A stretch of DNA of 64,000 nucleotides from Albugo candida (lineage: Eukaryota): contig JBDOQK010000005.1 of assembly GCA_040437565.1 (NCBI GenBank), forward strand, positions 744,001 to 808,000, written 5' to 3'. A program made the position numbers and the translations under genes. The notes under the pieces were generated by a model that was not told where the DNA came from, made no database searches, and saw only the letters and a list, made by a program, of their open reading frames with translations. Of this stretch, positions 1 to 64,000 are shown one piece after another. Position 1 is the first letter of the stretch. The number at the start of each line of letters is the position of its first letter.

Positions 1-182
1 CGATAGGCGGTGCCTGGTGTATTGTATCGAGAAGAAGGATATGCTCCATAAGAAGACTGATAGTCGCCTGTCTGCGGCGGTACCAGATCAATGCTGTAAT
101 TGAAACCTTCGTACAAATCTTCATCATCATCCGTCCTGAATGAACCACCAGCTGAGCTATAAGCGTAGGTCTCTCCACCCAT
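1..182 (-). CDS. IFT88: Intraflagellar transport protein 88, N-terminal fragment (gene continues beyond the window start)
   Basis: Manual minus-strand translation from ATG at 182: MGGETYAYSSAGGSFRTDDDEDLYEGFNYSIDLVPPQTGDYQSSYGAYPSSRYNTPGTAY. The acidic DD(E)DLYxG(Y/F)N motif followed by PGTA resembles the IFT88 N-terminus. TPR region lies outside the window. Confidence 0.65.
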   Translation of the reverse strand, partial: MGGETYAYSSAGGSFRTDDDEDLYEGFNYSIDLVPPQTGDYQSSYGAYPSSRYNTPGTAY

Positions 183-281
183 TACGTCGTCGAAAGGAGC
201 AAACTCTCTCGCCCGTTCAGATGATCCAGAAATAGAGCACAACACGACTCAACATAACGACGTAAATCGACGCGATTGCGC

Positions 282-2889
282 CTACATAGCCCAAAGCAGA
301 GCAAGCATCAAGGACCATAAAGTAGTGAGTGGAATTTGACGCTTTACTCCGGCATATGGAAGTAAAAACGAGCAGTCTTGCCCCATCCATGGGAAATACT
401 CCAAACTGTCATTGTAAGGGTCAAATATCATAGAACAGTAGCAAGTCCCATTCACACAAACTCCATTTGGATAGGAGCAATTATTGAGGCAGAATTTCTT
501 CTCGCAGTACATTCCGTACCATCCAATATCGCACATACATCTGGAATTTGGGAACTCAACAGAGCAGTACCCGTGCCCCGAGCAGTCGTATCGGCAGTCT
601 CGAATGGAGCAGTCTTCACCGAGAAACCCAGGCTCACATATACACTTGCCAAACCCGTCACAAATACCATTTGAATAATGGATATTGCCACTCGTACAAG
701 GGTATTTCTCGAGGCCTTCCACATACGAGTCGTTCTCTGTTGGATGATCCATCGAGAAGCAACAGTGATCACAACTCTCAACGGAATCCTCGTCGTCAAA
801 GGTACAATACGTGCCGGGACACGAGGTGTTGGAGCAGTCCATCCCATAGTACCCATCATTGCATTGACAGCTTCCGTGGCGGCACACGCCGTGTAAGGAG
901 CAATTCTTTATGCATTCTGTGGGTTTATAGTGCCAGAAATCTGCCAGCGACCTGTCTTTAGGAGTGAATAGCGAATGATACACTTCTTCTTGGATGTACC
1001 CGCCACCTCCATAGACAAACATAGCATCAAACTCGGGGTGATAGGCTGCTGCGTGGCCAGATCGTTGTGAAGGATGTTCCCACTTCAAAACATGAGGGAG
1101 GTCGCTTCGTCCATCATCACGATCGCGGCAACCATCCCATCCTGGAGCTTGTCTTCGGGCCTGTTGGATGAACAAAGGCTCGGCGTCGGTGCCTCGTGTA
1201 GGCTCTGCCATCACTGAAAACTACACGCATACGTGAGGATAGAGCGTGAGAATGGCTTTATTTCGAAGAGATACCGTCTTTGTTCCATAAAAAAGCTCCT
1301 TGTTGAATGAATCGCTACTGAACATATCATTAGGTGGGATATAGGCGTCGTACATGCCGCTGTGCGATTGCTTCCGCTCCCAAAGATCATCTGTGCATGA
1401 CGAGGGATACCTTGGATGCACAAAAGCCGTCTGTTTCCTCCATCGATTGCCTGCTGCATTGGAAATTAAGCTCCTGCAATCGAAAGTGACTCGGAAGAGC
1501 TGCCACGCACCGATAGAATATTGCCATGTGTCGTCAAAGTAATAATTTGTGCTGTAGCCACCGAATAACACCAAAATATCTCGTACAACTACCATAGAAT
1601 GTCCCATGCGGGCCTCTGGGATGTCTCTCTCTTTAATTCCCTTCTTCCTGCTGCCTCGATACGTCGGAAGAATGTGGCACCATTGTCGTGTGGTGAGGTT
1701 GTACCTCCAAAAGTCATTCAGAAAGTATGGATGGGTGGGATAAGGCTTGAATCCTATCCCGGTGCCAACGGCTCTGCCTCGTCCTGCACCCACCTCAGTT
1801 GTTGTTGGGTACGGGAAGAACGTTCGGTAGCCTCCATGGATGTATATTGCATCGTCGTAAAGCACGGAGGTATGGCCTGCTCGACCTGGTGGCCAGGTAA
1901 GCGTGCATTCCACCTCGCCCATTGCATCCACAACGGCTTCATCAATGGATGATACATCTGGGCAAAGTAATTCTTCTGTGATGTTTTTCCACGTGCGGAG
2001 ATTCTTATCGTAAACCCATAAATCATTGAGATAACCTCCTGCAGGATACTGGCTCACGTCAGACCAGTCATTTGCAGCGGAATTTGGGTCTGCAAATCCA
2101 TGCCACAAGCGATATCCCCCGAATACATACATCTTAAATCCTGATACAGCGCTAGAAAAGCTGAATCGCTTTCCAGGTCCGTAACTCTCACTTTCATGGG
2201 ACTCCAGCCGAGTCCAGGAATTATTTAAGAAATGAAAAAGCCACATATCGTCGCAATAATCCTGACATAAAGGCCCAAATCCTCCATAAATGAGCATTGT
2301 GTCGTCAGGAAATACTTGTGCCTGATGATACCATCGCTCCGATGGATATGTGCACAGCGGAGATCCTTCTTCGAGGTAACAGTTTCCCCAGGGCACTCCA
2401 GCCGTTAACCGCTTCCACGTCCCATTCACGCAGCTGTCTCCGGGGTAGCGCGTACAATCTAACCTGTTGCGTGAGAATTCGTCTCTAAGAACGCACATGA
2501 GTACTCGTACTGATATCATAGCTCCAAATGTCATTGTAGTATTTCCCAGTTTGAACGCTTGTGGGATTGTCCTTGGAAAGAATCTTCTCGTCGTATGATG
2601 CGAATGACAACGTCCCATTGACCTCTACAAGCTCAAATGTCTTGGGGATATGACTCACAAGGACATCTTCCCCTCTTCCACCGAATAAAATTAGCTGAGA
2701 TCTGTAGAACTGGAGTGAATGACCGCGTCGTGCCCCGGGCTCGGAGTCATTGCCCCAATGATGCCAGCAAGCGTCTATAGTTGAAATGAGACTTTGAAAC
2801 AATTGAGATGGCTTCAAGGTATAGCAATACGCACATTGGATTGCAAAAGAAAGCAATATAATGGCATGCAGTACATATTTCTTGCTCAT
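282..2889 (-). CDS. Secreted or GPI-anchored Kelch-repeat and EGF-like (tenascin/attractin-type) protein, multi-exon
   Basis: ORFs 2485-2889 (signal peptide MSKKYVLHAIILLSFAIQCAYC, first Kelch RRGHSL..LFGG), 1221-2618 (Kelch repeats IYGG, VFGG, IHGG, LFGG) and 282-1214 (EGF repeats CSLHGVC..CQCNDGYYGMDCS, CSGHGYC..CMCDIGWYGMYC, hydrophobic C-terminus). Joined by short GT-AG introns near 2462-2510 and 1217-1277. Confidence 0.85.
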
Positions 2890-3284
2890 TTTGATGGAGA
2901 CGAAAATGATACGCGTGCGACCTTTGGAGATCCATTCAGGAGCTATCTACCAATACGAATGCGTGAAAACCAGCTTATTGCCCAATCAAAGACCTCGTAT
3001 CATCAAAGGACACACTTGAATGAATGAAATTCGGATTGATCGCACGATTGAAGAATCGAAAGAAAAAAAAGACNNNNNNNNNNNNNNNNNNNNNNNNNNN
3101 NNNNNNNNNNNNNNNNNNNNNNNNNNNNNNNNNNNNNNNNNNNNNNNNNNNNNNNNNNNNNNNNNNNNNNNNNGAATGAATGAAATTCGGATTGATCGCA
3201 CGATTGAAGAATCGAAAGAAAAAAAAGACAACAAACACTCTACAAAATGAATTTTTGAATAATCAGAATGCTCAACGATCTGAG

Positions 3285-6200
3285 ATGAAAAATAATACTG
3301 AGATGGATCTCTTTCACGACGAAAATATTGATCTACAAGCCCAGAAATCTATGTCTTCTGCTGGGTTCCTATCCTTCCGGGTTTGTGGTCCTACAGATGA
3401 CATCATCTTCACAATCAACATTTCGCTCATTAGATACCACCTGAAGATCTGTTTGATAGGGTTGACACAGACCACTCGGGAACAATCGATAAAGAAGAGT
3501 TTGAAGCAATGGTCGGTAAGCCTTCCTGCACCTCGCTACAACTCATCTTTGTTTTGATACAGTTAAAAAATCTCGGCTACAGTGTCACAGCCACAAAATC
3601 TGCGCGTATCTTTTGTCAATGTGACTGTGATCAAAGTGGAAAAATCGATCGAAATGAATTCAAAAAAGCTCTCTTCATGATCGACCCCATTACTGCAAAT
3701 TCGACTCACATTATTCCCACTTGTCTTCCGGTGCCCAGAGATGTTTTTCATTATTTTGATGAAGACGGAAATGGAATGATCGATGACATGGAGTTTGCTG
3801 TACGTAATTCTTCCGCATTGGAGTTTTCCGGGTCTGATCATCCGATAGGACATACTTGAATACTTTGAATTGGAAGTGAGCGATGCGCAAAAGATTTCGC
3901 TGTTCCAAAAGTACGATCGAGACAAAAGCGGCTTCATCGAGTACCCGGAATTCCGAGATATCTGGCTTCGGCTGTGTGATGCACGTAAGGAGCTATTGAA
4001 ACGTGGCATCGAAGTGGCTCCTTCAGACACTCCCAAACAACTTCGACGGATCCTTGAACAGCGTTTAGCCCAAGAAGAGCTTCAAGAGGATCGCGTAGAG
4101 CAAGACTCTAATGAGTATATCCAAGAAGAGCAACGTAAAGAGATCATTTTGCTGCTTGGACGTCAAGCACTTGATCGAGCGCGAGAGGATCTGGCGGCCG
4201 CGCTGGATGCTGCCGGACAAGTATACGTCTTTGGTACGGGAAAGTGTGAAGGGACTAAGCCATCTGACTCGTGCACGTCTCGAGATCGATACGTTTCGGA
4301 GCTTTGGTCAAGACGTATCAACCCTGAGGGTTCTCGAGTTCGAGATCCAAGGCTATCTGTCAAGCAGAAAGATCCTTTGATAAAGCACAATACCGCGCCT
4401 TCCACCAGCCAAGTACCATCACAAACAAAGAATGAAGCGAAATCTCAATGGTCTGTGCATCGACGAACGGAAAATCTTCGGTGGACATTCCAGAGCCCCC
4501 CAAAACTCGACACTCGTAGCATACTAGCGCTTCGACGATATAAATCAAATGTGATTGCCGCCGGAAATGAAGAATCAGAAACGAAAGAGGGGTACGAGGC
4601 GCCCAGAGAAGAATACAGGCCACAAAGAATCCAATCCAGCTTTCAAGAAGCAAATATGATGAACACGAGCTTTTGTTGGGGACGTCAAGTTGTGAGTGGA
4701 GCGATCGGAGACGATTATGCGCTTCTCGTTACTTCGAGTGGATCCGTCCTCGAGTGGGGACGCACGAGGTCTCCACGAGAATCCAAGCCTACATCTTTTC
4801 AAAGCTTTACGGTAAAGGGTACATGAGATCGAGTGTAAGAATGTTTGGTCTTTATCGCATGGCTCTCCATAGACTCAATCATCCAAAGAAGACGAGCAGA
4901 TGCGCCGGTAGGAAGCTGAATGATTTTGGAAAGAGCTTTGTCACAATGTACGCTGTAGTATGAGAAATGTGCTGCGATATTACGACGTGTATGAATCTCT
5001 GCCCAAAGCTGAGGTCGAATTGCCAGTTTTGAAAAGTTTATTGCTTGCAAAAGTGAAAGAGACAGCCATACGCACTTCATTATCGTGTCGGGGAATCTAT
5101 ACCTCCAACGCAAATAGCCAGCGATTGATTGACGCTCTAGGAGAATGCCTTGAGCTTGAGCAAGCTTTTGAACCCAAGCAAGCATGGAAGAGCTGGGAAA
5201 ATCGTATTCTCGAGCTGCAAAAGGATAAAAAGACACATACGCTCGCTCATGCTGCAAGTATCTACCTCTTTTCTCATTCGAAAAACTCACGCTTGCTGCA
5301 GGAGATTCAGAAAATGAGTCAGGCTGTACGTTATCCTTGCAGGTCGTTCCGTCCATTCTCAACCGAAAATTGATAGTGGGCCCCAATTCGACGACAACGC
5401 GGAGAAACATGTGAACACGATCTTCTCAATCCGAGTGAATCGATAGAGGTTCAGTGAGATTGTGAGCGAGTATGAGAGTATCACAAGTGTGTGTAGGAAG
5501 CCGAATACAAAGCCTTCACTTTGAAACGTCAGACGCACACGGAAAAAGATGCCCAGCAGTATTCAAAGAATGCTGCGTGCCTTCAGACTGTCTCCAGCGT
5601 CGCAATCAATCGAATGGAAGCATTGGCAGTCATGCGTGACGGGTATTCTCTGCCTGAGCTGCTACCTGGCAATTTGTAAGCGAGTCTTTTAGATCAATTT
5701 ATGCATCGAAAACGATGGATTCGAGCACTTCATCCAAATTTATTTTGCACGAAAGCTTACGCTGGAGTACAAAACAACTACAAAGCCTCGCGGTACGACC
5801 GGAAAGTTCACGTATACAACCTGATATCACTTCATAGCATCTGTCCATTCAAAGTATCAGCGCATCGTCCTCTATGAATGCTGCTATCACAACAAATGCC
5901 CAACTGTACACCTGGAAATCACCGTCCACCTCGAGTAAAGCGATTGAATGGAAGCTTATGGATATCCTCACACAGGCTCCAAAAGCCCGCTTTGTGTCGT
6001 GTGGAGCAGCTCATTGTGGCGTCACCACTGAGACCGGACAAGTGTTTATGTGGGGCTGCGCCAACGGCGGACGACTCGGTCTTGGGCCTGATGTCAAAGA
6101 CCATATCGCGAAGCCAACGCTGGTGGAGACTCTGTATAAAGCCGGCGTTCGAGTGTGGCAGATAGCGTGTGGGACGGCGCATTCAGTTCTTTGCACAGAA

Positions 6201-7544
6201 ATCTGTAAAGTCGATTGGAAAAGCTGCCTCACAGAACGCTTCTCGGGAGGTGAGCTGTATGCCTGTGGAAGTGTCTTACCGCTCGGAAGACAAATGTCTT
6301 CTTGGGAAGCAGTAGCCAGTAAGCCTCCCAATGTACCTTTCGTACAGGTGTACTGCGGCTTTGCTCATAGCGCTGCAATATCGATATCCGGTGGGCTCTT
6401 TACGTGGGGAAGGAATGCATTTGGCTGCACTGGACATAGTGTGACCCGATTGTTTATCGCCGAGGCGGAAATGGTCGATTGTATCCGCACGGAGCCTCAA
6501 AACCTGGCGACTCGAAAGCGGTGTCGTCAGATAAGCGTATACAATCAACAGGGAGCAGAATTAGCTTTGAATAATGATATTCACAGCTGTATTCACACAC
6601 AAATAGAAGAGATGCCGTGGTGGGAGATGGATCTCGACGAAGCAGTGAAAATAACTCGTATTTGTGTACGAAACAAAGAGTTTGATAAAAAAACTCTGAT
6701 GCTTTTGCTAAGGTTTGGAGCTGCGTGGAAGAGTGTGGGGGTCCCAGTACGCTATTTCCATTTTGGATCCTCATCAGTCAAAAGCCATTCCAGGATGTTA
6801 GAGGCCTGCGTGGGTACGTGTCACACATTTGTGCAAATTTGCTTCATCTCGTTCTGTAGTCTCGAAATTGCAAAGTCGCAAGCTGTGGCCTGTGAGTCCT
6901 TTTACTCTTTCGAAAATCTGACGGAATGGGAACTTTCTGCATCGCGATCGATCGGACAATATGTTCGGTATTGCGTCATTGAACGCTGTCATGTGTGCAT
7001 ATTCATTGGAGCGCTTGTAGAATTCAGTCCCAAAGACGAGGCTTTCTCCGATTTGGCCACATTCAGGTCTTTGGAACGCATACAAATGAACGACTTAGTG
7101 AACAAGTTGGCCACGTTTACTGCGGTTATAACACGATGCTGGTGGTGCTTCGTCCAGTGAAACAAAGGTGTGTCTTGGTACTGTGCGGTTTTGCACACTT
7201 AAGGGTACTTTTCACCATTTTTCAGTCTGTTGGAAGATTTTTACAGTCGAGCGATTCAAGCAGATGCCGATAATGCGAATATTCTACGCTATTATAGAGC
7301 GTATGAAGAGCTGTATGCAACGATAGGTCGCGGGACAGATGAAGCTTTCAAGGACGCAGCGAAATGCGAGCTTTGTCAGTTCTCGCGAGGCTGTGAGGTG
7401 TGCGCACTGTATGACCTTTTTCGTAAAGAAAATCGAAAGGAATTACCAAAACGAAATACGAACGATCGCAGTGGACTACAGGTACACTTTGCTGTTGCAC
7501 AGTTAGAGGAATTAGAGCTCAAAGGTGCTCTGCAAAGGCTTTGA
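3285..7544 (+). CDS. EF-hand + RCC1-repeat + F5/8-type (fucolectin-like) domain protein, multi-exon; boundaries approximate
   Basis: EF-hand loops DCDQSGKIDRNE, DEDGNGMIDDME, DRDKSGFIEYPE. RCC1 repeats VSCGAAHC..GQVFMWG..GRLGLG, IACGTAHS, VYCGFAHS..GGLFTWG. NLA..QISVY..CIHTQ..PWWEMDL motif of FTP/F5-8 type C domains. Same-strand ORFs 3509-7544. Confidence 0.75.
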
Positions 7545-7809
7545 TCAATTGGGCGCTTTTAGAGCCATCGAAAATGCGCCTTTCTTAGCGGGAAATGATA
7601 GCAGTTGATTGGATAATATAAAAGCAGCACATATTGGACGAATCAGAAGCCACAAGAATGGGGCTAATTCACAATGTGATTGGATGAAAATAGATTATGA
7701 GGTGAACCCGCGAAAACATTCAATCTTTTTCTTCGGCCTCACAAGCAGACAGTTCTGGCGCTTTTGCGCCCTTTTTTGTCACCGAATACCTACGTAAAGG
7801 CTGTCTAAT

Positions 7810-9944
7810 ATGGCACCGTTGAGGACTCCTGATCTGAATGCTGGTACCGGGATGATGACTCGACTTCGAGCAAAGACAAAAGCATGTGCGGATTCGCTTT
7901 CATTGGGCCGAAAGCAGCGTTCACTACACGATTTCTTCAAACGGTATTGTGCTCAATTTTATGGATTTCTGATGAAATAAATACATATGAACTATTGCAA
8001 CAGATCGGAAGATAGTAAAAATGGACAGAAAACGACACGGAAGAGAGGACGTCCAAGCACTGAGCGTGGCAATGCAGAGGACTTTGATGGAGTCGTGAAG
8101 AAGCGAATTGAATATGACACAACATCGGACTCGGATGAATCGAAAAGTGAACGAAATGCTACCTCACAAAGCAGCGAAGACGCGCCAGTATCACCGCTTT
8201 CTTCCACGAAAATAGAGAAAATATCGGTAGGCTCTGAGGAACCCGATGGAGAGCCATTTGCGTCAAAACATTGTCTCAAAACGTCAACCTCAAAAATCTG
8301 CAGTGAACAGCGATCGCAATCATCTCCTAAAAGCACAGTATCGATCCCAACGCAATCTTCCTGGTCGCGATTGTACAGTCAATGTGATGAACTGGATTTC
8401 CTTACGCCACAAGACCAGCCTGTGATGCATCTCTCTCATCCCACAACGCCGTCACCATTAAAAAAACGTCATCGGCGTGACTACAACGCGAGTGATTCCG
8501 AACAAGACGAAAAAATGATTGCGGCTGATAGTAATGGTACACAGAAAAACACTCCAAACACAGCAAATATAATGGAAACCACTACTCCTGGTTTGGGTCA
8601 GTTGGTGCCTGAGACTCCAATGGATGATCTGAAAGCTATTTGTCATGCTCCATCTAAGAGAACGTATGGCCAGTGCAGTGCTGTGAAAGAGAAATCGCCA
8701 AAGTATGTACATTGATGAAAAGAGAATTGTCTTTCGGCTGATATCGATGCTGTAGGGCAACTCGAGTCAATGCTGCAGCTCGAATCTTGCTGGAACCTTT
8801 TACAAATCCGTTCACGTCACCATTTTCGCCTCTAGCACTTTTGGAAACAACGAAAACGGGCTCCCGAAAGCGCTCACAACGCCAGCGCCAAAGTCTCCCT
8901 TTAGCTTTTGAGACCAATACGAAAAATCTTTCGCGGTATTTGTGCGATTTTGTCGAGAAACAGGTTTGTGACTTCGCATGTGACCCAATTCGTGCAGCTT
9001 TTATTATGGTGGGAATAGCTTATAGGCGCCGGCTCCTTCTCAAAAGTGTTCAAATGTCTAAAAAAAATGGACGGATGGATTTATGCCGTGAAGAAAAGTA
9101 AACGCCATTTCAAAGGGAATGCAGACATGTTCGTACTCTTTTCGTAGTTAGAATATGTTTTGAGTTTCGGTCATTTAGGCAGCGATCTTTGCGAGAGGTT
9201 CAAGCTTTGGCTGCATTAAGTGACAGCCAGCACATTGTCCGCTACTTTGATGCGTGGATCGAGGACGACTTGCTTTATATTCAGCTGGAATTCTGCCAAG
9301 GATGCAGTCTCCAATTTTTTCTAAATCAAGCGCACGCGCAGAATCGACCATACATTTCAGAACAAACATTGTCCCGACTTCTCTGTCACATCGCAAAAGC
9401 GCTGTGTGACATGCACGCAAGAAGGATGGTGCATATGGACGTCAAAGTACAGAATTTCCTGGTTCGAATGCCAAATGAAATCTACAAGGTGCATCATCCT
9501 TATAAGCGCGTGTGAAATCGACTGACATAATTGATTTAGTTGGGTGATTTAGGTACTGTAGTGCACCAAGATGGTCGAATGGAAGTCACAGAAGGAGACA
9601 CGCGATATCTGAGTCGGGAGATATTAGAGGGAAATCGATCGCATCTTCGTGCTGGCGATATATTTGCACTTGGCGCGTCCATCTATGAGCTCGAATTGGG
9701 AAGAGCGCTTCCATCTTGTGGAGATGAGTGGCAAGAGATTCGAGATGGTGATCTTGTAATGTTTCGGTACGTTCTGTGTACCTCGCATCTCGGATGTTCC
9801 GAGTAATTTTCTTGTTTGATTAGACATTATTCCAACTCCTTACAGCATCTTGTCGCTAATATGATGCACCCGGATCCACTACAACGTCCATCGGCCGAAG
9901 AAATCCTACAGCATGATGTGGTCAAACCGTTTTGCTGCCGCTAA
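7810..9944 (+). CDS. WEE1: Wee1-like protein kinase, multi-exon
   Basis: Disordered S/T-P-rich N-terminus, then REVQALAAL..HIVRYFDAWIEDDLLYIQLEFC, HMDVKVQN, KLGDLG and the Wee1/Myt1 signature EGDTRYLSREIL. Last exon ends MHPDPLQRPSAEEILQH..CR* with TAA at 9942-9944. Confidence 0.9.
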
Positions 9945-10696
9945 TCGACACGATACTTAAGTTATTCAGAGTCCATTTGTCTCTCTCTAAATCAATCGTC
10001 CTTTTAAAAGTGTGTACTCTCGGTAATGTATACTGAATAAAAATTATCCTGGCGGTGGTTGTGTGCATTTATCAAATGTAATACATTCGTGAGCAACGTT
10101 TTGATCGTAAAAGGTGATGACAAAATTTCACTTAGAAACACACAAAGAAGCTCACAAACGCACGCGCAGGATACTTATACTTAAGGATACGCATCAAAAA
10201 GAAGAAGAGATTGGAAATGTTACTACCTTTAGCAAACTATCGACTCTTGATAAAATCGTATTAAAAAGCAGACACCAGGAAAGGGGCAGGGTACTACGTT
10301 CTCTGTACGTAAAGAACCTATACACTTGTTCGCAGGACATTTTGCACAGCTTCTCGATCTATTTCGTCTGGTTTCAAGAATGCGACAGCGAATCCAAAGT
10401 GGCGTTGTCTGGATGATATGCTGACGACAAGGTTGCAGCATACAGCTCATACATCCAATTCTCGGATCTTTTGAAGGCAGATAGCGCCCCAGCTTGTGCG
10501 CAACAGGTAAATCTACTCGGCTTTTTTGTCGGAAGCCCAATTGCCCATCTTGGCTGAATGTATTTGTTTTTCCAGAATTGGTAATAATAAAAGGATCGAA
10601 CATCGTGCTTCATAGCTATGTACTACTGATCTACACCATTGCTGTGCCCTTGTAAAAGCAACATGACTGACCTGTCATTTCGAAAATATACGCTTC

Positions 10697-12060
10697 ATGT
10701 CAAACGCGTGCGATTTTACCACGGCGCAACTAGATTTCCATGCTTCAAGTAGTTCAAACGTGTTGTATAGTACACCCCCACTCCAAAAAGTCCCAAGTAT
10801 CATCGAAATCAAAAGGGCGATACCGAAAGAATGCTTCGAGTCCTCCGTTGTGCTATCAATGTATTATGTCGTTCGCGCAGGCACGATCGCCATCATGCTG
10901 ATTTTTACGCTTAATTACCTTCGAGGTCTCTCATTTATCTACCATACGTGGATATACAACGCCATTGTTTCGTGTGGATACATTGCAATTCAAGGAATCA
11001 ATTTCTGGGGAATTTTCACCCTTGCTCATGACTGCGGGCACGGAGCATTCTCGCGCTACGCAATGCTTAATGATACGATAGGGCTATTATTGCACTCCAT
11101 AGTTTTGACACCCTATGAACCTTGGAAAGTATCCCATCGCCTTCATCATAAAAATACTGGTCATCTGGATCGGGATGTCGTATATTTTCCTCAACGAGCC
11201 ACAAATGATCATCCACTCAGTCGAAATATGGTTTGATACATTGAGTATATTCCACTCGAATCTTTAAACAAGGATCCTCATAGATTTCAGGCTTGGGATT
11301 TGCTTGGTTTGCGTATTTAATCAATGGATTCCCACCGAGGCGCTTTAATCATTTTAACCCGGTACGTTGATTATTTATGAATACTATTGCAACGAAATTT
11401 ACCTACAAGTGTATGGATAGATGGAACCACTATTGGCTTGCCACAGAGTCAAAGTATTTGTATCACTCGCGGTCCAAGCTTGGTTTGTCGTTACTATCCT
11501 AGTCTTGACTACAGTCATCGGATGGAGAGTTATGATCCTATATTATCATGGTCCGATCCTTGTGTTTGCATCTATGCTGGTTATCACGACATTTCTTGTA
11601 CGTGTCAATATTTTAATTGAGTTGACCTTGTTATAATTGATATGTCATTGTCATCCATATGAAATAGAATCATATGGACGACGATATACCGTGGTACGAC
11701 GATACGCAGTGGTCGTATGTACGTGGAAATCTATCAAGCGTCGATCGAACATACGGTGCACTGGTCGATAATATGACACATCATATTGGCTTGCATCAGA
11801 TCCACCATTTATTACCAATGATTCCACATTACAAGTTAGCATTGGCAACACAGCATTTTCGTCAGACGTTTCCACAACTCGCTCGTCACAGTCATGAGCC
11901 AATTCCACAGGCTTTTTTTAGGTTGCTGAGAATGTACGCTGCGCGTGGTGTCGTGGATGATGTTGCCTCGTCATTTTACTTAAATCGGAGATTCATCGGT
12001 CAGAAAAACTGCACAAAATGCAGGCGAATCAGTTTAGTCGGCAAAGAACGCGAATTATAA
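10697..12060 (+). CDS. Omega-3 (delta-17-type) fatty acid desaturase, 4 exons
   Basis: Three His boxes HDCGH, HRLHH, HQIHH. EIKRAIPKECFE, YVRGNLSSVDRTYG and IPHYKL match oomycete omega-3 desaturases. Introns near 11231-11283, 11362-11420 and 11598-11667. Confidence 0.92.
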
Positions 12061-12248
12061 GATTTGGAGTATAAAGTGTACAAAGCAAAAGCAAAACGCA
12101 CCAAGCGAAGGGCCAATATGGTGCGATGTAATTATACAAATTTCCAAAATCGATGAATTTCCCTCGAATTATGGAAAGTTACACCTCATGTGGAATTATG
12201 GCTACTCCAACATGACAAAAATGAACGATCACTTCACAGTAAATTATC

Positions 12249-12974
12249 TTACAATAGTACAACCTTGTCTTTAGGTGTGACACAACCAAATCCAAAGTTC
12301 TGCTCACCAGCTTCTGCCAAAGCCGCTTCATTCTTCTTGTTCCTAAGTAGTCGAACACCGGCAACCACTGCTGCAATACTCAATCCAATCACGACTAGCA
12401 CACATATAATCACTATTGACGTTGACGCAGTACCCTTTTTCTGATCGACAGTATTCGAGTCGTTCAAGGCCGAAGTCTTGCTCGACTGGGGCATGACCAA
12501 TTTGTCCCTTGTGAATCTATCCGCATCGGTATCATTGGTTGACTTCACTATCTTGTTCGATTTCTCTCCGATCAATTCACTAGATTCTATTTGGGTCACA
12601 GGTATCGTCTGCTTATCCATTCCATTGCGCTCTGCTGATTCTGCTGATACAAGCCTGACAATGGGGACACTACCATCGGTGGTATACGTCGAGCCGTCGG
12701 GACGGATATATGTTATACCAGGGATATCTGACTGAACGCATCCCATGACGTTGAGACTATGAGGGATAATGGCGCATTCCGCAATCTGAGGACAAGATCC
12801 TATGACTGCGGCGCTGTATGTACCGGAACATGGATGATTCTTGATACAATAGGCAACTGTTGTATTCAAAACACTAACGGAAAATTCGTTCTCTGCACAA
12901 GCAATAGAAAGAGTAAAATTCCGCAATAAGTTGAGGGAATTGAAAATAATCCATTTTGATGGCCGAAATCGCAT
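12249..12974 (-). CDS. Type I membrane protein with a small Cys-rich ectodomain (hypothetical)
   Basis: 241-aa single ORF: weak signal-like N-terminus, Cys-rich segment (YCIKNHPCSG..SCPQIAEC..GCV), S/T-rich stalk, TM IVIICVLVVIGLSIAAVVAGV, basic stop-transfer and short tail. Confidence 0.7.
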   Translation of the reverse strand: MRFRPSKWIIFNSLNLLRNFTLSIACAENEFSVSVLNTTVAYCIKNHPCSGTYSAAVIGSCPQIAECAIIPHSLNVMGCVQSDIPGITYIRPDGSTYTTDGSVPIVRLVSAESAERNGMDKQTIPVTQIESSELIGEKSNKIVKSTNDTDADRFTRDKLVMPQSSKTSALNDSNTVDQKKGTASTSIVIICVLVVIGLSIAAVVAGVRLLRNKKNEAALAEAGEQNFGFGCVTPKDKVVLL

Positions 12975-13917
12975 CGCGGAAGCTAACGTATTTTGAATCT
13001 ATTCGGTAATTTACAGTGGCGTGAAAATGATTTATCGTATCCGGATATTTCCAACTACATAGCGTGCAATTTAAGAATTGATACAAATTGAAGATCATAT
13101 GAATATGCCTACCTGATATATTTTTGCCTCTTCAATCAACGTGAAGAGACGCACTTATAAGCTCAAAAAATGCAACCGCTTCGCGCTGCAGTGTGAAGTA
13201 GGACGAGGTTTCTCGTTTTATTTATCAATTAGAAAACTGGTGCAGTATATGTAAATGTTAGGCTGCGTAGCCTAACCCTATCGGTCAAATCAGCTTTTTT
13301 CGGATAATGTTGCAGCTGTTTTGATTTATTTCTATGGCGCAATGCCTGACCAAAATTGTTTGCAACGTTTTTGGAATTCAGCTACTCTATTCTCTTCCAG
13401 GAATTCGTTAACTCACCCGAGAACATTGAGCAGGATGGTGGTATTATCCCACGGATGCGGTATGAGAGCTGGGTATTTGCAGATATAGACTCGACACGCA
13501 ACACAATTTCGAATTGTATAGGGGAGACGTCGAAGCTCTATGCAGCTCCCTTCCCCCCTCTCTCTTATAGTTTGTACCGGTAGATAATTGAAGGATGACA
13601 GCCATTTGGACTGATCACCAAATAGTTTAGCCTTTTGTATACCTCGGAAAAATCATAATATTGCAGCCGTGACTAATACGATGAAAAAGTCAGCAATTTC
13701 GGGGCACAATCTGTTTTCCGTACTTGACAATTGTTTTTCCTTTTTGTTCTATTATGCCTCTTGCTGCACTTCAGACTTGACAACTGATACGACCTAGCTG
13801 ACTGCAACGATTACCACCACTCTAGGAAGGACTAATTACAGCACAGTGGTAGTCAGTGCTGCCCATGATAGTACCGTGTGCCGCATATCCCACACTACAC
13901 CCTCATCGTAGAAGTGT

Positions 13918-14847
13918 CTTGACAATTCCTTTGAGGGTATGTAAATGCTACTAAAAGCTTCCTGCTTCAAGATATCGGAGGCTGCTTGGTGTTTGCAACA
14001 TTTTGACATTTGTATGGAATAAATCCCCACCGTTTCACGCTTATAACGCTTAATGAAAGCATACGAGTTGATAATGATGAATATCAAATGCGAAGCCGTT
14101 TGTGAACTTTCTGCATGGTTGTGATGTATGTATTACGCTATGCGACTTTATTATCGTCGGAGGAACCTACTAAGACGCGGTTCGGCGCACGAAGTAGAGG
14201 TAGTGCATGCACATCCAAGTGCAGTGAGACCCGACTTGGTGCTTAATTTTATTGAGATACTGTCTCGAGGTGTGGAACTCTTTCTATCTTAGGAGTCATT
14301 GTAATGTGAACCGCAAATCAATTGTCAAGTAAATAGTACTCATGTATNNNNNNNNNNNNNNNNNNNNNNNNNNNNNNNNNNNNNNNNNNNNNNNNNNNNN
14401 NNNNNNNNNNNNNNNNNNNNNNNNNNNNNNNNNNNNNNNNNNNNNNNCTTGACAATTCCTTCCTGCTCCAAGATATCGGAGGCTGCTTGGTGTTTGCAAC
14501 ATTTTGACATTTGTATGGAATAAATCCCCACCGTTTCACGCTTATGACGCTTAATTAAATGCATACGAGTTGATAATGATGAATATCAAATGCGAAGCCG
14601 TTTGTGAACTTTCTACATGGTTGTGATGTATGTATTACGCTATGCGACTTCATTATCGTCGCAGGAACCTACTAAGACGCGGTTCGGCGCACGAAGTAGA
14701 GGTAGTGCATGCACATCCAAGTGCAGTGAGACCCGACTTGGTGCTTAATTTCATTGAGATACTGTCTCGAGGTTGGAACTACTTCTATCTTAGGAGTCAT
14801 TGTAATGTGAACCGCAAATCAATTGTCAAGTAAATAGTACTCATGTA
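13918..14847. repeat. Diverged ~400-430-bp duplicate either side of an N gap (13918-14347 and 14448-14847)
   Basis: Direct comparison shows the same sequence with a ~28-bp indel near the start and roughly ten small differences. Confidence 0.9.
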
Positions 14848-14951
14848 TACTTCTCGAAATGTGGATGAGACTTGATGGATATAACTCTTATCCGTAACAA
14901 ATTCTCATCAAAACGCATCTGTCCATCATGAGTTATGCTATAAAATACTCC

Positions 14952-16268
14952 TCACGAGTCTTCAAAAACCTCATTTTCGTAATCTCCCTCATTCTCGTAA
15001 ATTGAGTCCACGTTATTTCCATTTGATGGCGAGTCTGTCTCCGACTGTCTGCTCGTTTCCTTTTCAAAATGTGACGAACTTTGCTTATCAACCTCGCAAG
15101 TATAAGTCGGCGCCTCAAGTTCTCGAAGCATCTCGAGCGCCTGGCGGTGCTCTTCCCTCAAATCCGCCAATGAGACTCCATTTCGATTCCTCACGGGCTG
15201 CTTTGACTTTTTCAAGCTAACAATTCTCATCACACTCTTACTTTGTCTGCTACTTGTATCGTGGCTGTCTTTGCTCATATTTCCAATGATACTCTTCTTA
15301 CACTCCAAACTTAACGTTGTAGCACATTGCCTACGTGTCGAGCGATTAGAGCGCATTATCTGCTTCAGTTCTTGATACTTTTCAGCCAGCGACATCTGAG
15401 ATAGCGGCAGCAATGGAACCTTCACGGAAGTATGTGTGGACTCATGTCTACCGAGCTCGTGCGGACACGTTTGTATACGGGCTGGAGCAGTGGAATTACT
15501 TCCATTTTCCTGATTTACCGATACTGTCCCTACATTTGTCGGTAATTTCAATCCGGACTTGCGGTCATGAGGCTTGTCTGTCTGATCAGAATTTCGAATG
15601 AAATAATTGGATTCCATCGGCATTACACGCAAACTTGTATCACTTCGAGAGGAAGGGAACGATCTCTCCGATTTCCCAACTGAATGCTTCGACTTCACGA
15701 CCCCTCCTTTCTCTAATGTGCCTCTTTGACTTCCGCTTTTAAGAACCGGAAGGCGTGATTCTGACTGAGAATTCTTCCCAGCCTTTAATGTTGACACAGA
15801 GAACTTGGCATCATGCTCACTAAATGCTTGAATGGTTGATTCCGGATGGAACAATCCATCGGCTGTAGCATCAATCCCAAAATTCGAAAGAGCTGCAGCC
15901 GGGCGGTCTCCTTGAGTGCGTTTTAACCGATCCGCTGAGTACCGTATAGTCTCAACATCTGTTGTCTGAGGTTCATCTACAGCCTCTCTATTCGTATTTT
16001 TCACTACTAAAGCAACCGTGAAATAAACAATTTAAATGACCAAAGGGCGTAATATACCTGAAAGTTTGCGCTCTATGACTGGATGCAGCTGATTCGAGAC
16101 GGTCGATTTGACTCTGCTCAGCCGACTTAATCGCGTTTGCTCTGATTTCTGCCTGTAAGCCAAAATAATTGTCAATAATACGGCCAGAAGTTATCAAATA
16201 AATTGACTGTACATCATCATCGTATTTAGCCTCGAATTCTTCTTTGGATCCGCCCAATTGTATGCCAT
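14952..16268 (-). CDS. Hypothetical, largely disordered protein, 3 exons (weak CFAP97/Hemingway-like N-terminus)
   Basis: Manual splicing gives MAYNWADPKKNSRLNTMM|MQKSEQTRLSRLSRVKSTVSNQLHPVIERKLS|VVKNTNREAV.. in frame with ORF 14952-16004, using two canonical GT-AG introns. Short coiled segments and an acidic C-terminus. Confidence 0.65.
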
Positions 16269-16301
16269 CACGTTCCGACTCACAAAGGCTCACCAAACTA
16301 A

Positions 16302-19068
16302 TTATATCCCTTTCGACTGCTCGTCACGACTCATCAGTTGCGTAATCTGAGTCCATTCTGGAACAACGTCTCGAAACCCATAGTCGAACAACAATTCTTC
16401 CCCTTGGATAATAACCTTTTTTGCGTAAAATCCGATACGATGGTGCCCACTCACATTCATAATAATAGCCTCAACATTGGGTCGAGTAGATGAGTGATTC
16501 ACAAATTTACTCTTATTTCCGATTTGAGTCGCATCGATCACACGATCCTCATTTAAATCGAATAAGTAGCTCAATTTTGAGGAATCGTAGACATTTCCTC
16601 GACGTTCGGCTTCGTCTTGGGATAATAAAGCGCCATTGTATTCGCAAATAAACTTTCCTAAAGAGAGTTTTGTAGCTGCAAACGCTCCGTAGCCGTGTGT
16701 CTTAGAGACAGCCACACGCAATGTTGCAGATTGTCCACTTAGAATGTTGGCATTACCGCACATTTGCTCAGTAGCAGCTTCCATACGATTCCAGTTGGCT
16801 GCGATATTGACCACCCCGCATGTAAAGCATTTGTCGGGATCACACTCCCGATTCGCCGCAAAGCAGGGACACGAGACAGAGCCGCAAGCACCGAACGCAC
16901 ACTGACATCCAGGAAATCGATTCGGACAATCCCTCGGACATTGACAGGCTTTCTCGCAGAAATGGTCCCGTTGCATACAACTGCAAGCATTCGAGTCACA
17001 CGATTGAGTATGTCGACACGGTTTATATTCGTGTGAGGCTGCACGGTCACGGACTCGCTGGATCCTTGTTCCATATAAGTGTTGTGTATGAACACGTTGA
17101 ACATCAAATTGCATGTTGTAGCCGACAGACCGGAAAGCGGATCGATTTGCAATTTCAGCCAACCATAGCTGTATTTGCGTTTTCTGAGGCTTTTTCGATG
17201 CAGCCAGCGTATTTGAGCTGCATATAGCTCTATTTCTTCTAAAATTGATATTTTGTTCCAAGTGCGAGTTATTGGCTAACGTCCATTCGCAAACGGTACT
17301 TTCGATCTTTTCATTCACAAATTCCATAGATGATAAAATTCCACCGTAATCACTCGCATCTCTTTGTTCGCATTTATAAATTTTCAGCGGTAAAATAGGT
17401 TTGATTTCCTCTGTACTTCGAGAGATTTCACGCAGAAAAGAAGATGCTTTAGTGCACACTGCGGTCGACATTCGGTTGGATCGACGCAAACTTTGATCCG
17501 GTGTGTCCATAAAAACTTCTGGTTCCTGTTCAGGCTCCATAAATCCGAGCATTGAAGGGTATTCAGGGTCCTGGCGACGACGAGGGATGCCAATATTCAC
17601 TCCATGCAGTAGACAGTGATACGAGTAACATTGCCGACAAAACAAACACGCGATTTGGCTTGATTCTTCACACTCTAGTTGCCCGGAGGCACTGTGAGGG
17701 TGCCAGTAAGGCTTCAATCGTGATCGAAGAGTTGCGATCTCTATACGAGATGACGTGATGGTTGCATTCTTTGCTTGTTGCCGTCGCTGTAACTCGCAGT
17801 AATCAGTCTCAGGCTGAGAGAAGAGCTTCCATTTCTTTAACCACCGCATAAAGCTCGGAATCTCCTGGAAGTTCGCAACCAAATACCGAAGACAGTACTC
17901 TTTTCTCTCATCGTCCAATGCGCTACAACACTCCTCTTTTCGTAGTAATTGTATCCCCTCATTATCGATCTGATTCGAGTTGTTCATTGAAAACGGCGCT
18001 GAACGTATGATTGGATCATCTTGAACTGGATAAAGCTCATTAGCGCCGACAGATGCTCCCATTTGTGGTAGCACCGGAAGCTCACAGAGATATAAATATC
18101 GACGTGCTTGAAGCTCTTCTTCTATAAACCGATTTGATATGTAGTCTTCACGACCTTGCCAATATTTTGGAGCATTTTCCCTTGTATTTTGACGCTGTAA
18201 ACACGCTCGTTGTGCCGTAACAATCCGCTTTTCAACGATCCTGAGTGGGATTTCTTTCTTTGAATCTCTCACGAGATTATGAATATCGATACGATACGAT
18301 TGCGCTTTTTCGAGATGCATTTTCACTTGTTTACGTGCTCTCTGAAGAATGAAGGAAACCCGAGCGCGATGACACACATCCATCAATTCTGTGATTTTGC
18401 AATTGGCTTCTCTGACTCGAATTTCTAATTCATCCTCGTTCACTACCGCCTTCTACAAATAAATTTGATGAGTTAAAAAGTCAGAGTCATTCATTTGACA
18501 CTCGTACCTGTTGTGAGGGAAACAGCGGGTGATTTAATCGGATGAGAATCCCGCAGTCAGATTCGATCGTATTGCTCCTATCGAAATCCGCCAGTGGAAC
18601 ATCCAACGCGGTGTCAAATGGCACACATTTGTTCTCCACGGGATTCAATATATTACCAGGTGCTCGTTGGAAATACAATCGTCGCCAATGAGAGCAATGG
18701 ATCGAATAAGAAGAGATTGATAATGCGTCAATAAGTGATTTTTGAGACTCGTCATACCGTTTTCGACTTGGTACCGGCAAGTCGGACGTACTATTGTCAC
18801 GTATACGCTTTCGACTGCCACCACACGTTTTAGTAGACAGACTGAAGACATTCTGATGCCGAGATGCTCGATCATGTCGTCGTTTACTTGGCGGAGGAGC
18901 ATCGTTGGATGGATGTAGGTGTGGAGAGGAAATGATAGAGCTGTCATGTTGTTCGATTTGGGCGGAGATCACTTTGGAGAATGGAATTTTGGGACCAATA
19001 GTTTGCAGTGAAGTATGCAGGTGCGTTTGTACTGAATTGCAAACTGGATTGGTACTTATTGATTTCAT
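16302..19068 (-). CDS. EZH2: Enhancer of zeste-like histone H3K27 methyltransferase (PRC2 catalytic subunit), 2 exons
   Basis: MCSS-like LFCRQCYSYHCLLH, CXC domain (YKPCRH..CEKACQC..RFPGCQC..CPCFAANRECDPDKC) and SET domain (EYNGALLSQDEAERRGNVYD..SYLFDLN..DATQIGNKSKFVNHS..GEELLFDY). Intron 18453-18507 joins ORF 18487-19068 in frame. Confidence 0.93.
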
Positions 19069-19545
19069 TTCAGATGATGCAATTGAATGAGGAGTGATTA
19101 TAAGGTACGATTAAAGCATGCAAGAAGAAGAGCACGTGCAAAAGTATCGCTGGCATGCGCTGGAAAATGCGCGAATTCAGGCAGCATTGATTGGATGATA
19201 ATGACCCTTCGTGGTTTCAGATTGGTGGAAATCGTATGGAAGACAACAGTGAGCCACTTCATGCACTCAAATGCGCTGATGCCAGCCACTCTTGCGTGGT
19301 GTACCACACACAAGTATACATCGTATAGTCTGGTATCAGACGTACTTTTGACAGGCACTAAGTACGTGTGAAAGCGTACCACTCGAATGCAAATACAATC
19401 GCGGCGATTCGCACGCAATTTCTGGCGAATGTCTCCACTTGTTCCTTGCATCCCATTGCGTCAATTAACATCCATCGAATAGAAACTGGTGTACTTCAAT
19501 TACGCTTCCTCAAATCCTTCTCAAAAAGCACAAAAGGACGTCACA

Positions 19546-22500
19546 ATGCAGCCAAAGACACCACTCCAACGACATCCTCACAAAACAGCCCGAGCGGATC
19601 CACGCACACGATCGAAAGATCGACAAAACATGCGTCGCCCATTTGCATTCCCTTTCAAAGAAGACACTATTCGGATCGTTGGAGATTGCTTTGTACGTTC
19701 TATTCACTTCTTTGTCTACAAATGTTTATGTTTGCTCATTTACCCTCTTCTACATTGGAAAGCGTAGCAACTTGGTGTAGAAATCGGACGTGGTGGATTT
19801 GGAATTGTGTATGCAGCGTTAGACCTCCGTAATGGACGCTCTGTTGCGATAAAAGAAGTTTCTTTGCATGATATCGACAAGGAAGAGCTTGTTTCCATCG
19901 AGGTATCATTACATGTATATATATGCATTCCTACAGGCTTATCAATACTCGTGTACTATCATATGATAGAGTGAAATAAGCTTACTCAAGAAATTAAATC
20001 ATGAAAACATTGTCAAATATCACGACACCATCAAGACCCAGGCTTCTCTGTTCATCATTTTGGAGTATATGGAGAACGGATCGCTCGCTCAATTCATCAA
20101 AAAGTTTGGAAATCTGTCAGAAACACTCGTGGCAATGTACATCACACAGGTTTTGCGTGGATTGGCTTACCTCCACGAGCAAGGCGTTCTCCATCGCGAT
20201 GTCAAAGGCGCCAATATCCTCACAACCAAAGACGGACTCGTCAAACTCGCAGACTTTGGAGTCGCTGTAAAGCTCAATGAAACCCAAAAGTCCAATTCCG
20301 TTGTCGGATCGCCGTATTGGAGTGAGTACCTTCCAAATCGTCTGATAGCACCAACTCGCTCAATCTCTTGCATCGCTAGTGGCACCCGAAGTGATTGAGA
20401 TGTCTGGCTGGTCCTTCGCTTCGGATATTTGGAGTGTCGGGTGCACCATTATCGAGCTTCTTACGACAAAACCGCCCTATTTTGACTTGGCGCCTATGGC
20501 CGCACTTTTCCGAATCGTTCAGGATGATCATCCTCCACTTCCCGAACGTATTTCTCCGGTACAATCCCACGCCCAATCTCTCATTTTGTTATCTGATCTC
20601 TCGTGCAGGCACTTGACGATTTCATAATGAAATGTTTCATGAAGGAACCTCATTTACGAGCTTCCGCGGAAGAGCTTTTAACTCACCCTTGGATCGCTCA
20701 AATACCCAAAAACAAAGTGGAACAGAGCTCCCAATTAGTCGTCGAACATATCACTTCGCTTTTGGACAGAGATTCCATGCTCAATACCATCAAATTGTAC
20801 GAGAAAGATAAACAAATCGATTTCAAGTTATCGCCTCCCAAGGAATCCGACCAAAGTGAGCGACAATTAAGCTCGAGCTCGAGCTCAGACGGCGAGGATT
20901 GGAATCACGAATTCGACTCTGTGGAAACGGAAATGGAAACTATAGCGAAAGACATAAGCAAAAGTATAGAGAAAGTCTCAACTCGTCCATTTCAACTCAG
21001 TACGGAGGATGCAAAAGCGCTTTTTGAAGATAAATATTGGAATGATTCCGTGCCGATCGAGACTCAACCTGTCTCTGAACTGGGAATGACGCGATCTAAC
21101 CTCAATATGCAGCTATCCCCATCCAGTGAGCAACTCGAAATGCATTTCACATGGGGCGATACGTGTATTTTACCATTAGAAGCGCCGAGAACGAAATTGG
21201 ATTCCTTTTGCGAATTAGAAGACGACGAAAGTTTTGGCGATATCGACGAACAGCAGCTCTTACACGCAGCACAAGCAAAATTGAAATCGATTCCGAGTGA
21301 CGACACAACAGCTTCAGGCACGTTTTCCTCTTTTCTTTTCGTATCGTGCAACTCGCTGTCATCTCTTCGCAGCCGAACAATTGACAGACACATTGCCAAA
21401 TGACAAAAGCCCAACGCCTTTAAGTCTTCGCGATACGTTTTTCGACACGGAAATGGATTTCGAATATACGAGCACACGCGATAGCAATCAGCAAGTGACA
21501 AATCGCGTCATCGATCTTCTCGCATGCCTGGACCCTAGCAAGGAAGATGCTGTCATCCTGCAAGCCTGCCAAGACCTGGTACGCTTCCCATCTTCTCATC
21601 CGCTTCCCATCTTCTCATCCGCTTCCCACTCCATTGAACGCTCTTCCTGCAGCGTGACATTCTTCAGTCTCATCCTGCACTCACAAGCGATCTCATGCTG
21701 CACGCTGGAATCATTCCCAACATTATGGAAGCACTCGAATTCAAAAAACTCGACGTTCTGTACGCATTTCTCCAAGTGATCAATCTCGTGCGTGCATTTC
21801 TTTCTCTTCCCATTTCCTCCATTTCGAACGAGTTTTTATGTCAGATCACGGAAAACAATCAAAAGTTTCAAGAGAATCTCGCGCTCGTAGGCTTTATCCC
21901 AATGATTATCAAGCTCACACACTCGCGACAGCTCGAGAATCTCCATTTTATCAGTTCGGATGAAGCAGACTTTCGCAGTTCGACCGCTTCTTTCGACGCA
22001 CATGCGCCCACTTATACGAATTTGATCCGTTTGGAAGCCGCGAAATTCGTAAAGAAAAGCTGTGGCACGAGTGTTTTGACACTGCAAATGTTTATCGCAT
22101 GTGGCGGTCTTCCCGTTTTAGTGGATTTCCTCGCTTCCGATCATTCTCGTGCTTCCGTATCGGAACAAAACGATTTATGTCGCGTGGCAATGGAAGGAAT
22201 CGAATCCGTTTTCACACTTCAAACAATTCCCAAAAACGATATTTGTCGACTTTTTGTGAAAGCGAATCTTTTTGGCAAATTTATTGTCGTATTCGATCAA
22301 ATTGTCACATGCGTTCATCGCGAATTCTTCGAAATGGAGATGGAATCGTGGACAATCGACGATCTCATGCGCACATGTGACATCTTCTTACTCTTCTCGC
22401 AAGGCGATGCCATCGTGAAAGAGTACATGTGCGATCGTATCGTTCTCAATGGAATGCTGAAAGCTCTCGTGTGTCCCAGCGTCATGGAATGTCTCGATCC

Positions 22501-23380
22501 ACAGCATCAAAGGTATGCCCGCGCCGATCGCTATGTCACAATTATCATCAAAGTACTCAAATGTCTTCGGAATCTCAGTATGGAGCCATCGACTTTGGAG
22601 CATCTCGACCAAGCTGGCGCCATCCAAACACTGGTCTTCTTATTGTCGCACACCGCTCTTGGCGCACGACGTAAAGAGATTGAAAATGTGATCTTACAAT
22701 CGATGTTTTATCTCTGCCGAATCAATCGCAAACGACAAACAAACGCGGCGCAAGCGGGTGTCATTCCATCGCTCGCCAAAGTGATTCAAGAAGGCTCTCC
22801 ATTGAAACAATTTGCGCTTCCAATTCTCTGCGATCTCATTTACGCGTCACCGACAGCGAGGAGCCATTTATGGGCACATCATTGCGTGTTGTTATTTCTC
22901 AATTTGTTGGAAGATACGTATTGGCATATCGACGCAATCAAATCGCTGAGTGTGTGGCTCGTTCACGACACATTGCAAATGGAAAATGTGCTTTTGCTTC
23001 CCACACACTTTTCCAAACTGATTCGATCCTTTCAACGCGCACAGGACACTGAAATGGAAAAGCTTTTGGAACCGCTTTTAGAGATTATGACGCGTTCTGT
23101 GCGTTTGAATCAAACGTTTGGACGAAGCGGATTGTTCGTAATAGAAGTGCTCACACGTCTCCATAAGGCGTCCAAAGCGATTGTGAAGAAACATCTCATC
23201 AAAATGATTCAAAGTCTGTTCGAATCGCATTCGGCGCCATTGCATTTCGTTGTGGAATACAATTTGTATCCGATCGTATTTGCGCTCGCACAAGACGCGA
23301 ATACTCTCATTTTAGTCAAAGAAATCGCTTCTCAGCTGTTGGAAGCCATTCTATTGACAGCAGCAATGAGCGGTGTGTGA
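19546..23380 (+). CDS. STE-group kinase of the SepH/Cdc7/Cdc15/MAP3K-epsilon type with a C-terminal ARM/HEAT-like region, multi-exon
   Basis: Spliced ..[99 protein letters not shown]-terminus with [16 protein letters not shown] and [13 protein letters not shown]. Confidence 0.92.
21582..21628. repeat. Intronic tandem repeat, 19-bp unit x2.5
   Basis: cgcttcccatcttctcatc repeated at 21582-21600 and 21601-21619, with a partial copy to 21628, just after the GT donor. Confidence 0.9.
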
Positions 23381-23381
23381 C

Positions 23382-25769
23382 TCACTCGACGGAACGATGC
23401 AATAGAATGCGTTTATGAAGCTCCATACTCTTCACTGTCGACGTTCGGAACGATCGTTTCAATGTGCTTTTAAGCTGAGACTGAATTTGATGCGAAATGT
23501 ACAATTGAAGCGATTGCATCGACGGCGTCGAATTGCAGGAAATACATTTCAACGAAGCGATTGGATGTGTGTCGGAGTTTTGTGTCGCGGAAGGCGGACA
23601 TTGTGATTGTGACTGAGACGCCAATATCGCATGCAATTCCGATTTCCCAATTTTCGAACGTAAGGAGCGCTGAATGTCTGTGAATTTCGTATCCAATGGA
23701 AGAGAATGCTCCAAGATCTCTATTCTCTGCTCGAGCGTCTCTTTCATCCAACAGAGCTCATTGGTGTCGGATTTCAAAGAGAGAGTCGACGCTATCGAAT
23801 GGATCTCATTTTCCAAATGCTCGTTTTTCTGTGTCAATGGATCAAGACGATCGAGAAAGAGTGCTGTCAATTGGTCGCGAACGTGTTGTGCATTCACGAC
23901 AATATCCTGAAGCGCGGCTTTCATTTGTGTGTCATTGGCACATGTCACCTGAACGTCGGAAATAGCGTCGATACGACTTTGCATGCGATGTAAAGACTCC
24001 TCCGTGGCGTCCAAACGATTCGATTGCACGTATAATGGCGCAATTCGCTTACACAATGCGTCGTGAGCCTTTTGAAAACTGTTCAAAGTGTCTTCCAACG
24101 TCCACTGATGCAATTGGAAACAGAGGGCGAAGAGAGTTGAATTCATTTGTATCACAACACTTTGACAACGACAATACAATTCCGTCTCGGAAGCATTTGC
24201 ACCGCTTTCAAAAATACGAATATGGGAAGCAATTGTCAAAGTCAGTGGCCACGCGAATTGGGAATACAAATCAGCGCGTGTGAATTTGGACTGTTGGAGT
24301 TTCGTCTGCAACATGTCGAGTTCTTGGACAAATGCTCGCGCTTTGCTCACAAGCGTCAGAGTCGATGGAATCGATCGATTTTGCCGATCGAAATGGTGCA
24401 TCGCGTTTTGAAGCAATCGGATCGTATCGTCGATAGCGTCTTTGGAAATGTGAGAGCGTTTATGTGCGATCGATTTGCGGAGAGCTTTGGATAGTACCGA
24501 TAGGTCGGCATACAGCTGCGTGAGGAAGCGGACAATGTATGTGTGCAATGTGTTATGGGCAGAGGCTGTAGCTGCCTTTGCGTCCTCTGTTTTTCTCTCA
24601 GACGATGCAATCGATTCCATAGCCAAAAGACTCGTTTCTTCGATTTTGGAATGCAATTCAGCGAAATGTGTCGCTGTTTGGTGGCGTTCGATCTCAATTT
24701 CAGTGGACATATGAGTATGGACGCTACGTATCTCACGAGAAATTGCTTCTTTGTGTGCATTTTGATCGTCTTTGAGCGCTTGGAATTGTGTCGTGACGTC
24801 AGTTTGGAACGTATGAAGCAATTGTTCTTGTGGCGCGGACGCGGGTTTAAATGATTTTTGGACGCGAAGAATGCTCGCATGTACCTTTTCGAGCTCTTGT
24901 TCTTGCTCACTGGCTGCAGAAATTCGCTCTTCAAGTCCGAGAAGAAGCGCTTGAATGGTCTTTTCCTGTTCTTCGAGTCGTTGGCCGTGAGCTTCAAATG
25001 TGTATTGGGCCTGTGTTGTGATACGTCCGAGAGCTTCCACTGCGTTTACATGAGCGGAAAATCGATCGTGTTGGAGTTTTAACGCCGAATCCGTCGATGA
25101 TAACGCTTCTTCCAATCGCTCGACACGACATACCAATTCATTGAATTCGTTGGAACTTTCGATAGCCAAAGTCGCCGGCTGGATGCTCTCTTCCAAAGAC
25201 ATTGAGATCGACGCTGCCTCCAAAGCATTGGACAGAGGTTCCTCCGCGGTGAATTCGGCGTTCTCGGGTCCCCCCGCCATGGATTCTGCGCCATTGGGCT
25301 CCTCTCGTGGAAGCTCTTCTCGGGTCGTTGGAGTCAAATTGCAGTCTTTTGTTTGGACATTGAAAGGATGTACAGTGTCGAAAAGCGTCAATGACGGAAT
25401 AGGAAGCTTCTGCTTGTCGACAACAATGTTCTCATTCATAGTGGCAATCGATTCCTTCCATCGATTCTCATTTTGATGGCTCACATTCTCAATTTTTTCA
25501 GTCAATGTTGCAACGTCATTTGCAATACTTTCCGTCCGTTTGGAAAGCGTTTGCATCTCACACAAAATCAAAGACATGGCACTGAGAAACGCATCGTTTT
25601 GCACAGTGACAAGTGAAGAAGGATCCTGTGCGCTCATGAGGACGCACGCCCAAATGTCTATATTTAAGCGCGATGGACCAGGAACCGTTTCGAAAGCTTC
25701 GACGTCATTTCGACTGTAGCGCTTCTCACATCGCAATTCAAAGCTGTGTGGTCGTTCAGTGGCATCCAC
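23382..25769 (-). CDS. Long coiled-coil hypothetical protein
   Basis: 795-aa ORF rich in heptad-like E/Q/L segments, with KCISCN near the C-terminus. Confidence 0.75.
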   Translation of the reverse strand: MDATERPHSFELRCEKRYSRNDVEAFETVPGPSRLNIDIWACVLMSAQDPSSLVTVQNDAFLSAMSLILCEMQTLSKRTESIANDVATLTEKIENVSHQNENRWKESIATMNENIVVDKQKLPIPSLTLFDTVHPFNVQTKDCNLTPTTREELPREEPNGAESMAGGPENAEFTAEEPLSNALEAASISMSLEESIQPATLAIESSNEFNELVCRVERLEEALSSTDSALKLQHDRFSAHVNAVEALGRITTQAQYTFEAHGQRLEEQEKTIQALLLGLEERISAASEQEQELEKVHASILRVQKSFKPASAPQEQLLHTFQTDVTTQFQALKDDQNAHKEAISREIRSVHTHMSTEIEIERHQTATHFAELHSKIEETSLLAMESIASSERKTEDAKAATASAHNTLHTYIVRFLTQLYADLSVLSKALRKSIAHKRSHISKDAIDDTIRLLQNAMHHFDRQNRSIPSTLTLVSKARAFVQELDMLQTKLQQSKFTRADLYSQFAWPLTLTIASHIRIFESGANASETELYCRCQSVVIQMNSTLFALCFQLHQWTLEDTLNSFQKAHDALCKRIAPLYVQSNRLDATEESLHRMQSRIDAISDVQVTCANDTQMKAALQDIVVNAQHVRDQLTALFLDRLDPLTQKNEHLENEIHSIASTLSLKSDTNELCWMKETLEQRIEILEHSLPLDTKFTDIQRSLRSKIGKSELHAILASQSQSQCPPSATQNSDTHPIASLKCISCNSTPSMQSLQLYISHQIQSQLKSTLKRSFRTSTVKSMELHKRILLHRSVE

Positions 25770-26012
25770 TCTGTCGATACGGAGCCTCTTTGCGTCTCAG
25801 GGCGACCTCAAGTCTCGGCATGAGGCCTTTAGGCCCCACATGTCGATGGTGAAAAAGACTTCAGAGAAGCGTTTTAAGACGATGGAGATGCAATCTCTGC
25901 GTGTGGACGAGTACGTGATTGTGTGGACGGTGCAGTGCCACCAATTCGAATCGCAACATCGAAAGAATACGCACAGAATGAGGCAATTAAGTAACACCAA
26001 TAGAAAGTGTCA

Positions 26013-26477
26013 TTACACTTTTAATTTTTTTTTGTGGCGCCGAAATAAACGACTGGTTATCGTACTTAGGCGAGTTTGTACTCTAGTGCGCATACTCATT
26101 CGTAATTTCTCGAGTTCTCGGTCGATTGTTGCGATTTGACTGTCGGAAATCGCTCCTCCCGCCGGTGTACAGGCGACTTTGGGTCGTGGAAACATTTTGC
26201 TGAGTGAAGGTGATGATGCTGCGGTGTGTTCAGTGTCTCGTTCGCTCTCTAGCCTCCATGATAAGGATTTCTCGCTGTTTCGAATCATCATGCTCCTCTC
26301 GTTGCATTGGATGGGCTGATTTGGATGCTCTTCATGCGCGCTTTCCCGCAAGGAATTGAATCCGAATTCGACACCTGAACGATCAAACGTGTTGGGTACA
26401 TCGACATGATTCGTCACGCAGCGGGAGAGCTCCTCAATCGACGGGCTTGGGGCTTCTTGACGTAAAAGTAATGGCAT
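26013..26477 (-). CDS. Small hypothetical protein with a basic C-terminus
   Basis: 154-aa ATG-initiated ORF with a C-terminal helix and RRHKKKLKV. No family recognised. Confidence 0.5.
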   Translation of the reverse strand: MPLLLRQEAPSPSIEELSRCVTNHVDVPNTFDRSGVEFGFNSLRESAHEEHPNQPIQCNERSMMIRNSEKSLSWRLESERDTEHTAASSPSLSKMFPRPKVACTPAGGAISDSQIATIDRELEKLRMSMRTRVQTRLSTITSRLFRRHKKKLKV

Positions 26478-26884
26478 GATGCAAAAGTAGGTTCTCTCTA
26501 ATGGTGTCGAATTTCCTCAAAAGAAAATGAGTCACAAGTTTGAATGCATCGATCGATTGCGTGTCAATCTCTATGCAACGCTAAAGTATTATAGAAGGTA
26601 GAAGAGNNNNNNNNNNNNNNNNNNNNNNNNNNNNNNNNNNNNNNNNNNNNNNNNNNNNNNNNNNNNNNNNNNNNNNNNNNNNNNNNNNNNNNNNNNNNNN
26701 NNNNNNGGTATTAGCTATCGCAGTATATTCAAAATGAACGGTTTTTTATTTCTTCATAGGAGAAAAATTGCAGCATCGTGTACCTACCCCTTCGAATACG
26801 TGACATTTCACAAAGTACTTTTTGAATTGTGAAGTTGCAATTCAAAAAGATCTTTTTTGATTTCCTGAAAGACCATTTACGGAA

Positions 26885-29800
26885 ATGTTCCCTTTCGTAT
26901 ACTGTGCGCTGTTGCTCACATACGGCGCATTTGGCGCCAGAACTTCCGGCTGTGATCCGTCCAAATGGAAGCTTCCAATTGACGGTCACTACGATACACA
27001 GAGTTTTATTTCAAAAAAGAAACTCAACGTGCATTTGATTCCGCACACACATGACGACCCGTACCGTTATGCTCATATTACAAGACCCAAACAGTAAATA
27101 ATTCGCTCTGCCTGTAGTGGATGGCTTATTAATGTCGATGAATACTACATGCAGCGAGTTCAATACATTTTGGACACTGTGGTGGACGAATTATATCACA
27201 ATCCCGACAGAACGTTCATGTACGTCGAACAGGTAAGAGTCTACTCTTCAGCAAACGATATGCATAACTGATATCTGTCTGTTAGGCATTTTTTCAGCGG
27301 TGGTGGCACGAGCAAAGTCACGAGACAAAAAAGCGCGTGAAAAAACTCGTTTTGGAAGGACGACTCGACCTTACTGTTAACGGAGGATGGTGCATGCACG
27401 ATGAAGCTACGACGCACTACATAGCGATGGTGGATCAGACTGCGTATGGCCATCAATTGCTATATGAAGAGTTCAATATCACACCTCGGATTGGATGGCA
27501 AATTGATCCATTTGGACACTCTTCTACACAAGCGTCACTCCTTTCCGCCACTTTAGGCTTGGAAGCGCTCTATTTTGCACGAGTGGATCATCAAGACTAT
27601 GACAATCGGAAAGCAAATAAGAATCTCGAGTTTATGTGGCGTCCAAGCATTTCGCGTGGTAAAGCAGCTCAGGTCTTTACGGGCATCATGATCGATCATT
27701 ACGGTGCACCGGGTCATGCTCATTACGACCGAGACACTCCAATACAGGATGATCCTATGCTACATGATTTCAATGTTTGTGAGGAGGTGGACTGGTTGGT
27801 GGAAAACGCATTGGCTCGAAGCAGCTCTACGCGTGGAAATCATATCTTCATTCCAATTGGGGACGATTTCACTTATATCAACGCTCACAGGTGGTACAAG
27901 AATTTGGACAAACTGATTGTAGGCATCTTTGGCGGTATGTGCAGTTGAGATGAACTGATTGACGTCTTTCTTGTAGCACTACGTGAATCAAGACGATCGT
28001 GTCAACATTCTCTACTCAAATTTGACATATTACACCGAGCTGAAGAAGCAAGAAGGGTTGACGTGGACAGTTAAAACGGACGATTTCTTCCCGTATGCGT
28101 CGGCAGATCACGATTTTTGGGTCGGGTATTTCACGAGCCGTCCTGCTTTGAAGCGATTTGTACGCGTTTCAAACACCCTTTTGCAACAATTTCGGCAAAT
28201 TGATGCAGTGTATCAAAGTCACCATGCTGCCAATTTAGTTCCGTTGTTACGGGCTGTGGCTCTAGTAGAGCATCACGACGGTGTCTCCGGCACAGAAAAG
28301 CAAGCTGTAGCTGACGATTACGCCCTTCGTCTGAATGATGCAATTGTGATTACGGAGAAGAGTATCAACGAAGTGCTACTTAGTGTTGGCGAACGGAAGC
28401 ACTTGTCTTTGTGTCTTCTCTCAAATGTGAGCATTTGCGAAATTTCTACCGATTCTCAGGTACGATTGTTTACGCATCTCTTTCTTCATTGAAAGTCTCA
28501 TTTCGCGGGCCTCTGTAGCAATTCGAAGTGTATGTTCACAATGCGCTCCCAAGAAACAGCAAGCAGACGATTTCCATTCCAATTAAGCAAAGTACCGCAA
28601 CTGTCAAGGCGATGTCCGATGACGTTGTGATCCATAGTCAGAAAGTGGTCACCTCACTACCGTCACATCCCAGTCGTCATGAAGAAGCGCCCTACAAGCT
28701 TGAATTTACCGCTGAATTGAAGCCGCTGGTGTTTCATCGATTTGTAGTTGAGCAATCTCCTCACATTCCTTTTGCGGCTGAGCTCATGTATTCAGCACCT
28801 CGCAGGCAAAGGAGCAGCTCTGGAATCACTATCATGGAAAATGACTTTACACGCGTTGAAATCGACCGATCAACGGGCTCATTGCTTTCAGTGTACAACA
28901 AAGCCGAAAAGATATCTCTACCGGTCACATTGGCCATCTTGTACTACCGATCATTCCAAGCAAGTAGTCCCAAGTCGGGTGCATATGTCTTCCGACCAAC
29001 TTCGAACAAGACGTACCCTGCCGCTGAAATAGAAGTCTCCAAGTTTTTTTTCAAACTCGTTGAGTTCGTGGATGTGGAGACAAAGCTGAATTCGTATGGC
29101 ACTCCGACAAGTGTCGCATTTCGCTTGGGAAAATGGGTGACCATCGTATACAAGCTGGGTGAAGTGGACGAATTTGTAGAGATTGAATGGACAGTGGGAC
29201 CGATTCCTATCGATGACCATCAAGGCAAAGAAGTCATTTTGCGATTTGATACCAATAAAGCGATAAAGTCGAACGGGAGATGGTACACCGACTCGAATGG
29301 ACTCGAATTTGTCGAACGTGTGCGAAATTATCGAGCAACTTGGAATTTGACTCTACACGATGACCAAGAATTCGTCGCTGCAAATTATGCTCCAGTTACG
29401 ACCGGTGCTTATATAAAGGACAAAGCCATGCAGCTAAATTTGGTCACAGACCGGGCCCATGGCGTGGGATCGCTACAAGATGGTCAGATGGAAGTCATGG
29501 TGCATCGTCGTCTTGTAGCTGATGATAGCAAAGGCGTGCATGAACATTTGAATGAGACAGAAACGTATACAGACCCACAGACAAAAAAAACGTACACAGA
29601 CGGACTGATTGTGCGTGGAAGTACTTTTCTTGGTCTGAGTTCAGTGAAAGAAGGAATGCAAAGCATACGTACGAAAATGGAAAAGCAGTTTTATCATCCT
29701 CTGGTGCTGTTTAAAAAATCAAGTGCTGACGAGGAACTCTTGCAAATGAAGTTGCCATGGCTCCGAGTGGACAATTTCCCACCAAATTTGGGTCTGACAA

Positions 29801-30192
29801 CAATTGAAGAATTGTCCAAAAAATGCGTTCGTGTACGACTTTCTCATTTGTATGCGGTCGAAGAGCATTCTGAGCTATCAAAGCCCATCAAAGTGGACTT
29901 TGAGCAATTGTTCAAGACGAATAATGCAAAAGAAAAAGTTTTGAAAGTGGCCGAACTCAATTTGGCTGGCACGCAGGAGATGCGACCGCAAGATGACCAA
30001 AGTGTGATGACGAGAATCGCTTCTTGGCGTACAGAAGACGACGCTGTTGATATTCCCTTCTCGCATCCTCTCCAGGGATCAAAAGTGGAATTACAAGCAA
30101 TGGAAGTTCGCACGTTCAAAATCTGCTTCGGATTCAGTTGGTCAGATGAGAGGCACATTGAACAACTTCATGATCGCACGTCTTTCAAGTAA
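26885..30192 (+). CDS. GH38 lysosomal-type alpha-mannosidase, multi-exon
   Basis: Signal peptide, LNVHLIPHTHDDP|GWL, NGGWCMHDEA, GWQIDPFGHS (catalytic nucleophile motif), YFTSRPALKR, HHDGVSGT, WYTDSNG and EVMVHRRL. Confidence 0.95.
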
Positions 30193-30229
30193 CTGGTGTA
30201 CAATAGCAATTGGAAGAGCTTTTTTGTAT

Positions 30230-33029
30230 TCATAATGTGGAAAATAAAAGGAATGTGTTGTAGCATGCGATGAGGACGGCGAAAAGAAGCAACATCAGCC
30301 GCAATCGAATCTCAAAGTAGACGCGTTTCAAGTGCCCACGAATGCGTTTCATGACAAAATTCACATTGTCCAAGCTTCCATCTCTATTGCAGAATGCTAG
30401 ACACTGAATTCGCCCGTCATTGAGGTCTTCCCACCAACACAATCCAAAGATTCGAAGGAGTGTGTGAGCCACAAATCGAGCAGTTATCATTACACTGAAT
30501 GTGAACCAGTACGATGCCATTGTGAGGTACACTACGCGCTCCAACGTACAGACGTATTGACGTTCCACATCGCGTATGGTGAGATTGCTGCAGGATTTAA
30601 AGGTTTGAGTGATCTGCTGGTGAGAAATCGGCTGACACCAATTCTGATTTAGGACGTCAAGTTGGAGGAATTTTGGCTCACATGTGCTGAAGTTTGTGTT
30701 GCTGAGAGGTTCCAAAGTATCGACACAAGCTTCAAAAGCGTTTACCAGCTCGAGACTTTTCTTTTGTTGATCCAAAACTGCTTCTCTCCTCGCTGAAAGA
30801 ATGGATTTCTATGAGAATAATTGATCCGTTCCATACCTTCAGCGTACCGTTTTGATTCTCAGCGAATGGCTCCAGCTCATATCGCTGTAGATTGCGACAT
30901 GTACGCAAGTAAAAGGTGACTACAGCGTCCTCGGACTCTTCCAGCTGCTTGCTAACGCTCCCGATCGTACCAAACATCGATGAAGCCCAACTGTCTTGCA
31001 GAAAATCAGCCCATCGGACCTTCGATTCGGACGATCGAACGCAGCCTTCGTACCAGCTCACCTTCCACGAGTAAAGCAAAGCTGTGATGAGAACAAGAAG
31101 AAGCAGGTATCCAGCTCGCTTGATGACAGCTTTGAGGTATATTGGAACGTATACAATCAATTTGTAGCAATATCGAGCAAATTTGTGTCGACATGGAAGC
31201 CTGCGTGAGAGGTTCGACTGAATGCAAAGATGTTGATCGTATCAGACCGTAAAAGTGGCAATGTCGTCGACGTACCTCTTCCGAGAATTTGGACATATCT
31301 CGGACATCCAACGTCGTCATCGGAGTGTAAATGCCGCAATACAATTTGACTCCAACCGCAAGGATCAGATAGATATTCCCTGCCGTATCAAACATATTCA
31401 AATATGAATACAAAAGCTTCATTTGCGAGTTTGGGTTGCCTTTGGATGTCAGCAGAGAAAGCCGAATGTGATGCATCCAATCCAAAGTCGTTGAGAACCA
31501 ATCATTCGCATCTGATCCACGTGTATCGACCGCAACTTTCGTTGGAGGTTGACGACGTGCAAGACGCTTCACAAGTGAATGCTTCGGCATGGATCCACTT
31601 TGCGTGTGTCTGTGAGTACGATCTGACAAAGCGCTACTCAAAGATTTGATTTGATGTGTGAGTTCTTCCCATCCGCTCATCCAATTGTTTACGAATTTAT
31701 TCCATTCGTTAGAGAATGCGCGAGTCTCATTCAAAAGCTTCAATTTGGACACTTTGACGCTTTCATCAATCACGTAAACATCCTCAAGCAACTTGTCTTG
31801 AATTTGATGTATTGTCGACATGGAGTCTTGCAAGATAATTCGTGCTGGAGATGAGATATACTGCCATGTCGTATTCCACAGCTTTTTCAATGGCTTTTGC
31901 AGTGTTTTCGTTTCGGATATCATTTTCGATTGAATAGGATCAATCCGTATGGCGTTTGACGATGCCAAATGAAGCACTTGCAATTGCCGTATGGACGCAT
32001 TTGTCAAATTTCCATAATTCAGCATCCATTGTGTGATTGACGCTTCCAGACTTTTGACATCAGTAGCGATGGTACCCACGACTTCCGCCAGTGTCTCAGT
32101 GATACGCGACGCAATGGGCAGAGCATTCGGTCGTGTCAAGTTTTTCAATTGGCTTATCTGAGAGGCTACAAACTGCGTCATGCGGCTCAATTTACCTTTC
32201 AAAATCAGCTTTTCAAGGTGTATCGCTGCATTGTCATCCGATTCGACAGCGCGGAAAAGCCCATTCGCCAGTTGTGTCGAACAAATTGATACGTTTTGTG
32301 TTTCTTGTGGAATGGCGAGTCCAGTAAGAGCTTTTAGGCCTACAGAATCACAAATCAGATCAAGTTTCAGCGTATTGTGAGCGAACATTGTGATATCTCC
32401 ACTTCTGCAGCGACGAGTTTTGGCTGATTGCGTTCGAGTGTATCAATGGCTTTGCTTGCGTCGATGAGGATTTTGTCGAGCATTTTATCTTCCAAGCTCC
32501 TCGCTTTAGTGCGCAGACATTCTGATATGTTACCGAGACTTTCAGCATATACGTGGTGCTCAGTGGAAGCCTGCTCGATCCATCGAGGAATCTCGTACAC
32601 GCGGAGAAAGAATTCCGCCAATTTGACCGTAAATGTCAGCTTTGTGCTCCAAAGACAGAAAATGGCACATAGGAAGAACAAAAGACGAGGATGAGACCCA
32701 AACCATTCCCATAACCTTGTGAGATGGAAGGGTGTTGAAGGTGTGTCATTCGATACAGTCAGTGAAATGCAGTCTTGCGGTCTAATATGGAAGTCTGCAT
32801 CGTACACGCGACGCCGATACCAAATATTTGCGTAATGAGAGTTTTTGGACGAGGAAGCTTTCAGCGGAGGCGTCTGAATGGCACACAATGGAGGAGACTC
32901 CTGTGGAGGCTTTGCAATTCGACGGAACCAATCGCTCATATTTGCCGAGTGAAGACGAGAGGTAGAGAAAGAGTTCGATAGAAATTGACTAATCGACAAG
33001 TCTCTCGACTTTATGAAAGGAGTACTCAT
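30230..33029 (-). CDS. Multi-pass (about 5 TM) membrane protein with two large loops, multi-exon hypothetical; start uncertain (33029 or 32939)
   Basis: ORFs 32367-33068, 31006-32388, 30732-31160 and 30230-30775 on one strand. A ~47-bp GT-AG intron joins ISQC|LKALTG in frame. Hydrophobic segments LLFFLCAIFCLW, IYLILAVGVKLYCGIY, YLLLLVLITALLY, YWFTFSVMITA, LMLLLFAVLIACY. Confidence 0.65.
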
Positions 33030-33635
33030 AATAAATGAATGGAAATAGCAAAATCGTATCATCAACAAAACATTTCAAACGACGCGCATGAAAAGGTTTA
33101 ATCCTCGTACTCGAAATTCAAAAAGTGCTCAGACATCCAAGGAAATAAGAAGCCTCAACCAGTTGTAATCAGACGGCAATCTGAAAACTGTCAGCAACAA
33201 CACTGCGAATGTTTATGGGAATATCCATCATCATAGCACGGAAATAGGTGTCGTGGAGAACACGATTTGAGTAATCCCCGTCGAGTTAGCTTACACATGA
33301 AGACAGCACGACTCTGCCAGGATCATGAAGCCAATTGCATAACTTTTATTCGGACAATCATTCCTCGCCAAATTCACCATAGAAGCTCCAGATATCTTCG
33401 AAAAGATACCCTTCGTCGCCCACAGAGGCTTCATAGCGAGGGGACCACGAGCTAACGCTGGTACTCTCTACCTTGGTGTCCGGGGAATTTCCCCTAGTCA
33501 TTTCCTTACGGAAATCCACTTGACTTTGCAATTCTAAATCGTGTTCTGAAGAATGTTTGTGTAGCAATTGGATTTCGAACGAATGTCTTACAGCCAATCG
33601 TTAGCTTCGAACATTCTAGAAAAACGAATTTAACG

Positions 33636-36600
33636 ATGGATGATAAAAGTACGACTACCGTTGACTATGTTCGCATATCTGCCAAATGGAAGCGTGTGAT
33701 TGGCAGTATATCGTTAATGAGCTTTTGCATCGAAATACGACTTCATTCCTTCACATTGGCACTTTAACAAGTAATCGCGAATTTAGACTCTGTACAGCAC
33801 TCAGAAGACGAAAATGCAATCATTATCATACTATCGAGCGATGTGGAGCATTCCGCACACATAAACGATAGCGAAAATGCTTCTTTTTGGGAGATCATCC
33901 GCGCGAAATTGGAAGCAACGCATATGTCTCGCACGCAAATGCGATTGCATTTTTGGTTGCAAAATCTTCCAAATGCCAAATACGAAACAAATGAGTTACA
34001 TCTCGTCTACCACGTCGCAAAACCGCAAAACACGCAGCTCATGGCTTCTGACGTTTTTGATACGCTGACGCATAATCACGTCACAATTTTTCTCATTCAA
34101 CTCCAAACTGTATTCAACTCCCATTGTCCCTCTTTGCAGATGCGCTGTCCCAAAGAAACACTAATTTGTCAACGAGAAGCGCTCAATTCTTCTGTTCGAG
34201 TCTCCTGGCTTCATCCATCATACAGTTTAGTTATGACTTGGTATCGAGCCTTCCAGCCGTTGGATCAGTACAACATCGACTGCAGGGGACAGATAGCGTA
34301 TGAGATCTACTCAGCATGCACTCTAAAGTCTTCTCTGCCATTGAGTCTTTTATTATTGCTCGCGAGATGGACACATTGTCATCCGATTGTCATGCGCGAG
34401 GTGGAGCCTCTTATTCAGAAAAAAGCTCGATACTTGCACCAGCGTCATCGCAAAAGCATTCAGAAACTGCTCGGTTCCTGTGAACTCTTTGCACCGAATA
34501 GCGTTTCAACAGCTTCGATTTTCCATCAATTGGAATGTCCGATTCTATTAGCAATCTGTGAGAGCGACAATCAAAGGCGCGTAAGACTGTCACAGTGTCG
34601 ACTTTGGGACCGCCAGAAGCACTTTTACAAAACAAAAGGGATGGACGCCTGGAGTAAACATCACATTCCCTGTGGTATTTCCGGTTCTTCGTTGATAGCA
34701 CAGCATTATGCCCGTACGTTTGTGAAGTAGGCAAACAACCCAAGTGTCTAACGGTATGCTCAGGCCTAGCCATCGAATTCCTGACTTGTGCTGCAAGCAA
34801 GCGATCGTCTGCAGAGACACTACCGCCGTCACTGCAGCCCAACTGCTATATTTTCGAGGCCGCGAGTGGATCATGCAAGTTTCTATCGGCGTTTTTGCAC
34901 CATTTCTTCACCTTGGTCGACTTGCAACATGACGATCGGGACCTATTGATACCTTGCGTAATTGCCAGTGACCTCAGTGAACAAGTGATCACCTCTCGCC
35001 TGAAAATGACCTGTTTTCAGAAATATCTTGAAAAAAATCAGTTGGACTTTGTGATAATGGACACGAATGCAATAATGCGAGAGAAGGACACAAAGCGATT
35101 CTACCGAATTTACCAGCAGCGATATTGGTCATACGATACGCTCGATCCAGTGTTCATCATCGGCAATTACTTTCTGGACTCCCTCCCTTCGGACGCATGG
35201 ATTCTGCAGCACGATACTGCGTGCACGCTGTATGAAACATGCGTTTCTGCCGACGTCGAATCTGCAAAAGACGTGGAATGTACACTACGGCCTTATCACG
35301 GAGACGCTTACGAGAATCCATTGATTGAAAAAACATTTCGGAATGTAGTGAGTCGAGCAATCGCATCGAAACCCAGCCTTTCATTGTCCCTTATTGTGTT
35401 TCCAATCCATTCTTTGGAGTTTCTGATTCAGATTTTGGGTATAAAAGCAAACTCTCCATCACCCCGAGGCTTTATTTTCGGTGACACGCGATGTTCTTTC
35501 AGAGATCCGTTCAAATCGTTCCCATACATTGAGCTTCCACAACTCTCTCCGACACCCGATTGCTTTTGTCTAGCGGTCGACTTTGAAATTCTCCAAGCAT
35601 TCTTCGACGAGTTGAGAGATATTCCAGCGTGGCTCAGACTTGATAGCAATGTCGCTAATGACACATTCGATATCTGTACGGGATCAATTCATGTCGAAGA
35701 ACGCGATCGTGTCAGAGTGTATACAACCTTACAGAGTACCATTTCTCCATGCGACTTCGATCTTCTTCACGATTTGCTGTTACATGGCACATTGAATGGC
35801 ATTTTGTATGATTTCAAACTCGAGACGCTGTTGGCATTGCTAATTCACAGCGGTTTTGATTACGAATTGTTCCTTCTTGTGCAATGGAATTTGTATCGAA
35901 AGTGGAAGCAGCAACAAAATGAGCAAATAAGAAAACGGATCTGTGAGATCGGATGGAAATGCTATCAAATGCGCTACGAAATGGACTCCAATGCCGTGAT
36001 CTCTGTCGGGAGACAAAATGTGCAAATGACACGCTGGCTAAAACGTNNNNNNNNNNNNNNNNNNNNNNNNNNNNNNNNNNNNNNNNNNNNNNNNNNNNNN
36101 NNNNNNNNNNNNNNNNNNNNNNNNNNNNNNNNNNNNNNNNNNNNNNCTCCAAGCATTCTTCGACGAGTTGAGAGATATTCCAGCGTGGCTCAGACTTGAT
36201 AGCAATGTCGCTAATGACACATTCGATATCTGTACGGGATCAATTCATGTCGAAGAACGCGATCGTGTCAGAGTGTATACAACCTTACAGAGTACCATTT
36301 CTCCATGCGACTTCGATCTTCTTCACGATTTGCTGTTACATGGCACATTGAATGGCATTTTGTATGATTTCAAACTCGAGACGCTGTTGGCATTGCTAAT
36401 TCACAGCGGTTTTGATTACGAATTGTTCCTTCTTGTGCAATGGAATTTGTATCGAAAGTGGAAGCAGCAACAAAATGAGCAAATAAGAAAACGGATCTGT
36501 GAGATCGGATGGAAATGCTATCAAATGCGCTACGAAATGGACTCCAATGCCGTGATCTCTGTCGGGAGACAAAATGTGCAAATGACACGCTGGCTAAAAC

Positions 36601-36749
36601 GTAAGTGGAAAACTCCTTTCAGAATGCGAATGACAGAGCTTCAATATGTAGTTCTAAAGTGTGATCACAAAGCCCGTACAACCTCAGACGCGACGTATAT
36701 CGAAAGGAGAGACTCGAGCGGTTTTTCCCGTAAAAATAGAAGTATGTGA
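33636..36749 (+). CDS. Divergent SAM-dependent methyltransferase-like protein (MidA/NDUFAF7-related); start uncertain, internal assembly duplication
   Basis: RLSQCRLWDRQKHFYKTKGMDAWS..IP..ISGSSLIAQHYA, degenerate motif I YIFEAASGSCKF, IASDLS, and FIIGNYFLDSLPSD (compare MidA-family NEFFDALP). Confidence 0.6.
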
Positions 36750-36768
36750 ATATGGCTGTGCATTTGTG

Positions 36769-38567
36769 ATGGAGAAGCGCTTGACAAAGTCATTGAGTAC
36801 TGCTGGGAGGAATCTCGTCTCAGAAGCATCGACAATACCGGAGATCTTATCAATAGAACATGTGTCATCGGCTACTCGCTTACTGGAAAAACGACGGCAA
36901 ATGTTTGAGGTCCAAGATGCTTTAGACCTCCAGAAAGAAGAGTATGCCAGACAAGAAGTAAGAGCAAGTGCTGGGTATGCTTTGGGCTTAGTGAATTCGA
37001 TCTGTAGGACTCCTTCGCACGACGCGAAGAAATGCTGCGACGAAAAGATCTAGAGATGCAGGAATCTTTGGTCAAATTCAATACGTTCCTCGAAGTACGC
37101 ACGCAATTCGTTCGTTCCGACGAATTTGATCAATTACTGACTTTCGTTTAGGAAAACGAACTGAAACGTAATCGCGCAAACAAACGCGCGAATGAAGAGA
37201 TCAAGCAGCGTCAACACGAAGAAGAAGTGATTGAGAGTCTGAAGAACACTCTGACGCAATCTCTACTCGAGAAAGAAAAGCTTGCAATTCAGGTCAAGAA
37301 AAATCTCAAGTACTTACGATACCTGGAAACCGTTCAAGAAGCCGCACCCGAAGACTTCCCCGAAATATCAGATCTCGTGAATCGATATCGCACGCTTTCG
37401 GATACCAATCGCGACTTACGACAACTACAGAGTCGGAATGACTCTGAAAACGATAAGAAACGCACTGATTACACAACTTTCCAAAGAGAACGAGCGAACG
37501 AGATTCTTAGTTGCAACAATCAAATTGCTGCCTTACAGCACACACTCGAAGAGAAAGAGGCTCATCTCATACGTCTCCAGCAAACGAGTGACAATAACGC
37601 TCGTTCCACGACGCAAAAGACTCTGGCNNNNNNNNNNNNNNNNNNNNNNNNNNNNNNNNNNNNNNNNNNNNNNNNNNNNNNNNNNNNNNNNNNNNNNNNN
37701 NNNNNNNNNNNNNNNNNNNNNNNNNNNAATCGCGCAAACAAACGCGCGAATGAAGAGATCAAGCAGCGTCAACACGAAGAAGAAGTGATTGAGAGTCTGA
37801 AGAACACTCTGACGCAATCTCTACTCGAGAAAGAAAAGCTTGCAATTCAGGTCAAGAAAAATCTCAAGTACTTACGATACCTGGAAACCGTTCAAGAAGC
37901 CGCACCCGAAGACTTCCCCGAAATATCAGATCTCGTGAATCGATATCGCACGCTTTCGGATACCAATCGCGACTTACGACAACTACAGAGTCGGAATGAC
38001 TCTGAAAACGATAAGAAACGCACTGATTACACAACTTTCCAAAGAGAACGAGCGAACGAGATTCTTAGTTGCAACAATCAAATTGCTGCCTTACAGCACA
38101 CACTCGAAGAGAAAGAGGCTCATCTCATACGTCTCCAGCAAACGAGTGACAATAACGCTCGTTCCACGACGCAAAAGACTCTGGCATTGGGACAAATCAC
38201 TATGGCCATTGGTAATTTACTGCAACGTGCAACAAGCGGAACTCACGGAAAGCTTCTCAAACATGTCGATGGACTTGTCAAAGGTTTAGAGTCGTCAAAT
38301 GGAAGTAACAGCTCCGAAATCGATATTGTAGCGCGAAGTATCAAAGCAATGGCCGATTTGGATGTCGTAGCAGCTTACATTATCGACTTTACAGCCATCG
38401 TGCAAGATCGTCAGGAATTCCAAAAGGCACAAAAGAAAGCAAACCATACAAATTCGCAAACGCTACATCCAGAAGTAGGACCAGGAATCATCTCTATAAA
38501 ATTACCAGGAGCGTCCAGTAAACTCCGATCAAATAGCGCATATTCAACCGATAGTGTCAAGAACTGA
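36769..38567 (+). CDS. CFAP73: CFAP73/CCDC42-like (DUF4200) flagellar coiled-coil protein, multi-exon, with assembly duplication
   Basis: ATRLLEKRRQMFEVQDALDLQKEEYARQE|DSFARREEMLRRKDLEMQESLVKFNTFLE|ENELKRNRANKRANEE, and YLETV..DFPEISDLVNRYRTL. Confidence 0.85.
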
Positions 38568-38592
38568 AATGATGTATATCACCTAAATTAGG

Positions 38593-39579
38593 ATGTTTCC
38601 CTTGCAAGGGAAACGAACGCTTGTGATCGGAATCCGCAATAAGTATTCCATTGCTACACAAATTGCGCACTCTTTTCTTTCTCTCGGAGCGAATGTGATA
38701 GGTGTCTCGAAAGAGCCATTATCCTCCGCTGCAATCGAAGCATGTGGTCTACACAAACAATCGCTTAAAATCAGGCTGCTTTCCTGTGATCTCACTGAGG
38801 AAGTCGCGATCGAGGAGCTCATGCGCACGTGTGAACACCATTTTCACGGCGAAATCGATAGTATCGTACATTCTGTTGCATTCGCTCCACCAGAGGCTTT
38901 CCACCCGCTTCAAAAACAGTCTCCGACTCCTTCCGGTGGACTTTTACAAACCTCAAAAAAGCATTGGGAGCAAGCACATGACATCAGTGCGTACAGTTTG
39001 GTGGCGTTGACGCGAAACGCACTCCCTCTTCTCACAAGAGGAAGAAGCAAAGCAGATAAAAGCATTATCGCATGCTCATTTCAAGGCGCAAATAAGGTGC
39101 CGAGTACCGAGCCTCCGAGCCAAAAAGTACTCCTTCCGCGATTTTGTAGGTGGTTCCGAATTACAATGTGATGGGACCAGCAAAAGCCGCTTTGGAAGCT
39201 GTCTCACGGCAATTGGCTGTCGAATTGGGCGGATACAATATCCGCGTCAATTGCATCAGTCCAGGACCGATCAATACAGCCTCTGCTCGAGGAATACCCG
39301 GCTTTTCGGTATGTCGATGAGCGATGGACAGCGTATCGATCCTGATCGACTCTTTGCAGAGAATGCGTCAGTATGCACAAGAACGAGCGCCCTTGAAACG
39401 AAATGCGTCAGTTTTGGATGTTGCAAATCTCGCGTCGTTTTTGGCGAGTGAAGCTGCTTCATGCATCACTGGACAGACGATCAAAGGTTGGCAAATATTG
39501 CCGGATAGATGTATTGATTCTGAAACTTCACACTGCAGTGGATGGAGGAATGAGCGCTCTATCGTCATACAACTTGTGA
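38593..39579 (+). CDS. fabI: Bacterial-type enoyl-ACP reductase (NADH), 4 exons: 38593-39096, 39150-39308, 39360-39486, 39539-39579
   Basis: [37 protein letters not shown], catalytic [56 protein letters not shown]. Three GT-AG introns keep the frame. Confidence 0.92.
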
Positions 39580-39587
39580 TTGGTGAC

Positions 39588-39616
39588 GGCTATTTGGCTA
39601 TTTGGCTATTTGGCTA
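39588..39616. repeat. 8-bp tandem repeat (ggctattt x3.6) in the 70-bp convergent intergenic region
   Basis: ggctattt ggctattt ggctattt ggcta between the FabI stop and the Nma111 stop. Confidence 0.9.
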
Positions 39617-39649
39617 CTCACAATCGATTCGAGCAAAGCTTGTGATCCT

Positions 39650-42600
39650 TCAACTGGTTAAAGCTTCCGTTTGGACATGAGAAACGTACTTCCAATTTCG
39701 TCCTTGTCGAATAATCTCCACTGTCGGCCAGTAATGATAGTCGCTTTTGAGAGTGAATACTTTGGGCTTTGTGTTGATTGCAACTGTTTTGATACGAACG
39801 GGATCTCCATTCTTCAGTTGTGTCACAACTTGTAGCAAGGCATCCAGTGTTCCAGTCGGCGTATCATTTACTTCTACGATCCAAATTGTCGCACGTAAGC
39901 CGTATTTGTGTGCTGGAGAACCATAACACCACCGAGATATGTATGCTCCTCCCCCAATTTCAGGGATATAACCAAGGCTTGCAACCGCGTAATGCGGAGG
40001 CTGGATCACCAAGCCGCACCACAAAAGTATCCGATCGGTTCCCGTAGCCGACAATTCGGTCAATTGNNNNNNNNNNNNNNNNNNNNNNNNNNNNNNNNNN
40101 NNNNNNNNNNNNNNNNNNNNNNNNNNNNNNNNNNNNNNNNNNNNNNNNNNNNNNNNNNNNNNNNNNTTGTGTCACAACTTGTAGCAAGGCATCCAGTGTT
40201 CCAGTCGGCGTATCATTTACTTCTACGATCCAAATTGTCGCACGTAAGCCGTATTTGTGTGCTGGAGAACCATAACACCACCGAGATATGTATGCTCCTC
40301 CCCCAATTTCAGGGATATAACCAAGGCTTGCAACCGCGTAATGCGGAGGCTGGATCACCAAGCCGCACCACAAAAGTATCCGATCGGTTCCCGTAGCCGA
40401 CAATTCGGTCAATTGGACATTTATTTTCAATTCCTTATGATCACGAAATATGGTAAGCGATACCGAGTCGTATTCTTGCCAGGTCGTTGCTTTCTCCACA
40501 TCAATATCGCGAACTACAGTCTTCTCATTGATTGCGAGGATCAAATCGCCGCTTTGAAGCTTGCTGGAGGCATCAGTTCCTGCAGCACAGCGTTTGACAC
40601 CCAACACTTGACGCTTATCTTCGTAAATCCCTTCCATTTGTTGTATCCATGTGTCAGGTAAACCAAGACCCGATCGAGCTTTGGAAAGAGGGTACGTGAG
40701 AAGCTGAAGCGGTAAAACTCGCACGGACGAAGGGACCGACTTTGTATGACGTATATGTGCAAGAACTGGCTCAAGAATTTCCACACTCAGCCCTCGAAAT
40801 ACTTCTCTTCTCCCAGTGTTATCTTGGTAGCTGAAAGACAACCACAAAGCGTTTACATTTCCATCGGAATCCATAAAGACGCCACCTACAGACTTTGTGA
40901 TACGATCGAAATGGATGACTTCCACATTGGAAGCTTTATATCGTGGTGGCTGAAAATCCCGTAATACAAGACGATCCACTTTGCTTACAACCGATTTTGA
41001 CGTCACTACAGTCCAATTACTGCTCAAGCCGATAAATTCGGTCGTATCGCCGACATTCAGTGGCAATTCAGCAAATTCTGCCGATTTGAGTTCGATGGTG
41101 CCAAGCTCTTTTGGGTCATATTGAACGATCGAGTAATTGTGAATTGGATGGACGAAAACAACTTTTGCCTGAATCTCAACCGAAGCAGCAACAGTGACCA
41201 TTACGTCTCCCAACGCAATCGGAACGGTATTCTGATCGACTAGAATATATCCTTGCGTGCTGTCGATAACGAGCCCAATGCCGTGGTAACTTGAGCTGGA
41301 AATACCATCAATCATGTATGGAAGATCAAAGGCCACCATAACCAAAGAAAGAAGCAGTTTCTTAGCCGAAGAAGAGCCACCAGGGAAGCCTAAAGGTACA
41401 GGCGTAAAACTCGGCAGTGTGATTTGCGGTGCCGACAATGCGCCAGTTGATTCACACAAATCAGGGATCCATAGTCCATTCCGATCATCACGAGTTGATA
41501 ATTGCACTGGAAACCACAATCTGGACATTGTAATGAACGCGGTACGGATCCGATGGCGATCGCGAATCATGAAATATCGAAGTGTTGTGCGCTTTCCGTC
41601 GGGTAGGGAAGCAATCACTTGTACGAATTCCTTCAAAGTGGGTGTCGACTTGCCATCAAGAGCCGTGATTATACAAGGTTGCATCAAATGTGCCCGCATG
41701 AACATGTGTCCAGTCTGCGCCATATACACGCCACCGACCGGTAATGAAGCATTTCGAGCCTGTTGATACGACAAAGAATGCACGATACCGCCTCCCACTT
41801 CGAGATATTGATGCGGTGTGATGGCATGCAAATCTTGGACTTGGAGTAAAGTCGAGTTGAGCGAATCTCCGCGTTGGAATTGCACACTCACCGAGTCGCT
41901 CACATGCGTATCCAAATATTCTTCAATCTCCAGAAACGATGTGACATACTTTCCATCGAGTTGGATGATAATATCTCCCGTCTGTAATTTCCCATCCGCT
42001 GGCCCGATTTGAATAACTTGGTCGACAATAAGCATACCCGTTTCTTTCGGAAAGATCAGGCGGACTTGAGCTTCGATCGGTGGAGGCAAACCAAGTCGAC
42101 GAACTTCATCGAAAGCTGCGTGCTTGAGAATCAATTGGATTGTACCACGCGTCACGTGTTGCCCATTTTGTAACAGCTTTAGCGCCCGAACGACTCGATC
42201 GAGTGGTAAGTAAAAGGACGACGCCGCTTTTTTAGCTCCTCCAGCATTCAATGCGATCGCATTCCCATCGATATCCAATACGGGCGATCCACTAGAGCCT
42301 CCAGAAGTACTGCAGCACAATTATCAGATGAGTTACGACGTTCCCAGTAATTGCTTGCCTGCTTGCTGCAGCATAATAAAATGTGTTAAAGTCATTGTAT
42401 GTCGTCGATCCGTAACAAGGAGCCTCGCGATCCAATTTTGCCAAAATTCCAGGCAAAATCGACAATTTCTCTCCAGCATCATTTCCGACCACACGGATCT
42501 CCACACCAACTACACATAAAGCCTCAAATTGCGCTGAAACGCGGTTAGCTTCAAACCTTTTGCTCTCTCGGGATGGAGAGGGATCTCATGAAGCTTTAGG

Positions 42601-43138
42601 AAATTGATTTTGCTCGGATCGAATTGGTAAAAGCCAAAATCGTGGACGGGGTCTCTATCACACGAGGCTTTTTACGACATCAAAGACAATCAAAAGCGTC
42701 CATAACAGACCTATAAATTGGCTTTAGATCTACTTCTTCTTTGCTGAGAAAGATAGCGTCGGCTATAACCGGTCCCGGAGTCACCACATGGCGATTTGTA
42801 AGCACAATGCCGCGCTTTAGATCGACAATAAAGCCTGTCGCGACGCTAAATGACGCTCCATTTCCGTCAAAAGCGCGTACACTCAGTAACCGAATGCTTA
42901 CTATAGCTCTTATACACTTTTCGAGGCTGTGTAGCCAACGTTGTGACTCATCTGACTCCTTGGAACATGAGATCAAAGGCTGCGCGTGAGCAGCTGTTTC
43001 CAAGTCTGCAATCGGTGTCATCGATGACGATACATCGGGGTCGATTTGTATATCATCTGTTTCATATTGTGCCGAGTTTTGTACAGTTTCCTCGCTTGGA
43101 GCGGCGCACTTCAAGTCATATTCCAACTCTTCTTTCAT
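39650..43138 (-). CDS. NMA111: Nma111/Ynm3-like HtrA serine protease (tandem protease-PDZ modules), multi-exon
   Basis: [14 protein letters not shown] (His), DPVHDFGFY (Asp), GGSSGSPV (Ser), [18 protein letters not shown] regions and a second degenerate protease module. Confidence 0.93.
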
Positions 43139-43287
43139 AGCGCATCTATAGATCCGAGGTACGCTTGACCTATATTTACCGATCTTTATGTATAAACACA
43201 ATATTGGAGACGCAAATGCGAAAAATTAAGAAATTGGCATCGAACTTTTGACTTGACAGTAAAGTTACTCGATTCATTATTACGCGA

Positions 43288-44898
43288 TTAGTGATTATGT
43301 TGATGAGGTGTAGTCTCCGATTCCTGATTCATTGATCCGCGAGATATCGCATCCTCACGTGTGCGTAGTTTTGATTCCTCGGTTGTTCCTTCACTTTCTT
43401 TCGTGTACTCTTTTTTCGGTGCCGCTTGCACTGCTTCCTCGTCTCTGTGGACATTTTCTACAAACAAACACTCAGTTTTACGTGTAAAAGCGTCTGTCAG
43501 GACACACCTTTCACCCCATCACTTGATTTCGGTTCCTCCACTTTCTTTTGGCTCGCGTTGTCGGTGGAAATGCGACTTTCCTCTTCCGCTTTGCCGAAAA
43601 CAGTCTGTTTCCATTCATTTTCAAATTCGTCCATTTCAGCACCAGATAGGAACGTATGCTGATCGCCTTTTTCATTCTTTGACTTGCGTTTCCACACCGC
43701 TTTTACCTTCTTATCTCCAATCACACGCTCGTGTACCGCTTTCATACGCCCCGCAGAGTCCTCATACCGTCGANNNNNNNNNNNNNNNNNNNNNNNNNNN
43801 NNNNNNNNNNNNNNNNNNNNNNNNNNNNNNNNNNNNNNNNNNNNNNNNNNNNNNNNNNNNNNNNNNNNNNNNNGGTTGTTCCTTCACTTTCTTTCGTGTA
43901 CTCTTTTTTCGGTGCCGCTTGCACTGCTTCCTCGTCTCTGTGGACATTTTCTACAAACAAACACTCAGTTTTACGTGTAAAAGCGTCTGTCAGGACACAC
44001 CTTTCACCCCATCACTTGATTTCGGTTCCTCCACTTTCTTTTGGCTCGCGTTGTCGGTGGAAATGCGACTTTCCTCTTCCGCTTTGCCGAAAACAGTCTG
44101 TTTCCATTCATTTTCAAATTCGTCCATTTCAGCACCAGATAGGAACGTATGCTGATCGCCTTTTTCATTCTTTGACTTGCGTTTCCACACCGCTTTTACC
44201 TTCTTATCTCCAATCACACGCTCGTGTACCGCTTTCATACGCCCCGCAGAGTCCTCATACCGTCGACGTACACTCGAGATTTTGCGACCAGAATCGTCCA
44301 AGACTGTAGAGTTACTGTAAGAGTAGCTCGAGTATGCGAGATCAGCATCGTCTCTTTTCGGTGAGCTTGTAGATTGCTCGGGTTTCGATTGCTTCTGTGA
44401 AGACTGAGGCAAAATATCACCAAAGAATTCATCGTCATCAGGTGGTGAAGGATTTATAAAAATTCCACTGGCTGGAGGTCGAAATTCCAGAAGCTGTTTT
44501 GCAAGAAGATCAAAATCCATGAGAGACTGCTCCATAGACACCATCGGATGCCAAAAGGAAGGATGGACTCGATCCCATATCGAGTATGCGGATCGATTGT
44601 GTGAAGAGCGAGATGCCAAAACTGGCGTGCAGCGAGAAAGTCTGTACAAATTCCCAANNNNNNNNNNNNNNNNNNNNNNNNNNNNNNNNNNNNNNNNNNN
44701 NNNNNNNNNNNNNNNNNNNNNNNNNNNNNNNNNNNNNNNNNNNNNNNNNNNNNNNNNGAGAGACTGCTCCATAGACACCATCGGATGCCAAAAGGAAGGA
44801 TGGACTCGATCCCATATCGAGTATGCGGATCGATTGTGTGAAGAGCGAGATGCCAAAACTGGCGTGCAGCGAGAAAGTCTGTACAAATTCCCAAGCAT
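43288..44898 (-). CDS. Myeloid leukemia factor (MLF)-like protein with a mitochondrial-type presequence; last exon 43288-43457; two assembly duplications inside
   Basis: N-terminus MLGNLYRLSRCTPVLASRSSHNRSAYS is R/S-rich with no acidic residues. Core YSSYSYSNS..RRRYEDSAGRMKAVHERVIGDK..KRKSKNEKGD..DEFENEWK resembles the MLF domain. GT-AG intron 43458-43507 adds a ~56-aa last exon in frame. Confidence 0.65.
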
Positions 44899-45044
44899 TT
44901 CGCTTGTCGCTGAGTCTGAAATCTCTCAAATGAATACGCAAAGATGTAAACTGCAGAGCAACTGACACATCGACAACGGCTCTGTCTCAGACAGAGAACG
45001 AAAACAGCAAAACGACACGCCGACGCAAAAGAATCTATTAACAT

Positions 45045-45332
45045 TTAACTGGTATGGATGGGCGTTGTCTCGGCTTCTTGGTTCATAGAACCTCTGGAAA
45101 TGGCTTCTTCCCGTTGACGTATTTCCGCTTCTTTTGTCGCGCCGTCTGCGGCTTTAGTTGTTTTCTTCGGCGGTGCATTTTTAACTGCTTCTTCGTGCCG
45201 ATGGACAGACTTGTGCGAAATTGTTTGATCGCGCAGTTTACTGTCAAAGTCGCTTGATTTAGTTGCGAAATGCCGGACGGGAATTCGACATGAGAGCTTG
45301 CACGTTTGCTTTACTGCGATTTGAGACCACAT
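45045..45332 (-). CDS. 95-aa hydrophilic protein with a mitochondrial-type presequence, paralogous to the last exon of the adjacent gene
   Basis: MWSQIAVKQTCKLSCRIPVRHFATK (R-x-F-A cleavage-like), followed by VHRHEEAVKNAPPKKTTKAADGATKEAEIRQREEAISRGSMNQEAETTP. Confidence 0.75.
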   Translation of the reverse strand: MWSQIAVKQTCKLSCRIPVRHFATKSSDFDSKLRDQTISHKSVHRHEEAVKNAPPKKTTKAADGATKEAEIRQREEAISRGSMNQEAETTPIHTS

Positions 45333-45508
45333 CTTCCGATTCGTGCCCTTTGACTCGTTTCAAAGAATGAGAGGAAATTGAAATGTCGAGACATTCTGAG
45401 ACACAGATAATGAGAAAAATCAGAACAGCGACTAAATCTATTGGTTTTGCTTAAGCGACGTCGTATTGAGATTTTGTAACAGAAAAAAACAATTGTCTCA
45501 TCGACCTT

Positions 45509-48500
45509 TCAATTCTGAAGATGATTTCCACATTTCCGACAAAAGCGAGCGACGCGCGGATTCGATGTCGCGCATTTGGCGCATTGTGCTTGACTCGAAG
45601 CATGTGCTTTTGTATCACTTGACGTCGATGGTGTAGAGGAAGCATGTGGTTTTGTATCACTTGATGCCGATGGTGCAGAGGATTGCTGAGCTGGTTTTCC
45701 GGTCGGGTGCACTACCAAATAAGAGCCCGGGACGTATCCACGCTTTTGATTCATTTCAGCATACCACCATCCATCGGGGTCCTAGCACACGTATCAGACG
45801 AATGCTGAGAAAAAGGCTTGCTTTGAAAACGTGTACCTTGCGTAGAATTTGTAGTAAATCTCCAGGTCGAATTGTGAGCTGAGAAGAGTCCTAAGAGCAG
45901 AATGAGATTCGACAGTCTTTGGGTCAGGATTGAGATTCGCGTACCTCTGCGACAAACTCATACGCTGCTGTTCCAAACAACACAATATCTGGGTCGGTTC
46001 TAGAGATCACTTGAGAAAGGCATTCATTTCGATGTGTTTGTGATCGTACATTGCTTGCTGCACTTGGACTCGTATCAATTCATGTTTGCAGCCTGCACAA
46101 ACAACGTTTCCAAGGTGCTCGAAAAAGCTTTCTAAAGGATCATTATAGCGGATGTAAACGAGTCGATTGATCAGCGCACCTGTGAGCGAAGCATTGCAAC
46201 GATAACAAACAAAACAATTTGGATGATAGAGACTCTCGAGCGCTTTGATTACTTTGCCTTTCAGAGCCTGTAATGCAGCAATACGTGAGGATAAGTGATA
46301 CAAATACATTCACAGATTGAAACCTTTTCACATCGAACACATTTTTTGCCATAACGATTCTGATAACACACTTGATGGAATGCCATTCCTTCATGTTCCG
46401 CGTAGCCTTCGCTCTCTGGAATGACACGCTTACATTCGCTGCATTTGAAACACTACATACACGACGATAATCAAAAATTGATGACCGATTTCGTCATAGA
46501 ATGCAACTCGCCTCAAGATGGAAATAGTGATCGAGAGCCGACATTGCTTCGCCTTGTAGTATCTGATTGCATCCAGCGCATATTTCACACGCAATTGATT
46601 GATCTATGGTGTCTTCTTCCTTCACGACTGAAGTCGTTCGTGCCATTCCTTCGTCTCGTTTCTGGCTGGAGGCAGTCATCCGATCAATATCGGAGATATC
46701 GCTGAGATCAGAAAATCCCGAAACGCCTGAAAGGCGATCCACTGTGGCGCCACGCACTCGGGAAGTGCCATTTTGATCGTGCATTTTTATATTTTCCATA
46801 TCCAATACCTCAGAGACACGAAATGAATCACGATCATTGCCGAAAATCCGTGAATCAAAATCTCCATCCAAATTTGACAAGTCGGAAAGTCGATCGTCAT
46901 GCACGAATGTGGAGTTTCTTGCGGCGAGATCAAACTCACCCAGTGAAGACGTATTACTAGAGCCTCGAGCACGTGATTCAATAGTGCTGTTGCCGTTTAA
47001 CGGTATGGATTTCGTGTTGCTTGGAAATGGAGGCGGCAAAGAGCTGCTTTCCTTGTCGGGTCGAGATTCGACAATTTTCGCATTTTCAGTGTCTTTCCTT
47101 CTGTGGGAACTCGTACTTGTGCGTGCTCGTTCTGAAATTTTCTTGCGACGCTCGGAGTCCTTTACTTCTTCTTCCTTCCGTGTTTTTTCCAGGACTTGTG
47201 ATTGTTTTGCAGATTCAATTTTTTGCCTCTGAGCAAGTTCCTCTGCTTGCTTTTCTGCCTCCTTCTGAGCTACTTCCCGCTTGGCTCGCTCTACGTCGAA
47301 ATTGGATGATAGTGATACGTCTCCATAGTATGGTTATACGCTGTAATGTTACCTCGAAGGACGCGGCAATTCACACAGACGATGTCTTTTCCTTCCAACT
47401 CTGATTCCGCTACCAGATAAACGTTAAATTCGTAAGAAGGCTCATTCTCGAGTCGAGTCGATTCCACATTACCTTCAGTGATCTGCTTTGCACAGATCGA
47501 GCACTCGATACAAAGCTTATGATATGTCTGATTTCCAACTCGATATATTCGACCAAGAATTTCCTACACCAGCGCAGGTCAAAAGTCAGTATCCATTCGT
47601 CGAAGCGGACTTTGCAACCTTACTTTCTCGCAGACGCTACATTGAGTGATGTTCTCCGCACAATNNNNNNNNNNNNNNNNNNNNNNNNNNNNNNNNNNNN
47701 NNNNNNNNNNNNNNNNNNNNNNNNNNNNNNNNNNNNNNNNNNNNNNNNNNNNNNNNNNNNNNNNGTCTTTTCCTTCCAACTCTGATTCCGCTACCAGATA
47801 AACGTTAAATTCGTAAGAAGGCTCATTCTCGAGTCGAGTCGATTCCACATTACCTTCAGTGATCTGCTTTGCACAGATCGAGCACTCGATACAAAGCTTA
47901 TGATATGTCTGATTTCCAACTCGATATATTCGACCAAGAATTTCCTACACCAGCGCAGGTCAAAAGTCAGTATCCATTCGTCGAAGCGGACTTTGCAACC
48001 TTACTTTCTCGCAGACGCTACATTGAGTGATGTTCTCCGCACAATCCACGTGATAAGCCTGCATAATGCTTCACACTCAAATTCGACGACGCGTACGCGA
48101 AAGATGTTCCTACTTTTCTTCGAATCAATGTAAAATCCTCATCTTCTTCAATCGGTTCTCTGCAGCCTTTACAGAGAAGACACTAGCATTCAAACACAAT
48201 TATATTACTTCACTGATGCATTGCATTTGTATGCGTACGATTTCGTGAAATATTTGCTCTTTTGCGGTCTTTGTACGTCCCAAAATCGTCTCATTGCAGG
48301 CAAAACATTTTTTCAATTTACGAGGAATCGGTTTGCCAATACTTCTGGGTGAGCTCGGCAGAGCAGCATGGCTCTGAAGTAAATCATTTCGAGATGATTC
48401 TCCTTCTTGTTGATTTCTCAACACTTCTTCTCGCTGTTTAATTTCCAAGATCCGTTTATTAGACGCTTCACGAGCAGCCAGAATGACAGCTTCGTCCAAT

Positions 48501-48966
48501 CCCGATGGATTTTCCAATTGGACATATGTTCCAGGCACAAGACCTTTGACCATTTCTTTCTTCACAAGCCACCATCCGTCAGCATCCTATCGAAGCCAAA
48601 GCATCCATTAGCGCTTTTATGTGACTATATACCGTCTTGGCTCACCTTTCGAATGACTTCAATTGTATCGCCTTTTTTCAATGGAATTTGTGTGTCGGGA
48701 TCCTACATCACAACTCATTTGACTGTTGCAAAATAATTCATTCAAAGCCAATTGCATACCTGAGGAATGAAATTGTAGAGTGCTATCGCCTTTTCTTTGG
48801 GATCTGGCGGTACTACAGGTCGGACATTGTTACTTGGAGAGTGTGAGGTGGCGATCATTGTAATAAAGTGAGCACAAGTCACTGACCGATGTCTATCGAA
48901 AAAAGCAGCCGTTTGAAGCACATTGGAAGCGTATTCGGAACGTGTTACATCATCGGAACTAGACAT
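45509..48966 (-). CDS. Adaptor protein SH3-LIM-LIM-coiled coil-LIM-LIM-SH3-zinc ribbon, many short exons
   Basis: Manual splicing: SH3 AIALYNFIPQ|DPDTQIPLKKGDTIEVIRK|DADGWWL..GLVPGTYV; four LIM domains (CFAC..FHEI|CLLCKGC; CSVCEK|..YHKLCIECSIC; CAGC..FHLE|CFKCSEC; CVRCEK|..YHPNCFVCYRC); second SH3; CAKC..FCRKCG. Confidence 0.88.
45597..45680. repeat. 42-bp coding tandem duplication (14-aa unit x2)
   Basis: gaagcatgtgcttttgtatcacttgacgtcgatggtgtagag followed by a near-identical copy. Encodes SAPSASSDTKPHAS / STPSTSSDTKAHAS on the minus strand. Confidence 0.9.
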
Positions 48967-49222
48967 TCGATCAATAAATCAACTTTGTCCAGTCTAACGA
49001 CAAAAATGCTCCATGCACTCAAAAAGAGGGTCCGAGTTTGACGAGAAAATAGAGTAATGCTTAGTCAAGTNNNNNNNNNNNNNNNNNNNNNNNNNNNNNN
49101 NNNNNNNNNNNNNNNNNNNNNNNNNNNNNNNNNNNNNNNNNNNNNNNNNNNNNNNNNNNNNNNNNNNNNNATATTTGCAAATAGTACATTGATTATATAA
49201 GTATTATCAAAGGTAAGAGGTA

Positions 49223-52200
49223 TCAGGATGCTTTTTTGATTGGAAATTCGAGTGCTTTGTATTGCGCTTCATCCCATAGAGCACCAAGCTCATGTACCAT
49301 TTTCTGCAAATTACGTGGCAACCCGTCTGTCTCTCTATCACTCACACCAACTTCTTCTGTACAATCGGACGAATTATTTTCTGCAGTTGCTTTACGCAGT
49401 AAAGCAAGGATATCGTGAGTATGTTCTTGCGTCTGTGAAGCATCAGCGATAACGCTGGAAGCAACTCGCTGTTTGAACGACTGCAAATTCATAATTTCTT
49501 CCTCCAAAGTGTTTTGAATGATCAAACGAAACACACGAACTGATTTCGTCTGTCCGAGTCGATGCGCTCGATCCATTGCCTGTAAATCCACAAAAGGATT
49601 CCACGAGTGCTCCAGGAAAATGACCGTATCGGCGCCCGTCAGTGTCAATCCGAGGCCACCGATCGACGTTGTCAATAACAAAATATCGATAGACGGATCC
49701 TCGTTGAATTTTCGACACTTTTCGTGGAACACGGAAGTCGGTAAAGTGCTTCGAAGTCGCGTGTATGTAAGGCGAGGGAAACACTCTTGAAACATTTGCT
49801 CCACAAAATCCAATGTCTCCTGCATGTGAGAAAAGATAAGACACCGGTGACCCGATGAGGCATTCGTATCCATTTCATCCTGCTCGGTGTCGTCGCTTGT
49901 GAAGCCACACGTATCATGCAAAAGATCTCGTAATGCTATCAGTTTTCCTGATTGACGCCAATTTGCGATAGAATTGCGCATTTTGGTGTCGACTAGCTCC
50001 AAGAGGTTCAGATACTGGTGTTTTGGTGAAGAGATGATCAAATTTGGATGAATACAAATTTTCTGCAAAAGCTGAAGCTGCTGGAACACGCCAGTGATTT
50101 TGGTCGAGCTGGAGTCTTGTAGAAAATGGATCGAAGAATCTGAGAGCTGTAAATGCTGTGCATGTCGGTAGATTTTGAATTGAAGCGCAGTAGCAGGGAC
50201 AAGAATATCAGAAATGATCTTTGGAGGTAGCTCTTTCAGCACCTGCTGTTTTGTACGTCGAAGGATAAATGGACTCACTTTGTCGTGTAGTTGCGTTATA
50301 GCCAAAGCTGCAAGCTCCTTTTGCTTGGCATTTGCATTTTTCTTCCTGGATTGTGCGATCGGGTTCACAAAAGAACGACGAAAATTTACGATCGAACCCA
50401 AGTAACACGGCATCAGAATTTGAAACAGCGACCAAAGATCCGCCACCTGATTTTGTATGGGTGTACCTGTCAACGCAAATCGATGTCGCGCACGCAGCTG
50501 AACCATTGCCGCAAATGCACAGGATTTAAAATTGCGGACCAGATGAGCTTCATCCAAGACGAGAAAAGTAAACATTTTTTGCTTCCAGTACTCGATCTCT
50601 GTCCGAATGACAGCATAACTTGCAATGATCAACCTTCTCCTTGGACCGAAAGGCTGCTCGAGTTGTTTACAAAGTTTACGCCGTGTGGCTGACGTACCAG
50701 AATACTCGACAACATCGTCAAAAGCATCCAAGAATCTTTTTTTGGCTTCCATAGCCCAATGGGAGGCGACAATGGGCGGACAAATCACAAGCGCCACCAA
50801 TGGCTCACAGTTTTGCGATGAGACCAGTTTCTCGAAGCACAAACTAATTGCGGTGAGCATTTGAAGCGTTTTTCCAAGTCCCATGTCATCGGCCAGGATT
50901 CCATGGAGATTGTATCGAATCAAAAATGAAAGCCAATTGATCCCGTCCTGTTGATACTCTCGCAGAACAGCATCACGAGCTAAAATAGGCTGCGCATCTT
51001 CTTTCTCGAAACATTTATTGCTCACCAGGCTTTCTAAAAATGCACGCGATTTCTTATTGTGTTCCAAAATGAGCTGTCTCATTTCATCAACAAGGGAGGA
51101 ATTGTCGATTGGTGGCGCTATTTCCAAATCCATTTTCAACGACATGAGAGGCACAAGTTCTGAAAATGATGCAGTAGCGAGATTTCGGGTGGATTCGTCC
51201 TGAGATGACATACTTTGCATTGCAAGATGCGTCAAACTTGGGATAAATGGTGTGATGAATGATCTCATTCTATGCAAAAGTTCGTGCAGCACTGCGATTG
51301 CACCATACTCGCGGCCAGCGATGAGACTCTGTGCTTTCCAATCAGAATTATTGGACTCACCAACCGCAGAAAAAATCCTTGTATAGACGAAAGCGATGGC
51401 GGTTTCTCGACTGGGCGATATAGAATGTGCACAAATGGATGCGATTCCCTTGGCAATGGCCATTCGACTGATTTCATTGTTTACCGATTGCGAAAAGAGA
51501 AGTCCAGCCAAGCCGCTTTCGATCCAAGGAATGATTGTAACGAAGGCACCACCATCAACATGCTGATTCAAAAACTGCAAAAGATAACTGCGCTGTCGTA
51601 GAAATATCTCCGTGCTTGTTATTTTGTCGAAATCTGCATTCCACATGTCTGTGATCAGAGCCTCCAGCATTGGAAACTTGACGAAAATATCTGCCCCTGC
51701 ACCTTTGCATATAAACGTCAGCGCTTGCTCGGCACCACGGATTCGAATCTGAAGCTCATTGGGGGCTGTGTTGTCGTCATGATCTTGAGCTGTCTCTTTA
51801 TCCTCCTGAAAAATGGCCGACATGGTCGAATGACACAAATTTCCGACAATTTTAGTGACACATCCACGCTGACTGACCGATTGTGAAATGACAAAATCAG
51901 CCAAAACCTGAGCAGCCAGCTGTTGATACGTCGAAGAGGCTTCAAATTTCAGTGTGTTCATAAGAGCTTTGACCAGAAAACCAGGCTTCTTCGATGGTAT
52001 TGGTAGCAAACGACAGTATGCAGCGCATTCCAAACAACGCACTCGAATGTAATGTTTGGTATAAAGTTGCTGAATCGATTCATCAAGGGCGAAAAGATCC
52101 TGTCGTTTGTAATGTGCCAACTCGTATTCTTCCTTCTTTCCAAGATCATCGTACGATAACGACGATGCAAACTCTGCCAATTCTCGAGAGAACTTTGCAG

Positions 52201-55200
52201 CAGATAAAATTTTGTCGTTTTTGTATGGAAGCGAGGTATTCCAACAAGGGATTGAAATGTTGGACGTATGGAAAATCGATGTGAGACGCTCCATCATCCG
52301 AAAAGCTCGCTGTAGCATTTCGTGTACCTCAGTGAATGCGATCCGCTCGTATTCGCTTGCAGCATTATATCTTTCCAAATAGTGTTCATTAGACCCAAAA
52401 CCAAAACTCTTCTCTTCTCTCGCCCGCTGCTCAATCAATGGACCGAAAGTGGCTTGCAGTGCTTTGTACATTGACATACTCTGCGTGTCTAGTCCATTCC
52501 AATCATCATCGTTTCCTGCATATCCTGCCCAATGCGTGAGTACAAGCAGAGAAGAGCTCTGTTGTTGGCCTGACAATGACGAGAGTCCTTCGAGAAGCTG
52601 TGTTTGCATTACGGTGTAAGCCTCGCTTTCGGGGCACAAACGAGATGCCATGAATCCAAGCGCCTCGGCGTATGCAGCAAAAGTGTAATCATCATCTTGA
52701 TTGCACGAGAACGCTGAGACCCGACAATCCTGAGCTGAATCGTGCAAAGGAGGCAAGATATCTAAAACGTGTTTATCGGACGTGTTCTGAAGGATCTTTA
52801 GCCAGATACTCGCTGAATTGCTGACAATTTCATGGAATACAGCTGCCATTTTTGAAGAGACTTTTCTGCAAGGACGAGCGATTGCTTGTATGAAACTCTT
52901 CCAAGCATTCGTGACCATCTGTGCAGTATCTTTATCTCGTTCAACAAGTATTTGCAGCAGCAAATGCGATAAGCTGTAATGGAGCGATGGCTGTAGCAAT
53001 ACTCCCAAAGCACTTTTATCGCTCATACATTCTTCTTTGAGTTTGCATAAAGCTATAATGCACTTTGCGGTTGCCAAGCGAATGGATGCGGTTGGATTAT
53101 GAAGAAATGGAGTCACACGTACAAGTTGCTGTAATGCAGCGGGAAAAGTTGACATTCTCGTTTTCAATCGTTCGCTCAATGACTTGGAATTGTACCATGC
53201 ACTCAATGTGTGAATCATTGCTGCCGGTAAGACACTTGCTACTTGACTTTGATATCCTGCCAATAAGCTCCACAATAGTTCCAAGGCTCGAACAAGCTTC
53301 TCGATCGCAACGCTCGCAGAATATTCGATACAATCCTCCAGCATGCTTATAGCCACAGCAATAACGTCTTCCTCAACACGGATCGAGCTACCAGTAATAG
53401 CTGTATTCGCCTTAATCATTGGGTCTAGAATGTCATCCATCAGAAGAGGGAGGAGTTTCTCTGCGTTCTCTGGATGAGCTCGAATAAGATACTTCAAACC
53501 TAACAGTCCACCGTGCCACGCATGCCATGTGGCTCCTTGCAGCAAATATCGAAGCCCTTGAAAGTACTCCAACAAGATAGAATGGTCGCTAAGATATCCC
53601 AGCAAGATGCCAAATACTTGGGCACAAACATCTCGCACGGGCGCTACTGAAGAGTCTGAAGAGTAATCAGCGAATTGATCCAGTGCTAAGACGCACATGG
53701 ACCGAATCAAGCACTCTTGTAGCCATGCGTCCTGAACTCGAGACACTTTTTTTGATAGTTTGGGAGAATCACTCGCTTTCGCTGCCAATTGCATGAAAAA
53801 TAGTCGTAAAGCAGTGAACGCCCCGTGACGTATTTCCCATTTGGCGTCAAAAACACATTCAAACAAATCTGTCACCAGCTTTGCAACATGCTCGAGTATG
53901 ATGTCGTTTCCTCCGATTCCCCCAGGTTTTGCATCGACCTTGTGTCTCCTTGTTTCATTTTCGAGATTTAAAAGCTCTATTGCTTTGCGCTTTTCGGCTT
54001 TGACGTATCCAAAGCAATTCTTTTTTTCATTGTCTTTCCGACAGAATTCCTCACTTTTTTCAATTTCGGATGCAAGCGCCCGAACATCTGCGACCACAAC
54101 TGTCAGCTACATTGAAATAATTCCATCGAGCTGATTGCACGCACGGTCTCTATTCAAGTTGGGCAACATCCTGATTGCCAGCTCATCTTCGCCCGAGTTC
54201 CANNNNNNNNNNNNNNNNNNNNNNNNNNNNNNNNNNNNNNNNNNNNNNNNNNNNNNNNNNNNNNNNNNNNNNNNNNNNNNNNNNNNNNNNNNNNNNNNNN
54301 NNTTTTTTCATTGTCTTTCCGACAGAATTCCTCACTTTTTTCAATTTCGGATGCAAGCGCCCGAACATCTGCGACCACAACTGTCAGCTACATTGAAATA
54401 ATTCCATCGAGCTGATTGCACGCACGGTCTCTATTCAAGTTGGGCAACATCCTGATTGCCAGCTCATCTTCGCCCGAGTTCCAAATCGAGTCCATCCCGC
54501 AGACTCGATGCAATAATAGTCGCCTTTGTTTGAAGGCTTGAACTCGACGGTCTGCGTCAGATACGCACATTTGATAGCTGTACTCCTGAGAGACGCATCA
54601 GACAAAATATGACCATAATGAAAGCAAGTCGATTACCTCTCCGCCAGCACGTAACAAAGGAGCGCCTTCGTGCACCACACGCTTCAAATTTACGGTTTCC
54701 ATACTCAACGCATGCACTTTGGTCGTCTCTGAATGATCAATTCCTACTGAGAATAAGACCTTAGCCTTCTCCTTCAATCAGCGATCAAATTCGCACACGA
54801 AACGTAGGCAATGCGCTGAAAGACGATGCCAATGCAGTTAGAATCGAAGGCCGTTCTCTCTTCGATTAAATAGCGAGCGATTGGGCTGAGCGCATGAGCT
54901 GCTGCAACTCGTATGTCCCATTCCACCGACAGAAACAAAGGACGCAACTAAAGTTGTAACACGTGGAAAACAGTCTCAAAATACTGAAATAGAGCTCACC
55001 TTTGCAATTATACCGATAGCGAATTCTGGCAACGTTATCGCTACTTCACCGAGTTTTTCTGCTGCATATTGGCGTATTTCGGAACAACTGCCTTCTACAT
55101 TCTTAACACGCTATTGCTAAAGCTTTTGCATACGCTACACTCAAAAAAGAACCTTGCACAAGGTGAAAAAGACTTTCAAGACGACTCGACTGAGCGGAAT

Positions 55201-55240
55201 CCGGAATTGCCGACGGCGAATCGCTTGATTGACCATTCAT
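49223..55240 (-). CDS. BTAF1: Mot1/BTAF1 TBP-associated SNF2 ATPase, multi-exon 5' end
   Basis: 5' exons MNGQ..SSRLESLFHLVQ|EGSCSEIRQYAAEKLGEVA; WEIRHGA, LALDQFADYSSD..VAPVRD; LREYQQDGINWL..LHGILADDMGLGKTLQ, LDEAH, LTGTPIQN, GGLGLTLTGADTVIF, QAMDRAHRLGQ. Confidence 0.95.
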
Positions 55241-55266
55241 TGGTAGAAAGTAAATAATGACGATCG

Positions 55267-56523
55267 CTAATGCTCGATGGCCTTAATAACCACTCTTTCT
55301 TGCGTCTTGTCTAAAGGAGGGCTGGTATAATTCACACAGGAGCGCTTGAAATTCTCTGCCCACATCCGCTCGAATAACTCACGCTCGTGTCGCGGTTGTG
55401 GTGGTCGCATTTCTTTCGGAAGCTGCGCCGATGGTCGATACTCGATTGGATTGGTTGGCCGAGTATTCACTTTGCCCAAAAAGCCTCCCAAAAAATTGAT
55501 CAAAACAACGGCCTCGCTCGACTCGTACATTAATTCTCGCATAAAATTCTCCAAAGTGATACATTTTTGATGAAGATAGGAAGGCTCCAAGCGATTAAAC
55601 CATCTCGTGTCGATGCTTTTCCACGCGGAAAGTGTTCGTTCGTATTTGTCAATAGGCAAGGTTTTGGCCAACTCGCCAAACTCAGAGTATCGACGCCAGT
55701 CGGCATAAAAGTCTTTGCCTAGCTTGAAGGTGATCAGATACTGAGCATGCCTATCTGTACCGGATCGAGACTGAACGATCCGAAATTTTGGTATTGAGAT
55801 TGTCCCCGACACAACCTTTTGTTTCCCATCAATGACAATCGTAAACGTCTTATGAGCTGCTGTGATCCGCGTATTGGCTTGTTCATCACCCAAAACGTGA
55901 ACAGCATTGCCACTATCTACTAATCCAAGCTCCACGCTTAATTTTCGTCTTAGTGATTGCAAGGATCCATCAGCTCCCCAGCTTTCACTACTGCTATCGA
56001 TATCAGCAAACCATCCCCAATCAGCACTACTTTCTTTGCTCAGGGCTGATGATGTTCGGACCCTATTCTGATTACCTACAGTCAGTATTCAAAACATATT
56101 AGAAAGCGAGCGGATCAAGACTAAAAGGTCTCGCTTACGCGGAGATAGGAAGACTGTACCACTTGCCCGCAATAAATCAGTCTTCATCACGCGTGTGTCC
56201 GATGTATTCATATATGTCGCAATCACATCCACAATTGGTCGACCACGAAAGCTGAAATTTGCTGAATCCCCACAATAGGAAAAAGAAGAAGATCTTGCTT
56301 CAGGAATTACCGGAACGCCGATCGCCTCCATGGATGTCGTTGTCATGCAATGAGGCATTACCTTACTTGCATCGAATTTCGCACCTATTTCATGCTTCGT
56401 TCGCTCCTCGATTTCTTCTTCTCCATGATCAGAGGACAACATATTCTTTTCTTTGACTAGCGGTAATTGCTGGACATGGTGCTCGGTCGACTGGCTCACA
56501 CTTTGTGGCGGATATTCAGTCAT
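55267..56523 (-). CDS. PX-domain-containing protein, 2 exons
   Basis: ORF 56089-56523 splices (intron ~56076-56159) into the frame of 55267-55962. PX signature ISIPKFRIV..HAQYLI..WRRYSEFGELAK..LENFMREL. Confidence 0.75.
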
Positions 56524-56806
56524 TTTGATGGTGATTTGCCCTACTTTGGTACACAGGTAAAGTCAATGATTGGTATCCACGAGTGGTTTGGTCTTTTGTG
56601 CTGTATAATTACGTAGGGTTCAGATTTTGCTTCAAATGCGACCACAATCCTTCACAAAGTTTCTGTCAACTTAATTCGTAACGTCTTCTTTCGTACTTAA
56701 CGAGTATGTCGTTTGATTGTTGAAGATACGGGTTACTTCACCCTATACTAGATGATTGATTGGCTAAAAATGTACCAATCAAGATCAAGATGTAACTCAA
56801 AATAAA

Positions 56807-57360
56807 ATGGTGCCCGAGAAGCGATATTTGTTGATACTCTTCATTATTGGGATCGTGCTCAAAAGAGTCGTAAAGGTACAGCGGCTCAATATGAGGTGAG
56901 ATCTACGACTATCTGGTATTCTAGGACTATGCAGGAACAAATGCCTCGATTCTTCTACTCGTACTCCTTGGAACAGTGTACTGGTGGCGGCAAAGTCGGA
57001 ATGATTATCAGACCAACGAAATTCGGAAATTAGAGCGAGAAACTACAGCCAAGCTGAAGGCTCTGTATAACGAACAAGGTTTACCTGGGGACGAGATAAT
57101 GAAAACTCGACCCACCCATTTCCAGCTATTGCCTCGGGACGCTGCGCTCATCACGTAAGTTTTAAGTCGCTTTGCACTGTCTATATCTGAGTATTGAATG
57201 GGTAATTGATAGGGATAAAATGCATATGCATTCCCGTAAATTAAGTGGAAGTCGTTCTGAAAGACGAAGATTCTTGCAAAAGCGAAAGAACGAGATTACT
57301 TCGTCTGATAAGCGTGACCTAGATGAGATAATAGAAGAAGCCGTCAATGCAACTCTGTGA
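56807..57360 (+). CDS. Small protein with two N-terminal hydrophobic segments, 3 exons (hypothetical)
   Basis: Manual splicing MVPEKRYLLILFIIGIVLKRVVK|DYAGTNASILLLVLLGTVYWWRQS..AALI|TDKMHMH..NATL* using two canonical GT-AG introns, frame preserved. Confidence 0.65.
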
Positions 57361-57856
57361 ACTATTCCACATTATGTGCTTTATTAATGCTCACACCATC
57401 TGATCTTTGGCCTACAGCTACCTCTGCGACAGATTCTTTGCACGTTAGGGCTAAGTGGTGATAATTGACTCAACTGCGTCTACTTGCAAAAGTGCTCGAT
57501 ACCATAAAAGTCAAAAAGCAAGCAACTGACCTGCATAACACTAAAGTAATTCATTGGCCAAAGTGACTTGATGAAGTAATTGGACTCGAAGCACACATTT
57601 TCGCACTGAGGGTGCTGTCCAACGCAATAACTGGTGCTGATTGATCCTTTATATCGTGAGACAATCATCCGAAAGCTTCATAGTGACTAGGTTATATTTG
57701 CTAAAAAATATAGCAAGCTGTTTTTGACCCAGGTNNNNNNNNNNNNNNNNNNNNNNNNNNNNNNNNNNNNNNNNNNNNNNNNNNNNNNNNNNNNNNNNNN
57801 NNNNNNNNNNNNNNNNNNNNNNNNNNNNNNNNNNCCGAAAGCTTCATAGTGACTAG

Positions 57857-58664
57857 GTTATATTTGCTAAAAAATATAGCAAGCTGTTTTTGACCCAGGT
57901 GCCATCCATCTGTTGATTATTACCCATCTTTACGTGTACAGATACAAGTACATTGTATGGCCGTTGGACTTGCGAAATTTTTGATGAATGCTTTCGACTT
58001 CGATAGCGTTCTTACTGTAAAAATATGCCAAACGTCTACTTCGCTTCCAAAACTTGAAATTCGTCGACTTCGCGCTTTGACAAAGATTCCGTTGTTCATT
58101 CTGTCTGCATCTGATGCAGCGATGATTTCACATAAGCCACAGCGAGTAATGTCACCACTTCCAAGCAATAGAAAAGTGGCAAGATGGACATCTCTGGATA
58201 ATAATGACAACGGGGAAAGTTCGACTTCAAAATCTGATTTAGTGTCGATCAATGAAGCTTTAGAATCACTTGAACAAANNNNNNNNNNNNNNNNNNNNNN
58301 NNNNNNNNNNNNNNNNNNNNNNNNNNNNNNNNNNNNNNNNNNNNNNNNNNNNNNNNNNNNNNNNNNNNNNNNNNNNNNCATTCTGTCTGCATCTGATGCA
58401 GCGATGATTTCACATAAGCCACAGCGAGTAATGTCACCACTTCCAAGCAATAGAAAAGTGGCAAGATGGACATCTCTGGATAATAATGACAACGGGGAAA
58501 GTTCGACTTCAAAATCTGATTTAGTGTCGATCAATGAAGCTTTAGAATCACTTGAACAAACTCTATCCAGAGCCAATTGGGAGTTATATGGCATGAAGCA
58601 AGCTTTGTTGAGTTCGGTTCGCAGCGGCAATCGTGGCAGTGAGAAGAATCTTATTTTGGATTGA
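57857..58664 (+). CDS. Hypothetical protein C-terminal part or gene remnant
   Basis: ORF 57957-58664 (containing a gap duplication) with a short coiled coil. An upstream micro-exon VIFAKKYSKLFLTQ splices in frame, but no clean earlier exon was found. Confidence 0.4.
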
Positions 58665-59599
58665 ATAAACGTGATGTTACGCTTACCCGTCGATTACTTA
58701 TTCTCGAAATTTTACAACTTTAAGTTGACTTTGCTCCTTTTCCGCAACTGTTGGAGCACCAAATTCGCTTCCAATTTGCATATACCCCATCGTGATCCGT
58801 ACTCATCTGGCAGATCTGGAGCTCGGCTTGTGCCTTCATTGCAGCATTTGCGCCCGATTCTCAAGCCAGAAACAGCTAGTGAGTTAGTAGAGCGTCATTT
58901 GTAGCCTACAAAGTGCGCTACAATATGCCTGTAAGCAATTAAATGCTCAGCGCATTACGCCTATAACGTACGCTTTTAAAGAATACGTTCAGTTTACAAT
59001 GATAATGAGACGCGTCAGTTTCTCGATAACTTCGGAGAGGCGATATTGAGTTACAGTTTACCGTCGTATTCAACTTTCTATGCTCCTACAATTGTGTAGG
59101 AGTCGTTTGTCATTGCATACTGAAAAGTAAGCTCCGCTATTTGTGTGCGATCAGCGGGCGCGACTATCTTCCATGCTGAGGCTAATGTGCCCGCAAAAGG
59201 ATGCAACAACAAGGGCACAAGGATATGAGAAGGATAGATAGAGCTTTTTTATGCTGTATGCAGCATATATAATAATCGCCCGGGTCTATCGATTACAATT
59301 TTCGTCCGCTCTCAACGCCTTTAGATTTTGGCCAAGGCAAACACATACTCGTCACAATTGGATCACATGCACAAGTGTTTCAATGCGATGACATACCTTA
59401 TGGCAGATCCCACAAATTCAAGCTTTTGATCGTGCTTTACGATNNNNNNNNNNNNNNNNNNNNNNNNNNNNNNNNNNNNNNNNNNNNNNNNNNNNNNNNN
59501 NNNNNNNNNNNNNNNNNNNNNNNNNNNNNNNNNNNNNNNNNNNCTCAACGCCTTTAGATTTTGGCCAAGGCAAACACATACTCGTCACAATTGGATCAC

Positions 59600-59965
59600 A
59601 TGCACAAGTGTTTCAATGCGATGACATACCTTATGGCAGATCCCACAAATTCAAGCTTTTGATCGTGCTTTACGATTGTACAGAAGGCATGTCTTCAAAT
59701 CAAAACACCAAAACCGTTCAAAATATTTTCCATGAGCAGGTCCATTGATCATACAAAGTCCGAGCGGACATCGAAGTGAAAAGAGTGTGCATGTGGTATC
59801 GACGCCGTCTGCAATTTCGTCATATGAACCATCGACTTGTTGAATCGAAGCTTTTCTACCAAAGTGATCATTGACACTAAACTTTTTGCTTATAACGTAG
59901 AATCGAAGGATTTTCTTCACATCGAATTTCGATGATAGCCACGCCTTCTGACTTACTGCATTCAA
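59600..59965 (-). pseudogene. Decayed SP-RING (MIZ zinc finger) PIAS/Siz-type SUMO E3 ligase fragment
   Basis: FSLRCPLGLCMINGPAHGKYFERFWCFDLKTCLLYNRKARSKA*ICGICHK versus the consensus SLxCPL....I..P.RG..CxHxQCFD....W.CPxC. TGA sits at the conserved Trp, and the Cys and His ligands are lost. Confidence 0.75.
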
Positions 59966-62900
59966 ATTAAGCGAAATTCACGGAGAACCTTTTCGTGTGA
60001 CCGGGTATTGATCGCCGTATAAGTATAATTGATGTCATCAATCCGTTGACACCAATGAACGTTCCGGTCGACCAGCAATGTCCTCTTCATCAAATCTTGA
60101 CGTCGAAACATCGCAATCAAAGCTACAGTGAGCAGAATTATTATGTAGATTTTGCGAATTAGGATATATTCCAATCAAAACGCACACGAAGAGTTGATTA
60201 GTCGAACAAGATAAGCTTTAAACTTTACACGACTTCTTTCCTCTATCTAAAGAATAGATCCAATTGTTCTGATCGACAGAACTTTTATTGATTGCTAATT
60301 AAGTCGATTGTCAATTGAGCGTTAACATTCTACTGATGGCAATCTGTGTGCACTTTGAGACCGCACGCAATCCAGCTGACGATAAGGTGTTCAAGTGGAG
60401 GTCCTGTATGAGATGAAGAAGTTATGGTTCATTGAGGTACCTTCTTGCACGAGATACACTCGTCCCACACTTGTGACAATCTAAATTTCTACATGGAAGG
60501 ATTACACACGAAGGGAAAACAATCCAATGCTGACGCTTTTCGTCAATCACGTTAAATTCCCTTGAGCCAGTTTCAATGTGTACAATGCGACACTATCTGT
60601 TCGATTGCATCAGATAACTCACAGAATCACATTTATCTCAATCGCTTTTGTAATAATAACCATTTTCAAGAACTGACTACTTCTTCTTCTATTGTCTTCG
60701 TTGCCACCATATTCCAAACCTTTTCCAGCATCACTATGCGACGACAAACGACTCACAAACCAGCGCTGTCGTCAGATGGCGCCCTGCATCAGACGATCGT
60801 GTGGTTCTCTTTGTAATATATGTCGAGTAAAATCGCATGCAGCAGGCGACACAAGTGTTGGGACACATATCGGACGCTCGATGATCTGCTTCGCAGTCTT
60901 ATTCCGATCCTACTGTTCGAGGAGAAATCTCAATTTCCATAAGAGTACAACTGGACATGTGAACGTACACGATCAAACACTGATAGAAAATCGGGCCAAC
61001 TGAGGACAATATCGCGTTTGTGTATTACGAATGCAGAAAGTCAAAAGAGTCTGATTGTGACAGCTATCTTGTCCAACACACAGATGTATACTTCGTTTAC
61101 GAGGTCAAATCAACAACAGGCGGATATGTTTGTATGCGCCAGGTACGTTTTGAAGCGTGTAAGAGTTGCTCAATCAACAGACATCCTGGAAGACTCTTCC
61201 GAGTAATCATATAGTGAACAGCTGATTTGGACTGTGGAACATAAAGTCCGATTGATATAGAAATCTTCATAAGGCTTTAACGATGTGCACTGGCTAAGTT
61301 ATCAGATGCACGTGCTGCGAACACCAAGTCCCTATGTTAAGTGCTACGGTTCAAGTAATAATTGCTTTATGATAAAATGACGTACAGGCGGTTCTTCACT
61401 GATGACACTCCATTTTCTCAATTACAATTCGCATGAATTCTTCCTCATGAATGCAGTTGTTTAACATTGCACGCCGTTTATACCAAAACTGAGAGCCTTT
61501 TGCCAATACAGCGCATTTTGCCATTTATTCAATATATTGCGCAAACCGAACGCGTTTCTCACATGTCATATGAGTAGCTCGAAGGAGCGAGCAGTTCATA
61601 TATCCGAATTCCAAGTTCATAAAAGGGTAGAAGCTCAGTTGATGTTGAACATTCTTAACAAACATCAGTCGACTTTTGCTTTCAACTCCTGAAGGCAGGC
61701 TTCACATCGTATACGATTCAAACATATCTGCTTCTTGTTTTAATTGTGAGATAGTGGCGCGGTCTTCAGCGGTAGCGAAGTCATGCCTGCAGCTCGTGTG
61801 AAGCCTCTGTAAGAGTTTGAACGTGATCTATTAGCTGTCCCCGAGACGGAGTGAACAACCCACACCAATATTGTGCTATCTGAAGTGCTAGTAACACTCC
61901 GACGATTCTAAAGTGCCCTCCCGATTTGCATTCTGAGACTGAATCGATTTGACGGTACCCCCCGAAGCATAACTCATCATCACCATCCATCAAACGATCA
62001 TATCGTCACAAGTCCAGCAAGGTTGTGAAGTGGATCCAAAAAAGCAATGGCGTTTGTTCAGTTCGATTTCTTTGTGCAGATGCTTCTCCTTCGCCCGAAC
62101 ATCCGCAGCAAATTCGAATTGAGGGATATCGTTCAAAATATAGTAATATAATCGCATCTCTTGCTATAGCTTTCTTCACAGGAAACATCATTAAATACCC
62201 AAATACCACACTCATTGATTTGAAGGGTAGGAGAGCGTTGATCCTGGCATTCGGATAGAACGTGCATAAGACTTCAGAATCGTATGCTCGACAAAAAAGT
62301 GGATAGTAGCAAGTACAAAAATTGATTTCGTCATCACCCATCTCCAACCCAGCCATCGGATGTGCTGCAAATTATGTCGGCTTATTCTAAGAGATATTCT
62401 AAACTTTTTTCATATGATAGATCAGAACTCAAGAATTCTTAGAACATTCAACGTCGCAATTGTACGTGTTATAGCGAATTTAATTCATATGGGCATGCTG
62501 CATCCGCGTGACTACATTTCCACAGCATATATTTTTGAAAAATGGAGCGAACAGTCGGATGATTTTTTCTTTTATTGGATCGACAATAATCGAAAGGAGT
62601 TAGTAGCATGATTCTCAGTCTGACTTGTACGAGAGCTCTCTCGGCCCTATAATCAGGATGATGATTTGAGAACTCTCTATTAGGAAGAATAGAACGAAAG
62701 ACTTTGTGGCAATTCATCTATCCTTTCATCTTTGGTCTGAACGGACATCCTCATCGAATTATCTACATTTATGTAGCGTCGATCTTGATGACTCAGATTC
62801 TTTGAAAAAGGCTAAAATTGCGCATTCATATCGACTTTGATGAAGTAACGTTTGATATCTTGAAGATTTCAAGTTTATTTGAGCGGAAGTGCCCGACCTG

Positions 62901-63299
62901 CACGACACTATACCTTCTTCTACATTCCAGAACTTCTCGCTAGACGAGTTGGTACATAGCGAGTCGAGTGAGCGAAAGAAAAGACATGCTTTTTTGGTTT
63001 ACCTTGCCACACGATGAGAATTACGACATGAGTTTTTTAAGAAATTTTGTAGAATAACTTTGACATTGCTAGCATGCTCTTGCTTGACAAAGCGCTCCAT
63101 ATTCCTATCGAATCGTTTCAAGTCTTACATCGACCGTGGTCGATCGAACACGCTTCCCTTAAAGCAGTCGCGTATATTAGCGCGCGAAAGTCTTACGGCA
63201 CGAAATCTCTCGCAGCGTAGAGCGCCTTTACCAACGCAAGTACTGGTTGCGATTCGAAGCATTCTGTCTTTTGCTCTTTTAAGAATATAATTTCTTGTT

Positions 63300-63883
63300 T
63301 TAAAACATTTCCTGCAATTTCTGTTGTACGATCAGCTGTTTTTCTAGTGGTAGCCTTGATATCATATTCAGGATCAAAGCAATTGACGGTTCTTGAGATC
63401 TTCACAAAAATAGATTCAGCTCGTATCAGCAAGCTAATGAATGGAGCAATATACCGTATAAACGTGTTGTAGTAAACAGTGGTGAAGAGTGCTGTGATGA
63501 ACTGACAATCCATGCGGTCCATTACACCACCATGTCCCGGTATCACAGAGTCGAAATCCTACCGAATATCTGTAAAAAATATTGCTTTATCAACCAAATG
63601 TCACGAGGTACCTTTAGTTTGTATGTTCTTTTGATGGCGGAAGCATAGAAGCCACCGAATGGTGCAATGAGGGATGTAAATATCGAAAATACGATGGAAT
63701 GTAGCTACGAAACAAGAGATCTGGTTACATATTCCGAAATCTTCGTGCGTCTAATTACCTGAATAGGCATGAGCGTGATGGTTTCTTTTCCTAAATAATA
63801 TGCCACAAGCGATGGCAAGTGGTAATCTGCTGCTATGAATACCGGATTGGGGTGGCACGACAAGTCAGCTGGAATCAGCTACA
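63300..63883 (-). CDS. CDS1: Phosphatidate cytidylyltransferase (CDP-DAG synthase), 3' exons only
   Basis: SLIAPFGGFYASAIKRTYKLK|DFDSVIPGHGGVMDRMDCQ signature. Last exon ..EPSIALILNMISRLPLEKQ..EMF* with stop at 63300-63302. Truncated by a gap and the window end. Confidence 0.93.
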
Positions 63884-64000
63884 NNNNNNNNNNNNNNNNN
63901 NNNNNNNNNNNNNNNNNNNNNNNNNNNNNNNNNNNNNNNNNNNNNNNNNNNNNNNNNNNNNNNNNNNNNNNNNNNNNNNNNNNAGCTAATGAATGGAGCA

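Follow-up and report, generated by a model that had tools for sequence, protein, structure and literature searches.

Most known microProteins of plants and animals come from dimerisation domains of transcription factors, and their site of action is the nucleus. Hydrophilins are defined by a glycine content above 6% together with high hydrophilicity. MicroProteins are described as small proteins bearing one element that shares homology with a portion of a larger, related protein (PMC9638782, PMC4807768). Myeloid leukemia factor (MLF) proteins are characterized as ancient and widespread and as having no agreed biochemical role; Mlf has been reported in SAR, with a beta-sheet core that is flanked by helices and disorder, and the protein binds Hsp40 (PMC11527388). 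In the fly, the central domain alone is reported to bind DnaJ-1, a class-B Hsp40, the termini being dispensable (PMC5549762), and animal MLF1 is reported to move back and forth between nucleus and cytoplasm (PMC9939472).

Here, we compare these systems with a small-protein gene and its MLF-like neighbour in Albugo candida, both located in a 64-kb window (the whole stretch of DNA that was analysed, positions 744,001 to 808,000 of contig JBDOQK010000005.1). The small protein resembles microProteins in its size (95 residues, <20 kDa) and in having a single element homologous to its larger related neighbour (64% identity to the neighbour's tail, and one Albugo clade in a tree of the motif), but it differs from them in that this element is the disordered or helical tail of a putative chaperone-associated protein and is accompanied by an apparent organellar leader. 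The Albugo tails share with LEA proteins and hydrophilins a hydrophilic, charged and largely disordered character, whereas they have no Pfam LEA match, contain sub-threshold glycine and show position-specific conservation. We propose, with a probability of about one half, that partial duplication of a tail exon gave rise to a free-tail gene in Albugo, the product of which would reach the same compartment as its parent and tune it or compete with it. The gene is a modest lineage-specific novelty, and its function is putative.

The parent gene lies on the reverse strand and is interrupted by assembly gaps. Its start codon (44896-44898; with the next base, 44895..44898) opens a reading frame beginning MLGNLYRLSRC..., the middle part of exon 1 (44267..44657) encodes the conserved core including SYSYSNS...RRRYEDSAGRMKAVHER, and the 3' part of exon 1 (43508..43773) encodes the last 88 residues of the core region, which are 100% identical to residues 94-181 of the public model P0006. 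Contiguous with this part is a 50-nt intron (43458..43507, reverse strand, GT..AG), followed by the last exon (43288..43457, reverse strand, stop at 43288-43290), which holds the fused copy of the tail motif and of which 43291-43455 translates to NVHRDEEAV...AISRGSMNQESETTPHQHNH. Splicing out 43458-43507 keeps the frame (...GTG AAA G|AA AAT GTC...), and the junction ...GVK|ENVHR... is identical in P0005 and P0006, so the predicted splice model agrees with two independent public gene models; translation also confirmed that read-through of the intron ends at the predicted stop (...KGVS*). The spliced junction ...KENVHRDEE is present in F0VYN3 of A. laibachii and in ABG067_001234 of A. candida. 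The last exon had been called hidden, but it is in fact already annotated in both Albugo species.

Two scaffolding artefacts complicate this locus. A 100-N gap at 43774-43873 is followed by an exact repeat (43874-44266) of 43381-43773, and a second 100-N gap at 44658-44757 is followed by an exact repeat (44758-44894) of 44521-44657; the duplicates flanking both gaps are 100% identical, and the segments 43774..44266 and 44658..44894 are therefore treated as artefactual. The first segment also includes a copy of the intron, and, because of the gap-flanking duplication, 43874-43950 appears as a false partial third copy of exon 2. No further copies of the motif were detected by tblastn within the window. 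The lesson for annotation is that two scaffolding duplications here imitate additional exons. When the artefacts are collapsed, the MLF-like product has 276 residues, the same length as F0VYN3; the NCBI model for A. candida begins 39 residues downstream, at MVSMEQSL, and the start of the current public model is probably set 39 codons too far downstream.

The small-protein gene (45045..45332, reverse strand, stop at 45045-45047) is a single exon of 95 codons, separated from the MLF-like gene by 146 nt and on the same strand. Its open reading frame (45048-45332), in which an in-frame stop precedes the first ATG, encodes 95 residues ending in ...AISRGSMNQEAETTPIHTS. A presequence-like leader (45252..45332, the first 27 residues) is followed by about 15 conserved linker residues and then by the free copy of the 50-residue tail motif (45060..45209, residues 42-91), which is the sole conserved recognisable element of the protein. 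A helix is predicted at residues 62-82, and the model is otherwise mostly of low confidence; the ESM Atlas model of the protein has a pLDDT of 0.36, and an ESM Atlas search with the small protein gave a best score of 0.88, to unnamed fungal clusters, which we took as noise. The gene is the ortholog of A. laibachii AlNc14C1G34, there annotated as the gene neighbouring the MLF-like gene, and AlNc14C1G34 and AlNc14C1G35 are consecutive locus numbers. The two-gene arrangement of a free and a fused motif is thus real and conserved in a second species. Upstream lies a LIM / SH3 / zinc-ribbon gene (45455..48795, reverse strand), located by means of the fused model P0022, in which residues 77-786 correspond to 48795-45455 and residues 800-1073 to 44853-43294. 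P0022 comes from another record, and in it the LIM gene runs directly into the MLF-like gene; the small-protein gene of the window thus lies between two genes that are adjacent there. Our literature search found no mention of AlNc14C1G34/35 or F0VYN2/3.

The original prediction had read the free and fused tails as an old, selected duplication, and both peptide strings that it quoted are present in the window. Residues 42-91 of the small protein align without gaps to residues 1-50 of the exon (32/50 identical, 43/50 positive; BLASTP, E=7e-22), which bears out that reading. At the DNA level, 92 of 150 bases are identical, and different codons are used at 22 of the 32 identical residues; pS is 0.915 (saturated) and pN is 0.230, giving a pN/pS of about 0.25, which is not near 1. 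The saturated pS, the low pN and the differing codons together argue for an old duplication under purifying selection rather than a recent copy or a gap artefact. The earlier dismissal of a gap artefact therefore stands for the tail duplication, but not for the region as a whole, which does hold the two gap-linked artefact duplications described above. AISRGSMNQE and ETTP are invariant across all four Albugo copies, as had been noted for two, and P, T, E, R, I, S, Q, E, E, T and T are invariant in all ten motif rows.

One branch of an MLF-like family that is expanded in oomycetes (232 matches at E<=0.001) ends in a conserved C-terminal tail, and the ~50-residue motif is, from its sequence, this tail. 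It consists of a predicted short helix and an acidic end, QE(E/A/S)ETTP(P). A motif HMM searched against 1.84 billion representative proteins gave 10 matches at E<=0.001, nine of them the C-termini of MLF-like proteins of 201-1073 aa and one the Albugo small protein. A regular expression found the tail in 36/126 family proteins, and P0024 and P0110, read by eye beyond the regular expression, also have it. The motif falls in no named family, as was originally thought: Pfam returned no family at E<=10 for the small protein, the exon or exon 1, the best Pfam hit to the 10 motif rows was unrelated (E 0.049, 1/10 rows, no LEA family), and the motif profile had no match among PDB sequences (best E 0.75). 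What had been presented as an orphan module, free and fused, is actually the ancestral C-terminal tail of an oomycete MLF-like branch. The oomycete MLF-like expansion comprises two classes, one of which has an organellar-looking leader and a conserved, previously undescribed tail.

The MLF-like label itself is supported only indirectly. The ESM Atlas clusters closest to the family, three in number (score 0.87-0.88, 193-198 of 256 features common), come from oomycetes, with PF10248 on 22%, 45% and 58% of their members; among the 120 relatives listed, UniRef names two from Pythium oligandrum 'Myeloid leukemia factor', and none has a precomputed Pfam domain. Against it, Pfam PF10248 (Mlf1IP) matched 0/28 family proteins at E<=10, these being the 3 window proteins, 14 family members and 11 more, including the two UniRef-named MLF. 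The central block is conserved as ...SYSYS.S...RRRYEDS.GR.KA.HER...W.R...G...EFE..W..T.FG.A. In an AlphaFold2 model of P0005, the A. laibachii ortholog of the parent (61-sequence alignment), five strands (112-121, 127-136, 142-150, 153-161 and 169-175; pLDDT >90) form a sheet flanked by helices 34-58 and 179-209, with a tail helix at 247-268 of block-mean pLDDT 56-77 and residues 1-26 below pLDDT 50. In qualitative terms only, this fits the sheet, helix and disorder architecture of Mlf. Foldseek of the model against the PDB gave 0 matches at E<=0.001, and the family profile matched no PDB sequence (best E 0.14). The parent resembles MLF proteins in its central conserved block and in its modelled five-strand sheet, flanking helices and disordered ends, whereas it differs in the great expansion of the oomycete family, in the failure of PF10248 to match the 28 proteins, and in its presequence-like leader and ...QEEETTPP tail, which are not among the features described in the sources cited here on animal, fly and Giardia MLF. 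A literature search for myeloid leukemia factor in oomycetes, judged on titles and abstracts, returned nothing related.

We envisage that a partial duplication in the Albugo lineage, with its detectable boundary at the junction of the intron and exon 2, would have put a second tail exon immediately upstream of the parent, yielding the 95-residue gene. The small protein and the parent would reach one compartment, most likely mitochondria, where the free tail may engage the target of the parent's tail, be it the MLF core or a partner outside the protein, and so, like a microProtein, may tune the parent or compete with it. A chaperone context (Hsp40/Hsp70) for the parent is suggested, indirectly, by work on animal and Giardia MLF only. 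A more specific version, which we hold tentatively and with the odds against it, is that the free tail acts as an organellar microProtein, imported with the parent and competing for or adding to the tail site of an MLF/Hsp40-Hsp70 proteostasis module; if this is true, the tail ...R.EAI..GS..QEEETTPP would be a new motif by which oomycete MLF-like proteins bind partners. A selected stand-alone tail beside its parent in two Albugo species could serve as a natural probe, and proteins that bind the free tail would be candidate partners of the tail-bearing MLF-like branch.

The tail might instead be an autoinhibitory or docking element on its own MLF core, which the small protein would bind in trans to inhibit or activate the parent. 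In keeping with this possibility, A. candida and A. laibachii show equal conservation in tail and core (49/56 identical residues in the fused tail, 153/181 in the core), no protein without this core carries the tail (9/9 long matches have both), and the two genes are close neighbours on one strand. However, the tail helix is modelled only at the block-mean pLDDT given above, and tail-less members of the family (a clade of 24) function without it; we regard this possibility as doubtful.

Proposing a shared compartment depends on the N-termini. Matrix-targeting presequences occupy the N-terminal 20-40 residues, are rich in Arg, Lys, Ser, Ala and Leu, and have no acidic residues. The tail-bearing branch carries a basic, acid-free extension, 23-43 residues long, at the N-terminus: in 19 tail-bearing proteins, the extensions contain 105 K/R versus 3 D/E in 618 residues, and the remainder of the same proteins contains 707 K/R versus 985 D/E in 5096 residues. 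The core anchor could be located in 108 of 126 family proteins. With an extension taken as at least 15 residues, 21 of these combine extension and motif, 74 lack both, 2 (truncated models) carry the motif behind a short N-terminus, and 11 carry an extension but no motif; among these 11 are 2 near-misses of the regular expression and 5 models that read through ahead of an internal MFS(S/T). Tail and extension are thus linked. The first 27 residues of the small protein include 5 basic residues in A. candida, where position 28 holds the first acidic one, and 7 in A. laibachii, with 0 acidic residues in both; the first 28 residues of the parent's A. laibachii ortholog include 5 basic and 0 acidic residues. 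The small protein and this ortholog thus have a presequence-like composition, as originally predicted for both genes, and the extension of the tail-bearing branch looks like a mitochondrial presequence in its composition.

These basic extensions could alternatively be nuclear or nucleolar signals, or follow from mis-called starts, and no shared organelle would then be needed. The later start of the NCBI model and the shuttling reported for animal MLF1 point in that direction; yet the extensions recur on 21 independent tail-bearing models with the strongly basic bias given above, which is classic for matrix-targeting signals, and the tail-less clade begins directly at MF(S/G)TWD. We therefore consider this alternative rather unlikely and retain mitochondria as the candidate shared compartment of the small protein and its parent.

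The history of the free copy was read from a tree of the motif, in which all four Albugo copies group together (100/98), the fused pair (97/88) being separate from the free pair (98/92). Since the free copies make up a monophyletic group of their own, distinct from the fused ones, they have been kept since before the species split; by this tree, the Albugo lineage gained the stand-alone copy prior to the divergence of A. candida and A. laibachii, and within the proteins searched the stand-alone tail gene is restricted to Albugo. Homology between free and fused copies begins at residue 1 of exon 2, and on the 5' side of the motif the DNA sequences are no more similar than expected by chance (score reached by 357/2000 and 797/2000 shuffles). 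The leader may have been inherited from the parent, as in an internally deleted tandem copy, or recruited; when the leader of the small protein was compared with that of the parent, the score was reached by 31/2000 and 42/2000 protein shuffles in A. laibachii and by 1732/2000 and 1544/2000 in A. candida. That the linker derives from the intron or from the final part of exon 1, with AAATCAAG.GA and KSSD in common, is unproven, as 357/2000 shuffles reach the score.

Could the small open reading frame be a non-functional remnant of the partial duplication, called by annotation pipelines? It is short, has no family match and is not mentioned in the literature that we searched, but the frame is intact in two species, its motif is more conserved between them (43/50 identical) than the N-terminal part with the leader (27/41), pN/pS against the paralog is low at saturated silent sites, and the free copies group apart from the fused ones, all of which makes a remnant very unlikely. 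The locus also offers a clear case of a small protein born through exon-level partial duplication in a protist. Least probable of all is that the free and fused tails act as bulk hydrophilic protectants of the LEA or hydrophilin kind with no specific partner, an idea raised in the original prediction: the tails are hydrophilic (GRAVY -0.96 for P0001 to -1.77 for P0002), charged (31-36% of residues) and mostly of low confidence or disordered in models, but no LEA, SMP, dehydrin or other Pfam family matches at E<=10, glycine amounts to 2.1% (P0001), 3.2% (P0004) and 3.6% (P0002) against the >6% of hydrophilins, and position-specific invariance with strong purifying selection points to a specific contact rather than to composition.

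A few further features of the family were recorded. The conserved residues of the tail are not preferentially placed on one helix face, since 4198/5000 shuffles reach the observed 100-degree power. A degenerate tail in the tail-less class was also rejected, the motif profile aligning to 32 tail-less proteins with an hhalign probability of 0.19% (E 0.32, 5 columns). No mention of PITG_10360-10363, PITG_10365 or PHYSODRAFT_554226 was found in the literature search. The family includes runs of consecutive locus tags, for example PITG_10360-10363 and PITG_10365, and 24/91 proteins of the tail-less class end in ..PM[EDQA].

Two copies of a C-terminal motif of about 50 residues were found on the minus strand, one free and one fused, at the positions given in the original prediction. 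The free copy lies in a 95-codon ORF (P0001, 45048-45332) that starts at the first ATG past an in-frame stop and whose final 54 residues are SVHRHEEAVKNAPPKK...AISRGSMNQEAETTPIHTS. The fused copy is the exon-2 peptide of the neighbouring MLF-like gene, the parent (P0002, 43291-43455; NVHRDEEAVQAAPKKE...AISRGSMNQESETTPHQHNH), and the two copies could be aligned by BLASTP with no gaps (identities 32/50, positives 43/50, gaps 0, E=7e-22). The parent's intron (43458-43507, minus strand) is 50 nt long, starts with GT and ends with AG; as read from the DNA, its excision keeps the frame (...GTG AAA G + AA AAT GTC...), and the unspliced frame terminates in ...KGVS*, the stop that had been predicted for intron retention.

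The last exon had been described as hidden, but the exon and its intron were already annotated. A search with exon 1 matched two public models, A. laibachii AlNc14C1G35 (F0VYN3, 276 aa; P0005) and A. candida ABG067_001234 (237 aa; P0006), both of which contain the spliced junction ...KENVHRDEEAV... and finish in ...ETTPHQHNH; the latter is 100% identical to the window's exons. The start of ABG067_001234 is an internal MVSMEQSL that lies 39 codons further downstream than the ATG of F0VYN3, and because the 39 upstream residues are conserved between A. candida and A. laibachii and are presequence-like, this public model is probably N-terminally truncated. A word-indexed search returned one relative of the small protein, A. 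laibachii AlNc14C1G34 (F0VYN2, 94 aa, 77% identity), and the consecutive locus numbers AlNc14C1G34 and AlNc14C1G35 bear out the proposed two-gene arrangement of free and fused copies. The small-protein and MLF-like genes are both annotated as hypothetical proteins, and a literature search on them found no paper.

The assembly contains 15 gaps of 100 N in the window (for example, 36047-36146, 37628-37727, 40067-40166 and 47665-47764), 11 of which are bordered by exactly identical duplicates of 56-458 nt; three lack such a repeat, and the last one extends past the window end. These exact duplicates are unmerged contig overlaps; wherever they cut a gene, its exons or domains will falsely seem to be repeated. 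Two gaps break up the MLF-like gene (43381-43773 = 43874-44266; 44521-44657 = 44758-44894), and through the overlaps part of the last exon seems to recur at 43874-43950 and the gene's 5' end is spuriously repeated. When the duplicates were collapsed, the gene had two exons and 276 residues, counted from the ATG at 44896-44898. As originally argued, this artefact does not extend to the two motif copies, whose DNA is identical at only 92/150 positions. The gap at 40067-40166 interrupts the adjoining protease gene.

The motif proved to be the C-terminal tail of one branch of the MLF-like family. The same kind of tail closes other relatives of the parent gene: in Globisporangium polare and unnamed records it reads ...AAPDKE..EA.GVTKEAK..SRDEAIAQGSKTQEEETTPP.Y, and in Phytophthora, Peronospora and Plasmopara ...ERKETIQKMSKRQEEETTPPQFTS. 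A 54-position profile (A2) was built from ten tails, in which the residues P, T, E, R, I, S, Q, E, E, T and T are invariant in 10/10 rows, and was used in an HMMER scan of 1.84 billion representative proteins. Ten proteins matched at E<=0.001, nine at the C-termini of MLF-like family proteins of 201-1073 aa and the tenth being the Albugo small protein; these 1.84 billion proteins yielded no free copy from outside Albugo at that threshold. The motif had no match in Pfam and none in PDB, in line with the earlier view that it belongs to no named family. A helix is predicted with modest confidence at 247-268 of P0005 and 62-82 of the small protein. The suggestion of a LEA/hydrophilin-like protectant was rejected on Pfam and glycine content. 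The tail carries no family name; both kinds of gene are known (MLF-like genes, and small proteins from partial duplicates), and their combination is new.

Of 2554 candidates, 232 reached E<=0.001 with a family profile of 14 members. All named proteins in the best 120 of the 232 were from oomycetes (Phytophthora, Pythium, Globisporangium, Peronospora, Plasmopara, Bremia, Aphanomyces, Lagenidium and Albugo); within these 120, locus tags came in consecutive series (PITG_10360-10363 and PITG_10365, for instance), and two proteins carried the UniRef name 'Myeloid leukemia factor'. PF10248 from the local Pfam library matched 0/28 family proteins scanned; it was present in 22%, 45% and 58% of the members of the three nearest ESM Atlas clusters, all oomycete. 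The AF2 model of P0005 (61 sequences; mean pLDDT 70.4) shows residues 112-175 as a sheet of five strands (pLDDT above 90), with helices on either side and disordered ends. This predicted architecture agrees qualitatively with that described for Mlf across eukaryotes, including SAR, in part of a published account (PMC11527388). The parent gene is MLF-like, its membership being indirect.

In a survey of 126 family proteins, the conserved core anchor was located in 108, among which 21 combined the tail with an N-terminal extension of 15 or more residues, and 74 had neither and begin MF(S/G)TWD.... Two had the tail but a short N-terminus (models beginning MQ.RRTIRM), and 11 had an extension without a match to the tail regex: two near-misses (P0032, P0039), five that read through ahead of an internal MFS(S/T), one 509-aa double model and three short extensions. 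A looser regex gave 36 tail-bearing proteins, and P0024 and P0110 also bear the tail by eye. In a core-only, unrooted tree of 61 rows with the tails cut off, comprising all tail-bearing proteins except P0022 and 24 picked from about 90 tail-less ones, the tail-less rows formed one clade (80/81). The tail label (a regex label, with P0024 mislabelled) required two changes, and 0/500 shuffles were as low. No trace of the tail was found by hhalign in 32 tail-less proteins (probability 0.19%). The tail goes with the leader-bearing class.

In 19 tail-bearing proteins, the extensions contain 105 K/R and 3 D/E in 618 residues, and the remainder 707 K/R and 985 D/E in 5096 residues; the first 27 residues of the small protein include no acidic residue and five (A. 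candida) or seven (A. laibachii) basic ones. The predicted presequence-like N-termini are thus upheld in composition. A basic, acid-free composition is that of matrix-targeting presequences, and from it we infer a probable organellar (mitochondrial) localisation.

A different short acidic end, ...E(A/P)TPME(E/M), occurs in 24/91 tail-less members, among P0026 and P0062-P0105, and hhalign detected no significant relation between it and the ETTPP tail. The very divergent relatives P0019 and P0023 (core-tree branch length 2.65) lack the usual WD.V..S.WHPM start and keep the tail; they may extend its range past the sampled oomycetes. P0026 (509 aa) appears to be a run-on fusion of two MLF-like copies, probably an annotation error.

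In a motif tree of 36 rows and 51 columns, from which P0037, P0038, P0053 and P0071 were omitted as redundant or derived from truncated models, the four Albugo copies formed one clade (100/98) within which the fused copies (97/88) and the free copies (98/92) each formed a pair, indicating a duplication in the Albugo lineage that predated the A. candida/A. laibachii split, without later gene conversion. Detectable homology between P0001 and P0002 begins at residue 1 of exon 2, and no significant similarity between small protein and parent was found upstream of it in protein or DNA, which fits a partial duplication with a putative breakpoint in or near the intron. Alternatively, the small-protein gene may be a copy of the whole gene that lost an internal part. 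The copies have diverged under constraint: over 50 aligned codons, pN was 0.230 and pS was 0.915 (saturated), not the ratio near 1 that would have counted against the prediction, and different codons are used at 22/32 identical residues. Between the A. candida and A. laibachii orthologs, the small protein is identical at 43/50 residues in the motif and 27/41 in the N-terminal part, and the parent at 49/56 in the fused tail and 153/181 in the core, indicating that the free tail, which is under selection, matches the parent's core in constraint. That the small ORF is a dead relic is unlikely, given the pN/pS values, the separate free pair and this 43/50 conservation.

The small-protein gene is separated by 146 nt from the parent's ATG and by 176 nt from the stop of the upstream gene. 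Residues 77-786 of another record, P0022 (1073 aa), align with the window's LIM/SH3/zinc-ribbon gene (48795-45455) and residues 800-1073 with the MLF-like gene (44853-43294), so the small-protein gene is flanked by two genes that are direct neighbours in that record. P0022 is probably an annotation error, a run-on fusion of the LIM/SH3 and MLF-like genes; it nevertheless serves as synteny evidence.

The finding is solid and tidy; its functional half is a proposal. The small protein and the parent would both enter the same organelle, where the free tail might occupy the site used by the fused tail; its target could be either an external partner or the MLF core. Fly MLF needs only its central domain to bind the Hsp40 DnaJ-1 and can do without its termini (PMC5549762), which by analogy suggests that the tails are accessory and lineage-specific. 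An accessory tail would suit a partner-recruiting or regulatory role, and the small protein shares the anatomy of microProteins as outlined in portions of two papers (PMC9638782, PMC4807768).

The gene that directly follows the MLF-like one downstream (39960-43225, minus strand) encodes a trypsin-like/PDZ protease (PDZ_1 2.3e-26, PDZ_6, Trypsin_2 1.7e-6) that looks Nma111/HtrA-like. Animal MLF1 has been linked to the HAX-1/HtrA2 axis. Of HAX-1 and HtrA2, the first alone is named in passages of a review (PMC9939472). The adjacency of the protease and MLF-like genes may be coincidental. In both the small-protein and MLF-like genes, strings of the CTCATTC/TTCATTT type (45360-45385 and 44925-44935, respectively, minus strand) precede the ATG by 30-50 nt, accompanied in the small-protein gene by CAATTTCC; they may be similar to the initiator and flanking elements of oomycete promoters.
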